Assembly (NCBI GenBank): GCA_037142615.1
Contig: JBAXAI010000005.1
Coordinates: forward strand, 1 to 64,000
Source of the DNA: Spirochaetales bacterium
Lineage (GTDB): Bacteria; Spirochaetota; Spirochaetia; JABEVK01
Direction: 5' to 3'
Length of the DNA stretch: 64,000 nt
Part shown: one piece after another, positions 1-64,000 of the stretch
How the letters are laid out: each line of letters opens with the position of its first letter
How positions within the stretch are numbered: the stretch's first letter is position 1
The notes under the pieces: model-generated
Database searches by the model: none
Seen by the model: the letters and a program-made list of their open reading frames with translations, nothing else
Told to the model about the DNA's origin: nothing
Translations under genes and position numbers: made by a program

Positions 1-761
1 GACAGCGCCTCCAACCAAGCAGCAAGCCCGGCGTGCTTCAGGTGCACCGAGAGTTTGTTCCGGTCACCGGCAAACTCCCACCACCCCAGGCGCTCGCCTT
101 CAACGAAGGTTGGTAGTAGCAAGTTTCGGGGTTTCAGCAAAGCGCGGTACACCGGCGAGCCGTCGAAATCGCCGCTTCCCTGCCCCAAGGCCTGGAGCGC
201 GTAGAGGAACCAGCCGAGGGTGCGCACGTCGATGGCCGGGCTGCGGATCTCTTTTTCGGCGCGACCCTCGAGGTAGCCGTTGTCGCGCAGCGAGGTGAGC
301 AGGTTGCGCCCGTAACGGGCCACGCCGCCACGCGAAATTGTGGTGGGAAGCTGGGTGGCCAATGCGTCGTCAAAGGTAGCTTTGGGCACCTCGAGCCGAC
401 CGTCGCTGAACCGGGCGGCCAGGAAGTCGCTGGCGGCCCAGCGGTAGTACTTGTCGGCCAGCACCATGTGAAAGTGGTTCAACTGGGGGAACTGCGCGCT
501 GTCCATCTTGCCCAGAAACGCGCGGAGCAGGAGCAGGTAGCCGGGAGCACGGTCGAAGCGTCGTGCGAGGTGTCGCGTGGTACGACCGCACACGCCCATC
601 GAGGCGTTGCCGTACCAGCGGTTCTGAAAAGCACGTTCGACGTTCACCTCGGACTTCAGTGCGGGGTCATAAGCCAACAAAAACTCCCTGGCCTCGGGCA
701 GGTTGGCGCCGATCTTGTGCAGGTCCGACGTATGCGCCGTCAGGTAGGCTTCAGTCGGCAT
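1..761 (-). CDS. brxA: BrxA-like (DUF1819-like) BREX protein, 3' end runs off the window
   Basis: Absent from the ORF track because no stop lies in the window. Manual translation from ATG at 761, which overlaps the brxE end: MPTEAYLTAHTSDLHKIGANLPEAREFLLAY...ERAFQNRWYGNAS...LNHFHMVLADKYYRWAASDFL...NLLTSLRDNGYLEG...GWWEF...WLEAL, open for ~253 codons. It resembles the BrxA proteins that follow BrxE in BREX type 6. Confidence 0.7.
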   Translation of the reverse strand, partial: MPTEAYLTAHTSDLHKIGANLPEAREFLLAYDPALKSEVNVERAFQNRWYGNASMGVCGRTTRHLARRFDRAPGYLLLLRAFLGKMDSAQFPQLNHFHMVLADKYYRWAASDFLAARFSDGRLEVPKATFDDALATQLPTTISRGGVARYGRNLLTSLRDNGYLEGRAEKEIRSPAIDVRTLGWFLYALQALGQGSGDFDGSPVYRALLKPRNLLLPTFVEGERLGWWEFAGDRNKLSVHLKHAGLAAWLEAL

Positions 762-1311
762 GAGCGCTCCGGTAGTAGGGCATGGCGTAGCGCCCCTTGT
801 CGGCAAGGGTGAAGGTGGCGGCCAGCGCGTGCATGGCCACCTTCGGCGAGGCTGTGGGCGAGAGGGTAACCAACCGCCCGAAGCTGGTGCCCTGAAACTC
901 GGCCTTGGTGGAACTCTCCAGGCGAGCCAGCAACTCGGGGGCTTTGAAATCCTTGGTCGGATCGAGAACGGCACGGAGGGTTTCGGGCAAGTCGTCGGGG
1001 TAAGTCTTGAAGTGGCGGTAACGCTCGGCAAGGGCCGTCCGAAGGCTGGGTTCGGGCAAAAAGAGGCTGCAAAGGGCCTCGTCGCGTGCCGCCGCCAACA
1101 GGGGTTCTTCTTTGAGGCGTGCCGCCAGCAGGATGCCCTCACCTGCCGCCAAAGGTGCGAACGCCGCCCCGACGAGCCGAGTCAGAAAGTCGTAACCGCC
1201 GTGCTGGTAGGCGATGTCGGTGTTCCACCAGTTCATCAGCTCCTTCTCGCCCAGGCGGGCTACCGTGAGTTGAAGCAGCAGGATCTCGTCGAGGTCAGCG
1301 TGGTCGAACAT
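751..1311 (-). CDS. brxE: BrxE family protein (BREX type 6-like)
   Basis: 186 aa. N-terminal LDEILLLQLTVARLGE..MNWWNTD....GG.DFL.RL and C-terminal Y.MPYYR match the BrxE pattern as I recall it. First gene of an operon continuing leftwards. Confidence 0.75.
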   Translation of the reverse strand: MFDHADLDEILLLQLTVARLGEKELMNWWNTDIAYQHGGYDFLTRLVGAAFAPLAAGEGILLAARLKEEPLLAAARDEALCSLFLPEPSLRTALAERYRHFKTYPDDLPETLRAVLDPTKDFKAPELLARLESSTKAEFQGTSFGRLVTLSPTASPKVAMHALAATFTLADKGRYAMPYYRSAHAD

Positions 1312-1410
1312 GAGACCACTATAGTACAGGAATCAGCGGGAGTGTGCGACTTGTGGCGATAGGTTGGACCTCGCCTTGTTGCCGTTCCGAACCAGTGCTA
1401 CTTTGGAAAG

Positions 1411-3462
1411 GTGAGCGATCCTACGCACGGGGATGCCAAGTATTCCGAAGTCCCACACTGGCCAACCGTTGGGACGCTCCTCAGGATATACTTCGACACC
1501 GCAGGACTCGGCGAAAAGGATCAGGACTTCACGGGGACTTCGCGAAAGTACGTCCGTGGTGTCGCGGACGAGAACGACGAACGAGTCGAGTTCTACCTCG
1601 CCGAGTTCCAATTGATCGCTGATCGACTCGAAAACCTCACGGAGGGCTGCTCACGACATTGGCTGTCGGGGGCTGCCTTCGCGAACGTGGTTTCCTCGTA
1701 TCAGTGGTTCGTCTCCACGATTCCTTGCCCACCGGTCACCCAACAAAGCGCCGTCCGCGAGTTCGTCCGGGTTTTCGCCGCCTTTTCCATGGAGTACTAC
1801 TTCAAATGGCTCCGCGACGACCATGGGCGAACACGGCTGGAGTCGGACGACCTTTGGTTTCTCCCGGGAGCAAAGGACGCGAAGAACTCGCTGCCGAAGC
1901 TTATGGCGAGGGTCTGTCAGCACCTCAGGCTTGAAACCTGCACGGCCCACAGCTTGGCCGCCTGCCTTTTCGCGGGCGACGATTTTGAGAGCGTCAATTC
2001 CCGCGAAAAGGCTGAACGGACCTTTCAAAACTGGTTCAACGGCGCGGTTGTGCCTCACTGGTCCCGTTTCGAAGCATTGATCCTCGCAAACATCAAAAAA
2101 CTTGATGAAGCCGCCGCAAAGGCCGCTACTCAGGATTTGCTCTCCTTCTTTTGGGGGTGCGAATTGGCACTGCTCCTGGAAAAAGAGAACCTGACTGACG
2201 AGTTGCAGGAACTCCATAGCCAAATCTGGGCCATGTCATCCCTGATGCTGGAGCGCCCCCAATACTCGCCCCCCTTGCTGCCGTCGCTTCTGGCAGAGGG
2301 GAGTCCCGAACTGGTTGAATGGGAACGGTCCTTGTTCCACAAGTATACGGACCCAGCGATGGCGCGGATTCTCCAGGGGTTGGAACTGCCAGACGACCTT
2401 GCCGTGCTGGTGGAACTCGCGGACGCTGGCTGGTACCGCTTTGGCAGGGTATGGCACCAAACTGTCACGCGTGCCTTTGACATGGCCCGCGACCTTGACG
2501 ATGCCCGGCAGCGGCCTCTCCACAAACAACTGTTGGTCTTGGGCAACCTCGGCACCAAGTTCAAGAGTTCGGAAAACTGGAGGGAGATCCAGAGAAATCC
2601 CCTTCCGTACATCGTTTCCTCGGACGATGTGACGTGGAGCCGGGATCTCGGCCGTGCTCACAGGAATGAACTTCGGAAAGTAGGGCTTTACCTTCGCACT
2701 CAACTTCAGGTCGCCGTCTCAAGGCGGGACGCCGAGATCGTCGGGCGTCTTCTGGATCACGGTGCGGATCCTGCCGTGAGGGTAATCGACGGGGGCGACA
2801 ACGCGACGGCCCTGTTGATGGCATTTCGAGTCCTCGGACAAGACGCCTTGGCACGAAGGTCCATGGTCAAATTGATTCTCGAGGCGCTGGACAAACGCTC
2901 ACCCGAGGTTGTGCAAGCCTCAGTCAACGCCAGGACGACGACCACGAACAGCTCGGCATTTAGCCAGGCCATCGAAACCGGCGACTCGTGGGGCGTTGTT
3001 GAGCTTCTCAACCGGGGTGCCGACGTCGATTGTCCTGTCGGCGGTGATGAAGACTCTCCGCTCTACCTGGTTATGAACTACTTCCTACTTGCGTTCCGCG
3101 CTGAACACCAACCTGAGTTCTTCACCGACCTCCACCTTGCCAGCCGGGACTCGGTGAATCTGACTCGCCTCAACGCCCCCCTGCCGGGCTCACTCCTGAT
3201 GCGGATTATCGAGGCCGAAATGCCCGGTGGATCGGAACGGGCAAGTCGGCTACTTGCCGAACAGTTGACCAAACAATCGAGCCGCGAAGAACGCCTGGCC
3301 CTTGTCCGAACGTTGCTTTCACGCGGTGCCGACCCCAACCGGCTCCAGCGCCTGCAAAAACGGTATCCCCTCGACTTTGCCCTCGAGATCGACAGGGAAG
3401 CTGGAACGGATCTGTCCAGCTTGATCCGCGATGCTGGGGGCTATCGGGTGAGCCTCCACTAG
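1411..3462 (+). CDS. Large protein with unknown N-terminus, possible central HTH and C-terminal ankyrin repeats
   Basis: 683 aa. Ankyrin-type segments: LQVAVSRRDAEIVGRLLDHGADP, SAFSQAIETGDSWGVVELLNRGADVD, SPLYLV, LVRTLLSRGADPN..YPLDFA. An XRE-like helix ERTFQNWFNGAVVP lies at about aa 210. Confidence 0.75.
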   Translation: MSDPTHGDAKYSEVPHWPTVGTLLRIYFDTAGLGEKDQDFTGTSRKYVRGVADENDERVEFYLAEFQLIADRLENLTEGCSRHWLSGAAFANVVSSYQWFVSTIPCPPVTQQSAVREFVRVFAAFSMEYYFKWLRDDHGRTRLESDDLWFLPGAKDAKNSLPKLMARVCQHLRLETCTAHSLAACLFAGDDFESVNSREKAERTFQNWFNGAVVPHWSRFEALILANIKKLDEAAAKAATQDLLSFFWGCELALLLEKENLTDELQELHSQIWAMSSLMLERPQYSPPLLPSLLAEGSPELVEWERSLFHKYTDPAMARILQGLELPDDLAVLVELADAGWYRFGRVWHQTVTRAFDMARDLDDARQRPLHKQLLVLGNLGTKFKSSENWREIQRNPLPYIVSSDDVTWSRDLGRAHRNELRKVGLYLRTQLQVAVSRRDAEIVGRLLDHGADPAVRVIDGGDNATALLMAFRVLGQDALARRSMVKLILEALDKRSPEVVQASVNARTTTTNSSAFSQAIETGDSWGVVELLNRGADVDCPVGGDEDSPLYLVMNYFLLAFRAEHQPEFFTDLHLASRDSVNLTRLNAPLPGSLLMRIIEAEMPGGSERASRLLAEQLTKQSSREERLALVRTLLSRGADPNRLQRLQKRYPLDFALEIDREAGTDLSSLIRDAGGYRVSLH

Positions 3463-3529
3463 ATGTCCGACTTCTTTCTCCTGACAGCTCCGACTGCCGC
3501 TACTAGATTCAGTCCACAAGGAGATTCCA

Positions 3530-3688
3530 ATGAGCAGATCGGCGAACGATGATCGAAGCGATTCCATGAACCCCAACAACGAGGCGTACTGGGACTCGCT
3601 CGACAACCACTCAGACCAGTTGAACCCGAACAACGACGAGTATCGGGGTGATGACACCGACGCAAGGGAAGAAAGCAACAACAGCTGA
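3530..3688 (+). CDS. 52-aa Asn/Asp-rich microprotein with two NPNN repeats
   Basis: AAGGAG at 3518-3523, ATG 3530, TGA ending 3688. Sequence: MSRSANDDRSDSMNPNNEAYWDSLDNHSDQLNPNNDEYRGDDTDAREESNNS. Below the ORF-track size cutoff and followed by a hairpin. Confidence 0.75.
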   Translation: MSRSANDDRSDSMNPNNEAYWDSLDNHSDQLNPNNDEYRGDDTDAREESNNS

Positions 3689-3701
3689 GGGTCAAAACAC
3701 T

Positions 3702-3736
3702 GGGTGGGGCGAGTTGCATCCCGGGCCGCCCCACCC
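3702..3736. terminator. GC-rich hairpin between convergent genes (probable terminator)
   Basis: GGGTGGGGCG...CGCCCCACCC 10-bp stem between the microprotein stop and the helicase stop; no U-tract. Confidence 0.5.
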
Positions 3737-3737
3737 G

Positions 3738-6700
3738 TCACCCCCGCACTTCCGCCCACAGCACTGCCTTGATGCGCAATTCCAGGGGCTCACGCGACAC
3801 CAACTCCTTGGCGAGCAATTCCCATTCGCGGTCGGTCAGCGTGATGCCTTCCAGGGCCTTCTTGACCTCGGGGCTCCCCCACGACAGGAAGCGTCGTTTG
3901 GTCCACGACGCACGCAGGGCCGCCCAGTGCGGCTCGGAAATCTCCAGCCAGCGACGGGCCAGGTTGGCCTGATGGTAGCGGGCCGCTTCGGTGCTCTGCT
4001 CGGCGAACAGGGTTCCGTTGGTGTCGACCGAGTCGGCCCACGCCCGGAACGCAGTCCGGTAGTCACGAGGGATCTTGTCGGCGCGGTCCCAAGCCCGCAG
4101 GAGCACGGCCAGAAGCCGCAGCGCACGGCGCTTTTTGTGTGGCAGAAGCTGCAGCTCGTGGCTTTCGACCTCGCGGCAAACCTGCAAAATGCGCTGAGCG
4201 CTGGGGAGTTTGGGAGTCGCCTCGTCCTGCGGTGGAAGGAACCGGCGAAGGTGAGCCACGATCTCGCCCAGGTCGATGGTCACCCTGCCCTTGTGCCACA
4301 AAGTCCATCGGGGAGCCTTGATGCCTTCGTTGGTGACTAGCAGCGCCCATGGCTCGGACGAGGCCACGGTGGACCACACGGTGTTGGCCCTGAGGTTGGC
4401 GACTCTGTCGTAGACCTCGCGGGGCACCAGCGCGTCCCGACCCCAGAACAAACCTTTGAGGTCCTGGAATGAGTCGTTGATGGCCAGGGGACTCGAGGTC
4501 TGGTTCGCGTTCCTGGCGTTCTCTTCCCACAGGCGGATGGCCGTCGAACCCGTTACGGCCGGCATCTGCAACCGCTCGGTCAGCGTGGTCGGAATGTCGA
4601 TGTTGGAACCCAGAAGCATGTTCACCGAGTCGGCTGTCTGGAAAAAGCGTTGGTCGGTTTTGAGGGCGAACGACTTGTGATCCTCGGGCCACCAGACCTC
4701 GATGGTGTCGAAGGGCGAGTTCATCCGGTCGATGCGGCCAATGCGCTGCTCTGCCAACCGCATCACACTGGGCATGTCGAGCAGAACCAGACATTGGGCA
4801 CCCTGCAGGTTGACGCCTTCGGCCATCGCGTCCGAACACAGCCCGATCCAGCCCACCTCTTGGCTGTCGAGCCCAAACAGTTCGCGCGCCCGGCGCTGTT
4901 CGTCCTTGCGGCCTCCGGTCACCAGAAGCACCTGCGGGCCGGAACCGGGCTCGTTCAACCGCTTCTGGAAGTACTCCAGACTGATGACCCGGCTGTCGAA
5001 AGCCAAAATACGGTCTTTCTCGCTGGCCAACCGCCGGAGCAACTGGAGCTTGGCGTCGTCGCGAGCGCTGGAAATCTGGAGGCACTTTTCGGCAATGGCG
5101 CGGTAGGTGGCCACCTCGGCGCCGAGTACCCTCGCCCGCTCGTCGGGGTCGGTCATCCAGCTTGGCAAGTCAATGGCGAGCTTGTGGACGGGTAGCGCAA
5201 AGCCGTTCTTGGTCAGGTTGCCGGCGAGGTTTCCCGTGGCTTTGTCGTCCACCTTCAAGCCAAAATGCTGGCAGGCTTTCTGCGTGCCGTGGATGTGCTC
5301 GAGCAGGGCAGCACGGCTGGAACGGAGCATGGCGCGCACGTTCCACGCGGCCAGGGCGGTGGCTCCCTTGATCCGGTTGTCGAGGAATTTGCGCTGTTTG
5401 TCGGGGGTGCTCAGGTCCTCCGGGCTGACTGTCAGCTTCTTCAGGTAGACCAGTCCGCGCAGTTGCCACGACAGGGCTTCGATTTCGGCGGCCAGCGCGA
5501 TGTCCTTTTCCGTCTCGTTCAGCTCGTAGGTCTGGCTGAGGGTTTTGGGGTACCGGCAGTAGACCTTCTGGTCCACTCCCTTGACCGTTTTCGTGCGTGT
5601 GTACCCATCCGGGTTACGCGCGATGAAGGCGTTGAGGTCGCCCTTGGTTCGTCGGATGGTGAAAAGAGACAACTGCTGGCGGATCTCGGTGAGGTCCTGC
5701 TGACTCTGCGGTCGCCGATGCATCCCCCAGTCGTCGAACACCTTCAGGGCAGCGTCAGACAGGTTGTCGGGGTCCATCAGGTTGAGCACGCGAAACAGGT
5801 CTTCCACCTTGCGGTTGATGGGTGTGGCGGTGAACAGCACCGCGTGGTCGGCGCCGTGCCCGAGCAAACTGGTCGAGCGGTTGGACTTTTGATTGAGGTA
5901 GTTGTGAGCCTCATCGAGAAACAATACCCGGCAGCGCTTCAGGTTGTCGGCCATCGAGACGCCTTCGCTGGCCCTGGCGTGGCTCAGCATGCCCTGCGAA
6001 ATCACGTCGGGCTGGTTGGCATCGAGCTCCTCGAACTCCTTTTCCCAGCTAGGTTTGACTTGTGGCGGGGTGATGATAAGCGTACGCATCCGATCGCTTT
6101 GGCCCAAGGCGACGAGGCGCAGCAGCAGCAGCAGGTGGAGCCCGGCCCCCAAGCGAGTCTTGCCCGAGCCGGTGGGGTCGGCGACCAACAGACTGTCGCC
6201 AAAGGTATCGAGCAGGTAAAACGCCTGGCTGAGCGCCTGCTTCTGACTCTCCCACAAAGCCAGGTCCTGAAACCTGCGGGAGAGCTCGGGCACCTGCTTG
6301 AGCCACTCGCCCTCGAGCAACAGGGCGCCGGCGCTGGCGAGAACCTCTTGCCAGGTGGTGGGTCGAAGCAGTTGTAGCAGCAAGTCGCGGATCACGTCGT
6401 TGGCGGGAACACCCAGGTCCCAGTACGCTTCGGCAATCGACTGGATCTCTTTGTACTCGTGGGTGCCGACAAGTCGCCTGGCGTTTGCCTCCTTGAGGAG
6501 CGTCATGCCGCTGTGCGAGAAGTTACTGGACCCCAAGAGCGCCGCGCCGGGACCCACCACGATTTTGGCGTGCAGGCTATCCAGAAGTCGGAACTGGACT
6601 TCTCCCCGGTCGATTTTGCCCACGAGGTCCTGAACCGCACTGCCCGAGAGGATGGAAAACCCCTGTTCCAACCACCACTGTTTCATCTCGTCAGAAAGCC

Positions 6701-6950
6701 TTGCAGGAGCTCCGTTGGCCGACTGACGATGGACCAAGGGCTCCTGGCCGATCAAGATGCGCGGCTGGCGGGCCTTGGTCTGCATCAAGGTCCGGGACAG
6801 AAACTCAAGCGACGAAAACCCGGTGACGACCAGCGTTGGGCCGACGCGCAACTCTGCCTCAACCCACGGGAGGACTTTCCCTTCCGGGGAGTTGACAGGG
6901 TAGCGTTCTGCCAGAGGAAAGGGGCTGTGGTCGAAGGCGAACTCGGGCAT
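3738..6950 (-). CDS. PLD (HKD-type) nuclease domain fused to SF2/SNF2-like helicase
   Basis: LHAKIVVG...GSSNFSHSG..EAN (PLD motif); ADPTGSGKT (Walker A); DEAHN; FTATP; MAEGVNLQ; EQRIGRIDR (motif VI); GGAGG RBS. Confidence 0.85.
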   Translation of the reverse strand: MPEFAFDHSPFPLAERYPVNSPEGKVLPWVEAELRVGPTLVVTGFSSLEFLSRTLMQTKARQPRILIGQEPLVHRQSANGAPARLSDEMKQWWLEQGFSILSGSAVQDLVGKIDRGEVQFRLLDSLHAKIVVGPGAALLGSSNFSHSGMTLLKEANARRLVGTHEYKEIQSIAEAYWDLGVPANDVIRDLLLQLLRPTTWQEVLASAGALLLEGEWLKQVPELSRRFQDLALWESQKQALSQAFYLLDTFGDSLLVADPTGSGKTRLGAGLHLLLLLRLVALGQSDRMRTLIITPPQVKPSWEKEFEELDANQPDVISQGMLSHARASEGVSMADNLKRCRVLFLDEAHNYLNQKSNRSTSLLGHGADHAVLFTATPINRKVEDLFRVLNLMDPDNLSDAALKVFDDWGMHRRPQSQQDLTEIRQQLSLFTIRRTKGDLNAFIARNPDGYTRTKTVKGVDQKVYCRYPKTLSQTYELNETEKDIALAAEIEALSWQLRGLVYLKKLTVSPEDLSTPDKQRKFLDNRIKGATALAAWNVRAMLRSSRAALLEHIHGTQKACQHFGLKVDDKATGNLAGNLTKNGFALPVHKLAIDLPSWMTDPDERARVLGAEVATYRAIAEKCLQISSARDDAKLQLLRRLASEKDRILAFDSRVISLEYFQKRLNEPGSGPQVLLVTGGRKDEQRRARELFGLDSQEVGWIGLCSDAMAEGVNLQGAQCLVLLDMPSVMRLAEQRIGRIDRMNSPFDTIEVWWPEDHKSFALKTDQRFFQTADSVNMLLGSNIDIPTTLTERLQMPAVTGSTAIRLWEENARNANQTSSPLAINDSFQDLKGLFWGRDALVPREVYDRVANLRANTVWSTVASSEPWALLVTNEGIKAPRWTLWHKGRVTIDLGEIVAHLRRFLPPQDEATPKLPSAQRILQVCREVESHELQLLPHKKRRALRLLAVLLRAWDRADKIPRDYRTAFRAWADSVDTNGTLFAEQSTEAARYHQANLARRWLEISEPHWAALRASWTKRRFLSWGSPEVKKALEGITLTDREWELLAKELVSREPLELRIKAVLWAEVRG

Positions 6951-7165
6951 GTTGGCCTCCTCGGCGGGTCAGAAGTCAAGCCTAGCGCTACGGAAACGGC
7001 GCAAAGTCCCGGCTCAACAGCATCAGGGCCGAGAGAACGCGTGGCCACCAATCGCCAAAGTACCAGTTGCTTGCCGCGAGGACAAGGAGAAGGCCGCTGG
7101 GCGGCTCCTGCGTTTGTCTGGAATTTTTCGTCCACCGGTGCGATGCTCTGAAAAAAGGAGTTCCG

Positions 7166-8140
7166 ATGCGCCTATTCGCCTTCACTCTTCTGTTGCTGTT
7201 CCCTGTGGGAGTTGCCTTTGCCCAGTCCCCCCAAGCTGCCTTTAGCTACGACGACCGAGCGGGAACCACCGGCCATACCTTGGTCGTCGAGGGCAAGAGC
7301 TTTGGTCCCTACAAAGATGTGCTGAGCATGACTTACTCGTCGCACGGCAAAACGGCCATCTTCTTGGTCAACAAACGCGACAAAACCTACGTGCTCGCGC
7401 AAGGCAAAGAAACGGGCCCCTTTGCGGCCGGCTTTTCCGAAGAGAGTGTCTGGGTCGCCGACGACAGCAAGTTCTGGGCGGTGAGTTTGGTCGCCTACCC
7501 GGAGCAGACCGAGGGGGAAGACACGACCGGTTCCACGCAAGCTCAACTCCTGGTCAATGGCAAAACCTACGGCCCCTACCTGAGCGTGGCGGCCCTCGAC
7601 TTCGCCGACTCGGGCGGCTCGTGGATTGCCTCGGTGCAGGTGGCCGAAGACCAGTACACGGTGATGCTCAATGGCAAGCCCCAAGGCACCTTTCAGTCGG
7701 TTTCCAACCTCTGGATGAGCCCCGACGGCAAGCTCTGGGGCTTCGCCGGGGACAAAGACGACCAGACGCTGGTGTTCGTCAACCAAGACCAAGTTTTTCC
7801 GTCCGTCCAGGAGTACAACGTGTACGGCCTTGACTTCCGGGCACCCCATTGGGCCTATTCGGTCCGCACGAGCGAGGAAGAGGAGACCGTGGTGGTGGAC
7901 GGCAAGACCCTTCCCAGCTTCCTGCATTTCGAGGGCTTTCTGCTCACCGCTTCGGGGCGCCATTGGGGTTTCGGGGCGCAGAAGCTCACAGAAACCGGCG
8001 ACTACCCGGTGGTTGTGATCGACGGGCAAGAGTTCATTGGTGAGGGTCTTTCCGTGAACCGGGCTGGCAGTCAGGAGTTCTTCACCTGGACGGTACGCGA
8101 CGGCAATAAGACAACCGTGCAGGTGCTCAGCTTCCAATAA
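7166..8140 (+). CDS. Secreted repeat protein, probable beta-propeller
   Basis: AAGGAG RBS before ATG 7166; signal peptide MRLFAFTLLLLFPVGVAFA|Q; about 7 repeats of V-x-(N/D/E)GK-x-x-GP(Y/F). Confidence 0.7.
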   Translation: MRLFAFTLLLLFPVGVAFAQSPQAAFSYDDRAGTTGHTLVVEGKSFGPYKDVLSMTYSSHGKTAIFLVNKRDKTYVLAQGKETGPFAAGFSEESVWVADDSKFWAVSLVAYPEQTEGEDTTGSTQAQLLVNGKTYGPYLSVAALDFADSGGSWIASVQVAEDQYTVMLNGKPQGTFQSVSNLWMSPDGKLWGFAGDKDDQTLVFVNQDQVFPSVQEYNVYGLDFRAPHWAYSVRTSEEEETVVVDGKTLPSFLHFEGFLLTASGRHWGFGAQKLTETGDYPVVVIDGQEFIGEGLSVNRAGSQEFFTWTVRDGNKTTVQVLSFQ

Positions 8141-8191
8141 TGCGCTATGATGCATAATTACCTTGCCAATTCATGCATCATAGCGCATAGT
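8140..8191 (+). promoter_or_regulatory. 16-bp perfect inverted repeat overlapping the promoter of the mobile mystery operon
   Basis: ATGCGCTATGATGCAT (8140-8155) / ATGCATCATAGCGCAT (8173-8188); TTGCCA(8163)-17 nt-CATAGT(8186)-6 nt-ATG. Confidence 0.65.
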
Positions 8192-8197
8192 AACTCT

Positions 8198-8659
8198 ATG
8201 AACCCCCGCTTTGTAAGCCTGCAACGCCAACAACTCGACGCCGTGCTCGACAATTGGAGAGCGGCCCGGCTGCCGACTCCGCCGGGTTCAGGGTGGATCA
8301 AAGCCATCCGCGAAGCCCTGGGGATGCCGGCCTCGTTCCTGGCCCGACGCCTGGGGGTCGTCCCCTCGTCGGTGCTGCGCATGGAAGACTCGGAAGCCGA
8401 CGACTCGATCACGCTGGCAACCCTCAAGCGGGCGGCGCACGCGCTGGGCTGCGATGTGCAGTACGCGCTGGTGCCCCGCATGGCTTTGCGCGAGATCGTC
8501 GAGCACCGGGCTCATTCCGTCGCCCAAGCGCAGGTGGCCGACGTGGCGCACACGATGGCACTCGAAGCCCAAAACACCTCCGCCAAGGCGCGGAACGTGC
8601 TGGTCCAGGAGTTGGAGGCCGAGCTGACGCGTGGGGCCAAACGGGGGTTGTGGAAATGA
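8198..8659 (+). CDS. Mobile mystery protein A (XRE-type HTH)
   Basis: PPGSGWIKAIREALGM..LARRLGV....V.RME.SEA...ITLATLKRAAHALGC..YALVP, TMALEAQ and C-terminal LWK are characteristic; ATG 8198 preferred as start. Confidence 0.9.
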   Translation: MNPRFVSLQRQQLDAVLDNWRAARLPTPPGSGWIKAIREALGMPASFLARRLGVVPSSVLRMEDSEADDSITLATLKRAAHALGCDVQYALVPRMALREIVEHRAHSVAQAQVADVAHTMALEAQNTSAKARNVLVQELEAELTRGAKRGLWK

Positions 8660-9234
8660 ACCTCGAGGACTTGCCGGGAGCCACCCACCTCAACGCCGAC
8701 GAGATCATCGGCCTGAAACCTTTGCACCTCACGACCCAGCACCAGCTCGACGAATGGGAACAGCTGAACATCCTCGAAGGAGAAACCTGGGCCAAGCGGT
8801 ACCACGGGGATTTGCTCGACCAGACCTTTTTGCGCCGGTTGCACGAAAAGATGTTCGGTGAAACGTGGTCGTGGGCCGGCCACTTCCGCCTGTCGGACAA
8901 GAACATCGGCGTGCCTTGGGCGCAGATTCCCATGAAGCTCAAGGACCTCGCCGACGACGTGCGCTACCAAATCGACAATCGCACGTTCCCGAACGACGAG
9001 ATCGCGGCGCGCTTTCACCACCGGTTGGTGTTCATCCATCCTTTTCCCAACGGGAATGGCCGCTGGGCCCGGTTTGCCACCGACCTGCTGATCCAGCGGT
9101 TGGGTCACTGCCGTTTTTCGTGGGGCCGCGACAGTTTGATCGAAGACACCGAAACCCGTTCGCGGTATCTGGCAGCCTTGCGAGCGGCCGATGGTCACCA
9201 CCTGGAACTGCTGCTCGAGTTCGTACGCAGTTGA
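8656..9234 (+). CDS. Mobile mystery protein B (Fic domain)
   Basis: ATGA overlap with gene A; PGAT.L..DE..GL, EQLNI, and the Fic motif HPFPNGNGRWAR. Confidence 0.9.
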   Translation: MNLEDLPGATHLNADEIIGLKPLHLTTQHQLDEWEQLNILEGETWAKRYHGDLLDQTFLRRLHEKMFGETWSWAGHFRLSDKNIGVPWAQIPMKLKDLADDVRYQIDNRTFPNDEIAARFHHRLVFIHPFPNGNGRWARFATDLLIQRLGHCRFSWGRDSLIEDTETRSRYLAALRAADGHHLELLLEFVRS

Positions 9235-10466
9235 AGCCTCCGGTGGCCGTGGTAGGGGCTGGTCCCGCTGGTTTGATGGCTGCCGAAGCGGCGGCCGAGG
9301 CGGGTGCACTGGTCACCGTCTACGACGCGATGCCTTCAGCCGGACGCAAGTTGCTTATCGCGGGCTCCAGCGGTCTCAACCTGACCCACGACGAGCCGCT
9401 GGAACAATTCCTGGACCACTATGGCGAGGCGAGAGCCGCGCTGGAACCCTTTTTGCGCGAGTTTGGGCCCCAAACGCTGCGAAAGTGGGCCGCCGACTTG
9501 GGCATTGCCACGTTTGTGGGCACGTCGGGCCGGGTATTCCCCGAAGGAAAGCTGGCGGCACCGCTGCTGCACGCGTGGTTGGCGAGGCTGGCGCGACAAG
9601 GGGTCGAGTTTCGCTGGAACCACCGCTGGAGCGGCTGGGATAGCGCGGGCTTGTTGGCCTTTGTGACAGCCGAAGGCCTGCTGGCCGTGCAAGCCGAGGC
9701 CTGCGTGTTGGCTCTCGGAGGTGCCAGCTGGCCACAAACCGGTTCCACCGGCGAGTGGACGTCGCTGTTGCGCCCTCGTGGGGTCGAAGTAGCGCCGTTT
9801 CGGCCCGCCAACTGCGGGTTCCTGGTGAACTGGAGCGCGGTGTTCCGCGACAAGTATGCCGGCCAACCGTTGAAGTCGGTGGCTTTGGTCCACGGTGGCA
9901 CCCGAAAGCCCGGCGAACTGCTGATCACCGAGGAGGGCCTGCAGGGTGGCCTGGTGTACGCCTTCGCCGCCGCGTTTCGTGACGAGCTCGAGGCTCGTGG
10001 AAGCGCCACCTTGGTGCTCGACTTGGCCCCCGACGTGGCTCAGGGCGAGCTCGAGCGGCGCTGGACGAGGCCACCGGCGGGTCGTTCGGTCGCGACTCAC
10101 CTCGAAAAGGCTCTGGGAGTCCGCGGGGTCAAAGCCGGTTTGCTGCGCGAGGCAAGCTGGCCAACGCTGCCCACTTCGGCGGGGGCACTCGCAGCGCTGG
10201 TCAAGAACTGCCCCGTGGTGTTGGTCGCCCCTCGCCCGCTCGACGAGGCGATCAGCAGCGCCGGCGGGGTGGCGTGGTCGCAGCTCGACGGCCTGGCATT
10301 GCGCGGCCTTCCGGGAATGCATTGCGCTGGCGAAATGCTCGACTGGGAGGCCCCGACCGGAGGGTACCTGCTCACCGCCTGCTGGGCAACCGGTCGGGCG
10401 GCCGGGCAACAAGCGGCGCAAAAGGCCTTGCTGTCCGCAGGGCCCGCACGCTACCCTGCCGTATGA
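9231..10466 (+). CDS. HI0933/BaiN-family flavoprotein (NAD(P)/FAD-dependent oxidoreductase)
   Basis: TTG start overlapping the Fic stop; GAGPAGLMAAE, GRKLLIAGSSGLNLT, GTSGRVFP, AISSAGGV, GEMLDWEAPTGGYLLTAC. Confidence 0.9.
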   Translation: MKPPVAVVGAGPAGLMAAEAAAEAGALVTVYDAMPSAGRKLLIAGSSGLNLTHDEPLEQFLDHYGEARAALEPFLREFGPQTLRKWAADLGIATFVGTSGRVFPEGKLAAPLLHAWLARLARQGVEFRWNHRWSGWDSAGLLAFVTAEGLLAVQAEACVLALGGASWPQTGSTGEWTSLLRPRGVEVAPFRPANCGFLVNWSAVFRDKYAGQPLKSVALVHGGTRKPGELLITEEGLQGGLVYAFAAAFRDELEARGSATLVLDLAPDVAQGELERRWTRPPAGRSVATHLEKALGVRGVKAGLLREASWPTLPTSAGALAALVKNCPVVLVAPRPLDEAISSAGGVAWSQLDGLALRGLPGMHCAGEMLDWEAPTGGYLLTACWATGRAAGQQAAQKALLSAGPARYPAV

Positions 10467-11863
10467 CCGAACCCTCGCGCCGCGCTACCCCTCTCATGGT
10501 GCTGATCATCACCACCGCTGGGGCCTTTGTTTCGTCGTTCAGCGCCTCCTCGGTGAATGTGGCCCTTCCTCTCATTGGCTTGGAGTACCACCTGGCCGCC
10601 GTCACCCTCAACTGGGTTGTCACGGCTTTCGTGCTCACCTCGGCGGTCCTCATCATGCCCATGGGCCGCCTGGGCGATCTTCACGGCCGCCAGCGCGTGT
10701 TTTCGTGGGGCTTGGGAGTGATGACGCTCGGTAGCCTGTCGGCAGCGTTGGCTCCTACTCCGGAACTGCTCTTGGCCGCCCGGGCCCTCAGCGGCGTCGG
10801 CATGGCCATGGCCACGGGCACCATCACCGCTGTTTTGGTGGCCGCTTACCCTCCCGAACAACGCGGGCGAATTCTGGGCATCAACGTCGCGATGGTCTAC
10901 CTGGGGATTTCGGTGGGCCCCGCCCTCGGTGGGGTTCTTACACAACTGTGGGGCTGGCGCGCCCTGTTTGGTCTGCACGCGGCGCTGAGCCTCACGGTCT
11001 TGGGCCTCGTGGTCGGCTGGCTGCATGGCAACGACAAGCAACACCAGCCTGGCAAGTTCGACCTCGTGGGTTCACTGGTGTACGCGGGTGGTTTGGCCCT
11101 CCTGCTGGTAGGGGTTTCGGACCTGCCTCAGCTGCTGGGAATCGGCCTGCTCGTCGCGGGGTTTGCCCTGCTGGCGGTGTTCTGGTGGTACGAGTCGAAA
11201 ACCGCCCATCCTGTCCTCCCCGTCACGCTGCTGACCAAGAACCGCATTTTCGCGTTTTCCAACCTGGCCGCCGTGTTCAGCTACAGCGCGACGTTTTCGG
11301 TCGCTTTTTTCCTCAGCCTGTACCTCGAGGTGGTGCGGGGCTTTTCGCCGGCCCAGACGGGCCTGGTGCTCGTCACCCAATCGCTGGTCCAGGCCGCCTT
11401 TTCGCCGCTGACCGGCAGGCTTTCCGACAAATTGTCGCCACGCTGGCTGGCTTCGGGTGGAATGGCCCTGACGGCTCTGGGGTTGGTGGGTTTGGCTTTC
11501 CTTGATGCTGTGACCCCGCTGCCGTTTCTGGTGGGGGCGCTGGTGTTGATCGGGCTGGGGTTTGCGCTGTTCTCGTCGCCCAATACCAACGCCGTGATGG
11601 GGTCGGTCGAACGTCGCGACCTGGGTCTGGCCTCCGCAACCGTGGCAACCATGCGGGTGGTGGGGCAAATGGCCTCGATGGGCTTGGCCCTCGTCTTGCT
11701 GTCGCTGATTCTGGGCAAAGCCGCCATCAGCGCCGAAACCTCAGGGGCCTTCGTTGTGGCTCAGCGCTGGGGGTTCGGCCTTTCTGCCCTGCTATGCACG
11801 CTGGGCATCGCCGCGTCGCTGGCGCGAGGGTCGCGCAAGGCCGAAGAACCGGGCCAAGCCTAG
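10463..11863 (+). CDS. MFS transporter (DHA2-like, 14 TM)
   Basis: ATGA overlap; GRLGDLHGRQR motif A; FDLVG; many TM helices. Confidence 0.9.
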   Translation: MTEPSRRATPLMVLIITTAGAFVSSFSASSVNVALPLIGLEYHLAAVTLNWVVTAFVLTSAVLIMPMGRLGDLHGRQRVFSWGLGVMTLGSLSAALAPTPELLLAARALSGVGMAMATGTITAVLVAAYPPEQRGRILGINVAMVYLGISVGPALGGVLTQLWGWRALFGLHAALSLTVLGLVVGWLHGNDKQHQPGKFDLVGSLVYAGGLALLLVGVSDLPQLLGIGLLVAGFALLAVFWWYESKTAHPVLPVTLLTKNRIFAFSNLAAVFSYSATFSVAFFLSLYLEVVRGFSPAQTGLVLVTQSLVQAAFSPLTGRLSDKLSPRWLASGGMALTALGLVGLAFLDAVTPLPFLVGALVLIGLGFALFSSPNTNAVMGSVERRDLGLASATVATMRVVGQMASMGLALVLLSLILGKAAISAETSGAFVVAQRWGFGLSALLCTLGIAASLARGSRKAEEPGQA

Positions 11864-13179
11864 GTTCCCTCGACGAGCAACTGGTTGCGGCCCCTTCCTT
11901 TGACGCGGTAAAGAGTTTGGTCGGCGCGCTCGATGAGCGCTTCGAGCTTGTCGTCGCGATGCAGAAACGACACGCCCACGCTGAGGGTGAACAGTTTGGT
12001 TTCGCGGGCAAGATCGTTCCGAATCCGTTCCAGGACGATTTGGGCGTTCTCGACCGTCGTGTCGGGAAGCAACAGCACAAACTCGTCGCCCCCAAACCGC
12101 GCAAAGTGGTCCAGCTCGCGGATGTTCCGTTGGCACACCCGGGCGAGCAGGATGAGGGCTTGGTCCCCCGCTTGGTGTCCCAAGGTGTCGTTGATGTGCT
12201 TGAAGTGGTCCAGATCGATGAGCGCGAGGATCAACGGTGACGAGCGGCGCGACACCCGTTTGACCTCCGTCTCGGCCAGCTCCAAAAAATGCCGGCGGTT
12301 GGTGATGCCCGTCAGGCCGTCGGTGGTGGCCAGTTGCTCCATCCGGCTTTCCAGGCGTTTGCGCTCGGTGATGTCGGTAGAGATCACACAGAGGCTCCGC
12401 ACCCCTCCCATTCCCTGCATGGGGAACTTGATCGAGATGAACCAACGGGTGCCGGTCGCATCGGTCAGGGACTCTTCCTGCTCGACCGTGCTGTCCTTGG
12501 CGAGCGCGGCCAAGTCAGACGCGTGAAAGCGCGAGCCGAGTTCGCCAGGAAACAGCTCGACGTCGGTTTTTCCCATCGCCTCGTCCCGAACCAAGCCTGT
12601 CGTCTCTTCCCACTTGCGATTGACCAATTCGTAGCGCCCGCCCGCGTCTTTGACGTAAATCAGGGCCCCGTTGTTCTCGATGAGACCCGACAGGAACTGC
12701 CGGTTGGCCCGCAGCGAGTCTTCGGCCTTCTTGCGGTCCGAAATGTCGTGGGTGACGCTGACCAGGTACGGGATCCCCTTCAGCTGCAACAGGCAGGCCG
12801 AGACCAGCCCGGTGAACAGCTCACCCCCTTGGCGGCGCAGAGAAAACTCAAGGTTGTCGACACGGCCCTCGCGCCGGAGGGCCTCGACCAGAACCTGGCG
12901 GTCGGCAGAGTTCTCCCAAAGCCCCAACTCGACCGTGGTGCGACCGACGGCTTGCTCGCGGGTGTAGCCGTAGAGCCTCGCGGCGCCCTGATTGATTTCT
13001 TCGAGATGACCATCGTCGAGCCTCGATATCAAAACAGCGTCGGGACTAGTGTGAAAGGTGGCTTCGTGAAACGCCTTAGCGTCGCGGACACCGCGCCAAG
13101 AGCGCAGACGGAACGCAGCAACGGTTATCGCCGCCAGTCCCAAAAAGAGCAAGATCCCCGACAAGACCCAACCGTCCAT
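11860..13179 (-). CDS. Membrane-anchored PAS-PAS-GGDEF diguanylate cyclase
   Basis: N-terminal TM helix; two PAS/PAC domains (HDISDRK, TDITERK); DGLTGITNRR, DLDHFKHINDTLGH, RFGGDEF; GGAGG RBS before ATG 13179. Confidence 0.9.
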   Translation of the reverse strand: MDGWVLSGILLFLGLAAITVAAFRLRSWRGVRDAKAFHEATFHTSPDAVLISRLDDGHLEEINQGAARLYGYTREQAVGRTTVELGLWENSADRQVLVEALRREGRVDNLEFSLRRQGGELFTGLVSACLLQLKGIPYLVSVTHDISDRKKAEDSLRANRQFLSGLIENNGALIYVKDAGGRYELVNRKWEETTGLVRDEAMGKTDVELFPGELGSRFHASDLAALAKDSTVEQEESLTDATGTRWFISIKFPMQGMGGVRSLCVISTDITERKRLESRMEQLATTDGLTGITNRRHFLELAETEVKRVSRRSSPLILALIDLDHFKHINDTLGHQAGDQALILLARVCQRNIRELDHFARFGGDEFVLLLPDTTVENAQIVLERIRNDLARETKLFTLSVGVSFLHRDDKLEALIERADQTLYRVKGRGRNQLLVEGT

Positions 13180-13230
13180 GGCAAACGCCTCCAGCTTCAA
13201 GGTGACCCGGCAGGGGTTCGGGTTTTCGGC

Positions 13231-13626
13231 CTAGGCCGGTACGCAGATCGTTTCGATGGTATCCATCAGGTCTTTCGAGTTCCACGGCTTGGCGATAATG
13301 GCCTCTGCCAGGCCGTTTTTCAGCACATTGTCGGAGGAAAGCGGATCAACCTGACCGGTCAGCATGATAGCGCGGATTTCAGGGTATTGGCGCCGCACGA
13401 CGGTAAGGAACTCGTCACCCTTCATGCCTGGCATCAGCCAGTCGCTCACCACCAAGACGATCTTGACCGAACCGTTGACCAGTTCGGCGATAAGCTCGAG
13501 CGCCTCATGGGCGTTTTCCGCAGTTTCGTACTGAAACCGTGAGGCAAAACGGCTTCTCAGTTCGGTCTTCAGCGAAAAAAGGACGCTGGGATCGTCGTCG
13601 ACACACATGATGACAGGCTTTTCCAA
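13231..13626 (-). CDS. Single-domain response regulator
   Basis: CVDDD, VVSDWLMPGMKG, MLTG, AKPW. Confidence 0.9.
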   Translation of the reverse strand: MEKPVIMCVDDDPSVLFSLKTELRSRFASRFQYETAENAHEALELIAELVNGSVKIVLVVSDWLMPGMKGDEFLTVVRRQYPEIRAIMLTGQVDPLSSDNVLKNGLAEAIIAKPWNSKDLMDTIETICVPA

Positions 13627-13655
13627 AGTCCCCCCCGATGCTTGTCCAATTTCTC

Positions 13656-15506
13656 TTAGTCAGGTGAGTTTGTCAACCCGACCGGTCCCCACAATTCGGC
13701 GGCCCAGGCCGGCAGACGCGAGGTGGCCGAGGGGCTGGCCAGCACAAGCTTCAGACCGCCAGGGAGTCGAGGCCGGGGTTGCGGTTTGCCTGTCAGGTTC
13801 AGCACCACGACCCAGGCCTCACCCTCGGCTTCGCGCTGGTAGACGAACACGTTGCTCCCGGGTCGGGTGAGCGGCACAAAGGGTCCGTAAACCAGGGCGA
13901 GGTGCTCTCGGCGCAGCGCAATCACGCGGCGGAAGAACTCCCTCACCGAGTTGGTTTCCTCGTTCCACGGCAGGGGAACTCGGCCGTGATCCCGCGAGCC
14001 GCTGTTCAAAGCCTGCAACGCTTTCTCGTGGCCCACCTGGGGCAGGAGTTCGGCGTACTTGTTTCGGCTCTCGATGTCTTTCACCTGATCGAGCGAGGTG
14101 AACACCGTGTTGGCCATTCCCAGCTCCTGCCCCTGAAAAAGGAAGGGCGTGCCCCGCAACGTGAGCTGAAAGAGGCCGAGCAAACGGGCGATGTCTTCGC
14201 GGTGTGTCAGTTCGGGCTCCACCTTGCTCACCATGCGCGGGTTGTCGTGGTTCTCGAGGAACAGGGAGTTCCAGGCGTTGTTGCCCAGACCCAACTGCCA
14301 GCGGCTCCACTGGCGGGCGAGAAACCGCAGATTGTAGCGATAGGTGTCGAAGCGCACTTTGCCGGGGTTTTCCAAGTGGTCAAAGTTGAACACCAGATCG
14401 AGCTCACGCCGCTCGCTCGCGGTCAGGAGCCGGCTCATCTGCAACCCGGGGCCGGGGGTTTCACCGACGGCCATCACGTCGTGGCCGTCCCAGGCTTCCC
14501 GGCGGAGTTCCTTCAGGTGTTCGTGCAGGCGCGGTCCGTAGAAGTAGTGCTCGATGCCCGTGTAGCCCATCATCGCGCCGATGGTGGGTGAGCCGTCAGG
14601 AAGTCCGGGCTGCTTGGAAATCTGGTTGATGACGTCGAGGCGGAAGCCATCGATGCCCCGGGCCAACCACCAACGCACCATTTGATACACGTCGGCCCGC
14701 ATGGCCGAGCTTTCCCAGTTGAGGTCCATTTGCTTGCTCGAAAACAGGTGCAGGCCCCAGAGTCCTTGGCCGCCGGCGGTTTTGGCCTCGGGAAAGTGCC
14801 GCCAGGCCGAACCGCCAAAGAACGACGTCCAGTTGTTGGGCGGACCGTCGGCGGCGGCCCCCTCGCGCAAGTGGTAGTATTCGCGGTAGGGCGACTGCGG
14901 TTCGGCGAGCGCCTGTTGAAACCAGCGGTGCTCGTCGCTGGTGTGGTTGATCACCAGGTCAAGGATGAGTTTCATGCCCCGTTCGTGGAGCGCATGGGTC
15001 AGGCTATCCAGGTCTTCCAGCGTGCCAAACTCTTTGAGCACCGACTGATAGTCGCGAATATCGTAACCATTGTCATCACCCGGCGAATCGTACACCGGCG
15101 AAAGCCAGACGACGTCGACGCCTAGTTCCTGCAACCAGTCGAGTTTGGAAAGAATGCCCGGAAGGTCACCAATGCCGTCCCCGTTGCTGTCGCAGAACGT
15201 GCGGGGGTAGATTTGGTACACCACGGCCTGCTTCCACCACAAGCGCTCGGGTTCGCCGCTGGAATCTCCGGGTCGGTCGGGATGCTGATTCAGAAAGCGC
15301 GCCAAGTCGTCGACAAACCGGCGGTCGACCAAGCCCCGACTGAGCCCAGGCAGGGCCTTAAGGCGAAGGCTCGCCACCACGGGATTGAGGACCACCCACT
15401 CGGGGGCTCCCAACTGCAGCAGAACTTTGGTAACGACGTCGTTGCCCACCGGGTGGGCAAGCACGTCCCGGAGCCGCGAATCGGGGGTAAAGGCCGTGGT
15501 CTTCAT
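13656..15506 (-). CDS. GH13 alpha-glucosidase/oligo-1,6-glucosidase with N-terminal extension
   Basis: WWKQAVVYQIYPRTFCDSNGDGIGDL, DNGYD, DLVINHTSDEH, GFRLDV, VGE, ENHD. Confidence 0.9.
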   Translation of the reverse strand: MKTTAFTPDSRLRDVLAHPVGNDVVTKVLLQLGAPEWVVLNPVVASLRLKALPGLSRGLVDRRFVDDLARFLNQHPDRPGDSSGEPERLWWKQAVVYQIYPRTFCDSNGDGIGDLPGILSKLDWLQELGVDVVWLSPVYDSPGDDNGYDIRDYQSVLKEFGTLEDLDSLTHALHERGMKLILDLVINHTSDEHRWFQQALAEPQSPYREYYHLREGAAADGPPNNWTSFFGGSAWRHFPEAKTAGGQGLWGLHLFSSKQMDLNWESSAMRADVYQMVRWWLARGIDGFRLDVINQISKQPGLPDGSPTIGAMMGYTGIEHYFYGPRLHEHLKELRREAWDGHDVMAVGETPGPGLQMSRLLTASERRELDLVFNFDHLENPGKVRFDTYRYNLRFLARQWSRWQLGLGNNAWNSLFLENHDNPRMVSKVEPELTHREDIARLLGLFQLTLRGTPFLFQGQELGMANTVFTSLDQVKDIESRNKYAELLPQVGHEKALQALNSGSRDHGRVPLPWNEETNSVREFFRRVIALRREHLALVYGPFVPLTRPGSNVFVYQREAEGEAWVVVLNLTGKPQPRPRLPGGLKLVLASPSATSRLPAWAAELWGPVGLTNSPD

Positions 15507-15601
15507 GGGGTCAGCCTAACGCCGGCCCGCACTCGAATCAATTGACAGAGGCCCCGTCGCGGGCTATTTTTCATAGCGATTGCAGACTTGCCGACCCGAT
15601 C

Positions 15602-17059
15602 ATGCCTAGCCCCCTACCGACACCAACTTCCCCCAACTCGGGCGACACCGAGTTCCTCGACGCAACCTTGCAGGCGGTGCTGGAACTCTCCGATCAGGGC
15701 TTTCTGACCTTTGGTTCCGACTTTGCGGTCGACCGCCGGACCTCAGCCAATTGCAAGCAGCTTCTCGGCCTCGATCCCGTGGGCAAGCCGGTCGATCTGG
15801 TGCTCTGGGCCCACGAAAGTCAGCGAGAGGACTTTCTCCACGGGCTGACGTTGGTGTTCACGGGAAAAACCGACCCCGACGTGATCTTCGATCTTCTCGA
15901 ATCGGAAACTACGGTGGAAGCGCGAACCCTTCAGCTGAGGTACCGGCTGCTGACCCCCCAGAAGGTTCTCGTTTCGCTGACCGACGTCAGCGCGCAAAAA
16001 AAGATCGCTGAGCTGGGCAAGGCCGACGACGACCGCCGCAACCTCCTGCTCAAGACCGTGAGCCACCGCATCGCGTTCGGGGCGTTTACGCGCGAGTTTT
16101 CGCAGTTGTTCACCCTGCTTGCCGATCTGGGGTCAACTCTGGGCTCCGTTGAGAAAACGAAGGAACTGGCGTTGAACCTTCACACGATGAAAGGAAACGC
16201 GGGGTTCTTTGAGTTCCACAAGACCGCTACCGCCGCGCATCAGTTTGAACAGCATCTGGCCGACAACGCCGCCCTCGGGGCCCATCCCCAGCTCAAACCG
16301 TACACTCTGGCCCTGAAAAAAGCGTACTACGAGGAACTGGGGTCGATCACGTCGTTTCTGGGCGAGCGCTGGCTCAAGGAAATTGACTCGGTCGCCGTTC
16401 CCCTCGACTCCTACCTCAAGCTCGAAGCTTGGTTTCGCCAAAAACATCCCGAAGAAAAGGCGATGATCGGCCTGCTGCAGCGCTTCCGTACCGTTCCGTT
16501 CCGCGACCTGTTCCTCCGCTTCCCCGACATGAGCCTCAGTCTCGCCCGCCAACTGGGCAAGGAACTCCACCCGGTGACGGTCGAGGGTGGCGATTTTCCT
16601 GTGCTGCCCGACCAGTTTGAGGCCTTGGTCTCGAGTCTGGTTCATCTGGTGCGCAATCAGGTGGACCACGGCATCGAGGCGCCCGAGGAACGCGAGGCGG
16701 CCGGCAAGGACCGTCGGGGTTTGCTTCAGATCCGAATATCCCGAGAAGCCGACGCGCTTTTTATGGTATTCTCTGACGACGGCCAAGGAATCGATCTGTC
16801 GAAGGTGGAAGCCAAGGCCAGGTCGTTGGGAGTTCTTCCGGATTTCAAGTCGGTGAGCCCCGAAGCCCTGCTGGACTTACTTTTTCTGGCAGGTTTTTCG
16901 ACGGCCGAAACCGTTACCGAGATTTCGGGCCGCGGTGTCGGGCTTTCCGCCGTCAAAGACGCGATCACCCGCCTGGGGGGCACCATTACGGCCCACACGC
17001 GCAGCGGCCGCGGAACGTCGTTTGATATTATGTTGCCTGTCCAAGGAGACCATTCATGA
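15602..17059 (+). CDS. CheA-like histidine kinase (PAS-like, Hpt, HATPase; no CheW domain)
   Basis: LHTMKGNAGFF (Hpt), HLVRNQVDHGIE, DDGQG, GFSTAETVTEISGRGVGL; the ORF ends right after the ATPase domain. Confidence 0.85.
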   Translation: MPSPLPTPTSPNSGDTEFLDATLQAVLELSDQGFLTFGSDFAVDRRTSANCKQLLGLDPVGKPVDLVLWAHESQREDFLHGLTLVFTGKTDPDVIFDLLESETTVEARTLQLRYRLLTPQKVLVSLTDVSAQKKIAELGKADDDRRNLLLKTVSHRIAFGAFTREFSQLFTLLADLGSTLGSVEKTKELALNLHTMKGNAGFFEFHKTATAAHQFEQHLADNAALGAHPQLKPYTLALKKAYYEELGSITSFLGERWLKEIDSVAVPLDSYLKLEAWFRQKHPEEKAMIGLLQRFRTVPFRDLFLRFPDMSLSLARQLGKELHPVTVEGGDFPVLPDQFEALVSSLVHLVRNQVDHGIEAPEEREAAGKDRRGLLQIRISREADALFMVFSDDGQGIDLSKVEAKARSLGVLPDFKSVSPEALLDLLFLAGFSTAETVTEISGRGVGLSAVKDAITRLGGTITAHTRSGRGTSFDIMLPVQGDHS

Positions 17060-17529
17060 GAGCCGAGTTCGCCAACCCCTTCATCAAAGCCGTCGTCGAA
17101 GTCTTCGAAAAAGAGGCCGACATCAAGCTGACCCGGAAGGACCTGAAGATCCGCAACTCGCCTCAGCCCAGCCGCCCGATTTCCATCATCATCGGAGCCA
17201 CCGGGCACGTGCGCGGTCAGGTGGTCTACAGCATGGACGACGCCTTCGCCTATGAGCTGACGAAGAAGATGTTGCCCAACAAGCTCTCGCCCGACCTGCG
17301 CAAGATGCTGAACTCGGCCGTCAGCGAGTTAGCCAACATGGTCACGGGGCGCGCGAGCATCGAATTGGCCGGCGAAGACCACATGATCAACATCACACCC
17401 CCGGCGGTGTGTTCGGGCATGGACGTGATGATCGACTTTCTGAACATCCCGACTTTGGCGCTGACCTTCCTGTCGTCTATCGGAGAGCTCGAAGTCAACA
17501 TCGCCCTTCAGACGGACGACGACCTATGA
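17056..17529 (+). CDS. cheX: Chemotaxis phosphatase CheX
   Basis: ANPFIKA, IIGATGHVRGQVVYSM, SAVSELANMVTG (ExxN), ITPP. Confidence 0.9.
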   Translation: MRAEFANPFIKAVVEVFEKEADIKLTRKDLKIRNSPQPSRPISIIIGATGHVRGQVVYSMDDAFAYELTKKMLPNKLSPDLRKMLNSAVSELANMVTGRASIELAGEDHMINITPPAVCSGMDVMIDFLNIPTLALTFLSSIGELEVNIALQTDDDL

Positions 17530-17897
17530 AGACCGGGATGATCGTGGATGACGCCGCCTTCATGCGAATGCGGCTCAAAGACATCCTCATGTTCGACTTC
17601 AAGATCGTAGCCGAAGCGGAGGACGGCGAACAGGCCATCAGCCTTTACCGCGAGCACCGCCCCGACTTTGTCACGCTCGATATTACCATGCCGCGGGTCG
17701 ACGGGCTTCAGGCGCTGTCGCAGATCCTGACGCAGTTTCCCGAAGCGAAGGTGATCATCGTGAGTGCCGTGGGGCAAAAGCAGATTGTGTTTCAGGCGCT
17801 GGCTTTTGGGGCCAAAGACTTCATTGTCAAACCTTTCGACCCCGATCTGGTCAAAAAGCGCATCAAGCGCCTCTTTATGACCGCCCCGCCCAAGTAG
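17526..17897 (+). CDS. cheY: CheY-like response regulator
   Basis: ATGA overlap; IVDDAAFMR, TLDITMP, VSAVGQ, FIVKPF. Confidence 0.85.
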   Translation: MKTGMIVDDAAFMRMRLKDILMFDFKIVAEAEDGEQAISLYREHRPDFVTLDITMPRVDGLQALSQILTQFPEAKVIIVSAVGQKQIVFQALAFGAKDFIVKPFDPDLVKKRIKRLFMTAPPK

Positions 17898-17933
17898 GGG
17901 CTCTCGGCCCGCGACGACTGTCGCGAGGGCCGG

Positions 17934-19052
17934 CTACCGCCGGGCCAAGACCTGGCTGGTCACCATCAGGTGGTCGATAATCATACCCGCGGCTCCGTAC
18001 GCCACGGCCTCGGTACCCAGCGACGAGTAGCGAATGGTGACGTCGGGATTGTTGCCATACGTCCAATTATCGCGGATGGCCTTCCACATCAGCGCGGGCG
18101 TGTCGACCTGAAAGCCTTCAATTGCTCCACCGAAAATCACCTGGTTTAAACTGAACGTGTTCACCATCAGCGCGATGTTGGAACACAACTCGCGCACAAC
18201 TTTGTCCTGCGCCAACGTGTTGGTGACCACCGTCGACACTTCTTCGTTGGGAAGCGCCAGTTGCGACCGCGAAGGGCTCGAGGCAAACACGCTTCGGAAC
18301 TCTCCGGCGGTGTATTCCTTTCCGTGCCGCACCTTGCCGTCGAGCACCACGCCGAAACCAATGCCCAGCCCGCCCGCATCATGATGGGAAATGGCGTCAC
18401 TGCGAAACTCGACCAGGGCAAACAGGAAGTCCTGCAGGTTTTGACTCTTGTGGAACGCCAGTTCACCCCACGCGCAGCAGTTGGCGTCGTTTTCGAGGTG
18501 AATGGGCACCCCCAGGCGCTGCGAAAGCTCCCTGGCAAGCGAAGTAGGTTCGAGGATATTGAGCGGTTGACTGCTGAGAATGACGCCATTGATCGGATCG
18601 ACCAGCCCGCTGACACCGACTCCGATCCCGATCAGCGGCCACGTAATGCCGGCAAACTCGGTCTGGAGCTGTTGGTACAATATGGCCATCGCATCGACAA
18701 GATTGGACTCGCGGAAGGCTCCCGGGCCCGAAACACGATGCAGGATTTCGCCCGAAAGGTCAGTGGCCAAGGCGATGAACGAGGTCGGCTGCAGTTCGAT
18801 CCCGATCACGTACCCAAAGTCCTTGGCAATCGAAAGCAGAATGGGCTTTCGGCCTCCCTGCCGGCTACCCTCGCCCTCTTCGATTTCATCGACGAGACGC
18901 TGGTCAATCAACTCCGAAACGATGTTGGTAATCGTCGAGGGGTCGAGCCCCAAGCGCTGGGCTATGTCGATTCGGCTGATCTTCGAGCTTTGCCAAATGG
19001 TCCAGAGAACTCGAGATGCGTTATTGACCTTGGTTTGCTTCACCCACGACAT
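17934..19052 (-). CDS. ROK-family (XylR/NagC-like) transcriptional regulator
   Basis: N-terminal wHTH (ISRIDIAQRLGLDPSTITNIV), GGRKP, ENDAN, AGEF; RBS before ATG 19052. Confidence 0.9.
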   Translation of the reverse strand: MSWVKQTKVNNASRVLWTIWQSSKISRIDIAQRLGLDPSTITNIVSELIDQRLVDEIEEGEGSRQGGRKPILLSIAKDFGYVIGIELQPTSFIALATDLSGEILHRVSGPGAFRESNLVDAMAILYQQLQTEFAGITWPLIGIGVGVSGLVDPINGVILSSQPLNILEPTSLARELSQRLGVPIHLENDANCCAWGELAFHKSQNLQDFLFALVEFRSDAISHHDAGGLGIGFGVVLDGKVRHGKEYTAGEFRSVFASSPSRSQLALPNEEVSTVVTNTLAQDKVVRELCSNIALMVNTFSLNQVIFGGAIEGFQVDTPALMWKAIRDNWTYGNNPDVTIRYSSLGTEAVAYGAAGMIIDHLMVTSQVLARR

Positions 19053-19073
19053 GATGGATCCCTCCGCCAGCTT

Positions 19074-19093
19074 GGTTGTTTTATCAAACAACC
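19074..19093. promoter_or_regulatory. Palindromic operator, probably bound by the ROK regulator
   Basis: GGTTGTTT-TATC-AAACAACC, about 20 nt upstream of the ROK start; resembles XylR-type operators. Confidence 0.55.
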
Positions 19094-19231
19094 ATCTCAG
19101 TCTTGGCTTTTTGGGGGCCCCTGTCAAGTCGAGAACTCCCTGACCGAAGCGTCTGAAGCGCCGCCGATGCGACGTATTTTGCCTTCTCGGCAGAAAATAG
19201 CTCTTTTTTCGACAAAATTGGGGGGCAACCC

Positions 19232-19436
19232 TTGACGTGTGGTGGCAATTGAATTATCGTCCACCAAGATGATTCATCCGAAAGGACTAATCGAATCTTT
19301 TCCTACCGCACGGCACTGTCTTCTGGAAACGTTAGTTCGCTTCTTGATCTGATCAGCCCCCAGCACGGAAAAGGGCTGATCGTTGATCAGCAGAACTGAC
19401 CCCTGGAACAAGAGTTCCAGAACCAAGGACCATCAA
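19232..19436 (+). promoter_or_regulatory. Sigma70-type promoter and ~170-nt structured 5' leader of the RRM gene
   Basis: TTGACG(19232)-17 nt-TATCGT(19255). Leader stems: TCC-GAAA-GGA within GATTC..GAATC, GATCAGCCC..GGGCTGATC, and CTGGAAC..GTTCCAG. Confidence 0.55.
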
Positions 19437-19733
19437 ATGGCCAAGAAAATCTACGTCGGTAACCTCAGTTACCACACCACCGAAGACTCGCTTCGCAACG
19501 GGTTCGCCCAGTTTGGCGAAGTCGTTTCGGCGAACATCGTCATGGACCGCTACACCGGTTCCAGCAAGGGCTTCGGCTTTGTGGAAATGGGTTCGGACCA
19601 GGCCGCCAATGCCGCGATCGCTGGCATGAACGGACAGGAAATGGACGGTCGCCAGCTTCGCGTGAACGAAGCCAACGACAAGCCCCGCCGCGAGGGCGGT
19701 GGCAACGGCGGCGGCGGCGGCGGTCGCTGGTAG
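19437..19733 (+). CDS. RRM RNA-binding protein with Gly-rich tail
   Basis: KIYVGNL (RNP2), KGFGFVEM (RNP1), LRVNEA, GGGGGGRW. Confidence 0.95.
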   Translation: MAKKIYVGNLSYHTTEDSLRNGFAQFGEVVSANIVMDRYTGSSKGFGFVEMGSDQAANAAIAGMNGQEMDGRQLRVNEANDKPRREGGGNGGGGGGRW

Positions 19734-19824
19734 TTTCGGCGAAAGGTCGCTGAAACTACCTCGGGGGCCCAAGAGGCGACTCTCCGGGCCACTCCTGAAT
19801 TGACAGCGTGCTGAACGTCGAAAG

Positions 19825-19849
19825 AACCACCCTTCGGGGTGGTTTTTTT
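19825..19849 (+). terminator. Rho-independent terminator
   Basis: AACCACCC-TTCG-GGGTGGTT followed by a T run. Confidence 0.85.
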
Positions 19850-19864
19850 ATGCCCCGACCCGCC

Positions 19865-20257
19865 TTAAGTCCGTACCAGCAACTTGACCAGGCCAATGCC
19901 CAACCAAAGGGCAACGAAGGGCAGCACCAGCGAGGCCAGCAAGTACAGGCCGCCAAAGGCCCATTCCCGGTCACGGAAGAAGTCGTTCATTTCGAGCATC
20001 AGCGTCGAGAGTGTGGTGAACCCACCACAAAAACCGGTGGTGAGGAACAGCCGGGCTTCGGGCGACAAGCCCAGTTTGGTCCCTGCCCACTCGGTGAAGA
20101 GCCCGATGAAGAAGCAGCCCAGCACATTGGCCCCCAGCGTGCCCCAGGGAAAGGCAACCACCGTGGGGTTGTCGCGGGGGATCGCGACGTTGAGGCCATA
20201 GCGGGCCACGGATCCGACCGCGCCACCAAGAGCCACGAGCAGGAAGTTCACAATCAT
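19865..20257 (-). CDS. crcB: Fluoride channel CrcB/FluC
   Basis: VALGGAVGSVARY, FPWGTLGANVLGCF, TGFCGGFTTLS; ATGA overlap with the upstream gene. Confidence 0.92.
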   Translation of the reverse strand: MIVNFLLVALGGAVGSVARYGLNVAIPRDNPTVVAFPWGTLGANVLGCFFIGLFTEWAGTKLGLSPEARLFLTTGFCGGFTTLSTLMLEMNDFFRDREWAFGGLYLLASLVLPFVALWLGIGLVKLLVRT

Positions 20258-20895
20258 TCGCTGAGGAACCAAGTCTGCCGCGCGTACTTCCCGTCGGTGG
20301 CGGTGGCCAACAGAAAGGCCGCGACGTCGGCCCGGGTTACTTGGCCCTTGGGCGTGCGTCCTTGAGGGAAGGAAGTCATCATCTTGCCCGTGCCACTGAG
20401 CGCCTGGCCGGTGGCCGGGGCATCCGTAAGGCCCGACGGCCGCACAATCACCCAATTGAGGGCGCTGGCGCGAAGTTGGTCTTCTTGCACGGCCTTGTCG
20501 TCCATCATCTTCTTCAGGAACAGATCACCGATCACGCGAAAGACCCAAGGCACGTCGTTGCGGCTGTTGCCCACGCCGAGCGAGGTCATGGCGACGACAG
20601 TCTTGGTTCCTGTTTTGCTGGCGGCCTGGACGATGAGATCGGTGACGCGCGAACACACATCGACCGGACCCCCTTTGACATTGCCCAGGGCGATCACGGC
20701 GGCTTCGCATCCGGTCAGCGTGGCCATCACACGGCCGCCGTCCAGGGCATCGCCGGCGACAAACTCGAGGCCAAAGGCAGGAGGGATCTTGTCGGGATCC
20801 CGAGCCAGAACCTTCACCTTGTGACCGGCGGCCAAAGCCAGCTGTACAACCAAGCGACCGGTCTTACCAGTGCCTCCAAAAACGGCAATCGTCAT
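20254..20895 (-). CDS. NAD(P)H-binding protein (flavin reductase/BVR-B-like atypical SDR)
   Basis: VFGGTGKTG, WVIVRPSGLTD, VTRADVA. Confidence 0.85.
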   Translation of the reverse strand: MTIAVFGGTGKTGRLVVQLALAAGHKVKVLARDPDKIPPAFGLEFVAGDALDGGRVMATLTGCEAAVIALGNVKGGPVDVCSRVTDLIVQAASKTGTKTVVAMTSLGVGNSRNDVPWVFRVIGDLFLKKMMDDKAVQEDQLRASALNWVIVRPSGLTDAPATGQALSGTGKMMTSFPQGRTPKGQVTRADVAAFLLATATDGKYARQTWFLSE

Positions 20896-20948
20896 CTTCG
20901 CCCTCCTGGATCCCAGTGATCCACCGCCAATATGCTACACTCGGGCCC

Positions 20949-21674
20949 ATGACGGCAACCAAGAGGCAGCTGACGGCATGGGCCGCGCTCAAGAACCGAA
21001 AGGATCGCGACGAGCAAGGCCTGTTCCTGGCCGAGGGTGTCAAACTAGTCGCCGACATCGTTGCCGCAGGTTGGGCCCTGGAAGCGTTGCTCGAGGTCGA
21101 GCCTTCCGCGCCGAACTCGGTTGAGGTTACCGCCGAGCAGATGGCCCGCGTGAGCGGTCTGAGAACTCCGGCGAGCCAATTGGCCGTGGTGAGGCGCCCG
21201 CCGGCTGCGGCTTCGGGCTATGTTCCGGGCAGTTTGGTGCTTTTGCTCGATGGCGTGCAGGATCCCGGCAACGTGGGAACCATTGTGCGTACAGCCGACT
21301 GGTTTGGGATTTCCCAGGTGGTCTGCAGCCCCGATACCGCCGACCCCTGGCAGCCCAAGGCGATCCAAGCCACCATGGGGGCCTTTTTGCGCGTGGACTG
21401 CCCGGTCGTCGGTCCTTTGTTGTATTTGCACGGCCTTCCGCCGGGAACCCCCGTGTTTGGCACTTTTTTGGAAGGCGAGAACCTTTTCACTGCCGACCTT
21501 CCAGCTTCGGGCGTTGTCGTGCTGGGCAATGAAGGACATGGAATCCGGCCCGAACTGGCGGCGAAAATAACCCGCCGGCTCACGATTCCCCGCTTTGGTG
21601 CGGGAGGCGAATCGCTCAATGTTGCCGCAGCAACGGCCCTCGTGGGGGCTGAATTTCGTCGGCATTTGCCTTAA
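20949..21674 (+). CDS. TrmH/SpoU RNA methyltransferase
   Basis: FLAEG, DPGNVGTIVRTA, GNEGHG, ESLNVA. Confidence 0.92.
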   Translation: MTATKRQLTAWAALKNRKDRDEQGLFLAEGVKLVADIVAAGWALEALLEVEPSAPNSVEVTAEQMARVSGLRTPASQLAVVRRPPAAASGYVPGSLVLLLDGVQDPGNVGTIVRTADWFGISQVVCSPDTADPWQPKAIQATMGAFLRVDCPVVGPLLYLHGLPPGTPVFGTFLEGENLFTADLPASGVVVLGNEGHGIRPELAAKITRRLTIPRFGAGGESLNVAAATALVGAEFRRHLP

Positions 21675-21683
21675 GCTGGGGCG

Positions 21684-22637
21684 ATGCACAAACGCCTCGG
21701 GTCCACGGGACTCCTCTTGCTCCTCAGTGTGGGGGCGTGGTCGATTGACCTGCACGTCGAAGTCAGTTCCGGGTTGTTGTTGGGGCAGGTGCACGAAATC
21801 GTGTACGTGCAGGGCGACCCCGCTCAAGCGGACTACAATACCTACCTCAGTGAACTGGTGTGGCCCCGGCCGTTGTCGGCGACGCTGGGCCTGAAAGGCA
21901 AGATCAACTGGTCACCTAACCTTTGGACCCAACTGGATTTGGGTGGATCGGTGGCTCTCATGAAGGGCACGATGACCGACAGCGACTGGAATGTGTATCT
22001 CGATGCTGACCATCCGCTGAACAACGTCTTCTCGGCCACTGACGCTTTTCTTTTGCAGGACGTAAGCCTTCAACTCGAGCAGGGGTGGGCCTTCGCGCCC
22101 GAGTCGCCCGGCTTGTCGGGTCTTTTGGGCGTTCAGGTACGCCAGCTTGCGTGGGAAAGCTGGACCGGCAGCCAGGGTGCGAAGCAAATCTGGACGCCCA
22201 TCGACACCACCATCACGCCGGTGTACTACGACCTCTGGGGAATGGTGATCACCTACCGCCAGATCAGCGTGGCACCCTATTTGGGCCTTCAGGACACGTG
22301 GTACCTCGCGCCGACCGACACCCCGGGCTGGGCGGTCACGGGCGCGTTCCGCTTGTCTCCGTTCTTGTACGTGGCCAGCACCGACTTTCATGTCGCCAGC
22401 AAGGTGTTCTTTGACCAAACCCTGGGTGGTTTCCAGCTAGAGCCCCGGGTCGAACTGGTCTGGAAGGAACCCCGTGGCAATGACTGGGGCCTGAGGCTTC
22501 TGGGAACCTATGCTGCGGGAGCGCGCGGGAATGATGTGCTCGTCTATGTGCGCTCGTCGAGCCCGGGCACCCTGATTCAGAACATCGTCGGCTCTGCCTG
22601 GGAGGATTGCCGGGTGGAACTATTCATGAGAAACTAA
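21684..22637 (+). CDS. Omptin-family outer-membrane beta-barrel protease (probable)
   Basis: Signal peptide; EIVY, LSELVW, GTMTDSDW (cf. the OmpT DxD pair), STDFH (cf. the OmpT D-x-H dyad). Confidence 0.65.
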   Translation: MHKRLGSTGLLLLLSVGAWSIDLHVEVSSGLLLGQVHEIVYVQGDPAQADYNTYLSELVWPRPLSATLGLKGKINWSPNLWTQLDLGGSVALMKGTMTDSDWNVYLDADHPLNNVFSATDAFLLQDVSLQLEQGWAFAPESPGLSGLLGVQVRQLAWESWTGSQGAKQIWTPIDTTITPVYYDLWGMVITYRQISVAPYLGLQDTWYLAPTDTPGWAVTGAFRLSPFLYVASTDFHVASKVFFDQTLGGFQLEPRVELVWKEPRGNDWGLRLLGTYAAGARGNDVLVYVRSSSPGTLIQNIVGSAWEDCRVELFMRN

Positions 22638-22661
22638 GGGCAGAACCCTAGGGAGACAAGC

Positions 22662-23624
22662 ATGCCAGAACAATTCATCGGCTTTGATTTGGGCGGAACC
22701 AAAATGATCGCGGGACTAGTCTCCGCGGACCAACAAGTGACCGGCAAGGTCAAACGCAAGAGCCTGACCCAGGAAGGGCCCGAGACCGTTTACAACGACA
22801 TCGTCGCGACCATCCAGGACGTGCTGCGCGAGAGCGGCAAAAAGGCCTCGGACATCAAGGCCCTCGGGATGTCGGTTCCCGGTATCATGGACCGCAAAAA
22901 GGGCATCATGGTGCGCTCGCCCAACATGGGTTTTTACGACTTTCCGCTGGTCGACCGGCTGCGCGCCGAGTTCGGCTTTCCCGTGGTGCTCGAAAACGAT
23001 GTCAATGCCGGCGTTTGGGGCGAGTTTGTCGCCGGGGCCGCCCGGGGCTACCAGCACGTGCTCGGCGTGTTCCCAGGGACCGGAATCGGGGGCGGCATCA
23101 TCGCCAACGGCCAGCTGTACGTGGGCGCGGGCGGCAATGCGGGCGAAATCGGCCACATGGTAGTGCAGCTCGAGGGCCCCCTGTGCGGCTGTGGGCAGCG
23201 GGGTTGCATCGAAGCTTTGGCCAGCCGTGCGGCCATGAGCAAAGAAGCCGCCGGCCTCGTCGCCAATGGCACACTCACGGGCGTGTATGCCGAAAACGGC
23301 GCCGACCTCAAGGCCATCAGCTCCAAGTTCTTCTCGCAGGGCCTCAAAGAAGACAACCCCCACGTCAAAGGCATCATCGACCGTGCGGCCGAGCTCCTGG
23401 GCGTGCACATCGGCGGGTGCATCAACCTGCTCAACCCGCAGTTGGTGCTTGTCGGCGGAGGTCTGGTCGAGAAACTGGGCGACTACTACCTCAAGCGCGT
23501 CGAAAAGGCCATGCGCAAGACGGCGTGGGCCTTCGTGGCCGCTGATGCCGAGGTGAAGGCCGCCACCCTGGGCGACAACGCCAGCCTCATCGGTAGCGCC
23601 GATCTGGCCCGCCGCAGCCTATGA
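22662..23624 (+). CDS. ROK-family sugar kinase (glucokinase-like)
   Basis: DLGGTK, ENDVN, GTGIGGG, GEIGH, CGCGQRGCIE. Confidence 0.9.
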   Translation: MPEQFIGFDLGGTKMIAGLVSADQQVTGKVKRKSLTQEGPETVYNDIVATIQDVLRESGKKASDIKALGMSVPGIMDRKKGIMVRSPNMGFYDFPLVDRLRAEFGFPVVLENDVNAGVWGEFVAGAARGYQHVLGVFPGTGIGGGIIANGQLYVGAGGNAGEIGHMVVQLEGPLCGCGQRGCIEALASRAAMSKEAAGLVANGTLTGVYAENGADLKAISSKFFSQGLKEDNPHVKGIIDRAAELLGVHIGGCINLLNPQLVLVGGGLVEKLGDYYLKRVEKAMRKTAWAFVAADAEVKAATLGDNASLIGSADLARRSL

Positions 23625-25150
23625 GTCCACGCCTGTTTGCCGTCATCAACGTCGGCTCGACGTTTGTGCGCCTCACCATTGCCGAGTTTCCCGAAGGCCG
23701 CGACATGCAGACCGTGGAGTCGGCCGTCAAGTTCATCGGGCTGGGGCAAGAGGTGTACACCGGCGGCGTGATCAAGAAGAAGACCATCGCCCAGGCGATA
23801 CAGATCTTTTTGCAGTACAAGGAATTGCTGGAGTCTTACCAGTTGCCGCCTCGGGATGTGCGCGTTATCGGGACGGCCGCTCTGCGCGAGGCCCGCAACC
23901 GCGACAACTTCATCGACCGGATCGAGGTGCGCACCGGGTTCCGCATCGAAGTGCTCGATGGCATTGAAGAAAACCGCCTGAGCTACATGGCGGTGCAGTA
24001 CGCGCTCAAGGACCAGTGGGCGCAGATTGCCAAGTACAACTCGATGATTGTTGAGGTCGGGGGCGGCTCCACCGAACTGCTGCTGTTGCGCCGAGGCATG
24101 ATTTGCGCCGTGCATTCGCTCAACTTCGGTACCGTGCGCCTCGAGGCCGCCTATCGGGGCAAGCAGATGGAGGCCATCACCCCGCAGACGCTGCGCCAGA
24201 GCTTAGGCACCACCAAGGAACTGCTCGACGACGAGCTTAAACTCAGCACGGTGAAAAACTTCATCGCCGTGGGCAACTACGCGCGCCTGGCCGCCGAAAT
24301 CAGCGAGGCCGCCGAAAGCGACCGCTACTGGCGCATCAACAAGACGCAGTGGTTGCAGCTGACTCACGTGATCCATCGCCTTTCCACCGAAGAAATTGTG
24401 CGTCGCTACGGCATCCCGGCCTCGGCAGTCGAGGGCTTTGGCAGCGCCCTGCTGTCGTTCTACTACCTGCTCGAAGACACCGCCGCCGAAGAGGTCTTCA
24501 TTCCGCGCGTCGGGTACAGCGAGGGCCTTTTGGTCGAGCTGGGCCCGGGCGTCGACGAAGAGATTCACAACCGCTTTTTGCAGCAGGTCCGCGCCGGCGC
24601 GCTCAGTTTGGGCAAGAAGTACCACTTTGACCCCGAACACGCCAAACACGTCACCGACATGGCCCTCGAGATCTTCGACCAGATGAAAAAGGACCACAAC
24701 CTCGACCCGCGCAGCCGGCTTCAGCTCGAAGTGGCGGCGATTTTGCACGACATCGGCACCTACATCAAACCTTCCGGCCACCACAAGCACGGCCAGTACT
24801 TGGTGCAGAACAGCGAAATCTTTGGCCTCAACGCGCGCGACATCACCATCGTGGGCAACGTGGTGCGCTACCACCGCAAGAGCCCGCCCACGTCGAGCCA
24901 CATCGAGTACTTCAACTTACCGAGGGAAGACCGGTTGGTCATCCTGAAACTGGCAGCCATCCTGAGGCTGGCCGACTCACTCGACCGGGGCCACGCCCAG
25001 AAGATTCGCAACCTGCGGCTCGAGCGCAAGGACGACGAAATGCGCATTCACGCGGACTACACCATCGACGTGGCTCCCGAGCGCTTCAGCCTGACCGATA
25101 AGGCCGACATGTTCGAAGACGTTTTCGGCTACCGCGTCACGTTGATCTGA
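23621..25150 (+). CDS. ppx: Exopolyphosphatase Ppx/GppA with HD domain
   Basis: INVGS, GTAALREARN, EVGGGSTE, LHDIG, HHKHG; adjacent to ppk1. Confidence 0.88.
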   Translation: MSPRLFAVINVGSTFVRLTIAEFPEGRDMQTVESAVKFIGLGQEVYTGGVIKKKTIAQAIQIFLQYKELLESYQLPPRDVRVIGTAALREARNRDNFIDRIEVRTGFRIEVLDGIEENRLSYMAVQYALKDQWAQIAKYNSMIVEVGGGSTELLLLRRGMICAVHSLNFGTVRLEAAYRGKQMEAITPQTLRQSLGTTKELLDDELKLSTVKNFIAVGNYARLAAEISEAAESDRYWRINKTQWLQLTHVIHRLSTEEIVRRYGIPASAVEGFGSALLSFYYLLEDTAAEEVFIPRVGYSEGLLVELGPGVDEEIHNRFLQQVRAGALSLGKKYHFDPEHAKHVTDMALEIFDQMKKDHNLDPRSRLQLEVAAILHDIGTYIKPSGHHKHGQYLVQNSEIFGLNARDITIVGNVVRYHRKSPPTSSHIEYFNLPREDRLVILKLAAILRLADSLDRGHAQKIRNLRLERKDDEMRIHADYTIDVAPERFSLTDKADMFEDVFGYRVTLI

Positions 25151-25157
25151 GGGAAAC

Positions 25158-27281
25158 ATGGAACAACAATACGAGTTTTTGAACCGTGAAATGAGCTGGA
25201 TCGACTTCAACCGCCGGGTGCTCGACGAGGCGCGCCAGCCCGGGGTCCCGGTCCTCGAGAAGATCAAGTTCCTGTCGATTGTCAGCAGTAACTTCGATGA
25301 GTTCTTTATGGTGCGCGTGGCTTCGCTGCGTCGGGCCATCAAGGGAGGGGATCGGCCCGCCAATGCCCACGCCGAGGCGCCGTCGATCACCTTGCGCAAT
25401 GTGCAGGACCGGTGCCGCGAAACCTATCGCGAACAATACGGCCTGTGGAGTGCGCTGTCGTCGCAGCTGACCAATCTCGGCGTCAGGTACGTGACCCCGA
25501 GCGAGTTCACGCAGGAGCACCTGCAGTATGTGCGCGAGTTTCACCACAAGGAACTGTTCAACGTGCTGTCGCCGGTCAAGGTCGAGGAAAAGCGCCCCTT
25601 CCCGTTCACCGGCAACCTGCGCATGAACCTGGCCTTCCTCGTGGCCCCCATCGCCGACATCCAGTTCGACCCGGCCGAGTGCAAAATGTTCGTGGTCGAG
25701 ATTCCCCCTTACCTCAGCCGTATCGTGTGGCTGCCCGAAACCCGGGGGGGCCGCAGCTTCACGTTCATCGAAGACGTGGTGGCGGCGCTGGCCAACGACC
25801 TGGTGCCCGGCTATCGCATCGTCGATCGGCTGACTTTTCGCATCACGCGCGATGCCGACATCCCCGTCGACGAGGAAAAAGAAGAAGACTTTGTCGAGGC
25901 CATGACCAAGATTCTACGAGGCCGCCTGCATTCCAACCCGATGCGGCTCGAGGTGAACGGGGGCTCGCCGGAACTGCTGTCGCGCCTCATCCAGGCCCTC
26001 GACGTTGAGCCTTCGCTGGTCTATTCGTTCGACGGCCCTCTCAACCTGAAAGACCTGATGAGCCTGGCGCTGATGCCCGGTCACGACGAACTCAAGTACC
26101 CCGTTTGGAACAGCCGCCGTACCCTGCCCGACGACGAGGATGTGTGGGAACTCATCCGGCAAGAAGACCGCCTGCTCTACCATCCCTACGAGTCATTCAG
26201 CCCGCTGGTGCGCCTGCTGTCCGAGGCCGCCATTGACCCCAATGTGCTTTCAATTCGCATGACGCTCTACCGCACTTCTGGCGATTCGCCCATTGTGCAG
26301 GCGCTGGCGCAGGCCGCCATGGAAGGCAAGCAAGTTACGGTGCTGGTAGAACTTAAGGCCCGCTTTGACGAGCAGCAAAACCTCGGCTGGGCGCAAACTT
26401 TGGAGCAGGCGGGTGGCATCGTGATCTACGGAATCGCCGGGCTCAAGGTGCACGCCAAGGCCTGCCTCATCGTGCGCCGCGAAAGCGATGGCATCCGCCG
26501 CTACGCCCATCTCGGTACCGGCAACTACCACGACAAGACGGCGCGCCTGTACACCGACTTTGGCCTTTTGACCGCCCGCCCCGACTACACGCACGAGGTG
26601 GCGCAGTTTTTCAACGCGATTACCGGCTACTCGGCCATCAGCAAGATGCGCCACCTGATCATGGCGCCCCACTACCTCAAGGGCCGTCTGCTGGCGCTTA
26701 TCGACGGGCTGACGCGACAGGCAAAACTGGGGGTCGCCTGTTCCCTCACGGCCAAAATGAACTCGCTGGCCGACGACGACGTGATCAAGGCGCTCTACCG
26801 TGCTTCCGAGGCCGGCGTGGTGATCCGGCTCAACGTGCGCGGCATCTGCATGCTGGTGCCCGACAAGGCGTTCAGCCGAAACATCCGAGTGATCAGCATT
26901 GTCGACCGCTACCTGGAGCACGCCCGCGTGTTTGTGTTCCGCAGTGCAGAGATCGAAGACGTGTACCTCAGCAGCGCCGACTGGATGTTCCGCAACCTCG
27001 AACGCCGCGTCGAGCTGATGTTCCCCGTTTTGGCTGCCAACCTGAAAGAAAAGGTCACCGGCGCACTCGAGGTGCTATTTCGCGACAACCAAAAGAGTCA
27101 CACGTTGCAGAGCGACGGCACCTGGAAGCGGAGCCAGCCCGGCCTCGACGAAAACGGGGTGCTCGAAGAAGACCGCCGTGCCCAGGAGGTCTTTCATCGT
27201 CGCATACGCGAAGCCGCCGAGCTCGACCGTCAGGCCGTCAAGCACGATCTGGTGGTGAGGCGGAGGCCGAAGGGAGCTTGA
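25158..27281 (+). CDS. ppk1: Polyphosphate kinase 1
   Basis: NREMSWIDFN.RVL, DEFFMVRVA, HPYESF, LKVHAK, GTGNY, DRYLEH, SADWMFRN. Confidence 0.96.
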   Translation: MEQQYEFLNREMSWIDFNRRVLDEARQPGVPVLEKIKFLSIVSSNFDEFFMVRVASLRRAIKGGDRPANAHAEAPSITLRNVQDRCRETYREQYGLWSALSSQLTNLGVRYVTPSEFTQEHLQYVREFHHKELFNVLSPVKVEEKRPFPFTGNLRMNLAFLVAPIADIQFDPAECKMFVVEIPPYLSRIVWLPETRGGRSFTFIEDVVAALANDLVPGYRIVDRLTFRITRDADIPVDEEKEEDFVEAMTKILRGRLHSNPMRLEVNGGSPELLSRLIQALDVEPSLVYSFDGPLNLKDLMSLALMPGHDELKYPVWNSRRTLPDDEDVWELIRQEDRLLYHPYESFSPLVRLLSEAAIDPNVLSIRMTLYRTSGDSPIVQALAQAAMEGKQVTVLVELKARFDEQQNLGWAQTLEQAGGIVIYGIAGLKVHAKACLIVRRESDGIRRYAHLGTGNYHDKTARLYTDFGLLTARPDYTHEVAQFFNAITGYSAISKMRHLIMAPHYLKGRLLALIDGLTRQAKLGVACSLTAKMNSLADDDVIKALYRASEAGVVIRLNVRGICMLVPDKAFSRNIRVISIVDRYLEHARVFVFRSAEIEDVYLSSADWMFRNLERRVELMFPVLAANLKEKVTGALEVLFRDNQKSHTLQSDGTWKRSQPGLDENGVLEEDRRAQEVFHRRIREAAELDRQAVKHDLVVRRRPKGA

Positions 27282-27369
27282 AGGGGCACCCTAGCGGCCA
27301 TTTGTTGACACCAGCGGCGCATCCGGGGCAAAATCGGGCAAAGTTAATGCGCATACTTTCGGAGGACGT

Positions 27370-29319
27370 ATGAAGATTCTCGTGACAGGAGGGGCCGGGG
27401 GTATCGGGAGCGAGCTGGTGATTGCCCTGAGCCAGCAACACGCGATCACGGCGTTGGTTCGTCCTGCCAGCAACCGCAAGGTTCTGCCCGAGTCGACTAC
27501 CTTTGCTGTCGGCGACCTCGGCGATCAGGCCTCGTTGGCAAGCGCTGTTGCGGGCATGGACGCTGTCGTTCACTCCGGGGTGACCTTCAAGACCACTGAC
27601 ATGCAGCGGATCAATGTTGAGGGAACCAAGCTGCTCGTCGAAGTTGCCAAGGAGGCTGGTTGCAAGCTCTTCGTTTACGTCAGCTCGATGGCCGTTTACT
27701 CGGCACTGCCCAACGAGACCCGCCTAACCGAAGACCTGGAATTGCCGGTCGCCAAGCACCTGGACCCGTACAGCCGCACGAAACTCCAGGGCGAAAAGAT
27801 CGTGCTGGAAGCCTGCCGCAACAGCCAGATGGCCTACGTCATCGTTCGGCCGACGATCGTCCTCGGCGACCGGGTAGCGGCCTGGTACACTGGTATTCTG
27901 GAGCTCCTGAGAGTCTTTCCCGTCCAATTCATCGCGACTCACATCGACGTGATGGATGTCGGAGAGCTCAGCAGGACCTTAGCCGTCCTGGTCGATCGAC
28001 CGGCCGCCTACAACCAGATCTACAACCTGGGGGGCTTTGACGTCCCCGCCCGGGATTACTTCGCCATGCTCGGCGAGGTAATCGGCCGAAGAACCTTTGC
28101 CCTTCCGCGCTGGCTGGCGTCGTTTGCGGCGCTTTTTGTGCCGGCCTGCTTGTGGTTCATGCAAAAGAACCTGGTGCTTGATTCGAGCAAGATTCGAAAA
28201 GCGACGGGTCTTGAGCCCCAAGTTGACCTCAGGGCCTTTCGCGAAGGCCGTTCACGCCGCGCGTTCTTTCCGACCACCGAGGCCGAGATCCTGCAGGCTT
28301 GGAGGCAGTGTTACCGCCAGTTCGTGGTCAACGGCGGGTCCTACTCGTATTTGTTGAAAAACACCCGCTCGCCCCAGCCTTCCATCAACCTCCAACGCTT
28401 CAGCCGCATCCTGGCCTTGGCCGACCGGCAAGTCACGGTAGAAGCAGGCGCGCCGATCTACCAGATTCTCGATTATCTCGACCAGCACAACCTGACCTTG
28501 GCAGCCGTCCCCGAGTTTCTTGGGGCTTCTGCGGGTGGGGCCCTGATGACTCAGGTTCATGGGAGCAGCATCAAGCACTCGGGAGTCGCGGCTTTGGCCA
28601 ACCGCATCAAGTACCTCGAAGACGGTGAGACCAAGGTCGCCGTTCGCGGAGAACCAGGTTTCTCCGAGCTGATCTACAACCGGTCGCGGCCGCTCATCTT
28701 CGTCGAGGTCACCTTTGATTGCGTCGATCAATACAAGGTGGAACGCCAGATCAGCTGGAACTCCGACGCCGATTTCGAGCAGGTGCTGGAAAGGAACTTC
28801 CGCGAAAACCTTTCGTGCACCATGGAGTGGTATCCTGACCACCACGAAGTGATGACCTGGAAGATCAATCCTGTGGAGTCGTCACGGAGAAGCACGGGCG
28901 TTCCTTTTTACCTCCATCACACTCCGTGGGTTCTCAACCGCTTTCACCCCGCCGGGCTCTTGCGTCCAGCCGTGAACAAGAGCCAAAAGGTGCTGGGCCC
29001 CTGGACGCACTTGGGGCACTTCGGACGTTTTTCGGCGGCGCTGGCAACGAATCGCAACGTCGAGTTTGCGCTTCCGATGGGTGACATGCCTTACTTCATC
29101 CGAGAAGTCAAAACCCTGGTAGCGACCGAGAAAGTTCCGTTGATTCAGCTGGGGTTCCGTTGCGGCGGCAAGGACGGCCTACCGCACAGCTTGGCTTGTG
29201 ACACCGACGTGGTGTGGGTGGAGTTGGTTCTGGGGACAAACTACTGGATGCCTCGCCTGCAGAAGGTGCTCGACAGAGTGCCGCACACCTTCCACACCGG
29301 CAAGTTCCAGTTCAGATAA
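27370..29319 (+). CDS. Fusion of extended SDR (epimerase/3-beta-HSD-like) and FAD-linked oxidase (ALO/VAO-like)
   Basis: GGAGG RBS; TGGAGGIG, YSRTK, IVRP. Second half: PTTEAEI, GGSYSY, VTVEAG, SAGGALMTQVHGS, C-terminal HTGK. Confidence 0.75.
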   Translation: MKILVTGGAGGIGSELVIALSQQHAITALVRPASNRKVLPESTTFAVGDLGDQASLASAVAGMDAVVHSGVTFKTTDMQRINVEGTKLLVEVAKEAGCKLFVYVSSMAVYSALPNETRLTEDLELPVAKHLDPYSRTKLQGEKIVLEACRNSQMAYVIVRPTIVLGDRVAAWYTGILELLRVFPVQFIATHIDVMDVGELSRTLAVLVDRPAAYNQIYNLGGFDVPARDYFAMLGEVIGRRTFALPRWLASFAALFVPACLWFMQKNLVLDSSKIRKATGLEPQVDLRAFREGRSRRAFFPTTEAEILQAWRQCYRQFVVNGGSYSYLLKNTRSPQPSINLQRFSRILALADRQVTVEAGAPIYQILDYLDQHNLTLAAVPEFLGASAGGALMTQVHGSSIKHSGVAALANRIKYLEDGETKVAVRGEPGFSELIYNRSRPLIFVEVTFDCVDQYKVERQISWNSDADFEQVLERNFRENLSCTMEWYPDHHEVMTWKINPVESSRRSTGVPFYLHHTPWVLNRFHPAGLLRPAVNKSQKVLGPWTHLGHFGRFSAALATNRNVEFALPMGDMPYFIREVKTLVATEKVPLIQLGFRCGGKDGLPHSLACDTDVVWVELVLGTNYWMPRLQKVLDRVPHTFHTGKFQFR

Positions 29320-30178
29320 ACAGGTCGTCGAGCTGGGTCAGGTACCACCGCGCCCGCTCTTGACTCAAGAGCAGGGGAAGTTTGTCGGAACTCCCGGCCG
29401 GGTCGATCGCCAGAACCTTGTTCATCATTTCGACAAAGTGCTCGCGGTTCTGGGTCGGCACATCGATTCCGGTGGCCCAAGCCAAGTAGGCGCCCGCCGA
29501 GTTGCCACCCGACTTCTGCTGCGCGCGGTCAAAGTTCAGCTGGGTCTGGCTGGGGTCGCCACCCAGCGATTCGGGGATGGAGGCGTTCACCGTGAGCAAC
29601 AGCTCGTCGAGCGTGGACTTCTGAAAGTCAGGATCGAGCTCGTAGGCGCGATGCAGCAGCGCCAGAGACTTGTTCAGGTCGGCGCCCAACTCCAGGTTCA
29701 TCGGTTGAGTCGAGAACGACGCCAACTGGGCGGCGACAAGCCAGTACATCAGGGGCACGTCTGCCTTTGTGAACCTTTCGAGCCAAGGGCCAAAGTTGGC
29801 CATTCCCGTTTCTTTCCAGGCGCCAAGGAAGCCGGGATACCGGAGGTCGATGGCCTTGAGCTCGTAGGTTTTTCCTCGCAAGTACAGCGACAGGGCGTGC
29901 AGCTTCGCGGCCTTCTTGTCTTCAAACCGCTCTACAGGAAGGTAGTCGGCTCGACCAGCGACAAACGCGTTGGCGTACATGATGTTGTACATGCCGGCAT
30001 CGCGGGCTTTGTCGACACTGCCCGGGTCACCGGAAGATGCAGACTCGTTCATCGAAATCAGCAGGGGCAAACCGGCACCAGCCGCGCCCAGCGTAAGGCC
30101 ATCGAACGTGGCGCACGAGGTGAGCGAGGCCAGAAGCGCGACCGCCAGATACCCAAGTTTGTTCGTGTTGCGGAGCAT
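29312..30178 (-). CDS. tatT: TRAP-associated TatT (TPAT T-component) lipoprotein
   Basis: GGAGGA RBS; lipobox LTSC; Y.MYANAFV, LYLRGK.Y, DVPLMYW, RAYELDPDF, P.SLGGD; in the operon with dctP/dctQM. Confidence 0.8.
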   Translation of the reverse strand: MLRNTNKLGYLAVALLASLTSCATFDGLTLGAAGAGLPLLISMNESASSGDPGSVDKARDAGMYNIMYANAFVAGRADYLPVERFEDKKAAKLHALSLYLRGKTYELKAIDLRYPGFLGAWKETGMANFGPWLERFTKADVPLMYWLVAAQLASFSTQPMNLELGADLNKSLALLHRAYELDPDFQKSTLDELLLTVNASIPESLGGDPSQTQLNFDRAQQKSGGNSAGAYLAWATGIDVPTQNREHFVEMMNKVLAIDPAGSSDKLPLLLSQERARWYLTQLDDLFI

Positions 30179-30186
30179 ACTTCCTC

Positions 30187-31365
30187 CTACGACTCGAGCG
30201 CCATGCGCCCGGGATAGGCTGCAATGACCTTGGCATACATCTTTTCCATCGAGGCGACATGGCCGTCGGCCGTAAAGCGCCTTGAAAGTTCCTTGCTGCG
30301 GGCCGAGAAGGCGCGGAGCTTGGCGTCGTCGGCGAGCAGGCCGCCGAGAACGGCCGTCATTTCTTCCTCGGTGTCGACGAGGTAGCCGTTTTCCCCGGGG
30401 AGCACCTGGTCGACGTAGCTGTCGTCGCGTCGGGAAACCACTGGCAGGGCACAGACCAGAGCCTCGATGACCGTCATCGGATGAACCTCGGAAAGGCTGC
30501 AGGTAGCGTAAACCGAAGCAATGCTGAAGACTCCGAAGATATCCTTCCACTCGATGAAACCAGGGAACACGAACTGCGCCGACAAGCCCTCGGCCTGGGC
30601 GATTTGTTTCAACGCTTCCAAGTCGCCACCATTGCCGACAAACGCCATCTTGCAGTGAGGGTTTGCCCTGAGTACCGGCAGAACGGCTTGCTGGAGTTCC
30701 TTTACACGTTTTTCGGGGGTGATGCGGCCGACGAAAAGCACGAGTTTGTCGTCGCTGGCGATACCGTAGCGTTTGCGATAGTCGGCCTTGAGGGCCTCGG
30801 TGACTTCTACGTTCTTGAACTTGTCGACGTTGATGCCGTTGGGGATGATCGAGATCGGAAGGTCGGAAAGAAGAGCGCGGACGTAGTCGTGGGCTTTCAC
30901 CGACGGTGCCACAACGGCCGACGCGAGCGAGAGTCGCTTGCGGTAGAGCTTCTTGACCAGTTCGGGTGTAATGAAGCCCCCAGGAATGTAGTGCACGTAG
31001 TCGCCCCACATCGTGTGAAAAGTGTGAACGTAGGGGACCTTCAGCTTTTTGACGGCCTTCAGGGCGGCGAGGTCGAGGGAAAACTCGCTGTGGGCGTGAA
31101 TGAGGTCCACCCCGTGTTCCTCGAGCACCTTGATCACGTGGCGCGCGCTGACGATGCCGAAGCCGAACTTCTGCTTGCCAAACGAGATCGGAATATTAGG
31201 ATAACGGAAGACCCCCGGCTCATTTTTGCGGAAACCCTTGTAGCGTACGGTAAAGATGAGGACCTCGTGACCCAAGGCGATCAGGCCCTCGCGGAGTTGC
31301 ATGACCGAGGTGACAACGCCCGTCATGAGCGGGTGGTAAACATCGGTGAAGAGGGCAATGCGCAA
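30187..31365 (-). CDS. GT4 glycosyltransferase (diacylglycerol glycosyltransferase-like)
   Basis: AGGAGG + TTG; RIALFTDVYHP..TGVVTS, HTFHT, IPNGI, VGRITPEK, SEVHPMTVIEA. Confidence 0.88.
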   Translation of the reverse strand: MRIALFTDVYHPLMTGVVTSVMQLREGLIALGHEVLIFTVRYKGFRKNEPGVFRYPNIPISFGKQKFGFGIVSARHVIKVLEEHGVDLIHAHSEFSLDLAALKAVKKLKVPYVHTFHTMWGDYVHYIPGGFITPELVKKLYRKRLSLASAVVAPSVKAHDYVRALLSDLPISIIPNGINVDKFKNVEVTEALKADYRKRYGIASDDKLVLFVGRITPEKRVKELQQAVLPVLRANPHCKMAFVGNGGDLEALKQIAQAEGLSAQFVFPGFIEWKDIFGVFSIASVYATCSLSEVHPMTVIEALVCALPVVSRRDDSYVDQVLPGENGYLVDTEEEMTAVLGGLLADDAKLRAFSARSKELSRRFTADGHVASMEKMYAKVIAAYPGRMALES

Positions 31366-31414
31366 CGTAACCTCCTGATAGCGCCGAAAGAATACCACAG
31401 TCAAAGCCGAATTG

Positions 31415-32173
31415 TTAAGGTGAGGGGGCCCAACCAAGGAACCGGCGGACAATCCGGTAGACCTGCGAAGCGCCGGTCATGGGGAGCGAGTGCCCGCCAC
31501 TGAGAATGACATCGGCGTCTCCAGACCAGAAAGGTGCGACGCCGATGGTGTCGATACGGCCCCAGATGAACAGGGTCGGGAGCGGAGGAAGCCGGAGGCG
31601 GGTCAGTCCCTGACGCGGAAGGTCGTGGAGCGATTGCTTGATGACCGGCACGGACTGGGTTCGAATCTCGCGGGTCCAAACGGCGGCCAGCGGATGGGGC
31701 TGCCCGTTGAAGCCAAGGGCCTGGACCAGGAGTGGCAAACGCCAGCGGGTGGCGGCCCAGTTGCCAAAGGCAGGGAAGCGCTTGTCGAGGGCAAGCAGCA
31801 ACGTGAGTGTCAGGGCGGCCGGCGGGAACGGCCGGGCGATGCAAAGCAGCACAAGCCGGTTGACGCGGCTCGGCCAGCTGCGGGCGAAGGTCCGCGCCAC
31901 CCAACCACCGAGGGAGTAGCCGAGGATGTGCCACCGCTCAAGCCCGAGGTGGACCCGCAGGACTTCCAGCGACTGCGCACAGGCTTCGTAGTAGTTGCCT
32001 TCCGCGGGTGGGGACAGTCCGATGCCGGGCATTTCGGGAATAATGAGCTGATATTGCTGAGCCAGCAGCGGCTCCAAATCACGCCAGATGGTGAATGAGA
32101 CTCCCCAACCGTGGATGAGCAGCAGGGGTTCCCCCTTACCCACCAGCCGGTAGTTCAGCAAGCCTTCAACCAC
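31415..32173 (-). CDS. Alpha/beta hydrolase
   Basis: HGWG oxyanion loop, GYSLG nucleophile elbow, WGRID acid, GGH histidine. Confidence 0.85.
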   Translation of the reverse strand: MVEGLLNYRLVGKGEPLLLIHGWGVSFTIWRDLEPLLAQQYQLIIPEMPGIGLSPPAEGNYYEACAQSLEVLRVHLGLERWHILGYSLGGWVARTFARSWPSRVNRLVLLCIARPFPPAALTLTLLLALDKRFPAFGNWAATRWRLPLLVQALGFNGQPHPLAAVWTREIRTQSVPVIKQSLHDLPRQGLTRLRLPPLPTLFIWGRIDTIGVAPFWSGDADVILSGGHSLPMTGASQVYRIVRRFLGWAPSP

Positions 32174-32810
32174 CGCGTGGCTCCCTGGCCCACGGTGCCA
32201 CGTGCTTCTCGAAAAAAGCGTAGACCGCGTAGGCGATGAAAACGGCCCCCAGAACGTCGATGGTGTAGTGAACGTGCATCAGCACCACGGCCAAACCCAT
32301 CACAGTGGCCAAGACGAAGACGAGCCCCCGCACCCATAGGTTCTTTTTGATCAGGAACGCGAGGATGAACAAGGAACCCGTGTGACCCGAAGGGAACAGG
32401 TCGCGAGTGCCGTAGAAGACGAGGCTGACGTTGAGCGTTGCCGAATCGTCGATTCGAGGAAAAGGGGTCGGCAAAACGGTGCAGAAGAGGAACCCGGCCC
32501 GAATGAGGAAGAATACGCCGAGCAGAATGAGCGCCAAAGGGAAGTTCTCGGTATCCCAGAAGAGGAGGTAGGCGATGATAAGCACGAGGGCCAACTGGTC
32601 GCCCGCCGAGACCAGTAAGTTGAGGTTGACCGGAGGTATCAGTTGATGGACAAGGTCGGGCAAGGTCTCGGTCGATGCAGGAAAGCTGTTGACAAAGTCA
32701 TTGGCAAGCCGGCTCGCCAAGGTTGCCAACACCAGCAGGACAACACCAAGCGCTCCCGGGGCTGGCCGTGCAGCGAGGCCCCGGAGAGCGTTATTTAACA
32801 GCGTGGACAA
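32166..32810 (-). CDS. PAP2-superfamily membrane phosphotransferase, sphingomyelin/IPC-synthase-like
   Basis: LPDL, R......T.LP.P, DLFPSGHT and HYTIDV correspond to SMS-family D1-D4 motifs; about 6 TM helices; start codon uncertain. Confidence 0.75.
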   Translation of the reverse strand: MSTLLNNALRGLAARPAPGALGVVLLVLATLASRLANDFVNSFPASTETLPDLVHQLIPPVNLNLLVSAGDQLALVLIIAYLLFWDTENFPLALILLGVFFLIRAGFLFCTVLPTPFPRIDDSATLNVSLVFYGTRDLFPSGHTGSLFILAFLIKKNLWVRGLVFVLATVMGLAVVLMHVHYTIDVLGAVFIAYAVYAFFEKHVAPWAREPRGG

Positions 32811-34692
32811 GTTGCACCAACGCCGTACTGAACCACGGCACATAGGTCACGAGCATAAGGATAGCGAGCTGAATCGCCAAAAACGGGAGCACCGAAACCG
32901 TGATTTTTCCGAGTGGCTGCTTGAAGCAGTACGAAGCCAGGTACAGGTTGAGCCCCACTGGTGGCGTCAGGAAGCCGATTTCCATGTTCACGAGAAAAAT
33001 GATGCCGAGGTGGATGGGGTCGATCCCAAAGACGGCACCCATGGGAATGATCAGCGGCGCAACCACCACGATGGCTGAATAAATATCCATGAACATACCG
33101 ACGACGAGCAAGGTCAAGTTCAAGAACGCCAAGAACACCCATGGTTCTGTGATGCTTGTCTTGACCCAAGCCGCCAACTGCGTGGGAAGCTGGGTATCGA
33201 CGATGTAGTACGAAAGCCCGCGCGCAAAGGCCAAAATGACCAGGATGCCCCCCATGATCACCATGGCCTTGGTCATCGCTCGGAACAGATCACGCCACTT
33301 GAGGTCCCGGAGCACGACGACCTGAATGAAGACCGCGTAGGCCGCAGCGGTGGCGGCCGTTTCCGTCAGGTCCATGGCCCCCGAAAAGTAGACGGCGACA
33401 ATCAGGACAGGCAATAGGATATCGAGCAGGCCGTCGCGAAAGGCCTTGAGCGCCTCTTTGAGATGAAAAGGAGTCCGCTCCACCTTGTTCTTGAGGGAGG
33501 TAAAGACCCCAAACAGCGTCATCGCCACAATCATCATGGCACCCGGGATCAGACCGCCGAGAAACATGTCGAGCACCGACACCCGCGACGAACTGCCGTA
33601 CAGGATCATGGGAAGGCTGGGGGGCAAGAGGATGCCAATCGAGCCGCTGGCCGTGAGCAAGCCGATGGCGAACAGCGGACTGTAACCGCTTTTGGTCAGA
33701 ATGAGATAGAGGATCATCCCAAGGGCCAGGATTGTGACGCCCGAAGCCCCGGTAAAGGTCGTGAAGAAGGCAGAAACGGCCACGGTGACAAAAATCAGTC
33801 CCCCGGGCATCCACCCAAACCACGCCCGGAACAGCCGGATGAGCCGCTCGGCCGACTTGCCTTCGGCCAGAATAAAACCCACGAGTGTGAACAGAGGAAT
33901 AGCAGGCATGGAGCCGTCGGTCAGCAGCGTAAACCCTTCACTGGGAATGGTTTCGAGCGCGCCTCCGGTTGGTAGGAACAGAAACCAGGCGATTCCTCCC
34001 AGCACGACAAACAACGGCAGGCCGGCGAAGGCGAGGAGGATGAGCAGGAGGATCCCGGGGATCACCAGCGGCGTCAGACTCGCCGCCCAGAAAGCGACGG
34101 CGTTGTCGTACCAGTCCGGCTGGCCGAAAAGGGCGGTCAGGACGTTGGCGAACGGCTGAAGCGCGAGGTAGGTGCCAAGCAGCACCCCGAAGATGGCGAT
34201 CAGCTTTCCGGTAAGCGACGTCTCGGCCTTGGTGATGAAGCGCACCGTGATGAAGGTCATCCCGATCGGCAGGACAACCGTAAACACCTGGAGCGGCAGA
34301 AATCCAACCAGCGCGCCGGGGGTGAACCCCGTAAGGAACAGAGACAGGGAGCCCCAAACGAACGCTGTGGAAATGGTAACCGCCGCGAAGGAGGTGACCG
34401 CGTGGAGGAGTTTCTTGAGGCGTTCGTTGGCAAAGCTGATGAAAGTGCCAATCGCGAGGTGCTGGCCTTCGCGGGCCGCCAGCATGCCACCGATGAAGGT
34501 GATGTAGAGCATCAGGTGGCGGGTCGTGATCAGGGAACCAGGGATGGGTTCGTTTAAGAACTTGCGTGAAAGGAAGTCAGCGAGCGGCAACAGGAGCAGC
34601 AGGAACAGACTCCCGATGCCAACCCATTCCTCGGCGCGGTGAAAGAATCGGAAGAACTTGCTCTTTGCGGGGGCGCGGAGGATATCACTCAT
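32791..34692 (-). CDS. TRAP transporter fused small/large permease (DctQ-DctM)
   Basis: AIPLF, FTGASG, SGSIGILLPPS, GFLTPPVGLNL; N-terminal DctQ-like region (GGMLAAREGQHL). Confidence 0.9.
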   Translation of the reverse strand: MSDILRAPAKSKFFRFFHRAEEWVGIGSLFLLLLLPLADFLSRKFLNEPIPGSLITTRHLMLYITFIGGMLAAREGQHLAIGTFISFANERLKKLLHAVTSFAAVTISTAFVWGSLSLFLTGFTPGALVGFLPLQVFTVVLPIGMTFITVRFITKAETSLTGKLIAIFGVLLGTYLALQPFANVLTALFGQPDWYDNAVAFWAASLTPLVIPGILLLILLAFAGLPLFVVLGGIAWFLFLPTGGALETIPSEGFTLLTDGSMPAIPLFTLVGFILAEGKSAERLIRLFRAWFGWMPGGLIFVTVAVSAFFTTFTGASGVTILALGMILYLILTKSGYSPLFAIGLLTASGSIGILLPPSLPMILYGSSSRVSVLDMFLGGLIPGAMMIVAMTLFGVFTSLKNKVERTPFHLKEALKAFRDGLLDILLPVLIVAVYFSGAMDLTETAATAAAYAVFIQVVVLRDLKWRDLFRAMTKAMVIMGGILVILAFARGLSYYIVDTQLPTQLAAWVKTSITEPWVFLAFLNLTLLVVGMFMDIYSAIVVVAPLIIPMGAVFGIDPIHLGIIFLVNMEIGFLTPPVGLNLYLASYCFKQPLGKITVSVLPFLAIQLAILMLVTYVPWFSTALVQLVHAVK

Positions 34693-35693
34693 TTCTTGCG
34701 AAACTCTGCGAGCGAGGCGACCATGACTTCGTAGACTTCTTTGTTGAAGCTCTTGCCGAGCAAGCCCGAGATTCCGGCGTCCACTTCTGCCTTCCAAACG
34801 AGTTCTTCCGCAGGGGTGACCGTCGTCTCGATCAGCCCGTAGGTTTTCATGGTCTTGATCGCGTCGGTTTCCATCTGCTGGATGTCACCGTCGAGCTTCT
34901 GCATGATCGGCGCGGCGGCGGCTTCCAGGGCAGGCTTGAGGTTCGCAGGAATCTTGTCCCACGTCGCCTGGGTAAAAAGGATTCCCCCGAGGAAGGGGGC
35001 AATCCGGATCGAGGCCATGTACTTGGCGATGCCGAACCACTGGAAACCGCCAGTAGCGATGGGGCTGGCGTACAGAGCGTCGATGCGGCCGGAATTGAGC
35101 GCGGTGAGCGTATTGGGCAACTCGACCGGTACTTGGTTGTAGCCCATGGACTGCCAGGCCTCGAACATCTGCTGATCGACAGGGTTGGAAGCGAGCTTGA
35201 GAGGCTTGAGGTCGGCCGGAACCTTGAGCGGCGTCTTGCTGAAGAAGCGTACCCAACCGGCCTTGGACCAGGCAAAGACGTGGAACTTCTGCGCCGCCAC
35301 TTCGGCTTTGAAACGGTCTGAGAGTTTCGAAAGAACGTAGTCGAGCTCGGCGTCGGTGCGGATCATGAAGGGGATGCTGAGGGTCAGGAAGTCCTTGGTG
35401 AGCTCATTGACGCCGAACGACGTCACAACCGCCCCTTGGAGTTGGTTCAAGCGCATCTTGCGGATCGAGTCGGACTCTCCGCCAGCGATGCCGCCATGGT
35501 AGATCTTGAGTTCCACCTGGCCGTTGGAAACGCGTTTCCATTCGGCCGCCAACTTGTTGAGCGATTCACCCCAAGGCGTGGCCTCCGGGGCGACAGAACC
35601 GACCTTGATGACCAAGGGGGCGGCGGAGGCAACAGGAATCGAAAGAGCCGCCACAAGGAGGCCGCACAGCAAGCTTTTGATCGTTCTCGACAC
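34689..35693 (-). CDS. dctP: TRAP substrate-binding protein DctP (TPAT P-component)
   Basis: Signal peptide; KVGSVAPEATPW, GGIAGGE...RKMR, ALNSGRIDA; AGGAG RBS + GTG. Confidence 0.88.
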   Translation of the reverse strand: MSRTIKSLLCGLLVAALSIPVASAAPLVIKVGSVAPEATPWGESLNKLAAEWKRVSNGQVELKIYHGGIAGGESDSIRKMRLNQLQGAVVTSFGVNELTKDFLTLSIPFMIRTDAELDYVLSKLSDRFKAEVAAQKFHVFAWSKAGWVRFFSKTPLKVPADLKPLKLASNPVDQQMFEAWQSMGYNQVPVELPNTLTALNSGRIDALYASPIATGGFQWFGIAKYMASIRIAPFLGGILFTQATWDKIPANLKPALEAAAAPIMQKLDGDIQQMETDAIKTMKTYGLIETTVTPAEELVWKAEVDAGISGLLGKSFNKEVYEVMVASLAEFRKK

Positions 35694-35752
35694 GGAGAAT
35701 CTCCTTCGGAGGGTTAGAGTGAAAAGATTATATCGCAGAGACTTGCGACAGT

Positions 35753-36784
35753 TCAACTCCGCAACTGCCCCGCTGCGAGTCGCCCGGAGCGCCAAGCCCC
35801 TTCCAGCCCCGCCTCGGGACCGAACAATTCGCCAATCAGCGTGAGGGTACCACCGCCCAGGGGCTGAACCAATGGCCGCTGCGCTGTTCCGCTTCCGTCG
35901 AGGCGCGAGTACTGCCAGCGGTGCGAACGGGCGGCAATAGGTGACAACACCCAGTCACCCCACAGGCGGGCGGCGTCGGCCAAGAGCTCGCGGGTCCAGG
36001 TGGCCTTTTCGTCGCCCAGATGTTGTTGCGACCAAGCCGACCGAGCCTGGAACACCAGCGTGGTCGGTCCCGCTTGTGTTGGTCCGGAGGCGTGCTTGGC
36101 TCCTTCGTTGCTGGCCAGCTGCAAAATCCGGCTGTCGGAGGGGTAGGCGACGTCCCAGGTTGGCACCGGCACCCCCTCGGGATAGACGGCCGCGACGGTA
36201 AGGCACGGCAAGGAGGGGTACAAGTCGAGGACGGCGATGAGCGCCAGGGCGACGGGGTTGGCTCCAGCAGTGGCAAGCAGTTGGCGGGTTTGGCCGGGAG
36301 CCAAGGCCAAGATCACGTGGCGAGCCACCAGGGTCTCACCGCCCAAGCGCAGCTCGATGCCCTCGGCATGCGGGGCCAGCGCTGTCACCTCGGCGTTGCA
36401 GCGCAGAACGGCCCCGGCGGCCACCGCGCGCCCGGCCTCGGCCTGAGCCAACCGGTTAAGGCCTCCGCGCAGCGCAAAACGGGTCGTGTTGGCGTGAAAC
36501 GAGCTGGGCTGGCAGGGAGTGCCCTCGCCCTCGACAAGTTGGGGCCACGACCTCCAGGCGTCGCCGCCCGCGTCACGAGCCCACGCCAAAAAGTCAGCTT
36601 TGGAACTCGCCCCGAACACCACGCCGAAGTCGAAACTTTGGCCGTGCAGCTCGCGGGTGGCGAGCCTTCCCCCGGGCTGATACGAGCGCTCCAGGATCAG
36701 CGGCACCTGGCCGGCCTCGGCTAGCGTGCGTGCACACGAAAGCCCTGCGATACCGGCCCCGACAATGACAATCTCGTGCTTCAC
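35753..36784 (-). CDS. Renalase-like FAD-dependent oxidoreductase
   Basis: GAGIAGL, GGRLATR, FDFG, HRWQYS, LEGAWRSG. Confidence 0.85.
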   Translation of the reverse strand: MKHEIVIVGAGIAGLSCARTLAEAGQVPLILERSYQPGGRLATRELHGQSFDFGVVFGASSKADFLAWARDAGGDAWRSWPQLVEGEGTPCQPSSFHANTTRFALRGGLNRLAQAEAGRAVAAGAVLRCNAEVTALAPHAEGIELRLGGETLVARHVILALAPGQTRQLLATAGANPVALALIAVLDLYPSLPCLTVAAVYPEGVPVPTWDVAYPSDSRILQLASNEGAKHASGPTQAGPTTLVFQARSAWSQQHLGDEKATWTRELLADAARLWGDWVLSPIAARSHRWQYSRLDGSGTAQRPLVQPLGGGTLTLIGELFGPEAGLEGAWRSGRLAAGQLRS

Positions 36785-36834
36785 AAATTTGCCCTCCCGA
36801 CCGTCGGGAAGTATACTCCGACCGGAGGCCCGCC

Positions 36835-37509
36835 GTGAACACCCTCGAAATCCAAACGCTCGCCGAACTGGTCGAGAGCGACAAATCCCACGAGTGCGCC
36901 GGGGTCGGAAAAGACCACGTTTGCATCAAGGTCGTCGCGGCCGCCAAGCTTCCCTCGCGTTTTGGCGACTTCACCGTGGTCGCCTTCTGGAACAACCGCG
37001 ACAACAAGGAACACGCCGCGTTTGTGCATGGCGACGTGCTGAATCAAGACGACGTGCCCATCCGTATGCATTCCGAGTGCCTTACCGGCGATGCCATAGG
37101 CAGCCTGCGTTGCGACTGCCGCGACCAGCTCGAGGCCTCGCTGATCGCGCTGGGCAAAATGGAGCGCGGCGTGCTGTTTTACCTGCGCCAAGAAGGCCGG
37201 GGCATAGGCCTGCTCAACAAGATCCGCGCCTACACTTTGCAGGACCAGGGCATGGACACCGTCGAGGCCAACCTGGCCCTGGGCTTTCGCGACGACGAGC
37301 GCGACTACAGCATTGCGGCGCACATGATCGGCTCGCTGCGCATCAACAGCGTCCAATTGATGACAAACAACCCCAAAAAGATCGACGGCCTCAAGTCCCT
37401 CGGGGTGAACGTCACCGGCCGCATTCCCTTGATCATTCCGCCCAACCCGCACAACGACTTCTACCTCAAGACCAAGGCAGACAAGTCGGGCCACATGATG
37501 AACGGCTAG
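36835..37509 (+). CDS. ribA: GTP cyclohydrolase II
   Basis: RMHSECLTGD..GSLRCDC, QEGRGIGL, TNNPKK, YLKTK..KSGH. Confidence 0.95.
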   Translation: MNTLEIQTLAELVESDKSHECAGVGKDHVCIKVVAAAKLPSRFGDFTVVAFWNNRDNKEHAAFVHGDVLNQDDVPIRMHSECLTGDAIGSLRCDCRDQLEASLIALGKMERGVLFYLRQEGRGIGLLNKIRAYTLQDQGMDTVEANLALGFRDDERDYSIAAHMIGSLRINSVQLMTNNPKKIDGLKSLGVNVTGRIPLIIPPNPHNDFYLKTKADKSGHMMNG

Positions 37510-38900
37510 CCGACCCTCACCGCCCTGCGCACCTTGCCCTTCACGGGGGTGGTGGTCAGCCCGGCAAACGCCTGGTCGGCCACGTCGGCGCGCACGGCTA
37601 CCCACGTGCCCCACTCCGTGACCTTGATGGTGCCCACCTGGTCGCGGCTCAGCCCCAAGCCGGTGGTGAGCGCCCCCAGCACATCGCCGGGACGGATTTT
37701 GTCCTTTTTACCGTCGAGGAACTTGAGCATGGCCATCGGCGGACGGGGAAGGCGCGAACGCTCGGGACCGGTCTCGGCGGGGGCCGACGGCACAGAATCC
37801 CATTGCGGTCGCAAGCCGGTGAGGTCTTCCACGCGGCGCACCAACGCAACCTCGTGCGGTGACACAAGGCTGACGGCACGGCCAGCCTCGCCCGCTCGCC
37901 CGGTGCGGCCCACCCGGTGCACGTGAACTTCAGGGTCGGGGCTGACGTCGTAATTCACTACCAGGTCAAGCTTTGACACATCGAGCCCGCGCGAGGCCAC
38001 GTCGGTGGCCACCACGATGCTCAGGCAGCGGCCCACGAACAGCGCCATCACCTCGTCGCGGTCGCGCTGCTCCAAATCGCCCGACAAGTCGCGGGCCGAG
38101 AACCCCCGACGCTGCAGGTCGGCCGTCACCTCGCGGCCGGTGGCCTTGGTGTTCACAAACACGAGGGTCGACTCGGGCTGGTATTGCAGCAACAGAGCCG
38201 CCAGCAAGGTGGGCTTGGCCTCGCGGGTCGCCTCGTAAAACGACTGCACGGTGGTGGCGGTGTCGGCAGCGCTGACGTTCACTCGCACCGGATCGGTCAA
38301 GAAGGGTGCGGCGATCGCTTCGATTTCGGGCGGGTACGTCGCCGAGAACAGCAGAGTCTGCCGGTCGAAGGGGCACTCGCGGGCCACGGCGGCCATGTCG
38401 TCGGCAAAGCCCATTTCGAGCATGCGGTCGGCCTCGTCGAGCACCAAGTTGCGCAGCCCGTCGAGGTTCAAACTGCCGCGCCTCAAATGATCCAGAATCC
38501 GCCCCGGGGTTCCCACCACCACATGCGCCCCGTGAGCCAGACTATCGAGTTGGCCTTTGACGGGCACGCCGCCGCACAACGTGACGACCTTGAGGTTGGC
38601 AACGCTGCGGCCGAGTTTGCGCACTTCGATGGCCACTTGGTCGGCCAGTTCGCGGGTGGGGCACAGCACGAGCGCCTGCACGCCGAAAAAGCGGGGGTTG
38701 AGGCGGGTGAGCAACCCGAGGGCAAAGACCGCGGTCTTGCCGCTGCCGGTGGCGGCCTGGCCGATCAGGTCACGCCCGCCCAGAACCGAGGGCAAAGCCG
38801 CCTGCTGAATGGGCGTCAGGGTGGTGAAGCCCAACTGTGCCAACGTCCCGGAAAAGCCGGAAGGTAGCGCCAAGGAAGTAAAGGCGCGCGACGAGGGCAC
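37506..38900 (-). CDS. dbpA: DEAD-box RNA helicase DbpA
   Basis: TGSGKT, DEAD, SAT, HRVGRTGRAG, and the C-terminal DbpA RNA-binding domain (GKKDKIRPGDVLGALT). Confidence 0.92.
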   Translation of the reverse strand: MPSSRAFTSLALPSGFSGTLAQLGFTTLTPIQQAALPSVLGGRDLIGQAATGSGKTAVFALGLLTRLNPRFFGVQALVLCPTRELADQVAIEVRKLGRSVANLKVVTLCGGVPVKGQLDSLAHGAHVVVGTPGRILDHLRRGSLNLDGLRNLVLDEADRMLEMGFADDMAAVARECPFDRQTLLFSATYPPEIEAIAAPFLTDPVRVNVSAADTATTVQSFYEATREAKPTLLAALLLQYQPESTLVFVNTKATGREVTADLQRRGFSARDLSGDLEQRDRDEVMALFVGRCLSIVVATDVASRGLDVSKLDLVVNYDVSPDPEVHVHRVGRTGRAGEAGRAVSLVSPHEVALVRRVEDLTGLRPQWDSVPSAPAETGPERSRLPRPPMAMLKFLDGKKDKIRPGDVLGALTTGLGLSRDQVGTIKVTEWGTWVAVRADVADQAFAGLTTTPVKGKVRRAVRVG

Positions 38901-38922
38901 GCTCTGGGTGTATTCTGTTGTT

Positions 38923-39066
38923 ATGTCAGCCACAATTTGGTTCCTGCTGGGGATAGTTGCTTTGATCGGCGGGGTCGTCACCACCATAGTCCGCGGCATC
39001 CGAAAGGGGAAGGACCTGCCTCCGCCCGATCCGGCGAAACTACGCCCGTGGAATGACGAGAAGTAA
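38923..39066 (+). CDS. 47-aa single-pass membrane protein
   Basis: MSATIWFLLGIVALIGGVVTTIVRGIRKGKDLPPPDPAKLRPWNDEK; TATTCT 6 nt before the ATG; fills the gap between dbpA and the kinase. Confidence 0.6.
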   Translation: MSATIWFLLGIVALIGGVVTTIVRGIRKGKDLPPPDPAKLRPWNDEK

Positions 39067-39088
39067 CACCACCAGAGTTAGCTCAAGG

Positions 39089-40483
39089 CTAGCTGTACAG
39101 CGCCCGGTAAAGCCCGGTGAAGCGGTCAAAGTACTCGTCGATCACCGGCCAGGGCGACGGTAGAAAACGTGTGAACTCCTCGTGCGGGGTCAGGCTGACG
39201 CCAACGGCTTCGGCGCCCAACAAGGCAGCACCGCGGGCTGAGATGTCCCCTTGCGTCGAGACCGACAACTCCACCTGGAGCACGTTGGCGAGCATCTGGT
39301 TCCAGTAATTGTAGCGGGTGCTGCCGCCGACAATCCGGTAGTGCAACACCCCTTCGGTTCCCATGGTCTGCAGCCCAAGCCTTACGGTGCAGGCCACGCC
39401 AAGGAGGGCCGCATGCAACAGGTCGACGGGTTGGTGGTGTAGGCCCAACCCCGACCAAGCGGCGCGGGCGTTGGGATTGAGGTGCGGCGTGCGCTCGCCG
39501 GCAAGGTAGGGCAAGAACAACAGGTCGAGTGGTGACTTCGCGGCGCTGGCCTGCTCATAAAACTCGGGCCAGTCAAGGCCCACGGTTCGGCGCACCCATT
39601 CTAGGGCGACGCCCCCGTTGAGCATCCCAGCCATCTGGTAGAAGACGCCGGAACGCACGCTTTCGAACACGTTCAGCCCAGGATGGAAGGGGGGAAGCTC
39701 GTGAAGCAGGCGGACCACCTGAGTACCCGAACCGATGCTGATCTGCACCGTATCGCTCACAGGCAAGCCTGAACCAAAGATGGCTGCGGGTGTATCGCCT
39801 GCGCCAACGCCCACGGTTACTCCGGCTCGCAGACCTGTGAGGCGGGCTCCCTCGGGGCTGACCACTCCGGCTAGCGCGGCACTATCGAGGATGGGCGGCA
39901 ACTTGGCAACGTCGAGGCCGAGGCTCGTCAGCAGGTCGCTCATCCAGACCCCGCGCGTCAGGTCGTACATCAGCGTGCCGCTGGCGTCGGAGCGGTCGGT
40001 GCCGATCTGGCCAGTCAAGATCCAGCGCAGGTAGTCCTTCGGAGTCAAAAAAACGTCAGTTTCGCGGTAGAGCGCGGGCTCGTTCTCTTTGAGCCAAAGG
40101 ATCGACGTGATCGCCATGCCGCTGGCCCAGGAGTTGCGCACCCGGCGCAGGGGCTCGGGCCCTAGCTGTGTCAAACGGCCCAAGACATCTTTGCCTCGCT
40201 GGTCGGCCCAAAGGATGGCCGGGTACAACGCCCCGCGCTTCCAACTGCAGGCAACGACGCCGTGCATTTGCCCCGAAAGCCCGATCGAGTCGAGCCGCTG
40301 GGCAGGGAGCTTGGCTGTCAGCACCCGCAAGGCCGACAGCCACTCGGTCGTGTCGGTCTCGGCGTAGCCAGGCTTGGGAGCATTAACCAGGTACGGTTGC
40401 GCCCAAGTCTGCTCGGTGGTGTCGGACGACAACAGGAGAAGTTTGACCGAACCGGTGCCGAGGTCGATGCCGAGGTGGTTCAT
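39089..40483 (-). CDS. FGGY carbohydrate kinase (xylulokinase-like)
   Basis: GIDLGTGSVK, GLSGQMHG, DASGT, PYLAGERTP. Confidence 0.9.
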   Translation of the reverse strand: MNHLGIDLGTGSVKLLLLSSDTTEQTWAQPYLVNAPKPGYAETDTTEWLSALRVLTAKLPAQRLDSIGLSGQMHGVVACSWKRGALYPAILWADQRGKDVLGRLTQLGPEPLRRVRNSWASGMAITSILWLKENEPALYRETDVFLTPKDYLRWILTGQIGTDRSDASGTLMYDLTRGVWMSDLLTSLGLDVAKLPPILDSAALAGVVSPEGARLTGLRAGVTVGVGAGDTPAAIFGSGLPVSDTVQISIGSGTQVVRLLHELPPFHPGLNVFESVRSGVFYQMAGMLNGGVALEWVRRTVGLDWPEFYEQASAAKSPLDLLFLPYLAGERTPHLNPNARAAWSGLGLHHQPVDLLHAALLGVACTVRLGLQTMGTEGVLHYRIVGGSTRYNYWNQMLANVLQVELSVSTQGDISARGAALLGAEAVGVSLTPHEEFTRFLPSPWPVIDEYFDRFTGLYRALYS

Positions 40484-40490
40484 GGTCGCC

Positions 40491-41063
40491 TTAGGCGAAC
40501 GACCCCATCACTCCTTCGAGGTTCGTGTGACGCTTCTGCATCTCGTCCATGGAGACTTTGCGCTTCTCGATGAGGAGCATGACGATAATATCTTCAAACA
40601 GGAACAGCGCTTGCTCGAGCAACGAGGCCATCGGCTGCACCGAGGCGATCTCGGGGGGCGTGCCGAAAATCTGGCCTGGAACGGTGACCTTGACGTCGGC
40701 GTACTTGCCCTGCTCGTACTCGGGGTGCGCGGTGATGATAGCCACTCGTGCGCCGGCCTTTTTGGCCCGCTGGATGATGCCCAGGTCGATCTCGGTGACC
40801 GCGCAGTTGACGATCAGCAGGTCGCCCTTGCCGATCACGGGAGTAGTGGTGTCGAACACCACGTAGGCGTCGAAGCCCATGTGCTTGAGGCGCATGGCGA
40901 AGCCGCGCATCGAGGCCGTCATGCGTCCCATGGCGAACAGCTGGATGACTTTGGCCTTCTCGATCTCTTCGATCAGTTGGGCGATTTCTTTTTCCGAAAC
41001 GGCCTCGAGGACCTTTCGGTTTTCGTCGACGACGATCTTGGTTAGTTCCTGATAGCGGCTCAT
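40491..41063 (-). CDS. SIS-domain sugar-phosphate isomerase (HxlB/PHI-like)
   Basis: GFAMRLKHMG, QPMASLLEQ, RHTNLE. Confidence 0.85.
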   Translation of the reverse strand: MSRYQELTKIVVDENRKVLEAVSEKEIAQLIEEIEKAKVIQLFAMGRMTASMRGFAMRLKHMGFDAYVVFDTTTPVIGKGDLLIVNCAVTEIDLGIIQRAKKAGARVAIITAHPEYEQGKYADVKVTVPGQIFGTPPEIASVQPMASLLEQALFLFEDIIVMLLIEKRKVSMDEMQKRHTNLEGVMGSFA

Positions 41064-41099
41064 ACGGGTGTCTCCTTTTGGGGTCTGGGCGGTGGTAGT

Positions 41100-42143
41100 C
41101 TAGGCTGCGAGAGATTTAGCGCGTTTTCCGGGATTCTTGGCGCGGTACGAACGGTAGGCGATGACGCCGATCAGCAACGCTCCCCACAAGCCGAGCGTCA
41201 GGAACGAGCTGATCGACAGCAGGTTGAGCCCGCTGGTGATGGCCTGCATGATCAGAAGCGCCATCACAAGGCCCAGGACCTTGCCAAAGCCGCCGTCGGG
41301 GTCGGTGCCGCCGAGCACCGCGATGAGCACGGTGACCAGCAGGAGCGACGTGCCCTGACGGGCGTTGGCCGAAGAGAAGCGAGACAGCATGATGATGGCG
41401 GCAAACCCGACCAGAAGGCCCGAGAGCATGTAAGTCTTGATGATGACACGGTCGATGTTGACGGCTGAAAAACTGGTCGCCGTTTGGTTCGAACCCAGCA
41501 TGTACAACTGGCGTCCAAACGGGCGACGCTGTAGTACATAGGCAATGACGATGGCGACAACAACAAACAAGATCAGCGCGTAGGGTATCCCAAAAAAGGA
41601 ACCCGCCGCGATGTTGAGAAACTCTTCGGGCATGCCCGAAATCACGTAGCCCTTGGTGATGGCCAGCGTCAGCCCCTCGTACAGGATCATCGTTCCCAGG
41701 GTTGCCAACACGGGAGTGATTTTGAGTTTGGCGATCAGGAGGCCGTTGAACCAGCCGAGCAGCACCGAAAAGAGCAGGCCGCCGACAATGGTGACAACAA
41801 TCAACGGGATCGTCATTCCGGCGGCGGCGGCTCCCGGGCCGAAGGTGACGAACGTCACGGCCATGCCCACGCCCACCAAATTGGCGCTGCTGATGATCGA
41901 CAGGTTGATGCCGGCCGTGAGCATGGTCACCATCATCGCCAGCGACAAGAGGCCCAGTTCGGGAATCTGCGCCGCCATGGCTCCGAAGTTTTCGACGGAG
42001 AGAAAGTGAATGTTGCCCTCAGACACGATTTCGGTGGCGATGGAAAGAACCGCGACCACCCCGAGCAACAGAAACGGCAGAGCCGCCATTTCAGCGTTGC
42101 GGCGGCCCCAGCCTCGTGAGGCTTCGAGAATCTTATTGAGCAT
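41100..42143 (-). CDS. Sugar ABC transporter permease
   Basis: GINLS, GRQLYMLGSN, VLGG...GG.G. Confidence 0.9.
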   Translation of the reverse strand: MLNKILEASRGWGRRNAEMAALPFLLLGVVAVLSIATEIVSEGNIHFLSVENFGAMAAQIPELGLLSLAMMVTMLTAGINLSIISSANLVGVGMAVTFVTFGPGAAAAGMTIPLIVVTIVGGLLFSVLLGWFNGLLIAKLKITPVLATLGTMILYEGLTLAITKGYVISGMPEEFLNIAAGSFFGIPYALILFVVVAIVIAYVLQRRPFGRQLYMLGSNQTATSFSAVNIDRVIIKTYMLSGLLVGFAAIIMLSRFSSANARQGTSLLLVTVLIAVLGGTDPDGGFGKVLGLVMALLIMQAITSGLNLLSISSFLTLGLWGALLIGVIAYRSYRAKNPGKRAKSLAA

Positions 42144-43164
42144 GGTACTTCTTCTCCCGGTTGCGCGCAGCGATCGCGCTCAGTGTCGTAATCGCTATGC
42201 TGAGGATGACAATGCCCCCCACGAACACCTCGTGCCAGTAGGTAGGCACCTTCATGATGGTGAGTGCGTTCCCCAAAACGGCGAGCAGGGTGACGCCAAG
42301 AACTGTTCCGACCACCGTGCCCGAACCGCCAAAGATGCTGGCACCGCCCAAGACGACGGCCGCGACGACGTCGAACTCGTGGCCCACCAGCGTGTTGGGC
42401 ACCACGGTCTGCGTGATGAAGGTATGTACCAAGCCACCGAGACCGGCGCAGAAACCCAAAAAGCCGTAGGCGAAGATCCGGTAGCGCAGAATGTCGATTC
42501 CCGCGCGTCGGGCTGCTTCCAGGTTTCCGCCCATGGCGTAGAGCTTTCGGCCGGCCTTGAAGTAGTGCATTAAAAGGCCCGCCACGACCGCGACTGCGAT
42601 CCAGATCACCACGATGATCGAAAGGCCGTAGCTCACCCCGTCGGCATTCTGAAAGGAGATCACGTAGGTCTGCGGAAAGTGGTCGAACCACTCGGGAAAG
42701 CCGTTGAGCCACTCGCCGCCAGTAATGAACTGCAGCAACCCAAAGAAGATGTTGAGGTTGGCAATGGTAATGATGATGGGCGGTGCGTTCAGGTAATGGA
42801 TGAGCAGGGCGTTCAGCGACCCGAGAGCCACTCCGACCACCAGGGGCAGCAAGACGGCGACGGCCGGCGGAATATCGGGGTTGGCGATCAAGACTGTGCC
42901 CATCACGTACTGTGCGACGGTCGCAACCGCCGTAAAGGACACGTCAAGGCCGCCGGAAACCAGCACCAGCAAAAAGCCGATGGCAAAGATCCCGGTGTAT
43001 GAGGCGCTGAGCAAGATCGAGAACAGATTCTCGGGCCCGAGAAACCGCGGGCTGACGATGGTGATCGCGGTCACCATTCCCAAGAGGACCAGCAGGAGAA
43101 CCATTTCGTTCTGACCGAAGAGGCGCTGGAGGCGAAGTTGGACTGTGGGGCTACTATTGATCAT
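42133..43164 (-). CDS. Sugar ABC transporter permease
   Basis: GGLDVS, GRKLYAMGGNLEAARRAGI, AVVLGGASIFGGSG. Confidence 0.9.
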   Translation of the reverse strand: MINSSPTVQLRLQRLFGQNEMVLLLVLLGMVTAITIVSPRFLGPENLFSILLSASYTGIFAIGFLLVLVSGGLDVSFTAVATVAQYVMGTVLIANPDIPPAVAVLLPLVVGVALGSLNALLIHYLNAPPIIITIANLNIFFGLLQFITGGEWLNGFPEWFDHFPQTYVISFQNADGVSYGLSIIVVIWIAVAVVAGLLMHYFKAGRKLYAMGGNLEAARRAGIDILRYRIFAYGFLGFCAGLGGLVHTFITQTVVPNTLVGHEFDVVAAVVLGGASIFGGSGTVVGTVLGVTLLAVLGNALTIMKVPTYWHEVFVGGIVILSIAITTLSAIAARNREKKYHAQ

Positions 43165-43182
43165 ACCGGTACCATCCCTGGC

Positions 43183-44673
43183 TTACGAAAGATTGAAGTT
43201 CTCGAACAAGTCGCGCTCGGCGTCGGGCCCCGGAACAACCTCGTGCACGAACCTTCCCTTCTGCATGACGAGGATTCGATGGCAGTTGGCCAGCACCTCG
43301 GGAATCTCATCCGAGATGAGGATGATGCCGATTCCCTTTGTAGCCAATTCCTTTACCAAATCATGGACGCCGTTCTTGGCCAGCACGTCGATACCGATGG
43401 TTGGTTCATCCAGGATGAGGAGTTTGGGGTTGGTAGCCAGCCACTTGGACAGGACCACTTTTTGCTGGTTTCCACCCGAGAGCGTCTTCACCGACGAATC
43501 GAGCGAGGGGATCTTGATTTGCAGGTCTTTGACCCAGGTTTCGCCGTCGTGTTTCATCCGCTTTTTGTCGAGCAGGCCCAGCTTGGACAGCAGATTGTCG
43601 AGTACCGTCAGGCTCATGTTGTCGAGAATAGTCTGGGCCTGAATGACCCCCTGCCGCAGCCGGTCTTCGGGAACATAAACGATCCCCAACTTTTTGGCTT
43701 CGCTGTTGGTGCGAAGCTTGATGGGCTTTCCTTCCAGCAGAATGGTGCCGGAATCGGGATGTGTCATACCGAAAATCGACAGCGCCAACTCGGTTCGGCC
43801 CGAACCCAAAAGGCCGGTGATTCCGACAATCTCTCCCTTCTTGACGGTAAAGGACAGGTCGGAAAACTCGCCGTTGCGGGTGAGGTTCTTCACCTCGAGC
43901 AAGGTTTCGGCAGCCGGGTCGAGGGGCGCGGGCGGAGCGCTCTCGTATTTGCGGCCCGTCATCAAGAAGACGAGCTTTTTGTGATCGATTTCGGCGGGCG
44001 TGTATTCGCCAATCTTTTCACCGTCACGGAGCACGGTGACGCGCTCGGCGATCTCGAACACTTCGTTGAGCTTGTGGCTGACGAACATCGTGGTCACGCC
44101 GCGGGCCTTGAGGCGGGCAATGACTTCAAACAGCGCGTTGACTTCCTTGCGGGTCAGCGAGGCCGTCGGTTCGTCGAGAACCAGCAGTTTTGGCTCGCCA
44201 ATCAAAGCGCGGGTGATTTCGACCAGTTGCTGCTGGGCGATGGGCAACGAACCCGTCAGGCGGTTGAGGTCGAGATCGAGGCCGATCAAGTCCATGGCAG
44301 CGCGTGCGGTCTTTTCAACCTTTCGCCACCTCACCAGCAAGGAGCCTTTGTCGCTGAACGACTGGAAGGCAATGTTTTCCTTGACGGTCAGGTTGGGAAA
44401 GAGAGCCAGGTCCTGATAGATGACGCGCACGCCCTGTTCGAGCGCTTGTTGGGCGGTCAGATGGGGAAAGACCTTCCCGTCGATGGTGATCTCGCTACCT
44501 TCGTCGGGCTTCACCACTCCTGAAAGGATTTTGATCAAAGTGGACTTACCGGAGCCGTTTTCACCGCAAAGGCAGTGCACTTCGCCCCGTTTCAGCTGAA
44601 AATCGATCTGTTTGAGCGCCTGCACTCCCGCGTAGTTCTTTGTAACATGGCGCATCGCTATGAAGTCCGACAT
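43183..44673 (-). CDS. Sugar ABC transporter ATP-binding protein (CUT2, two domains)
   Basis: GENGSGKST, LDEPT, LSGGNQQK. Confidence 0.93.
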   Translation of the reverse strand: MSDFIAMRHVTKNYAGVQALKQIDFQLKRGEVHCLCGENGSGKSTLIKILSGVVKPDEGSEITIDGKVFPHLTAQQALEQGVRVIYQDLALFPNLTVKENIAFQSFSDKGSLLVRWRKVEKTARAAMDLIGLDLDLNRLTGSLPIAQQQLVEITRALIGEPKLLVLDEPTASLTRKEVNALFEVIARLKARGVTTMFVSHKLNEVFEIAERVTVLRDGEKIGEYTPAEIDHKKLVFLMTGRKYESAPPAPLDPAAETLLEVKNLTRNGEFSDLSFTVKKGEIVGITGLLGSGRTELALSIFGMTHPDSGTILLEGKPIKLRTNSEAKKLGIVYVPEDRLRQGVIQAQTILDNMSLTVLDNLLSKLGLLDKKRMKHDGETWVKDLQIKIPSLDSSVKTLSGGNQQKVVLSKWLATNPKLLILDEPTIGIDVLAKNGVHDLVKELATKGIGIILISDEIPEVLANCHRILVMQKGRFVHEVVPGPDAERDLFENFNLS

Positions 44674-44705
44674 CGGTGTTTTCCTTGGGCGGGTGGTGTA
44701 AAGGG

Positions 44706-44753
44706 GGCCGGGCAGGACCCCGTAGCAAGTGTACTACAGAATCTTGCCCGGCC
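44706..44753. terminator. Intercistronic stem-loop after the binding-protein gene
   Basis: GGCCGGGCAGGA...TCTTGCCCGGCC stem; the usual position for an mRNA-stabilising or attenuating hairpin. Confidence 0.5.
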
Positions 44754-44781
44754 GTTATGTCAGAGAAGAGAGCGGGAACTA

Positions 44782-45813
44782 CTAGAACCCGAAGGAGTCG
44801 GCGTTAGAGGCGGAAACTTCGGCGTCAGCATGGAAGGTGATCACACCGACCTTGCTGGCGTTGGGCGAGACCGACTGTGCGCCGAACTGAGGCAGGTTTC
44901 CGATATCTTCGAGCTTCACGCCCGAAAGCATGCGTTCGATGATGTAGGCGGAATCCTTGCCGATCAGGTAGGGGTTACCGATGTAGCTGGCCTTGAGGCT
45001 GCCGTCGAGCAGGTACTTCTTGGCTTGGCTGGGAACAGCCGAACCAACGATGGCCACACGCTTTTGCACACCCTTTTCGGTGACAGCTTGGGCGCCGCCG
45101 ATAGGACCGGCCGAACCGACGTACAGCACGCCGACCAGGTCGGGATACGCGGTGATCAACTGCAGGGTCTTGTCATGCGCTTCCTGAACGTTTTCCGAAC
45201 CTTCCAAGCGACTGGTCACTTGCTTCAGGTCGGGGTAGTTCTTGGCAAGGTATTCGACAGCGGCATCGGCGCGGGCGTTATGGCCCTGGTTGGTCAAGCC
45301 ACCGACCATGACAGCGTAGCCACCCTTGGTTCCGGCATGCTTCACGAAAATGTCAGCCATGTCTTTGCCTTCTTTGGCAAGAATGAAGAACTCAATGTCG
45401 GCGTAAGCGTTCACAATGGTCGAAGCTTCCGAAGTCAACATCAGGATGCCGGCGGCCATCCCTTTCTTCATGGCAGGTTCGATGACAGCGGTGTCGTTGG
45501 GAACAACGAGAATACAGTCAGGCTTCTTGGCGATCGCATCTTCGATCAGACGGGCCTGAGCGGCGGGGTCGGTGGTCGCTGCACCGCTGACGGTGTACTT
45601 GATGTTGCTTCCCTTGGCGAAGTCATTGAAACCTTGGGTCATGGCATTGAACCACGGCACTCCGACAAGCTTGGGAACGAAGATCACAGAAAACTGCTTG
45701 ATCTTGGCCTTGGGGATCGACTGTGCAGACAACGACGGTGCCGCAACCAGACCGAGAACCAGAGCGGACAGAACGGCGAGCCGCGCGATGCGCGACACCA
45801 CTTTAAGAATCAT
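44782..45813 (-). CDS. Sugar ABC substrate-binding protein (LsrB/RhaS-like)
   Basis: Signal peptide; FVPKLVGVPWF, DPAAQARLIED.IAK. Confidence 0.88.
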   Translation of the reverse strand: MILKVVSRIARLAVLSALVLGLVAAPSLSAQSIPKAKIKQFSVIFVPKLVGVPWFNAMTQGFNDFAKGSNIKYTVSGAATTDPAAQARLIEDAIAKKPDCILVVPNDTAVIEPAMKKGMAAGILMLTSEASTIVNAYADIEFFILAKEGKDMADIFVKHAGTKGGYAVMVGGLTNQGHNARADAAVEYLAKNYPDLKQVTSRLEGSENVQEAHDKTLQLITAYPDLVGVLYVGSAGPIGGAQAVTEKGVQKRVAIVGSAVPSQAKKYLLDGSLKASYIGNPYLIGKDSAYIIERMLSGVKLEDIGNLPQFGAQSVSPNASKVGVITFHADAEVSASNADSFGF

Positions 45814-45958
45814 ACATGCCTCCTAGGCGAATTGGTATAGTGCATATTCGCGCCACTCTCCGAATCTGTCAATACCAATTATTTAACTTTGGATACGATT
45901 TGTCTTGCACGAAGTTTACCATTTGGCTATTATTCCTTTACCAAGTTCGGAGGATTGC

Positions 45959-47053
45959 ATGAAGAGCAAGGATATCTATGCGGAGTTGCTGAGTCAGGTC
46001 GAGCAGGGAACCTGGAAGCCGGGCGACAAACTTCCCACCGAGCGCGAGTTGTCGGAACGCTACGGCGTGTCGCGCCCCACGGTGAGCCGCGTGCTCGACC
46101 AATTGCGCGACCTGGGCCTGATCGAACGCATCGTGGGCTCTGGCACGTATCTGTCGTCGCAATCGGGCAAACGCAAGGGCACGCAAAAAACCTTCGGCCT
46201 GTTTGTTCCTGGGCTGGGCCGCGGCGAAATCTTCGAGCCCATCTGCACCCGCATCGCCGAGCTGTCGCACGAATACGATTTCTCGCTCATTTGGGGCAGC
46301 ATCCCCAGCGGCCACGATGAGTCCACCGAGGAACGGCTGTACCAGACGGCGCAGCGGTTCATCGAAGGCGGGGTAGACGGCGTGTTTCTCCAGCCGGTCG
46401 AGCGCGAAGCGGGCCTTTCGAACAAGAACCTCCGCCTCGCCTCGATGTTTGAGAGCGCCGGCATTCCGCTGGTCTTGCTCGACAGCGATTATCTGCTCTA
46501 CCCTGAGCGAAGCGCCCACGACTTGGTAGGCATCGACAACATCCAGGCGGGGCTGGTGCTGTGCACCCACTTCCTGGAAAAAGTCCCCAGGCGGATCGAC
46601 TTTCTGTGGCGTCCCAACACGGCAGGAACCTATGCGGTTCGCTTGATCGGCTACCGCGAGGCCTTGCAGCGCGCGGGGATTGAGCCCAGCCGGGCCTACG
46701 AACACCGGGGCAAACCCCACGACGCGGAGTTTGTCGCCGAAATGATCAAAGGAGGCGCCCATGACATCATCTGCGTCAACGACGAGACGGCCGTCACTCT
46801 CATTATCACGCTGGAGAGTTTGGGCCTCCGGGTGCCCGAAGACGTCCGGGTGGCCGGTTTTGACGACCTCAAGTACGCCAGTCTGGCGCATGTGCCGCTA
46901 ACCACCATGCACCAACCCTGCCGCGAAATCGGCGAGGTAGCGCTGAGCGCGATGCTGTCGCGGGTCGCGAATCCCGGCCTCCCCCCGCGCAACCTGACCA
47001 TCGCGGCTGAACTCAAGGTGCGCAAGTCATCGTGGACGGGCACCCCCGCGTGA
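45959..47053 (+). CDS. GntR-HTH / LacI-sensor hybrid regulator (AraR-like)
   Basis: LPTERELSERYGVSRPTV..GSGTY, then a periplasmic-binding fold with VPEDVRVAGFDD. Confidence 0.9.
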   Translation: MKSKDIYAELLSQVEQGTWKPGDKLPTERELSERYGVSRPTVSRVLDQLRDLGLIERIVGSGTYLSSQSGKRKGTQKTFGLFVPGLGRGEIFEPICTRIAELSHEYDFSLIWGSIPSGHDESTEERLYQTAQRFIEGGVDGVFLQPVEREAGLSNKNLRLASMFESAGIPLVLLDSDYLLYPERSAHDLVGIDNIQAGLVLCTHFLEKVPRRIDFLWRPNTAGTYAVRLIGYREALQRAGIEPSRAYEHRGKPHDAEFVAEMIKGGAHDIICVNDETAVTLIITLESLGLRVPEDVRVAGFDDLKYASLAHVPLTTMHQPCREIGEVALSAMLSRVANPGLPPRNLTIAAELKVRKSSWTGTPA

Positions 47054-48207
47054 ACAAAACCTCGTTCCGCAACCCGGCCATGTTCACGTTGTACGCCCTG
47101 GCCGCGCTGTACGCGTACCTTCAAACCGGGATCGGTCCGGCGGTTCCCTTCTTGCGACAGGAGTTTCACTTCGACTACACGATGGCCTCGCTCCACGCCA
47201 GCGCGTTTGCCGCCGGCATGGTGCTCGCCGGTCTGGTGGCGCCCCGCATCATGGCCCACTGGGGCGTCCGCTGGAGCCTCTGGGGCGGGCAGTTAGGCCT
47301 GTTTGCCGGGTTCACGGCGTTGGTGATCGCACCCAACGCGTGGTTCACGCTGTCGGCTATTTTTGTGGCGGCCTTGGCGGGCACCACGAGCGTGATCGCT
47401 GTGCAGGCTTCCATTTCGCTGCTGGCGGGCGAGCGCCGCAGCCAGGCGCTCCTCGAGGCCAACATCGCTACCAGCCTGACCAGCGCCGTCGCGCCAATCG
47501 TGTTGTTGGTCGGCACGGGGCTGGCCACCGGTTGGCGGACGTTGTGGCCGGTGTTTGTGGTGGGACTGGTCGCGGTCTTCGCGTTCGGGTTCCGGGCGCT
47601 GTCGCAGAAGTTGCCCCAACGCTCGGTAGAAGAAGAACACACGGACGAAAAGCTCCCCAAAGCCTTCTTTGTGGCGTGGCTGTTTATTTTTGTCGGCGTG
47701 TCGGTGGAGTGGTGCCTGGGCTTTTGGGCCACCTCGTACCTCAAGGAACTGCCCGGGCATTCCGACTCGGTGGCAGTCACCGGTGCCATCGTGTTTCAGC
47801 TTTCGGCGGTGGCGAGTCGGCTCATTTCGAGTCGTTTGACGCGGCGGGTGGGCGAAACGCGAATGTTGCTGGCGGCGATTGTTCTGGCCGCTATCGGCTT
47901 TCCCCTGTACTGGACGCTCACCTCACCTGTCGCTTCGATCGTAGGGCTGGGGTTGTGCGGCATGGCCGTAGCCCTCTTCTACCCGCTGGGGTTGTCGCGG
48001 GCGATCGGGATCGCCGGTGCCCAGGCGGCGAAGGGGAGTTCGTACAGCACCGTCGGCTCCGGTTCGGCTGTTTTGACCGCTCCGCTGGCCCTGGGCCTTA
48101 TGGCCGACCAGTGGGGACTCTCTGTGGCGCTTCTGGCGGTACCGGTGGGGCTGGCCGCTCTGCTGATTCTGCTGTTGGTGCAACGAAAGCCCTCGTCAAA
48201 ACTCTGA
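47050..48207 (+). CDS. MFS transporter
   Basis: GTGA overlap; about 12 TM helices. Confidence 0.85.
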   Translation: MNKTSFRNPAMFTLYALAALYAYLQTGIGPAVPFLRQEFHFDYTMASLHASAFAAGMVLAGLVAPRIMAHWGVRWSLWGGQLGLFAGFTALVIAPNAWFTLSAIFVAALAGTTSVIAVQASISLLAGERRSQALLEANIATSLTSAVAPIVLLVGTGLATGWRTLWPVFVVGLVAVFAFGFRALSQKLPQRSVEEEHTDEKLPKAFFVAWLFIFVGVSVEWCLGFWATSYLKELPGHSDSVAVTGAIVFQLSAVASRLISSRLTRRVGETRMLLAAIVLAAIGFPLYWTLTSPVASIVGLGLCGMAVALFYPLGLSRAIGIAGAQAAKGSSYSTVGSGSAVLTAPLALGLMADQWGLSVALLAVPVGLAALLILLLVQRKPSSKL

Positions 48208-49206
48208 CGGGAGTTGACGAAGGCTGCGGCGCGCGACGAGCTCGACGGGAACTACGGAGTCCCGGGGGTAAGCCTTTCCCGCAATCAGGGCCAAGGCCGC
48301 TTCGCCCACCGCCTGCCCTACCCGGTCGAGGTCCTGCCGAATCGTCGATAGCTCAAGGACCTCGCCGAGGGCCAAGCCGTCGAACCCAACCACCTGAACG
48401 TCGTTTGGTACAGCTAACCCCAGGTCTTGCAAGGCTTTGATCGTTGGGAACGCCACAAGGTCCGACGTGCAGAAGAGGGCGTCGAAACTGCCGCGGGGCA
48501 ACGAATCGAGGTAGGCCCGGACCGCAGCAACCTCGGGTTCAAGCGCCTGCTGCCGGGAGGTTACTCCTGCTAGAGCAAGTTCTTCGACAAAGCCGGCCAA
48601 GCGCGCGGCGAGCGAACTGCTGAAGCCAGGGTGACGCGGACTGAGAACCACAATGCGGCGGGCGCCACGGTCGAGCAAGGCTCTGGCAGCGAGTTGCCCA
48701 CCCCGGTGGTTGTCGCAGGTGACCGAGGCCAGCCGGAGCCCCGGGGGTGCCTCGATCACGCGGTCGGCCAGCACCACAGGGATGCCGGCAGCCAGCAGCC
48801 GTGGATTGAGTTGACCGGTCACCGGGGTCAACACGAGGGCATCGACCTGGTTGTCGAGCAAAGTGTGGATGTAGAAATCCTCGGTGGCAGGGTCTTCTTC
48901 CGAGTTGCAAAGGAAGACCCCATAGCCGTGTTGGCGAAACACCCGCTCGACGGCCTGCGCCAACGTGGCAAAGAAGGGATTCGACACGTCGGGGATGAGC
49001 AGCCCGACAAAGTGCGAGCGGTTGCTCCGAAGCTTTTGCGCGAGCAGGTTCTTGCGGTAACCCAGCGCTTCGGCCGCCTGAAGCACGCGCTGGCGAACCT
49101 CTGGCGACACGGGACCAGAACCCAGCGCCCGGGACACCGTCGTGCGAGAAACCCCCGCCTGCCGGGCGACCTCGAGCAGGCGGAGTTGTGGGCCTTTGGG
49201 TTCCAT
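48196..49206 (-). CDS. LacI-family regulator
   Basis: EVARQAGVSRTTVSRAL, NPFF, VPNDVQVVGFDG. Confidence 0.93.
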   Translation of the reverse strand: MEPKGPQLRLLEVARQAGVSRTTVSRALGSGPVSPEVRQRVLQAAEALGYRKNLLAQKLRSNRSHFVGLLIPDVSNPFFATLAQAVERVFRQHGYGVFLCNSEEDPATEDFYIHTLLDNQVDALVLTPVTGQLNPRLLAAGIPVVLADRVIEAPPGLRLASVTCDNHRGGQLAARALLDRGARRIVVLSPRHPGFSSSLAARLAGFVEELALAGVTSRQQALEPEVAAVRAYLDSLPRGSFDALFCTSDLVAFPTIKALQDLGLAVPNDVQVVGFDGLALGEVLELSTIRQDLDRVGQAVGEAALALIAGKAYPRDSVVPVELVARRSLRQLPSEF

Positions 49207-50075
49207 TAGCCTTCGAGCATAAAGCGCGAGAACCGCAAACTTTCGGCCGCGTCGCGGTCAAGCTTGGCCTCGCTGGCCTTGTTGCTCAGGTCGCGCCACA
49301 CCCGGATGTCGTTGCCGACGGCGCCGCCGGCTTTCACGAAGGGCTCCATGACCACGTTGCCGTTGTAGCCAATCTCGCGCAGCGCCTCGCCGATTTCGCG
49401 CCAGGGCATGCGGCCCTGACCCGGTACGCGCCGGTTGCACTCGCCGGTGTGGAAGTGGCCCAGCAGGCTGCCCGCCGTACGGATGGCACCACCGATGGAG
49501 TCTTCCTCAATGTTCATGTGAAAGGTGTCGAGCATCACCTTCACGTTGGGCCGACCCACCTGCTTCACGAACGCGACGCCCTCTTCGGCCGTGTTGAGCA
49601 CGAAGTTCTCGAAGCGGTTGAGCACTTCGATGTTCAGCGTGATGCCCAGGTCTTCGGCAACCTTGGAAATGTCACGGATGCCATCAGCCCCGCGCTGCCA
49701 GTCGCCCATTTTGTCGACGGGTTTGGTGTAGTCGGCCGGCCAGTAGGAATGCAGCGCACCACCGATGGCCTTCACGTCGAGCCGTGCGATTTGAGTGAGC
49801 GTTTCGGTGAAGAACTTTTTGCCGCGTTCGCGCACGGCGGGGTCGGCCGACGAAAGGTTCTTGTCGGCGGTGGGGCCAATGCCGGCGGTCAAGATGATGC
49901 CGTTGGCTATGGCTGCGGTGCGAATCTCGTCGATCTGCTTGTCGCTATAAGTCGTGATTTGGTGGGCAGCGATCTCGAGCACATCGAAGCCGAGCTTGTG
50001 GGCCTTTTCGATGTAGTACTTGAAGTCACCGATCCATTCCTGTTCCCAGTACGCGTAGTAAATTCCGAACTTCAT
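49206..50075 (-). CDS. dpe: D-psicose (allulose)/D-tagatose 3-epimerase
   Basis: MKFGIYYAYWEQEW, EVLNRFE, DTFHMNIEE, HFHTGECNRRVPG, MEPF, VWRDLS; resembles the Agrobacterium DPEase (as recalled) along its whole length. Confidence 0.85.
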   Translation of the reverse strand: MKFGIYYAYWEQEWIGDFKYYIEKAHKLGFDVLEIAAHQITTYSDKQIDEIRTAAIANGIILTAGIGPTADKNLSSADPAVRERGKKFFTETLTQIARLDVKAIGGALHSYWPADYTKPVDKMGDWQRGADGIRDISKVAEDLGITLNIEVLNRFENFVLNTAEEGVAFVKQVGRPNVKVMLDTFHMNIEEDSIGGAIRTAGSLLGHFHTGECNRRVPGQGRMPWREIGEALREIGYNGNVVMEPFVKAGGAVGNDIRVWRDLSNKASEAKLDRDAAESLRFSRFMLEG

Positions 50076-50112
50076 GCGTTTCTCCTTTTGTTGGCCACCC
50101 AGCGGTGGCAGT

Positions 50113-51210
50113 TTACTTCTGCAAAATAGCGGGCCGCTCGAACCTCTTGTCACCCAAACGAACCGTGACCAGAGGGAAAGACCGACCTGCGGTGACCGGC
50201 ACCGGTCCGGAAGCGGTCACCAAAAAGGTCTGCTCCGACTTGGTCCCGGCGATGGTGGGGTTCCAGCAGAACCCCTGCCCGTCAAACAGGGCACCCTGGC
50301 TATCGGGGGTGACGTCAAACTCGCGCGGTTGAAACCCCAGGCCGCCACCGATGGGGTGCTGCTTCCATTCTTCGGGCCAGCCAAGTTCGCGGTAATCTCG
50401 CACCATCGCGGCGACGAGGGTCTTCACCGGCGCACCGACCACGCTGTTGCCCTGTACCGAGGCCTCGAGCGTACAGGCCACCAGGTGTCGCGCGGCGAGG
50501 TCGGCGGGAAGGGGCCCAAAGTGCACCGACCGCGTGAGGGTGACGTGCAGGCCAAACCGGCGGAAGCAAACGGAAAAGACGCCGTAGCGTTCCAGAACCC
50601 GTGAGGTGGGAATCGCGTGGCGGAACGCAAAGGCCCGTTCGTCGGTTGCCAGGTTGAGCACCAGCGGCTCCATGCCTGCACTCCAGGCGGCGCGGGCCAG
50701 GTCGCCAGCGAGCTCGTTTTCGCGGCGGCCCGGCTGCACCCCGAGCGCGAACTGCTCTACGAGCTCGGCCGACTCGGCGCCCAGTTGCCGCAGCAACTCC
50801 TGTTCGTGCCCCGACAACTGCTGCCGCAGAACCGACAACTCGGCCTCGACATTGCGGTCTATCAGGATGGACTGGGAGGAAAACCCAGAGCTCTGCCAGT
50901 GGGTTTCGAACCGCTCGTACCACGGCCAGGCCACGAGCTCCAGGCCCCAGCCGGCCACTTCTTCCCGCTCCAAACGGGGTGCCTCGTTGGTGGTGGTGAA
51001 CAATACGACCCGGTCGGCGGTGATCAGGACCTTGGCGACCGAGCCCTCGCTGGCCAGGCTGACGAACGAGCGGCCATGGGTCAGCCAGCCGAAGTTCGTG
51101 ACGGTGGTGAGCAGCAGGCCGTCGGCCGATCTTTGGACCAGCCAAGCCCGAAGGCGCAGCAGTTTTGCCTCGTAGTCTTCCCTATGCCTGTCCGCCTTTT
51201 GCCCATTCAC
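50113..51210 (-). CDS. M24 (creatinase/prolidase-fold) protein with degenerate metal site
   Basis: GGAGGA + GTG 51210; NFGWLT.G, GLHVTLTRSV, HPIGG..G..PRE, WNPTIAGTKSE. Confidence 0.75.
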   Translation of the reverse strand: MNGQKADRHREDYEAKLLRLRAWLVQRSADGLLLTTVTNFGWLTHGRSFVSLASEGSVAKVLITADRVVLFTTTNEAPRLEREEVAGWGLELVAWPWYERFETHWQSSGFSSQSILIDRNVEAELSVLRQQLSGHEQELLRQLGAESAELVEQFALGVQPGRRENELAGDLARAAWSAGMEPLVLNLATDERAFAFRHAIPTSRVLERYGVFSVCFRRFGLHVTLTRSVHFGPLPADLAARHLVACTLEASVQGNSVVGAPVKTLVAAMVRDYRELGWPEEWKQHPIGGGLGFQPREFDVTPDSQGALFDGQGFCWNPTIAGTKSEQTFLVTASGPVPVTAGRSFPLVTVRLGDKRFERPAILQK

Positions 51211-51235
51211 CGCGATTTCCTCCGGGTGAACACCT

Positions 51236-51293
51236 GTGGAATCGATTCCACTGCCACCCAGCCCATAGTGGGCCCGGATGGCCCCGGTGTCAA
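51236..51293 (-). promoter_or_regulatory. Promoter and perfect LacI-type operator of the M24-dpe-lacI operon
   Basis: Minus-strand TTGACA(51293-51288)-17 nt-CACTAT(51270-51265), followed by the perfect palindrome GTGGAATCGATTCCAC (51236-51251). Confidence 0.75.
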
Positions 51294-51338
51294 CCAGAAC
51301 TTTGTTCACCATTGCTTCTGACACGGCCGAGCCGTATC

Positions 51339-52709
51339 ATGGTAATTGTGCAGATCATTCAGCCCTCCAAAGACGGTACAATCGAAGCCGTTTCCGTGCA
51401 GTACGTCCTCGACAACCTGGACGCGCTCAAGCGCAACTCGGTTCCCGTATTCCGTGGGCTAAAAAACGCGAACGGCGACCTGAAGCCCCAGCGTGTCGAA
51501 CCAGATCTTGCGGCCAGTGTTCCCGAGGCCGAGCGCGGTCAAAAACTGTTCCTCGTCGACCGGGCCTGGAAGCGGACCCTGTTCACCTCGAGCGATACCT
51601 TCAACGCCCAACTGGCCCCCTTTGCTGGCAAGTCGCCCGAAGAAAGGGCCCGCGCGGTCTCGGCCCTCAAGCAGGTGATCGCCCAACTGAAGGCCGAGCA
51701 GGCCGACCCCGGCGAAAAGGCCCAGGCCATCATGGATTCGGTCAAGGACGTCTTTTTGCTCAACAAGGCCTCGCTGAAGCTCAAACCGGCGGAAGTGTCG
51801 GAGCACGAAAAGTCTGTCGCAAAGGACACGGAGTCGATTATCTCGTCAGCGATGGAAATGGCCGACGACCCGGCGCTGGTCGAGGGCCTGTTTGCGGGGT
51901 TTCAAAGCCTGTCGAACGGCCAGACCGTGAATCATGTGCTGCGCGTGTTTGCCACGTACTCGGGCTTTGTAAAGCACTACAACAACCAGCATCAGGCGGG
52001 GTTGGTACCCAGCTTGCGGCGGATCTTCCCGAGGACGTATCTGGACCACTACCGTGAGTTTGTCCCTGCGCTCAAGCCCGAACTGTTGCCCGCCGATAGC
52101 CTGCTCACGAGTGACAACCTCCTTCAGCTGAGCAAGTTCAAGCCGGAAGACATGAAGGAACTCGCTCTCGGTGCGTTTCTGCACGATATCGGCAAGATGG
52201 GCAATCTGGACTACTTCGAAAGCGACTCCGGCTATGATCCGGCGCAGATCCGTCAGCACGTTTTTCTCAGCGCAGGTCTCATCCTGATGAACTACGGAGC
52301 CGACCACAACCTTGCACGGCTGTTGGCCGGTGACCATCACAACGCGATGAACCACGGCGATGGGTACGGCGTCACCCGTTTGGAGCGCGAAAAGGGGCGC
52401 CGCAAGCCCGCCGCCTTGGAAAGGGCCCTTTCGAGCACCATGGAGGGGTTTGTCTCGGGTCAGGCGCTGGGCTTCCTTCCCGTCGAAATGCTGGCGGTTG
52501 CCGATGTGTACGATGCCATGATCGATACCAGCCGCACGTACAAGAAGGCTTTGAGCTCGGCTGAGGCCGTGGTCTTTTTGGAAGAAACCATGGCCGCCAA
52601 ACAGAAGCTGGATCCTGTGCTGGTCGACCTGTTCATCGACTACCTGCGCAGCAACGGCGTCGACGTGCCCGACAATCGGGGCTTTTTGTACAAACTCAGG
52701 ACGGCGTAA
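51339..52709 (+). CDS. HD-GYP-like phosphohydrolase
   Basis: NHVLRV, LHDIGK, QHV, DHHN....DGYG, VADVYDAM..SRTYK, LDPVLV. Confidence 0.8.
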   Translation: MVIVQIIQPSKDGTIEAVSVQYVLDNLDALKRNSVPVFRGLKNANGDLKPQRVEPDLAASVPEAERGQKLFLVDRAWKRTLFTSSDTFNAQLAPFAGKSPEERARAVSALKQVIAQLKAEQADPGEKAQAIMDSVKDVFLLNKASLKLKPAEVSEHEKSVAKDTESIISSAMEMADDPALVEGLFAGFQSLSNGQTVNHVLRVFATYSGFVKHYNNQHQAGLVPSLRRIFPRTYLDHYREFVPALKPELLPADSLLTSDNLLQLSKFKPEDMKELALGAFLHDIGKMGNLDYFESDSGYDPAQIRQHVFLSAGLILMNYGADHNLARLLAGDHHNAMNHGDGYGVTRLEREKGRRKPAALERALSSTMEGFVSGQALGFLPVEMLAVADVYDAMIDTSRTYKKALSSAEAVVFLEETMAAKQKLDPVLVDLFIDYLRSNGVDVPDNRGFLYKLRTA

Positions 52710-53961
52710 ACACCGCTAACGGCTTCGCCTTGCCCCGCACTTCCAGCGAACCGCGAGGCTCAAAGGTCCAGCGAGGGTCTCCCAGCGCTGCCACCAACTG
52801 TTCCGAAACCAGAACTTCGTCGCCGGTCTGTTTGCACAGCGCCTCGAGACGGCTGGCCGTGTTCACGGTGTCGCCAATGACCGTATATTCCAACCGCGAA
52901 GCCGTTCCCACATTGCCTGCGATGACCGGTCCTGAATGGATGCCGATTCCTTGGCGCAACGGCGGAAAGCCTCGGCCCGAGAGGGTGTTGTTGAGCCCGC
53001 GCAAACGGGTCTGCATGGCGAGCGCGGCTTGCAACGCCCGCGAGGCGTCGTCGGGGGCTGGGTGCGGGGTGCCAAACGTGGCCATGATGCCGTCGCCGAT
53101 GAACTTGTCGAGCGTTCCGCCATGCTCGAAGATTGCGGCTACCATCTGTTCCTGGTAGAGCGACAACAGCTCGACCACCCGGGCGGGTTCCAGGCCTTCG
53201 CTCAGCGCCGTGAACCCCCGCAGATCCGAAAAAAGCACGGTGACGTTCTGCAGTTGGCCCCCGGGCCGAAGAAAGGCGGCGTCGGACCTGGCGATGTGCG
53301 AGGCGACTCCGGGCGAGAAATAGCGCCCGAGCTGGGCCGTTGAGTGTTCGGCCCGCGACGCCTCGAGAACTGTCTGCCGAAAGCGGGTGAGCAAAACCGT
53401 AAGCAGGATCCCTGAAGCAATGAACATCGTCGTGTTGATCAGCGTCAGCACCAGGCTGGCACCTGGTCCTTGGGTCGATGACAAAATGCTGTCGGTCAGC
53501 ACGAGGCGCGGGTCGGTGAAGGCGAGCGTGTAAATGACCGCGAGGCCGCCGATGGCCGCCGTGGCAAACACCGCCGGGTAAATCGGCCGCCCGGGCAGAC
53601 AGCACAACACCAAGAAAATGAAATCGAGGGGCAAGATGTTCACCTTGAGGAAGTAGGTCCGGGGAACGACATCACCGCCCACCGACTGGTACCAGATAAA
53701 CGGCAGCAGCAGGGCGATCACCACGTAGGTGCCTGTGAGCGTCCAGCCCGAAAAGTGCACCCAGCCCCCCCGGTAGTTCTGCCACAGAAAGAAGGCCATC
53801 GTGACCACGCCGAACCCGATAAACGCCAGCTCGGACAGCAATTCGAAGGTCGACTGCGCCGCCGTAAACGTCACGTAGACAAAGAAGACCATCATCCCCA
53901 GGTTGAAAATCAGCGAGAACCGGACACCCAACTGTTCGCGGCGGGCAAGGATTTCGTTCAT
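52696..53961 (-). CDS. Membrane-bound class III adenylate/guanylate cyclase
   Basis: About 6 TM helices, then FSDLRGFT, DKFIGDG, GIGIHSG, EYTVIGDTVNTASRLE; start MNEILARR at 53961. Confidence 0.9.
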   Translation of the reverse strand: MNEILARREQLGVRFSLIFNLGMMVFFVYVTFTAAQSTFELLSELAFIGFGVVTMAFFLWQNYRGGWVHFSGWTLTGTYVVIALLLPFIWYQSVGGDVVPRTYFLKVNILPLDFIFLVLCCLPGRPIYPAVFATAAIGGLAVIYTLAFTDPRLVLTDSILSSTQGPGASLVLTLINTTMFIASGILLTVLLTRFRQTVLEASRAEHSTAQLGRYFSPGVASHIARSDAAFLRPGGQLQNVTVLFSDLRGFTALSEGLEPARVVELLSLYQEQMVAAIFEHGGTLDKFIGDGIMATFGTPHPAPDDASRALQAALAMQTRLRGLNNTLSGRGFPPLRQGIGIHSGPVIAGNVGTASRLEYTVIGDTVNTASRLEALCKQTGDEVLVSEQLVAALGDPRWTFEPRGSLEVRGKAKPLAVFTPS

Positions 53962-54006
53962 GCCTCGTATTGTCGCCCATCGGGGCCTTGCGGTAAACTC
54001 CCCGCC

Positions 54007-55617
54007 GTGATCAACCTCGGCCAAGTGAAAGTAACCTACGGCAGCCGCGTGCTGTTCCGCAACGCCGACCTGCTGGTGCGCCCCGGCGACAAAATCGGGC
54101 TGGTGGGCCCCAACGGCGCCGGAAAAACCACGGTGTTCCGCCTGATTACCGGCGAGGAGCACACCGACGAAGGCAGCGTGAGCATCGACCCCGGCGTGGT
54201 GGTGGGCTACTTCAGTCAGGACGTGGGCGAAATGTCGGGCCGCACGGTGCTGGCCGAGGTGCTCGCCGGCGCGGGCAAAGTGGCGGCCATCGGCGAGCAG
54301 TTGTCCGAGCTGGAACACCGTATGGGCGACGCCAGCAACCCCTTGAGCGATAAAGAGATGGATCTGTACGGCGAGTTGCAGCACGAGTTCATGACCCGCG
54401 ACGGTTACGAGCTCGAGAACCGCGCCGAAACCATCCTCGAAGGCTTGGGCGTGGGCAAAAGCCGCTGGCAGGACCCCGTGGAGACCTTTTCCGGCGGTTG
54501 GAAAATGCGCATCGCGCTGGCCCGCATTTTGTTGCTCAACCCCGACGCCCTGCTCATCGACGAACCCACCAACCACCTCGACCTCGAGACCATCGTGTGG
54601 CTCGAAGGCTGGCTCAAGGAGTTCCCCGGCGCGCTGGTGATGACCAGCCACGACCGCGAGTTCATGACCCGCATCTGCAAACGCACCGTCGAAGTGGCCA
54701 ACCAAAGCATCACCACGTACTCGGGCGACTACGACTTTTACCTGCGCGAACGAGAGATCCGCCGCGACAACCTGATCGCCGCCAAGAGCCGCCAGGACGC
54801 CATGCTCGCCAAGGAGAACGAGTTTATCGCCCGGTTCGCCGCCCGCGCCAGCCACGCCTCCTTGGTGCAAAGCCGGGTCAAGATGATCGAAAAAATCGAA
54901 CGCATCGAAGTTCCGCGCGAAACCAAGGTGATGAAAGTCAACTTCGGCGACATCAAGCGCTCGGGCGACATCGTGGTCGACATGAAGCACCTGGCAAAAG
55001 CCTGGGAGCTCCCGGCGGGGGGCACTCACCCCGTGTTCAGCGGCCTCAACGGCACCGTGGTGCGCACCAACAAAATCGCCGTCACCGGCGTCAACGGGGC
55101 GGGCAAGTCAACCCTGCTCAAGGTGATCACCGGCCAGACCGACCCCACCAGCGGCAGCTCAGCCCTCGGCGCCAGCGTGCAGATGGGCTACTTCAGCCAG
55201 TACTCCGGCGACCTGCTGCACAACGACTGGACCATTTTGGAAGAATTGCAGGACCGCTTGCCCCGCGAATCGGTAGGAAGCCTGAAGAACCTCATCGGTG
55301 CCTTCCAATTCAGTGGAGACGATGCCGACAAGCGCATCAGCGTGCTCTCCGGCGGCGAAAAGAGCCGCGTGATGCTCGCCTGCCTGCTGGCCAGCCCCGT
55401 CAACTTCCTGGTGCTCGACGAACCCACCAACCACCTCGACATCGCCAGCCGCGAGGTGCTTCTCGAGGCCCTGCAAGACTTTGAAGGCACCGTAATGATC
55501 GTCAGCCACGACCGGTACTTCCTGAAGCACCTGGCCAACCGCGTGTTCGAGATCGACCACGGCGCGCTGCGCGTGTACGAAGGCCGCTACGAGGAGTATC
55601 TGGAGAGCCGAGGGTAG
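54007..55617 (+). CDS. ABC-F family ATPase
   Basis: Two NBDs (GPNGAGKT, FSGGWKMR, DEPTNHLD; GVNGAGKS, LSGGEK); no TM helices. Confidence 0.93.
   Translation: MINLGQVKVTYGSRVLFRNADLLVRPGDKIGLVGPNGAGKTTVFRLITGEEHTDEGSVSIDPGVVVGYFSQDVGEMSGRTVLAEVLAGAGKVAAIGEQLSELEHRMGDASNPLSDKEMDLYGELQHEFMTRDGYELENRAETILEGLGVGKSRWQDPVETFSGGWKMRIALARILLLNPDALLIDEPTNHLDLETIVWLEGWLKEFPGALVMTSHDREFMTRICKRTVEVANQSITTYSGDYDFYLREREIRRDNLIAAKSRQDAMLAKENEFIARFAARASHASLVQSRVKMIEKIERIEVPRETKVMKVNFGDIKRSGDIVVDMKHLAKAWELPAGGTHPVFSGLNGTVVRTNKIAVTGVNGAGKSTLLKVITGQTDPTSGSSALGASVQMGYFSQYSGDLLHNDWTILEELQDRLPRESVGSLKNLIGAFQFSGDDADKRISVLSGGEKSRVMLACLLASPVNFLVLDEPTNHLDIASREVLLEALQDFEGTVMIVSHDRYFLKHLANRVFEIDHGALRVYEGRYEEYLESRG
55300..55614 (+). 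repeat. 315-bp direct repeat, copy 1 (3' end of the ABC-F gene)
   Basis: By eye, identical to 56996-57310 except G55596/A57292 (synonymous). Confidence 0.95.
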
Positions 55618-55620
55618 GAA

Positions 55621-55686
55621 GGGGGGCGACCCCCTTACGGTGGTACGCGGTACCACCGTATCCCCCGAGCGGGGTTCCACCCCGCA
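55621..55686. repeat. Cluster of GC-rich hairpins (REP-like/terminator)
   Basis: GGGGG-CGA-CCCCC; TACGGTGGTAC-GCG-GTACCACCGTA (perfect 11-bp stem); GCGGGG-TTCCA-CCCCGC. Confidence 0.5.
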
Positions 55687-55732
55687 ACGCCCCGGACTTG
55701 CCGGAACCACAGATTTGAAACATGATGACAAG

Positions 55733-56029
55733 ATGGTGAATCCCAATTGGCGCAACATTCTTATCGCAAAGAAGCTGCAATGGCAGGCTGATTATGGCCT
55801 TCGCCGGATGGCGGTGTTTGGAAGTGCGGCGCGCGGCCAAACAGGACCCGAAAGTGACCTTGATGTTTTGGTTGAGTTCCAACGCCCTTTCCGGTTTGAT
55901 CTCCTGAAGTTCATCAGTCTTGAGCAGGAGTTGTCCGCTGAAATGGGTGGCCCTGTCGACCTTGTCATGCAGTCTGACCTCAAGCCCCATGTGCGCGAAA
56001 ACGCACTCAGAGACGCGCAGGAGCTTTGA
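55733..56029 (+). CDS. Minimal nucleotidyltransferase (MNT antitoxin family)
   Basis: VFGSAARG....SDLDVLVEF...VDLV; preceded by TTGCCG-17-CATGAT-6-ATG. Confidence 0.88.
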   Translation: MVNPNWRNILIAKKLQWQADYGLRRMAVFGSAARGQTGPESDLDVLVEFQRPFRFDLLKFISLEQELSAEMGGPVDLVMQSDLKPHVRENALRDAQEL

Positions 56030-56078
56030 TGGATCCCCGTGCCGCCCAACCGTCGAACGACATTATTCTGTGGCTTAA

Positions 56079-56333
56079 CTACTCGATCACCCCTCGGTAC
56101 AAATCCGCCACCGGGAAGCAGAGCTCGTAATCGCCCCAGACCAAATCACCGTGCACGATGCGGTAGCTGGAAAATGCGGCTGGTTCCAACCATTTACTGA
56201 TGTCAGGATGGATCGACTTGCGAAGGAAAGGGGCAAAGTCGACCAGTCTCTGAGTGCCATCCTCAAAGCGAAGGCGAAGTTGGAGACCTTCGGCGGGTTC
56301 TGCCGCAACAACGGAAATCAGACTAGCAGTCAC
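56079..56333 (-). CDS. DUF2442-like protein (putative TA partner)
   Basis: LRLRFEDG...VDF.PFL.....F....I..G.L.W; GTGA overlap with the upstream gene. Confidence 0.75.
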   Translation of the reverse strand: MTASLISVVAAEPAEGLQLRLRFEDGTQRLVDFAPFLRKSIHPDISKWLEPAAFSSYRIVHGDLVWGDYELCFPVADLYRGVIE

Positions 56334-56635
56334 TTGAGCCTCCTGTTGATCGTCACCGGGCGCACCGATTTGTGGAGCACGAAGAAGTCGATCCACTTGC
56401 TGACAATGTCCTTGGCTCGGGCCCTGACAACCTCCTCAAAGTATCGCATTTCCTGAGGCTCAAGGAAAGGTCTGCCAGTCACCTCCCGAAACTCGATGCC
56501 AGAAACCACGCCGCCGACTATCGTGATTTCCGCCCGGGCCTCGCGCCCTTGAGCCTTTCCGTGAACATGAATCGGGTCGTGCTCGTTGGCGTAGAACATG
56601 ATGATTAGCCCGAAGTACTCATACAGTTTTGGCAT
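56330..56635 (-). CDS. DUF4160-like protein (putative TA component)
   Basis: MPKLYEYFGLIIMFYANEHDPIHVH...IVSKW..FF; GGAGG RBS. Confidence 0.8.
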   Translation of the reverse strand: MPKLYEYFGLIIMFYANEHDPIHVHGKAQGREARAEITIVGGVVSGIEFREVTGRPFLEPQEMRYFEEVVRARAKDIVSKWIDFFVLHKSVRPVTINRRLK

Positions 56636-56684
56636 ACCGTCCTCCGCAAGGAGAAACGGGGTGATCAACCTTCCTGCTTCAACG

Positions 56685-56995
56685 TCAGCCCAGTTTCTTC
56701 AACTTTTCCACCACAGCCATGGTCACCACGCTCACACGCGTCACTTTGCCCAGTCATGCGACAACTTCGTCGAGGTGGTCGACGGCGCTGCGGTGGCCGA
56801 GTTTGTACGTCCACGCTTCGGGTGGGAAGCCGGTGACGACCAGTTTGCTGGTGGGGGTTTCAAACTCCACCCGACCGGCGGCTTGGTCCACCCGCTGCAC
56901 GGTCTTGGCCTTGCTGACGTTGGGAATCAGCTCGTCGCTGGCAGGGTTGGGCGGTCTCGAAGCCGATGTGCGCGTCCATGAGCGTTTCTCCTGCC
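56685..56995 (-). pseudogene. Decayed C-terminal fragment of a type ISP-like restriction-modification enzyme
   Basis: GETLMDAHIGFETAQP, a frameshift, then ...TGFPPEAWTYKLGHRSA-VDHLDEVVA*LGKVTRVSVVTMAVVEKL*. This resembles the type ISP specificity-domain C-terminus, with an internal stop at 56756-56754. Confidence 0.6.
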
Positions 56996-57310
56996 GCCTT
57001 CCAATTCAGTGGAGACGATGCCGACAAGCGCATCAGCGTGCTCTCCGGCGGCGAAAAGAGCCGCGTGATGCTCGCCTGCCTGCTGGCCAGCCCCGTCAAC
57101 TTCCTGGTGCTCGACGAACCCACCAACCACCTCGACATCGCCAGCCGCGAGGTGCTTCTCGAGGCCCTGCAAGACTTTGAAGGCACCGTAATGATCGTCA
57201 GCCACGACCGGTACTTCCTGAAGCACCTGGCCAACCGCGTGTTCGAGATCGACCACGGCGCGCTGCGCGTGTACGAAGGCCGCTACGAGGAATATCTGGA
57301 GAGCCGAGGG
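56996..57310 (+). repeat. 315-bp direct repeat, copy 2 (orphan ABC-F 3' end, reads ...ESRGSGD*)
   Basis: Offset 1696 bp from copy 1; no 5' part of the gene precedes it. Confidence 0.95.
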
Positions 57311-57371
57311 AGCGGAGATTGAGTTGACAACAGCGTTCCTGGAACTCAAAGTTGAACCTGAAGGAGGTTCC

Positions 57372-58127
57372 ATGAGACGTATCCTTTTGGTTCTCCTGGG
57401 GCTGATTGTCACCGGTAGCGTCTTCGGGCAGACCAAGGTCACGGTTTATGCCGATGACGGCTATTTCCCCTATTCCTACATGGAAGGGACTTCGGCGAGG
57501 GGGGCCTACATCGACATTGTCTTGGCGGCAGCGGCCCAACTCAAAGGCTACACGGTCGAGATCGTACCGCTCCCCTGGAAACGGTGTCTGAACCTGATGG
57601 AGCGGGGCGAAGCCTTTGCCATTTTGCCCCCCTACAAGCGTCCTGGACTGAGGCCGTGGATGGACTACCAGCTCAAGCTGTACGACGAGAAGATCGTGCT
57701 GTTCCTAAACGCCCAGGGGCCTAAAATGACACGGTGGCCCCAAGATTTTGTGGGCAAGACGGTGGGGGAAGCCGCTGGGTGGGCCAATCTTGACGCCTTT
57801 AGGGGCCAAGTCAAAATCGAGTTCGCCCAGTCCAACAAGATTGGCCTCTTGAAACTGGAGGCAAAGCGCAACGATGCCTATTTGATGGACGAAACGGTGG
57901 GCCTGTTGGCGATCAAGGAACTCAGGGCCGCGGGAGCCATCAACGCCAAAACCTCGTTCGTGATCGGCCCAACAGTCAGCACCGAAGAGGCCTTCCTTTC
58001 CCTGACCAACGTGGCCACTGCCAAGTTCCCCTTCAAAAACGACTTCGCCAAGCAGATGCAGGGCATTCTGGGCAGAATGACCGCTTCCGGAGAGATCAAG
58101 AAGATCGTTGCCAACTACACCAACTGA
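57372..58127 (+). CDS. Solute-binding protein family 3 (amino-acid type), stand-alone
   Basis: AAGGAGG RBS; signal peptide; YFPYSY, PWKRCL..ME.G. Confidence 0.85.
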   Translation: MRRILLVLLGLIVTGSVFGQTKVTVYADDGYFPYSYMEGTSARGAYIDIVLAAAAQLKGYTVEIVPLPWKRCLNLMERGEAFAILPPYKRPGLRPWMDYQLKLYDEKIVLFLNAQGPKMTRWPQDFVGKTVGEAAGWANLDAFRGQVKIEFAQSNKIGLLKLEAKRNDAYLMDETVGLLAIKELRAAGAINAKTSFVIGPTVSTEEAFLSLTNVATAKFPFKNDFAKQMQGILGRMTASGEIKKIVANYTN

Positions 58128-58162
58128 GCGAACTTCGAAGGGGGCAGCCCCGTGGCTCAGCC

Positions 58163-58197
58163 TTGACACCATGATGCGATGATGTCATGATGTTCCT
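58163..58197 (+). promoter_or_regulatory. Leaderless vapBC promoter with ATGATG repeats (RHH operator candidate)
   Basis: TTGACA(58163)-17 nt-CATGAT(58186)-6 nt-ATG; three ATGATG units between the boxes and across the -10. Confidence 0.7.
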
Positions 58198-58419
58198 ATG
58201 CGAACCACCCTCAGTATCGACGATGATATTTTTGCCGCCGCCAAAAGCATGGCTTTGCTCAAAAACATCGCCCTCGGTACCGCTCTGAGCGAGCTGGCCC
58301 GTGCGGGCCTGAATCAACGGACCTCGTACCCCGAAGGCGACCTGCCGACGTTCTCGGTCTCGGAAAAGGCCCCGGTCTTTGGCCTTCGCGAGGTGCAGGC
58401 CGCCGAGGACGACCTTTGA
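58198..58419 (+). CDS. vapB: VapB-like RHH antitoxin
   Basis: MRTTLSIDDDIFAAAK..A......G..LSELAR.GL; overlaps the PIN gene. Confidence 0.85.
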   Translation: MRTTLSIDDDIFAAAKSMALLKNIALGTALSELARAGLNQRTSYPEGDLPTFSVSEKAPVFGLREVQAAEDDL

Positions 58420-58850
58420 CGGTGCCGACAGCTTACTTGTTGGACGTGAACTTTCTGGTGGCCTTGGCGTGGCCCAACCACACCAGCCACGCTGCGGCCC
58501 GGGCCTGGTTTCATGAGCATCGGGCCCAGCCCTTTGCCACCTGCCCGATCACAGAATCAGGCTTTGTCCGCCTTTCCATGAACCCTTTGGTGGTTGGTCA
58601 GCAGGTGTCGCTTTCGGCAGCGCTGGAGCTACTGGGTCAGTATCAGGCGAAGTTCTCCTTTCGTTTCTTGGCCGACGACTTGCCCCTGTCCGCGCTGGCC
58701 GCTTACCGGAACATTTCGGGCCACCGCCAGGTGAACGATGCGTACCTGCTCGCCTTGGCCGCCTCGAAGTCCGGAGCGCTCGTTACCTTCGACGGGGGCA
58801 TCGCCGAACGTGGCCCAAGCGAGTATCGAGACTGCCTCGTCGTGGTGTGA
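58416..58850 (+). CDS. vapC: VapC PIN-domain toxin
   Basis: LLDVNFLVAL, TCPITESGFVR, QVNDAYLLALA, LVTFD. Confidence 0.9.
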   Translation: MTVPTAYLLDVNFLVALAWPNHTSHAAARAWFHEHRAQPFATCPITESGFVRLSMNPLVVGQQVSLSAALELLGQYQAKFSFRFLADDLPLSALAAYRNISGHRQVNDAYLLALAASKSGALVTFDGGIAERGPSEYRDCLVVV

Positions 58851-58858
58851 TCAGTTTC

Positions 58859-58907
58859 CCGCAAGTCTGTTGCGGATAACTGCCATTTTTCCGCAGCAGA
58901 CTTGCGG
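58859..58907. promoter_or_regulatory. 18-bp inverted repeat between vapC and the AAA ATPase gene
   Basis: CCGCAAGTCTGTTGCGGA / TCCGCAGCAGACTTGCGG (one mismatch). Confidence 0.5.
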
Positions 58908-58936
58908 AAATCCGGATTTGATGCGAAACTTGGACG

Positions 58937-60115
58937 ATGACTCTTTCACGCCGCCTTGACCTTCGCTCTGCGGTCGCCCAGCGGAGCATCCTGTTACTCG
59001 GACCCCGTCAAACCGGCAAATCGACTTTGCTCCGCGAAACCTTTCCCCACGCACCGAGTTTCAATCTGCTGCACACCGACGTGTTTTTCCGCTTTCAGTC
59101 CGACCCTTCCCGTCTGCGGCAGGAAATCCGTCAGCTCCCCGCCTCCGACGAACCCATCATCATCGACGAAGTGCAAAAGCTTCCCATTCTTCTGGACGAA
59201 GTGCAGGCGATGATCGATACCGGCCCCCGGCGGTTCATTCTGACGGGATCGTCGGCGCGCAAACTGAAGGCCGGTGGAGCCAACCTGCTGGGCGGGCGGG
59301 CGCGCTTGCGGAATCTGTTCCCGTTTGTGTCGAGCGAGGTAGCCAATCTTACCAACTCTCCCGCGAGCTTTGACCTCGAAAAAGCCCTTGCTTACGGAAT
59401 GTTGCCGCCCGTGTGGTTGTCTGATGCGCCGCAGGAAGATTTGGAAGCCTACTGTGGCACCTACCTCAAAGAGGAGATCCAAGCCGAAGCCTTGGTGCGT
59501 CGGCTCGACGGATTCTCGCGGTTCTTGAAAGTGGCGAGCCTCAGCAACGCGCTCGAGCTGAACTTCGAGTCGCTGGCCCGCGATTGCGGGGTGCCCGCGC
59601 GCACCGTGCGCGAATACGCGTCCATCCTGACCGACACGCTGGTGGCCACTTTACTCGAACCGTGGCGCCAAGGCACCAAGCGAAAACCGGTCTCGAGCGC
59701 CAAGCTGTACTTTTTTGACGTGGGAGTGGCCCGGGTGTTGGCGCAACGCAAGCCCGCGCAGGCCGAGTCGCGCGAGTGGGGCCTGGCGCTGGAGCAACTG
59801 ATTTTTCAGGAGTTGCGCGCGTGGGTGGCGTACGACGGGCAAAACCGACCCCTGACGTATTGGCGCACCACCGATGGCCGCGAAGTGGACTTTGTGGTGG
59901 GCGACGAGTTGGCCGTCGAAGTCAAAGCAACGCGAAAAGTAACCGAACCCGACCTCAAAGGCCTGCGCGAGATCGCCCACGAGGGACCGTGGAAGGCGCG
60001 CGTCGTAGTGTGCCAGGAACCGGTTGCCCGCCAAACCGACGACGGCATCGTGGTGCTGCCTGTGCACGACTTTCTGGCTCGGTTGTGGGCCGGGGCTTGG
60101 CTCTCGTCCTCATAA
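58937..60115 (+). CDS. AAA_14 ATPase with DUF4143 / restriction-endonuclease-like C-terminus
   Basis: GPRQTGKST, IDEVQK, LTGSS, KLYFFDVG, EVDFV...EVK. Confidence 0.88.
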   Translation: MTLSRRLDLRSAVAQRSILLLGPRQTGKSTLLRETFPHAPSFNLLHTDVFFRFQSDPSRLRQEIRQLPASDEPIIIDEVQKLPILLDEVQAMIDTGPRRFILTGSSARKLKAGGANLLGGRARLRNLFPFVSSEVANLTNSPASFDLEKALAYGMLPPVWLSDAPQEDLEAYCGTYLKEEIQAEALVRRLDGFSRFLKVASLSNALELNFESLARDCGVPARTVREYASILTDTLVATLLEPWRQGTKRKPVSSAKLYFFDVGVARVLAQRKPAQAESREWGLALEQLIFQELRAWVAYDGQNRPLTYWRTTDGREVDFVVGDELAVEVKATRKVTEPDLKGLREIAHEGPWKARVVVCQEPVARQTDDGIVVLPVHDFLARLWAGAWLSSS

Positions 60116-60135
60116 AGTTATAGATTGTAACTGTT

Positions 60136-60612
60136 ATGAGTGGTAATCAAACACAGCCCTCCCTTGAGTCCGTCCTCGACGAAATCTTTGTGGTCATTCC
60201 GCAGTTTTCGCGTCACCTGCGCACCATGGGTGGGCATTTGCTCGAGGGCTGTTCGCTGACCAAGGCGCATATGTCGGTACTCTCTGGACTGCACTTTGCC
60301 GGGCCCCAGACTATGACCGAGCTCTCCAAGCTGCAGGCCATCGCCAAACCCAACCTCACCGTCCTGGTCGACAAGCTGGAATCGCTGGGGTTGGTGAATC
60401 GCCAAAACGACCCTGCCGACAGGCGGGTGGTCCGACTGCAGCTCACGACCAAGGGAGAGGCTCAACTCGAAGAGTACCGAGGGGCCGTGCGCCAAGTGGC
60501 CCGCCGGGGCCTTCAAGCGTATTCCGCCCAGGAGATCGTTGATCTCCATACTGCTCTCGCCTCCTTGAGACTTCTCATGGAGCGACACGTCTTCAAGGAA
60601 GAAAATCCATGA
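60136..60612 (+). CDS. MarR-family regulator
   Basis: wHTH with DPADRR...LTTKG; AGTTA-N7-TAACT palindrome at 60116-60132. Confidence 0.9.
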   Translation: MSGNQTQPSLESVLDEIFVVIPQFSRHLRTMGGHLLEGCSLTKAHMSVLSGLHFAGPQTMTELSKLQAIAKPNLTVLVDKLESLGLVNRQNDPADRRVVRLQLTTKGEAQLEEYRGAVRQVARRGLQAYSAQEIVDLHTALASLRLLMERHVFKEENP

Positions 60613-62351
60613 CCCAGACTTTACCGGCCCCCGGGGAACTTTCGGCCCAGCGCAAACGCTGGGTGCTGATCGGCGTTCTCGTGGGCATGTTCCTCGGTTC
60701 GCTCACCGGAACCATCATCAGCACGGCCATGCCGCGCATCCTGGCCGACCTGCAGGGGATGGAATACATCTCGTGGGCGATGACGGCCTACATGCTCACC
60801 AGCACATTGGCGATGCCCATTTTTGGCAAATTGGCCGACATGTATGGGCGCAAATGGTTCTACCTCGGTGGAATCGCGATCTTCCTGGTGGGATCCATTT
60901 TGTGTGGCTTTGCGACCGACATGACCCAGTTCATCGCCTTTCGGGCCGTCGCCGGTATCGGCGGGGGAATCATGCAGGCCATCGCCATGACCATCATTGC
61001 CGACCTTTTTCCACCGGCCGAGCGCGGCAAATACCAGGGACTCTTGGGTGGCGTGTTCGGACTCGCCAGCGTGATCGGCCCCCTTTTGGGCGGCTGGATC
61101 ACCGACAACATGACGTGGAACTGGGTGTTTTGGGTGAACCTTCCGGTGGGAATCACGGCTCTCGTCATCCTGGGGCTCGGCCTGCCAGCGGTGAACAAAC
61201 ACTACCTGACGCCCAGTGCCCAAAAGCCCCGCATCGACTGGTGGGGCATCGTGTTCCAGATTCTGGCGTTCACCCCCATGCTTGTCGCCTTCAGCTGGGC
61301 GGGAAGCAAATACGAATGGCTGTCGCCCGAAATCCTCAGCTTGCTCGGGTTTTCGTTGGTGATGGTCGTCATTTTCTTGGTGGTGGAATCCAAGGCCCAA
61401 GAGCCGATTGTTCCCCTGAGCCTGTTTAGGAACGGCATTTTCAACGTTTCGGTGATCACGGGTTTTTTGATGTCGATCGGCATGTTCGGCGGAATCATGT
61501 ACCTGCCCATGTTTCTGCAGGGGGTGGTGGGCCAAACCGCCACCAACTCGGGCTTGGCCATGGCGCCGATGATGGTCGCCTTGATCATCGCGTCGGCCGT
61601 GGGTGGCCAACTGGTGAGCCGGACGGGCCGGTACAAAATCGTCGGCCTCGTGGGTTTCAGTTTGATGCTGCTGGCCGAAATCCTGTTCTCACTGATGACG
61701 GTGCAGTCCGACGGTCTGACCGTTTCCATCGACATGATTGTGATGGGCCTGGGGCTCGGCCTGTGTATGCCGGTGTTCGTCGTCGCCTGCCAGAGCGCCT
61801 TTCCGCACAAACAAGTCGGGGTCGTCACGTCGAGCCTTCAGTTCTTCCGCTCCATTGGCGGCACCTTCGGAATCGCCCTGATGGGTTCGCTGCTCAACAG
61901 CCAGTTCAAAGTCGAGGCCGCCGCCGCCCTCCCCGCTTCGATCGCCAAACTGATCCCCGCCGACAAGAGGGACCAGTTTTTGACCCCGCAGGCGTTGTTC
62001 AGCCCCTCGACCAAGACTAGCTTTGAGGCCAAGGCAGCGGCTTTTCCCGGCGGCAAAGACCTCGTCGACACGATGTTCACTTCGTTCAAGCAGGCGTTTG
62101 CCGATTCGGTGCACCACATCTTTTTCATCAGCATCTTCATCGTGGCAGCGGCGCTTCTGGTGACGTTCTTTTTGAAGGAGATCCCGTTGCGCAAGACCAA
62201 CCGACCCGCAGCCGAAGAAGCCGGTGCGGAACTGCTCGCCGAGGGAGTTGCCGGGCCAGGGCCGATTCCTGCCGAGTTCGAGCCCGATTTGGGCGAGGGA
62301 ACTACCGAGGAAGGCGCGGCCGGACCGTCCACGCGTAAAACACGCAAATAA
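60609..62351 (+). CDS. DHA2 (EmrB/QacA-type) MFS efflux pump
   Basis: GKLADMYGRK, GPLLGGWITD..W.WVFWVNLP, EPIVPLSLF. Confidence 0.92.
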   Translation: MTQTLPAPGELSAQRKRWVLIGVLVGMFLGSLTGTIISTAMPRILADLQGMEYISWAMTAYMLTSTLAMPIFGKLADMYGRKWFYLGGIAIFLVGSILCGFATDMTQFIAFRAVAGIGGGIMQAIAMTIIADLFPPAERGKYQGLLGGVFGLASVIGPLLGGWITDNMTWNWVFWVNLPVGITALVILGLGLPAVNKHYLTPSAQKPRIDWWGIVFQILAFTPMLVAFSWAGSKYEWLSPEILSLLGFSLVMVVIFLVVESKAQEPIVPLSLFRNGIFNVSVITGFLMSIGMFGGIMYLPMFLQGVVGQTATNSGLAMAPMMVALIIASAVGGQLVSRTGRYKIVGLVGFSLMLLAEILFSLMTVQSDGLTVSIDMIVMGLGLGLCMPVFVVACQSAFPHKQVGVVTSSLQFFRSIGGTFGIALMGSLLNSQFKVEAAAALPASIAKLIPADKRDQFLTPQALFSPSTKTSFEAKAAAFPGGKDLVDTMFTSFKQAFADSVHHIFFISIFIVAAALLVTFFLKEIPLRKTNRPAAEEAGAELLAEGVAGPGPIPAEFEPDLGEGTTEEGAAGPSTRKTRK

Positions 62352-63612
62352 CCGTGGCGATGGCCCCGATGGCGAGCAACAGCGCCCCATCGGTCATCGC
62401 CTGGGCGTCGAGAATTCTGCCCACCAAAACGGCACCAACGGCGCCGGCGAGAAACCCCGACAAGTTGAACACGCCCATTCCCACACCGATCTCGCTTTCG
62501 GGCAGAATGCGCGACACACCGTTCACCAACCCCGTGTTGAAAAACGTCAGCCCGGCAAACAGCACGGTCAAAAGCGCCGCAAACACCCACAACGGCTGGC
62601 CAAGGGCCAGCGGGCTTGCCAGCAGGCTGCCGCACAGAAAAATCAGCCCTACGGTCAGCACCAGCTGGTTGCCCCGTTTGTCGGCCAGGCGACCGGCAAA
62701 CGGCCCGAGGAACACCCCGCTGATAGCGCCGGGAAACAGCACCAGGCCGATTCCTTGCGAGTCGAGCCCGTTGGCGCGGTGCAGCATCAAGGGAATCAGG
62801 AAGTTCAGCCCGACGAAGGCTCCAAACAAAACAAAGGTGGTGATCACGGCGGCCCGGAACGGTCGGATCTGGAACAATTTCGGGTCAACGAAGGGCTCTT
62901 TGGCCGTCAGGATCCGGGCCACAAAGCCCGTCACCAGCAGCAGACCGGCGACCAAGAAACTCCAGTGAGGATACGTGAGCCACACGATGAGGGATGACAA
63001 CCCGAATACCAGAAGGGCGGCACCCAGGTAGTCGAGGTTGCCGGGTTTGGTAGGTTCCTTGGGCAATACTTTGAGCAAAAACGGGAAGGCAATCAACGTG
63101 AGCACAGGAATCAGGAACAGCCAGGCCCAATGCAGGCGAGCGGTGACCAACCCACCCAACACCGGGCCAATGCCAGCCCCGAACGAAATGACCGACCCCA
63201 GCGAGCCAAACAGCTGGCCGCGCACCTCGGGCGCGAAGTAGCGGGCGATGATGACCGTGACGAGCGCGGGCAGGGCCGAACCACCGATGCCTTGCAGGGC
63301 CCGCGAAAACAGAACGGTCGCGTAAGACCCCTGCAAGGCGAACCCCAGCACCGAACCGGCCGCGTAGACAAGGATGCCGATGGACAGAAGGCGCCGGATG
63401 CTGAACAGGTCCGATAGCCGCCCAAAGATGATGGTTCCCACCCCAAAAAACAGGATGAACATGGTGCCCATCCAGCTGACTTCGGTGGAGGTCAGGTGAA
63501 ACTCGGCGAGAATAGCGGGGGTCGATACGCCGAACACGGTTTCGTTCAGCACGGAAAAGAAGACGAGGTAGAGGATCCAAGGGAGTGTCTTTTTGACATT
63601 CAGGGTGAGCAT
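62302..63612 (-). CDS. MFS transporter, Tet(K)/Tet(L)-like
   Basis: FFSVLNE...VS.P.I..EF......W....F.L.F.VG..IFGRLSD and PFVDPKLF resemble TetK/L. Confidence 0.75.
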   Translation of the reverse strand: MLTLNVKKTLPWILYLVFFSVLNETVFGVSTPAILAEFHLTSTEVSWMGTMFILFFGVGTIIFGRLSDLFSIRRLLSIGILVYAAGSVLGFALQGSYATVLFSRALQGIGGSALPALVTVIIARYFAPEVRGQLFGSLGSVISFGAGIGPVLGGLVTARLHWAWLFLIPVLTLIAFPFLLKVLPKEPTKPGNLDYLGAALLVFGLSSLIVWLTYPHWSFLVAGLLLVTGFVARILTAKEPFVDPKLFQIRPFRAAVITTFVLFGAFVGLNFLIPLMLHRANGLDSQGIGLVLFPGAISGVFLGPFAGRLADKRGNQLVLTVGLIFLCGSLLASPLALGQPLWVFAALLTVLFAGLTFFNTGLVNGVSRILPESEIGVGMGVFNLSGFLAGAVGAVLVGRILDAQAMTDGALLLAIGAIATVICVFYAWTVRPRLPR

Positions 63613-63637
63613 TTCGTCAATATACAGCTTTTGCTTT

Positions 63638-64000
63638 CTACTTCGCTTTCAACATCAGCATCTGAAGTTTCTTGATCGAGACGATGGTTCGCTTCGAGGA
63701 CTTTCCAAAAGGTGACGAAGGCGCCAACAACCGGTCGGCGGTGGCCGCCGAGCCATTGCGAGCGGCATCCGCTGCCAACCGGTGGAACTCGGCATGCGAG
63801 GTGACCAACCGCTGAAAAACGGGGTTGGCCGAAAGGCTTTCGCCCTCGCCATGGATCCACTCGCCCAAAGGGCACTTGTCGTCGCGCGCTACCACATCCA
63901 GGGCGACCTCGAGGGCCTTCTTGCCGCTCAAATGGTCGGCAAGCCGCACCTTCCATTGTTCATGCGCGTAGATGGCCTTGTTCAGGTCGATGGTCCCGAG
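63638..64000 (-). CDS. C-terminal CZB (chemoreceptor zinc-binding) domain; 5' part lies outside the window
   Basis: Frame is open to the window edge: IDLNKAIYAHEQWK...DDKCPLGEW...HAEFHRLA. Confidence 0.85.
   Translation of the reverse strand, partial: LGTIDLNKAIYAHEQWKVRLADHLSGKKALEVALDVVARDDKCPLGEWIHGEGESLSANPVFQRLVTSHAEFHRLAADAARNGSAATADRLLAPSSPFGKSSKRTIVSIKKLQMLMLKAK

Follow-up and report, generated by a model that had tools for sequence, protein, structure and literature searches.

The 683-aa ankyrin protein and the 52-aa acidic microprotein encoded next to a BREX type 6 operon in a Spirochaetales bacterium are tentatively interpreted as an accessory (conflict) module of two loosely linked genes, of a type so far undescribed, a reading to which we assign a probability of about 0.45. 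Both genes lie near the start of the window, the 64,000-nucleotide stretch of one contig analysed here. The large protein consists of an N-terminal domain (N-domain), a linker and an ankyrin domain, and the microprotein belongs to a family with a repeated NPNN motif.

Arrangement of the locus

At the left edge of the window, brxA (positions 3–1142, minus strand; PADLOC BrxA 1.7e-17) is cut by the contig start, followed by brxE of BREX type 6 (751–1311, minus strand), which matches NF033448 BREX_6_BrxE at 2.9e-36 with 125 bits (cut-off 80) and PADLOC BrxE at 9.4e-19. The gene for the 683-aa protein (1411–3462, plus strand) runs divergently from brxE, and because brxE occupies the minus strand up to 1311 and the 683-aa ORF starts at 1411, the gap between them (1312–1410) measures 99 bp. 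The microprotein gene (3530–3688, plus strand) begins 67 bp past the TAG at 3460–3462. The microprotein and helicase genes converge on a G+C-rich hairpin (3702–3736) with perfect 10-bp arms, 3702–3711 pairing with 3727–3736 at 10/10 bp. The helicase gene (3738–6950, minus strand) encodes a 1070-aa PLD-like/SNF2 protein with SNF2-rel_dom (1.1e-15) and Helicase_C (2.1e-9) domains; its residues 112–155 give weak PLD-type matches to DpdK/DrmC, and its DrmD/DpdE-like character stays far under the NCBIfam cut-offs (75.5 against 500; 71.3 against 610). The BREX-6 operon goes on to contig C3, whose end overlaps the start of the present contig, C5, by 55 bp, and which carries brxB, brxC, pglX, pglZ, brxD and a DEAD helicase. 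The layout proposed in the sequence-only reading, with the ankyrin ORF divergent from brxE, the microprotein gene downstream, a hairpin after it and the pair placed between BREX and a nuclease-helicase inside a defence island, is thereby borne out.

The BREX-6 gene set is complete elsewhere in the operon, with neither the 683-aa nor the 52-aa gene among its members, and neither protein matches a Brx/Pgl model in PADLOC or NCBIfam; judged by gene content and model searches, the module is outside BREX proper. The organism is present in freshwater metagenomes from four studies. Reads of four runs from four studies display the same gene arrangement at ~100% identity with no joints, and since the arrangement is identical in all four, it does not inform on the mobility of the cassette. 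None of the 24 runs holding the sequence is listed as an RNA run.

The microprotein gene possesses signals of its own. A Shine-Dalgarno sequence, AAGGAG (3518–3523, plus strand), precedes its ATG by 6 nt, and further upstream lies a sigma-70-like, promoter-like site (3481–3509, plus strand; CTGACA-17-TAGATT, 9/12), a call made by consensus match only, which is the sole such site in 1200–3900 against a shuffle mean of 0.3. The hairpin, with an energy of -28.8 kcal/mol, is only modestly unusual in stability (z -1.9; equalled by 10/200 shuffles). A TTTT follows its stem on the minus strand only, and the structure therefore resembles the terminator of the helicase gene more. No Rfam match occurs in 1–9300.

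The ankyrin protein and its N-domain

The 683-aa ORF starts with GTG; no further in-frame ATG, GTG or TTG occurs before conservation sets in, and the alignments with homologues begin at residue ~1–18. The N-domain, residues ~1–291 (1411–2283, plus strand), is all-helical in the model and carries the motifs FPTxG, WFLP and WxxG..P. The ankyrin-repeat domain, residues ~394–683 (2590–3459, plus strand), is identified by Pfam, structure alignment and Foldseek alike. Pfam Ank_4 reaches 31.6 bits (cut-off 22.7) and Ank 27.6 bits (cut-off 21.1) across residues 432–660. In the model used, with a pLDDT of 61.6 overall and 72–90 in most repeat blocks, residues 394–683 align with the ankyrin repeats of Bcl-3 over 197 residues (VIA-align; Z 15.3, rmsd 3.0), and the domain also aligns with IkB-alpha (Z 15.1) and RNase L (Z 12.6); a single-sequence AlphaFold2 prediction was unusable at a pLDDT of 36. 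A Foldseek comparison retrieves ankyrin/DARPin chains. The stacked ankyrin fold therefore makes the C-terminal ~290 residues probably a protein- or ligand-binding surface.

The remainder of the protein is far less familiar. Residues 1–~400 match nothing in Pfam, NCBIfam, PADLOC or PHROG, as had been expected from the letters; the PDB sequence search with the N-domain alignment returned nothing meaningful, and ESM Atlas hits to the N-domain score at most 0.83 with a TM of at most 0.28. The ankyrin family numbers five members, the 683-aa protein and four others. The N-terminal 420 aa have only four relatives among 1.84 billion representative proteins, and one homologue comes from a metagenome-assembled genome (MAG). 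Ank Pfam models are matched by four of the five, the fifth being a 322-aa N-domain-only protein. A word-index search with region 1–420 found none of these relatives among 8000 candidates listed, although the collection includes three of them (P0002–P0004; P0003 is a protein of a Spirochaetota MAG). The matches listed for the family profile were limited to a self fragment and one ankyrin protein without relation to the family. A weak N-terminal match in genome G104 (E 4e-4) was not seen again with the N-domain profile. By tblastn, the N-domain has no match in the phage and plasmid collections. The sole model touched in PADLOC-DB 2.0 is PDC-M72A (E 0.0011, 16.3 bits), in keeping with the earlier view that the layout corresponds to no named system.

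With a pI of 5.5, no 19-residue Kyte-Doolittle window above 1.6 and no enzymatic or effector domain found, the 683-aa protein is a soluble, apparently non-enzymatic scaffold. A transmembrane or pore-forming N-domain was considered and ruled out by a maximum KD19 of 1.2–1.6. That no signal peptide was noticed and no hydrophobic segment occurs also speaks against an ankyrin protein directed at eukaryotes or otherwise engaged in host interaction, unrelated to phage conflict, as do the organism's presence in freshwater and the defence islands around both family members of known context. Such a role, which we hold to be very improbable, would nevertheless fit a weak NCBIfam match to the Legionella effector AnkC (18.2 bits, cut-off 450) and the abundance of ankyrin proteins in some spirochaetes, the ankyrin part being matched in 44/401 genomes of the phylum.

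The sequence-only reading had also raised an XRE-like helix and control of BREX from the shared gap, that is, a DNA-binding, ligand-sensing regulator acting on the 99 bp. The gene is indeed divergent from brxE, and residues ~205–225, W..G...P....[FL]..[IL], resemble the end of XRE-type HTH domains. However, none of the five family members matches an HTH Pfam model at E<=1 (the 683-aa protein none at E<=0.01), no inverted repeat of at least 8 bp occurs in 1250–1450, and the gap at 1312–1410 holds no operator-like repeat or sigma-70-like site. The MAG homologue, moreover, does not adjoin BREX, and the N-domain relatives described below adjoin NPNN genes rather than BREX. Neither suggestion is supported, and a regulatory function of this type is regarded as quite improbable.

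A near-invariant microprotein family

The microprotein has a pI of 4.05 and a charge of about -10, and it contains two copies of the repeat D-[DN]-[RH]-S-D-x-[ML]-NPNN-[DE]-x-Y. It fits the definition of the NPNN family, whose members have a 33-aa core holding the NPNN repeat twice, an acidic tail and a length of 43–60 aa. At E<=0.01 this family comprises 566 clusters (90% identity) from many phyla, the 565 others matching the microprotein with E-values of 2e-16 and weaker, and NPNN charges range from -7 to -13. Among 22 aligned sequences 20 columns are invariant, and the microprotein is 67–85% identical to the other 21. Across 76 loci the core is 88% identical, and the identity at codon positions 1/2/3 is 0.84/0.92/0.40, a pattern indicating that the NPNN microprotein is a real, translated gene under extreme purifying selection.

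Despite this breadth, the microprotein belongs to no Pfam, NCBIfam, PADLOC or PHROG family, the PDB sequence search with the NPNN alignment yields nothing meaningful, and ESM Atlas offers unnamed clusters only (best 0.92). Against phage and plasmid collections tblastn gave no match, with a low-complexity filter that may hide matches; viral contigs contain four NPNN loci, weak to good, and no locus of the ankyrin family or of the 909-aa and 541-aa families introduced below. Full-text searches of the literature listed no paper on the NPNN motif or family. Reading the repeat as an EF-hand was tried by eye against the EF-hand consensus, and the fit was inconsistent.

Remote N-domain relatives next to NPNN genes

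An HMM of residues 1–260 of the ankyrin family was compared with 828 ORFs of at least 100 aa from NPNN loci and with their reversed copies. The top match outside the family (L039, 15.4 bits) is the N-terminal fragment of a 909-aa ankyrin family, followed by three members of a 541-aa family (L084, L085 and L087; 9.6, 8.4 and 8.4 bits) and a single fragment (L072, 8.4 bits), the best reversed decoy scoring 7.7 bits. Among 18,556 further six-frame ORFs from the genome that contains the window, none exceeded 5.9 bits. In 16,460 composition-matched shuffles 15.4 bits was never reached, 9.6 bits once and 8.4 bits three times; from these rates ~0.15 chance matches are expected in 823 ORFs, against five observed in three families. 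All five directly adjoin an NPNN gene, a position held by 88 of the 828 ORFs.

The alignments point the same way at modest strength. FPTxG, WFLP and WxxG line up colinearly within the first ~290 residues of the ankyrin, 909-aa and 541-aa families, and hhalign of the ankyrin-family alignment with the 541-aa family covers 211 colinear columns (E 0.0019, probability 14%), a second comparison giving E 3e-4 and a probability of 40%. With the 909-aa alignment hhalign joins the ankyrin part only, and between the N-domain alignment A7 and alignment A8 it spans 32 columns; in the reverse direction, HMMs built from the 909-aa and 541-aa families reach 6.2–8.2 bits, within the shuffle range (up to 12.1). 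The homology statistics connecting the N-domain to the partner families are modest, and the 541-aa link to the superfamily is the weaker one, its 9.6 bits being equalled by one of the 16,460 shuffles. The 909-aa family combines an N-domain with C-terminal ankyrin repeats (Ank_2 1.8e-23), as in the 683-aa protein, and keeps its NPNN neighbour across members 56–96% identical. By these profile and motif comparisons, remotely related N-domains are shown to adjoin NPNN genes in bacteria not related to one another and in both orientations, with two lineages ending in ankyrin repeats. What the ankyrin-family, 909-aa and 541-aa partners have in common is the N-domain rather than the ankyrin domain.

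Surroundings of NPNN genes

An N-domain neighbour is present at 8/74 NPNN loci and a separate 375-aa family at 18/74, many loci having neither. The 375-aa family compares with the N-domain only through one 25-column motif (hhalign E 0.2); HMM iteration stayed at 18 members, and a PDB sequence search gave nothing meaningful. The surroundings are mostly mobile, toxin-antitoxin or restriction-rich. At 16 of 26 long loci clear mobile-element, toxin-antitoxin or restriction-type domains occur within 6 kb, by our reading and with no base-rate control; three loci are ambiguous and seven show housekeeping types only. The neighbours include integrases, a Mob_Pre relaxase, KfrA/KfrB, a replicase, transposases and a prophage Ltp-type lipoprotein, together with the toxin-antitoxin genes HipA, RES, Fic, HicB, AbiEi and PIN. 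WYL regulators occur both near NPNN genes and near the MAG homologue. The NPNN gene also appears on ~4-kb Mob_Pre contigs without a large partner, and the microprotein is therefore apparently able to act alone.

These surroundings invite another explanation, in which the two are independent island genes and NPNN is autonomous mobile-element cargo that landed beside an unrelated ankyrin gene; the peptide might, for instance, be a small polyanion that inhibits some DNA-binding or restriction-type protein, or serve in metal or stress responses. The far greater number of NPNN clusters (566, against five ankyrin-family members), the microprotein's own promoter-like site and Shine-Dalgarno sequence, its low pI and the family's negative charge, the company of integrases, relaxase, replicase and transposases, the 16/26 count and an unlinked NPNN gene in the MAG all suit this explanation. 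It leaves aside, however, the three further families whose related N-domains directly adjoin NPNN genes, and the co-occurrence of both genes in the MAG against a background of none in ~400 genomes; nor do NPNN proteins show a sequence relation to curated anti-restriction families or a match in the phage and plasmid collections. The explanation as a whole, and with it the exemplary functions, is considered rather unlikely.

The wealth of toxin-antitoxin genes around NPNN and the adjacency of a small acidic protein to a large one also recall a toxin-antitoxin-like or abortive-infection pair, in which one partner is toxic and the other neutralises it. Gene order and orientation vary, however, from tandem in the window to divergent by 283–441 bp elsewhere and unlinked in the MAG; no toxin domain was found, and NPNN occurs without a partner as well. 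Unlike co-evolving toxin-antitoxin pairs, the peptide is nearly invariant and its partner has diverged to 20–25% identity. Such a pair seems improbable.

Co-occurrence in a second spirochaete

The spirochaete MAG (G401) was found via the ankyrin family alone, yet it has an NPNN gene (E 9.4e-27). Its ankyrin homologue, which is not beside BREX, is accompanied by type I RM, Fic, Hypoth_Ymh, an AAA_21/PHP-associated-domain ATPase and Schlafen AlbA_2, and the 18 kb around it contain no NPNN motif. The NPNN gene lies on a separate contig in an excisionase/NERD/DUF3846 region; the genome being a MAG, binning could have joined contigs of two organisms. Among ~400 sampled genomes of the phylum, the acidic NPNN gene is confined to the window's genome (G000) and G401, the two carriers of the ankyrin family. 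NPNN matches in the phylum samples number 3/401 and 3/381 genomes, two others being a basic variant (E 6e-9 and 6e-7). The usual 375-aa partner is absent from both G000 and G401 (0/4 genomes examined). Both searches of the phylum with the ankyrin family drew on largely the same genomes and are therefore not independent, and the order sample contributed 1/391, which is G401 itself, adding none.

Both ankyrin-family members of known context thus sit in defence islands, one at BREX-6 and one in the G401 island; as the family has only five members, the enrichment for defence genes rests on two loci of one phylum. Adjacency to NPNN is not kept throughout the family, being missing in G401. Of the two-gene system, the linkage to NPNN recurs at the superfamily level and as genome co-occurrence; a tight operon is made less likely by the separate promoter-like site, by the much greater abundance of NPNN genes, by their usually different neighbours and by the separate contig in the MAG.

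Proposed action of the module

In the loosely linked module favoured here, the near-invariant microprotein would work with the N-domain, the part that all these partners hold in common, and the fast-diverging C-terminal repeats, ankyrin in this case, would bind a variable protein, most plausibly one encoded by a phage or mobile element. Sensing of an invader would thereby be coupled, through the pair, to the highly conserved cellular target that keeps the peptide from changing; in another version, the large protein may restrain the peptide. The role could be defence, defence control or counter-defence. A predicted complex from the 683-aa and microprotein alignments scored 0.00 (mark 0.32), run without controls, and counts as evidence neither way.

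A more specific version may be imagined as a guard and its bait. The NPNN peptide would mimic a universally conserved cellular surface that phage or plasmid proteins attack, for instance nucleic acid or the acidic tail of a protein, and fast-evolving guards (the N-domain/ankyrin proteins or the 375-aa family) would switch on or release neighbouring immunity, for example BREX or the nuclease-helicase. Such a scheme, speculative and in itself doubtful, would account for a frozen peptide facing diverging partners, for the dispensability of co-transcription and for the siting in defence islands.

The NPNN family is large, strongly selected and without a family model, and its partner domain is equally unannotated. 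Linked to defence and mobile islands, a 52-aa peptide with one partner offers a cheap experimental handle, and the loosely linked module may reveal a new level of conflict between hosts and their phages or plasmids, or a new BREX accessory. Should the pairing be spurious, the microprotein alone would be a well-defined unknown.

Comparison with known systems

With ankyrin sensor and inhibitor proteins (IkB/Bcl-3, the RNase L sensor, DARPin-like proteins) the 683-aa protein shares the stacked ankyrin fold of its C-terminal ~290 residues. It differs in that it has no kinase/RNase or other output domain, its N-terminal 390 residues fall in no recognised family, and a common fold proves no function. 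Component A of PDC-M72, a PADLOC candidate, likewise has ankyrin-like repeats, but the match spans ankyrin residues 432–541 only, too weak and partial for membership, and the N-domain and microprotein are unmatched.

Ocr, ArdA and phi29 p56 are small acidic DNA-mimic anti-restriction proteins. The microprotein is similarly small, strongly acidic, found on mobile elements and placed beside RM or BREX genes, but it has no sequence relation to the curated families or solved structures; it is shorter than Ocr and ArdA, repeats its NPNN motif and is encoded on a chromosome next to defence genes. Type II toxin-antitoxin systems resemble the pair in having two genes, one small acidic partner and the same kind of neighbourhood, and differ from its variable order and orientation, its occasional lack of linkage, its lack of a toxin domain and its invariant peptide facing a hypervariable partner. 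WYL-domain (BrxR-type) proteins regulate BREX and other islands; like them, the 683-aa protein is encoded divergently from a BREX operon, but it contains neither a WYL domain, by Pfam, nor an HTH domain.

Genomic setting of the ankyrin-microprotein pair

The 683-aa ankyrin protein (1411-3462, +) starts with GTG, and the 52-aa NPNN microprotein (3530-3688, +) is preceded by the Shine-Dalgarno sequence AAGGAG. The two are separated by 67 bp, a hairpin follows at 3702-3736, and a gap of 99 bp (1312-1410) lies between the ankyrin gene and brxE; these positions hold exactly as the sequence-only reading placed them. Four runs of freshwater metagenomes, each from a different study, have contigs with the identical arrangement at ~100% identity, and no alternative joints are seen in those contigs. 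Both genes are real, and constraint on the peptide is extreme.

The window is the first 64 kb of contig C5 in a draft genome of 4.27 Mb with 60.8% G+C. Its first 55 bases (1-55) are the same as the end of contig C3, so the two contigs join and the BREX operon is split by the assembly alone. At the left edge lie brxA (3-1142, -) and brxE (751-1311, -; NF033448, 125 bits against a cut-off of 80), and the operon continues on C3 with brxB, brxC, pglX, pglZ, brxD and a DEAD-box helicase. The pglX-pglZ interval of this BREX-6 operon harbours four nested defence-type genes (L004, G000:C3:173100-193027, at 5160-11779, minus strand): a GmrSD-like Orf5/HEC-06 protein (616 aa), a PD-DExK PDC-S02 protein (359 aa), and two proteins of 383 and 543 aa matching SIR2/APAZ-type Argonaute-associated and pAgo models (E 1e-11 to 1e-13).

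To the right, domain matches identify a 1070-aa PLD-like/SNF2 helicase (3738-6950, -). It resembles DrmD and DpdE only at scores far under the cut-offs curated for them, and its flanks show no DISARM or Dpd partner genes; it could be a nuclease-helicase that acts alone. A 357-aa protein (7067-8140) follows, whose N-terminus is hydrophobic and whose sole family resemblance is a weak TmcD-like stretch. Then comes a 170-aa HTH_3 protein overlapping a Fic/DOC protein (8147-9234), likely a Fic toxin-antitoxin-type pair that closes the island. Because BREX flanks the pair on the left, the helicase and Fic pair flank it on the right, and housekeeping genes begin only from ~9.3 kb onward, the proposed location within a defence island is borne out.

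The microprotein family

The microprotein is very acidic (pI 4.05, charge about -10) and carries D-[DN]-[RH]-S-D-x-[ML]-NPNN-[DE]-x-Y twice before ending in an acidic tail; no other ORF of the genome has two NPNN-type motifs. No curated family in Pfam, NCBIfam, PADLOC or PHROGs covers it. A search of 5.8 billion clustered proteins returns 571 candidates, 566 of them microprotein clusters at E<=0.01. Among the 120 clusters listed, lengths span 43-90 aa and identity 69-94% over the aligned part, and the named ones are all 'hypothetical' (Enterovibrio, Shewanella, Pseudoalteromonas, Chromatiales, Thioglobus, Dadabacteria, Polyangia). Twenty columns are invariant across 22 aligned members.

Over 76 loci, the 33-residue core retains 88% protein identity, with nucleotide identity to the window of 0.84 at the first, 0.92 at the second and 0.40 at the third codon position. 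This pattern is one of old divergence under strong protein-level selection, rather than of recent transfer or of an RNA element.

The acidic type is patchily distributed, occurring in two of ~400 sampled genomes of the phylum: the window's own (G000) and a Treponemataceae MAG (G401). In two other genomes of the phylum the gene product is a basic variant that has a lysine tail and just one ..DNHANQLNPNN.LY.. repeat (L022, about 1440-1600, +; L023, about 700-870, -), which suggests a wider NPNN superfamily.

The large protein and its relatives

Pfam recognises only ankyrin repeats in the 683-aa protein (residues 432-660). Its AlphaFold2 model, built on a five-sequence alignment, is mediocre (pLDDT 61.6, pTM 0.47); the modelled residues ~394-683 superpose on the solved ankyrin domains of Bcl-3 (Z 15.3) and IkB-alpha (Z 15.1), and Foldseek concurs. 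This ankyrin domain is itself ordinary. A host-interaction ankyrin protein is the least probable reading of the gene, its surroundings being those of a defence island. Residues 1-390 are all-helical in the model, soluble by hydropathy, and without a match among Pfam, NCBIfam, PADLOC and PHROGs models, PDB sequences and the ESM Atlas. The sequence-only reading had seen a possible XRE-like helix here and offered regulation of BREX from the shared divergent gap as one role. That helix corresponds to the stretch W..G...P....[FL]..[IL] around residue 208, and HTH models match none of five family members even at E<=1; despite the divergent layout with brxE, a BREX regulator is very improbable.

Members of the ankyrin family are very few. 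Searched exhaustively by phmmer with residues 1-420, a set of 1.84 billion representative proteins gives four matches: a fragment almost identical to the query protein, P0002 (322 aa, N-domain only), P0003 (733 aa, in a cluster that includes a protein of a 'Spirochaetota bacterium') and P0004 (694 aa). A scan of species-representative genomes adds the homologue of the Treponemataceae MAG (L020). This family of five shows 22-25% identity to the window's protein, and the N-domain plus ankyrin layout is common to all four full-length members. Among 401 phylum genomes, the full-length profile finds the N-terminal part in G000 only, and the N-domain profile finds it in G401 only, both there and among 391 order genomes. 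The phylum samples overlap, the same contigs recurring in both under different handles; since identical contigs are returned from both, G000 and G401 share one phylum, probably Spirochaetota.

Neighbourhoods of NPNN genes

Of 309 confirmed relatives, the best 80 metagenome loci were used to read neighbourhoods; a motif search placed the NPNN gene in 74 (L083, L088, L090, L095, L102 and L107 were left out). Most have neighbours other than the ankyrin family. The commonest belongs to a ~375-aa family without annotation, whose gene mostly lies 120-270 bp upstream in divergent orientation; the family has the motif RWR.G...LTI..FK and no Pfam or PDB relative. It occurs in 18/74 loci, or 17/43 where at least 1300 bp of upstream sequence is available (within L028-L098; for example L045:6778-7917 (-) and L061:6785-7918 (-)), and is absent from G000 and G401 (0/4 genomes searched). 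Two further families recur: a 909-aa ankyrin protein, annotated as a Methylotenera protein (L043, L046; fragments in L039, L040), and a 541-aa family (L084, L085, L087). Small WG-repeat proteins lie downstream in 8 loci; WG_beta_rep proteins of 93-110 aa stand directly 3' of the NPNN gene at L043:8278-8559, L032:702-980, L051:5526-5855 and L106:732-1061.

The surroundings include mobile-DNA genes (integrases, serine recombinases, IS transposases, KfrA/KfrB, a replicase, and Mob_Pre relaxase on ~4-kb contigs), conflict-type genes (HipA, RES, Fic, HicB, AbiEi, PIN, type I R-M subunits), a CBASS-type cyclase, NERD and other nucleases. In a descriptive reading of the long loci within 6 kb, clear mobile, TA or restriction-type domains occur in 16/26, with 3 ambiguous and 7 housekeeping only. 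On two contigs of ~4 kb (L091, L092) the NPNN gene is convergent to a Mob_Pre relaxase gene; these may be small mobilisable plasmids that carry NPNN as cargo. On a provirus-type IMG/VR contig (L024:6001-6755), a gene for an Ltp-type surface lipoprotein (Pfam Lipoprotein_Ltp, 1.1e-33) lies 276 bp downstream of the NPNN gene; this is a family of prophage superinfection-exclusion proteins. NPNN/N-domain loci vary in orientation and spacing, and their context is defence or mobile DNA.

N-domain relatives beside NPNN genes

A profile of ankyrin-family residues 1-260 was run against 828 NPNN-locus ORFs (>=100 aa) and their reversed copies as decoys. The best non-family match is L039 of the 909-aa family (15.4 bits), followed by the 541-aa family (L084 9.6, L085 8.4, L087 8.4) and L072 (8.4). 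The best decoy (7.7 bits) ranks below all five, and all five are genes directly beside NPNN, a class of 88 among the 828 ORFs. Among 18,556 other ORFs from the window's genome, no score is above 5.9 bits. In 16,460 composition-matched shuffles, 0 reach 15.4, 1 reaches 9.6 and 3 reach 8.4 bits; by this measure ~0.15 matches would arise by chance, and the five observed come from three families.

When profiles are aligned to each other, the 541-aa family matches colinearly along 211 columns (E 0.0019, probability 14%; E 3e-4 and 40% in another run), and the FPTxG, WFLP and WxxG motifs align across all four lineages. Proteins of the 909-aa family have the full architecture too, starting with the N-domain and ending in ankyrin repeats. 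By hhalign against the 909-aa alignment, only the ankyrin part is detected; the three-sequence N-domain alignment yields a match of only 32 columns. Reciprocal 909-aa and 541-aa profiles, made from near-identical sequences, score 6.2-8.2 bits, inside the shuffle range. Taken together, the link to the 909-aa family is solid and that to the 541-aa family probable. The large partner is apparently non-enzymatic, and its N-domain recurs beside NPNN genes in distant bacteria.

Linkage and proposed function

The linkage of the two genes suggested earlier stands in part. G401, found via the ankyrin family alone, carries an NPNN gene (E 9.4e-27) on another contig, which is identical to metagenome locus L044 with its excisionase-like, NERD and DUF3846 genes; a second, decayed copy with an in-frame TAG lies at about 6950-7033 (-) of L111 (G401:C93). 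Chance co-occurrence is unlikely because no other carrier exists in the ~400 sampled genomes, though a MAG binning error, or a tendency of both genes to follow island-rich genomes, could also account for it. This co-occurrence, the lack of the usual 375-aa partner in G000 and G401, and the N-domain relatives beside NPNN genes speak for linkage. Adjacency does not extend to G401, where the 18 kb surrounding the ankyrin homologue contain no NPNN motif; along with the mostly different partners elsewhere, the window's microprotein gene has its own promoter-like site (3481-3509), the sole one in 1200-3900. These points speak against a tight unit. Independent neighbours, with NPNN as autonomous mobile-element cargo, are a less likely but serious competing reading.

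That the 683-aa and 52-aa proteins form a functional two-gene conflict module is given a probability of roughly 45%, a claim drawn from comparative genomics with modest statistics. In such a module, the constant NPNN peptide would work together with the constant N-domain, and the variable C-terminal repeats (ankyrin in two lineages) would recognise a variable target, for which a phage protein, or one from another mobile element, is the most plausible candidate. Such a module may serve defence, tune it or counter it. Because the peptide is frozen while its partners diverge fast, something very conserved in cells may constrain it. The same disparity argues against a co-evolving toxin-antitoxin pair, and a TA/Abi-like reading of these two adjacent genes is improbable.

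In conclusion, the putative module resembles no named system, as first proposed. Among the results of full-text literature searches, nothing relevant appears on the NPNN motif or on ankyrin repeats in bacterial immunity. With no counterpart in Pfam, NCBIfam, PADLOC, PHROGs, PDB sequences or the ESM Atlas, the N-domain, the NPNN family and their pairing lie outside the known kinds.
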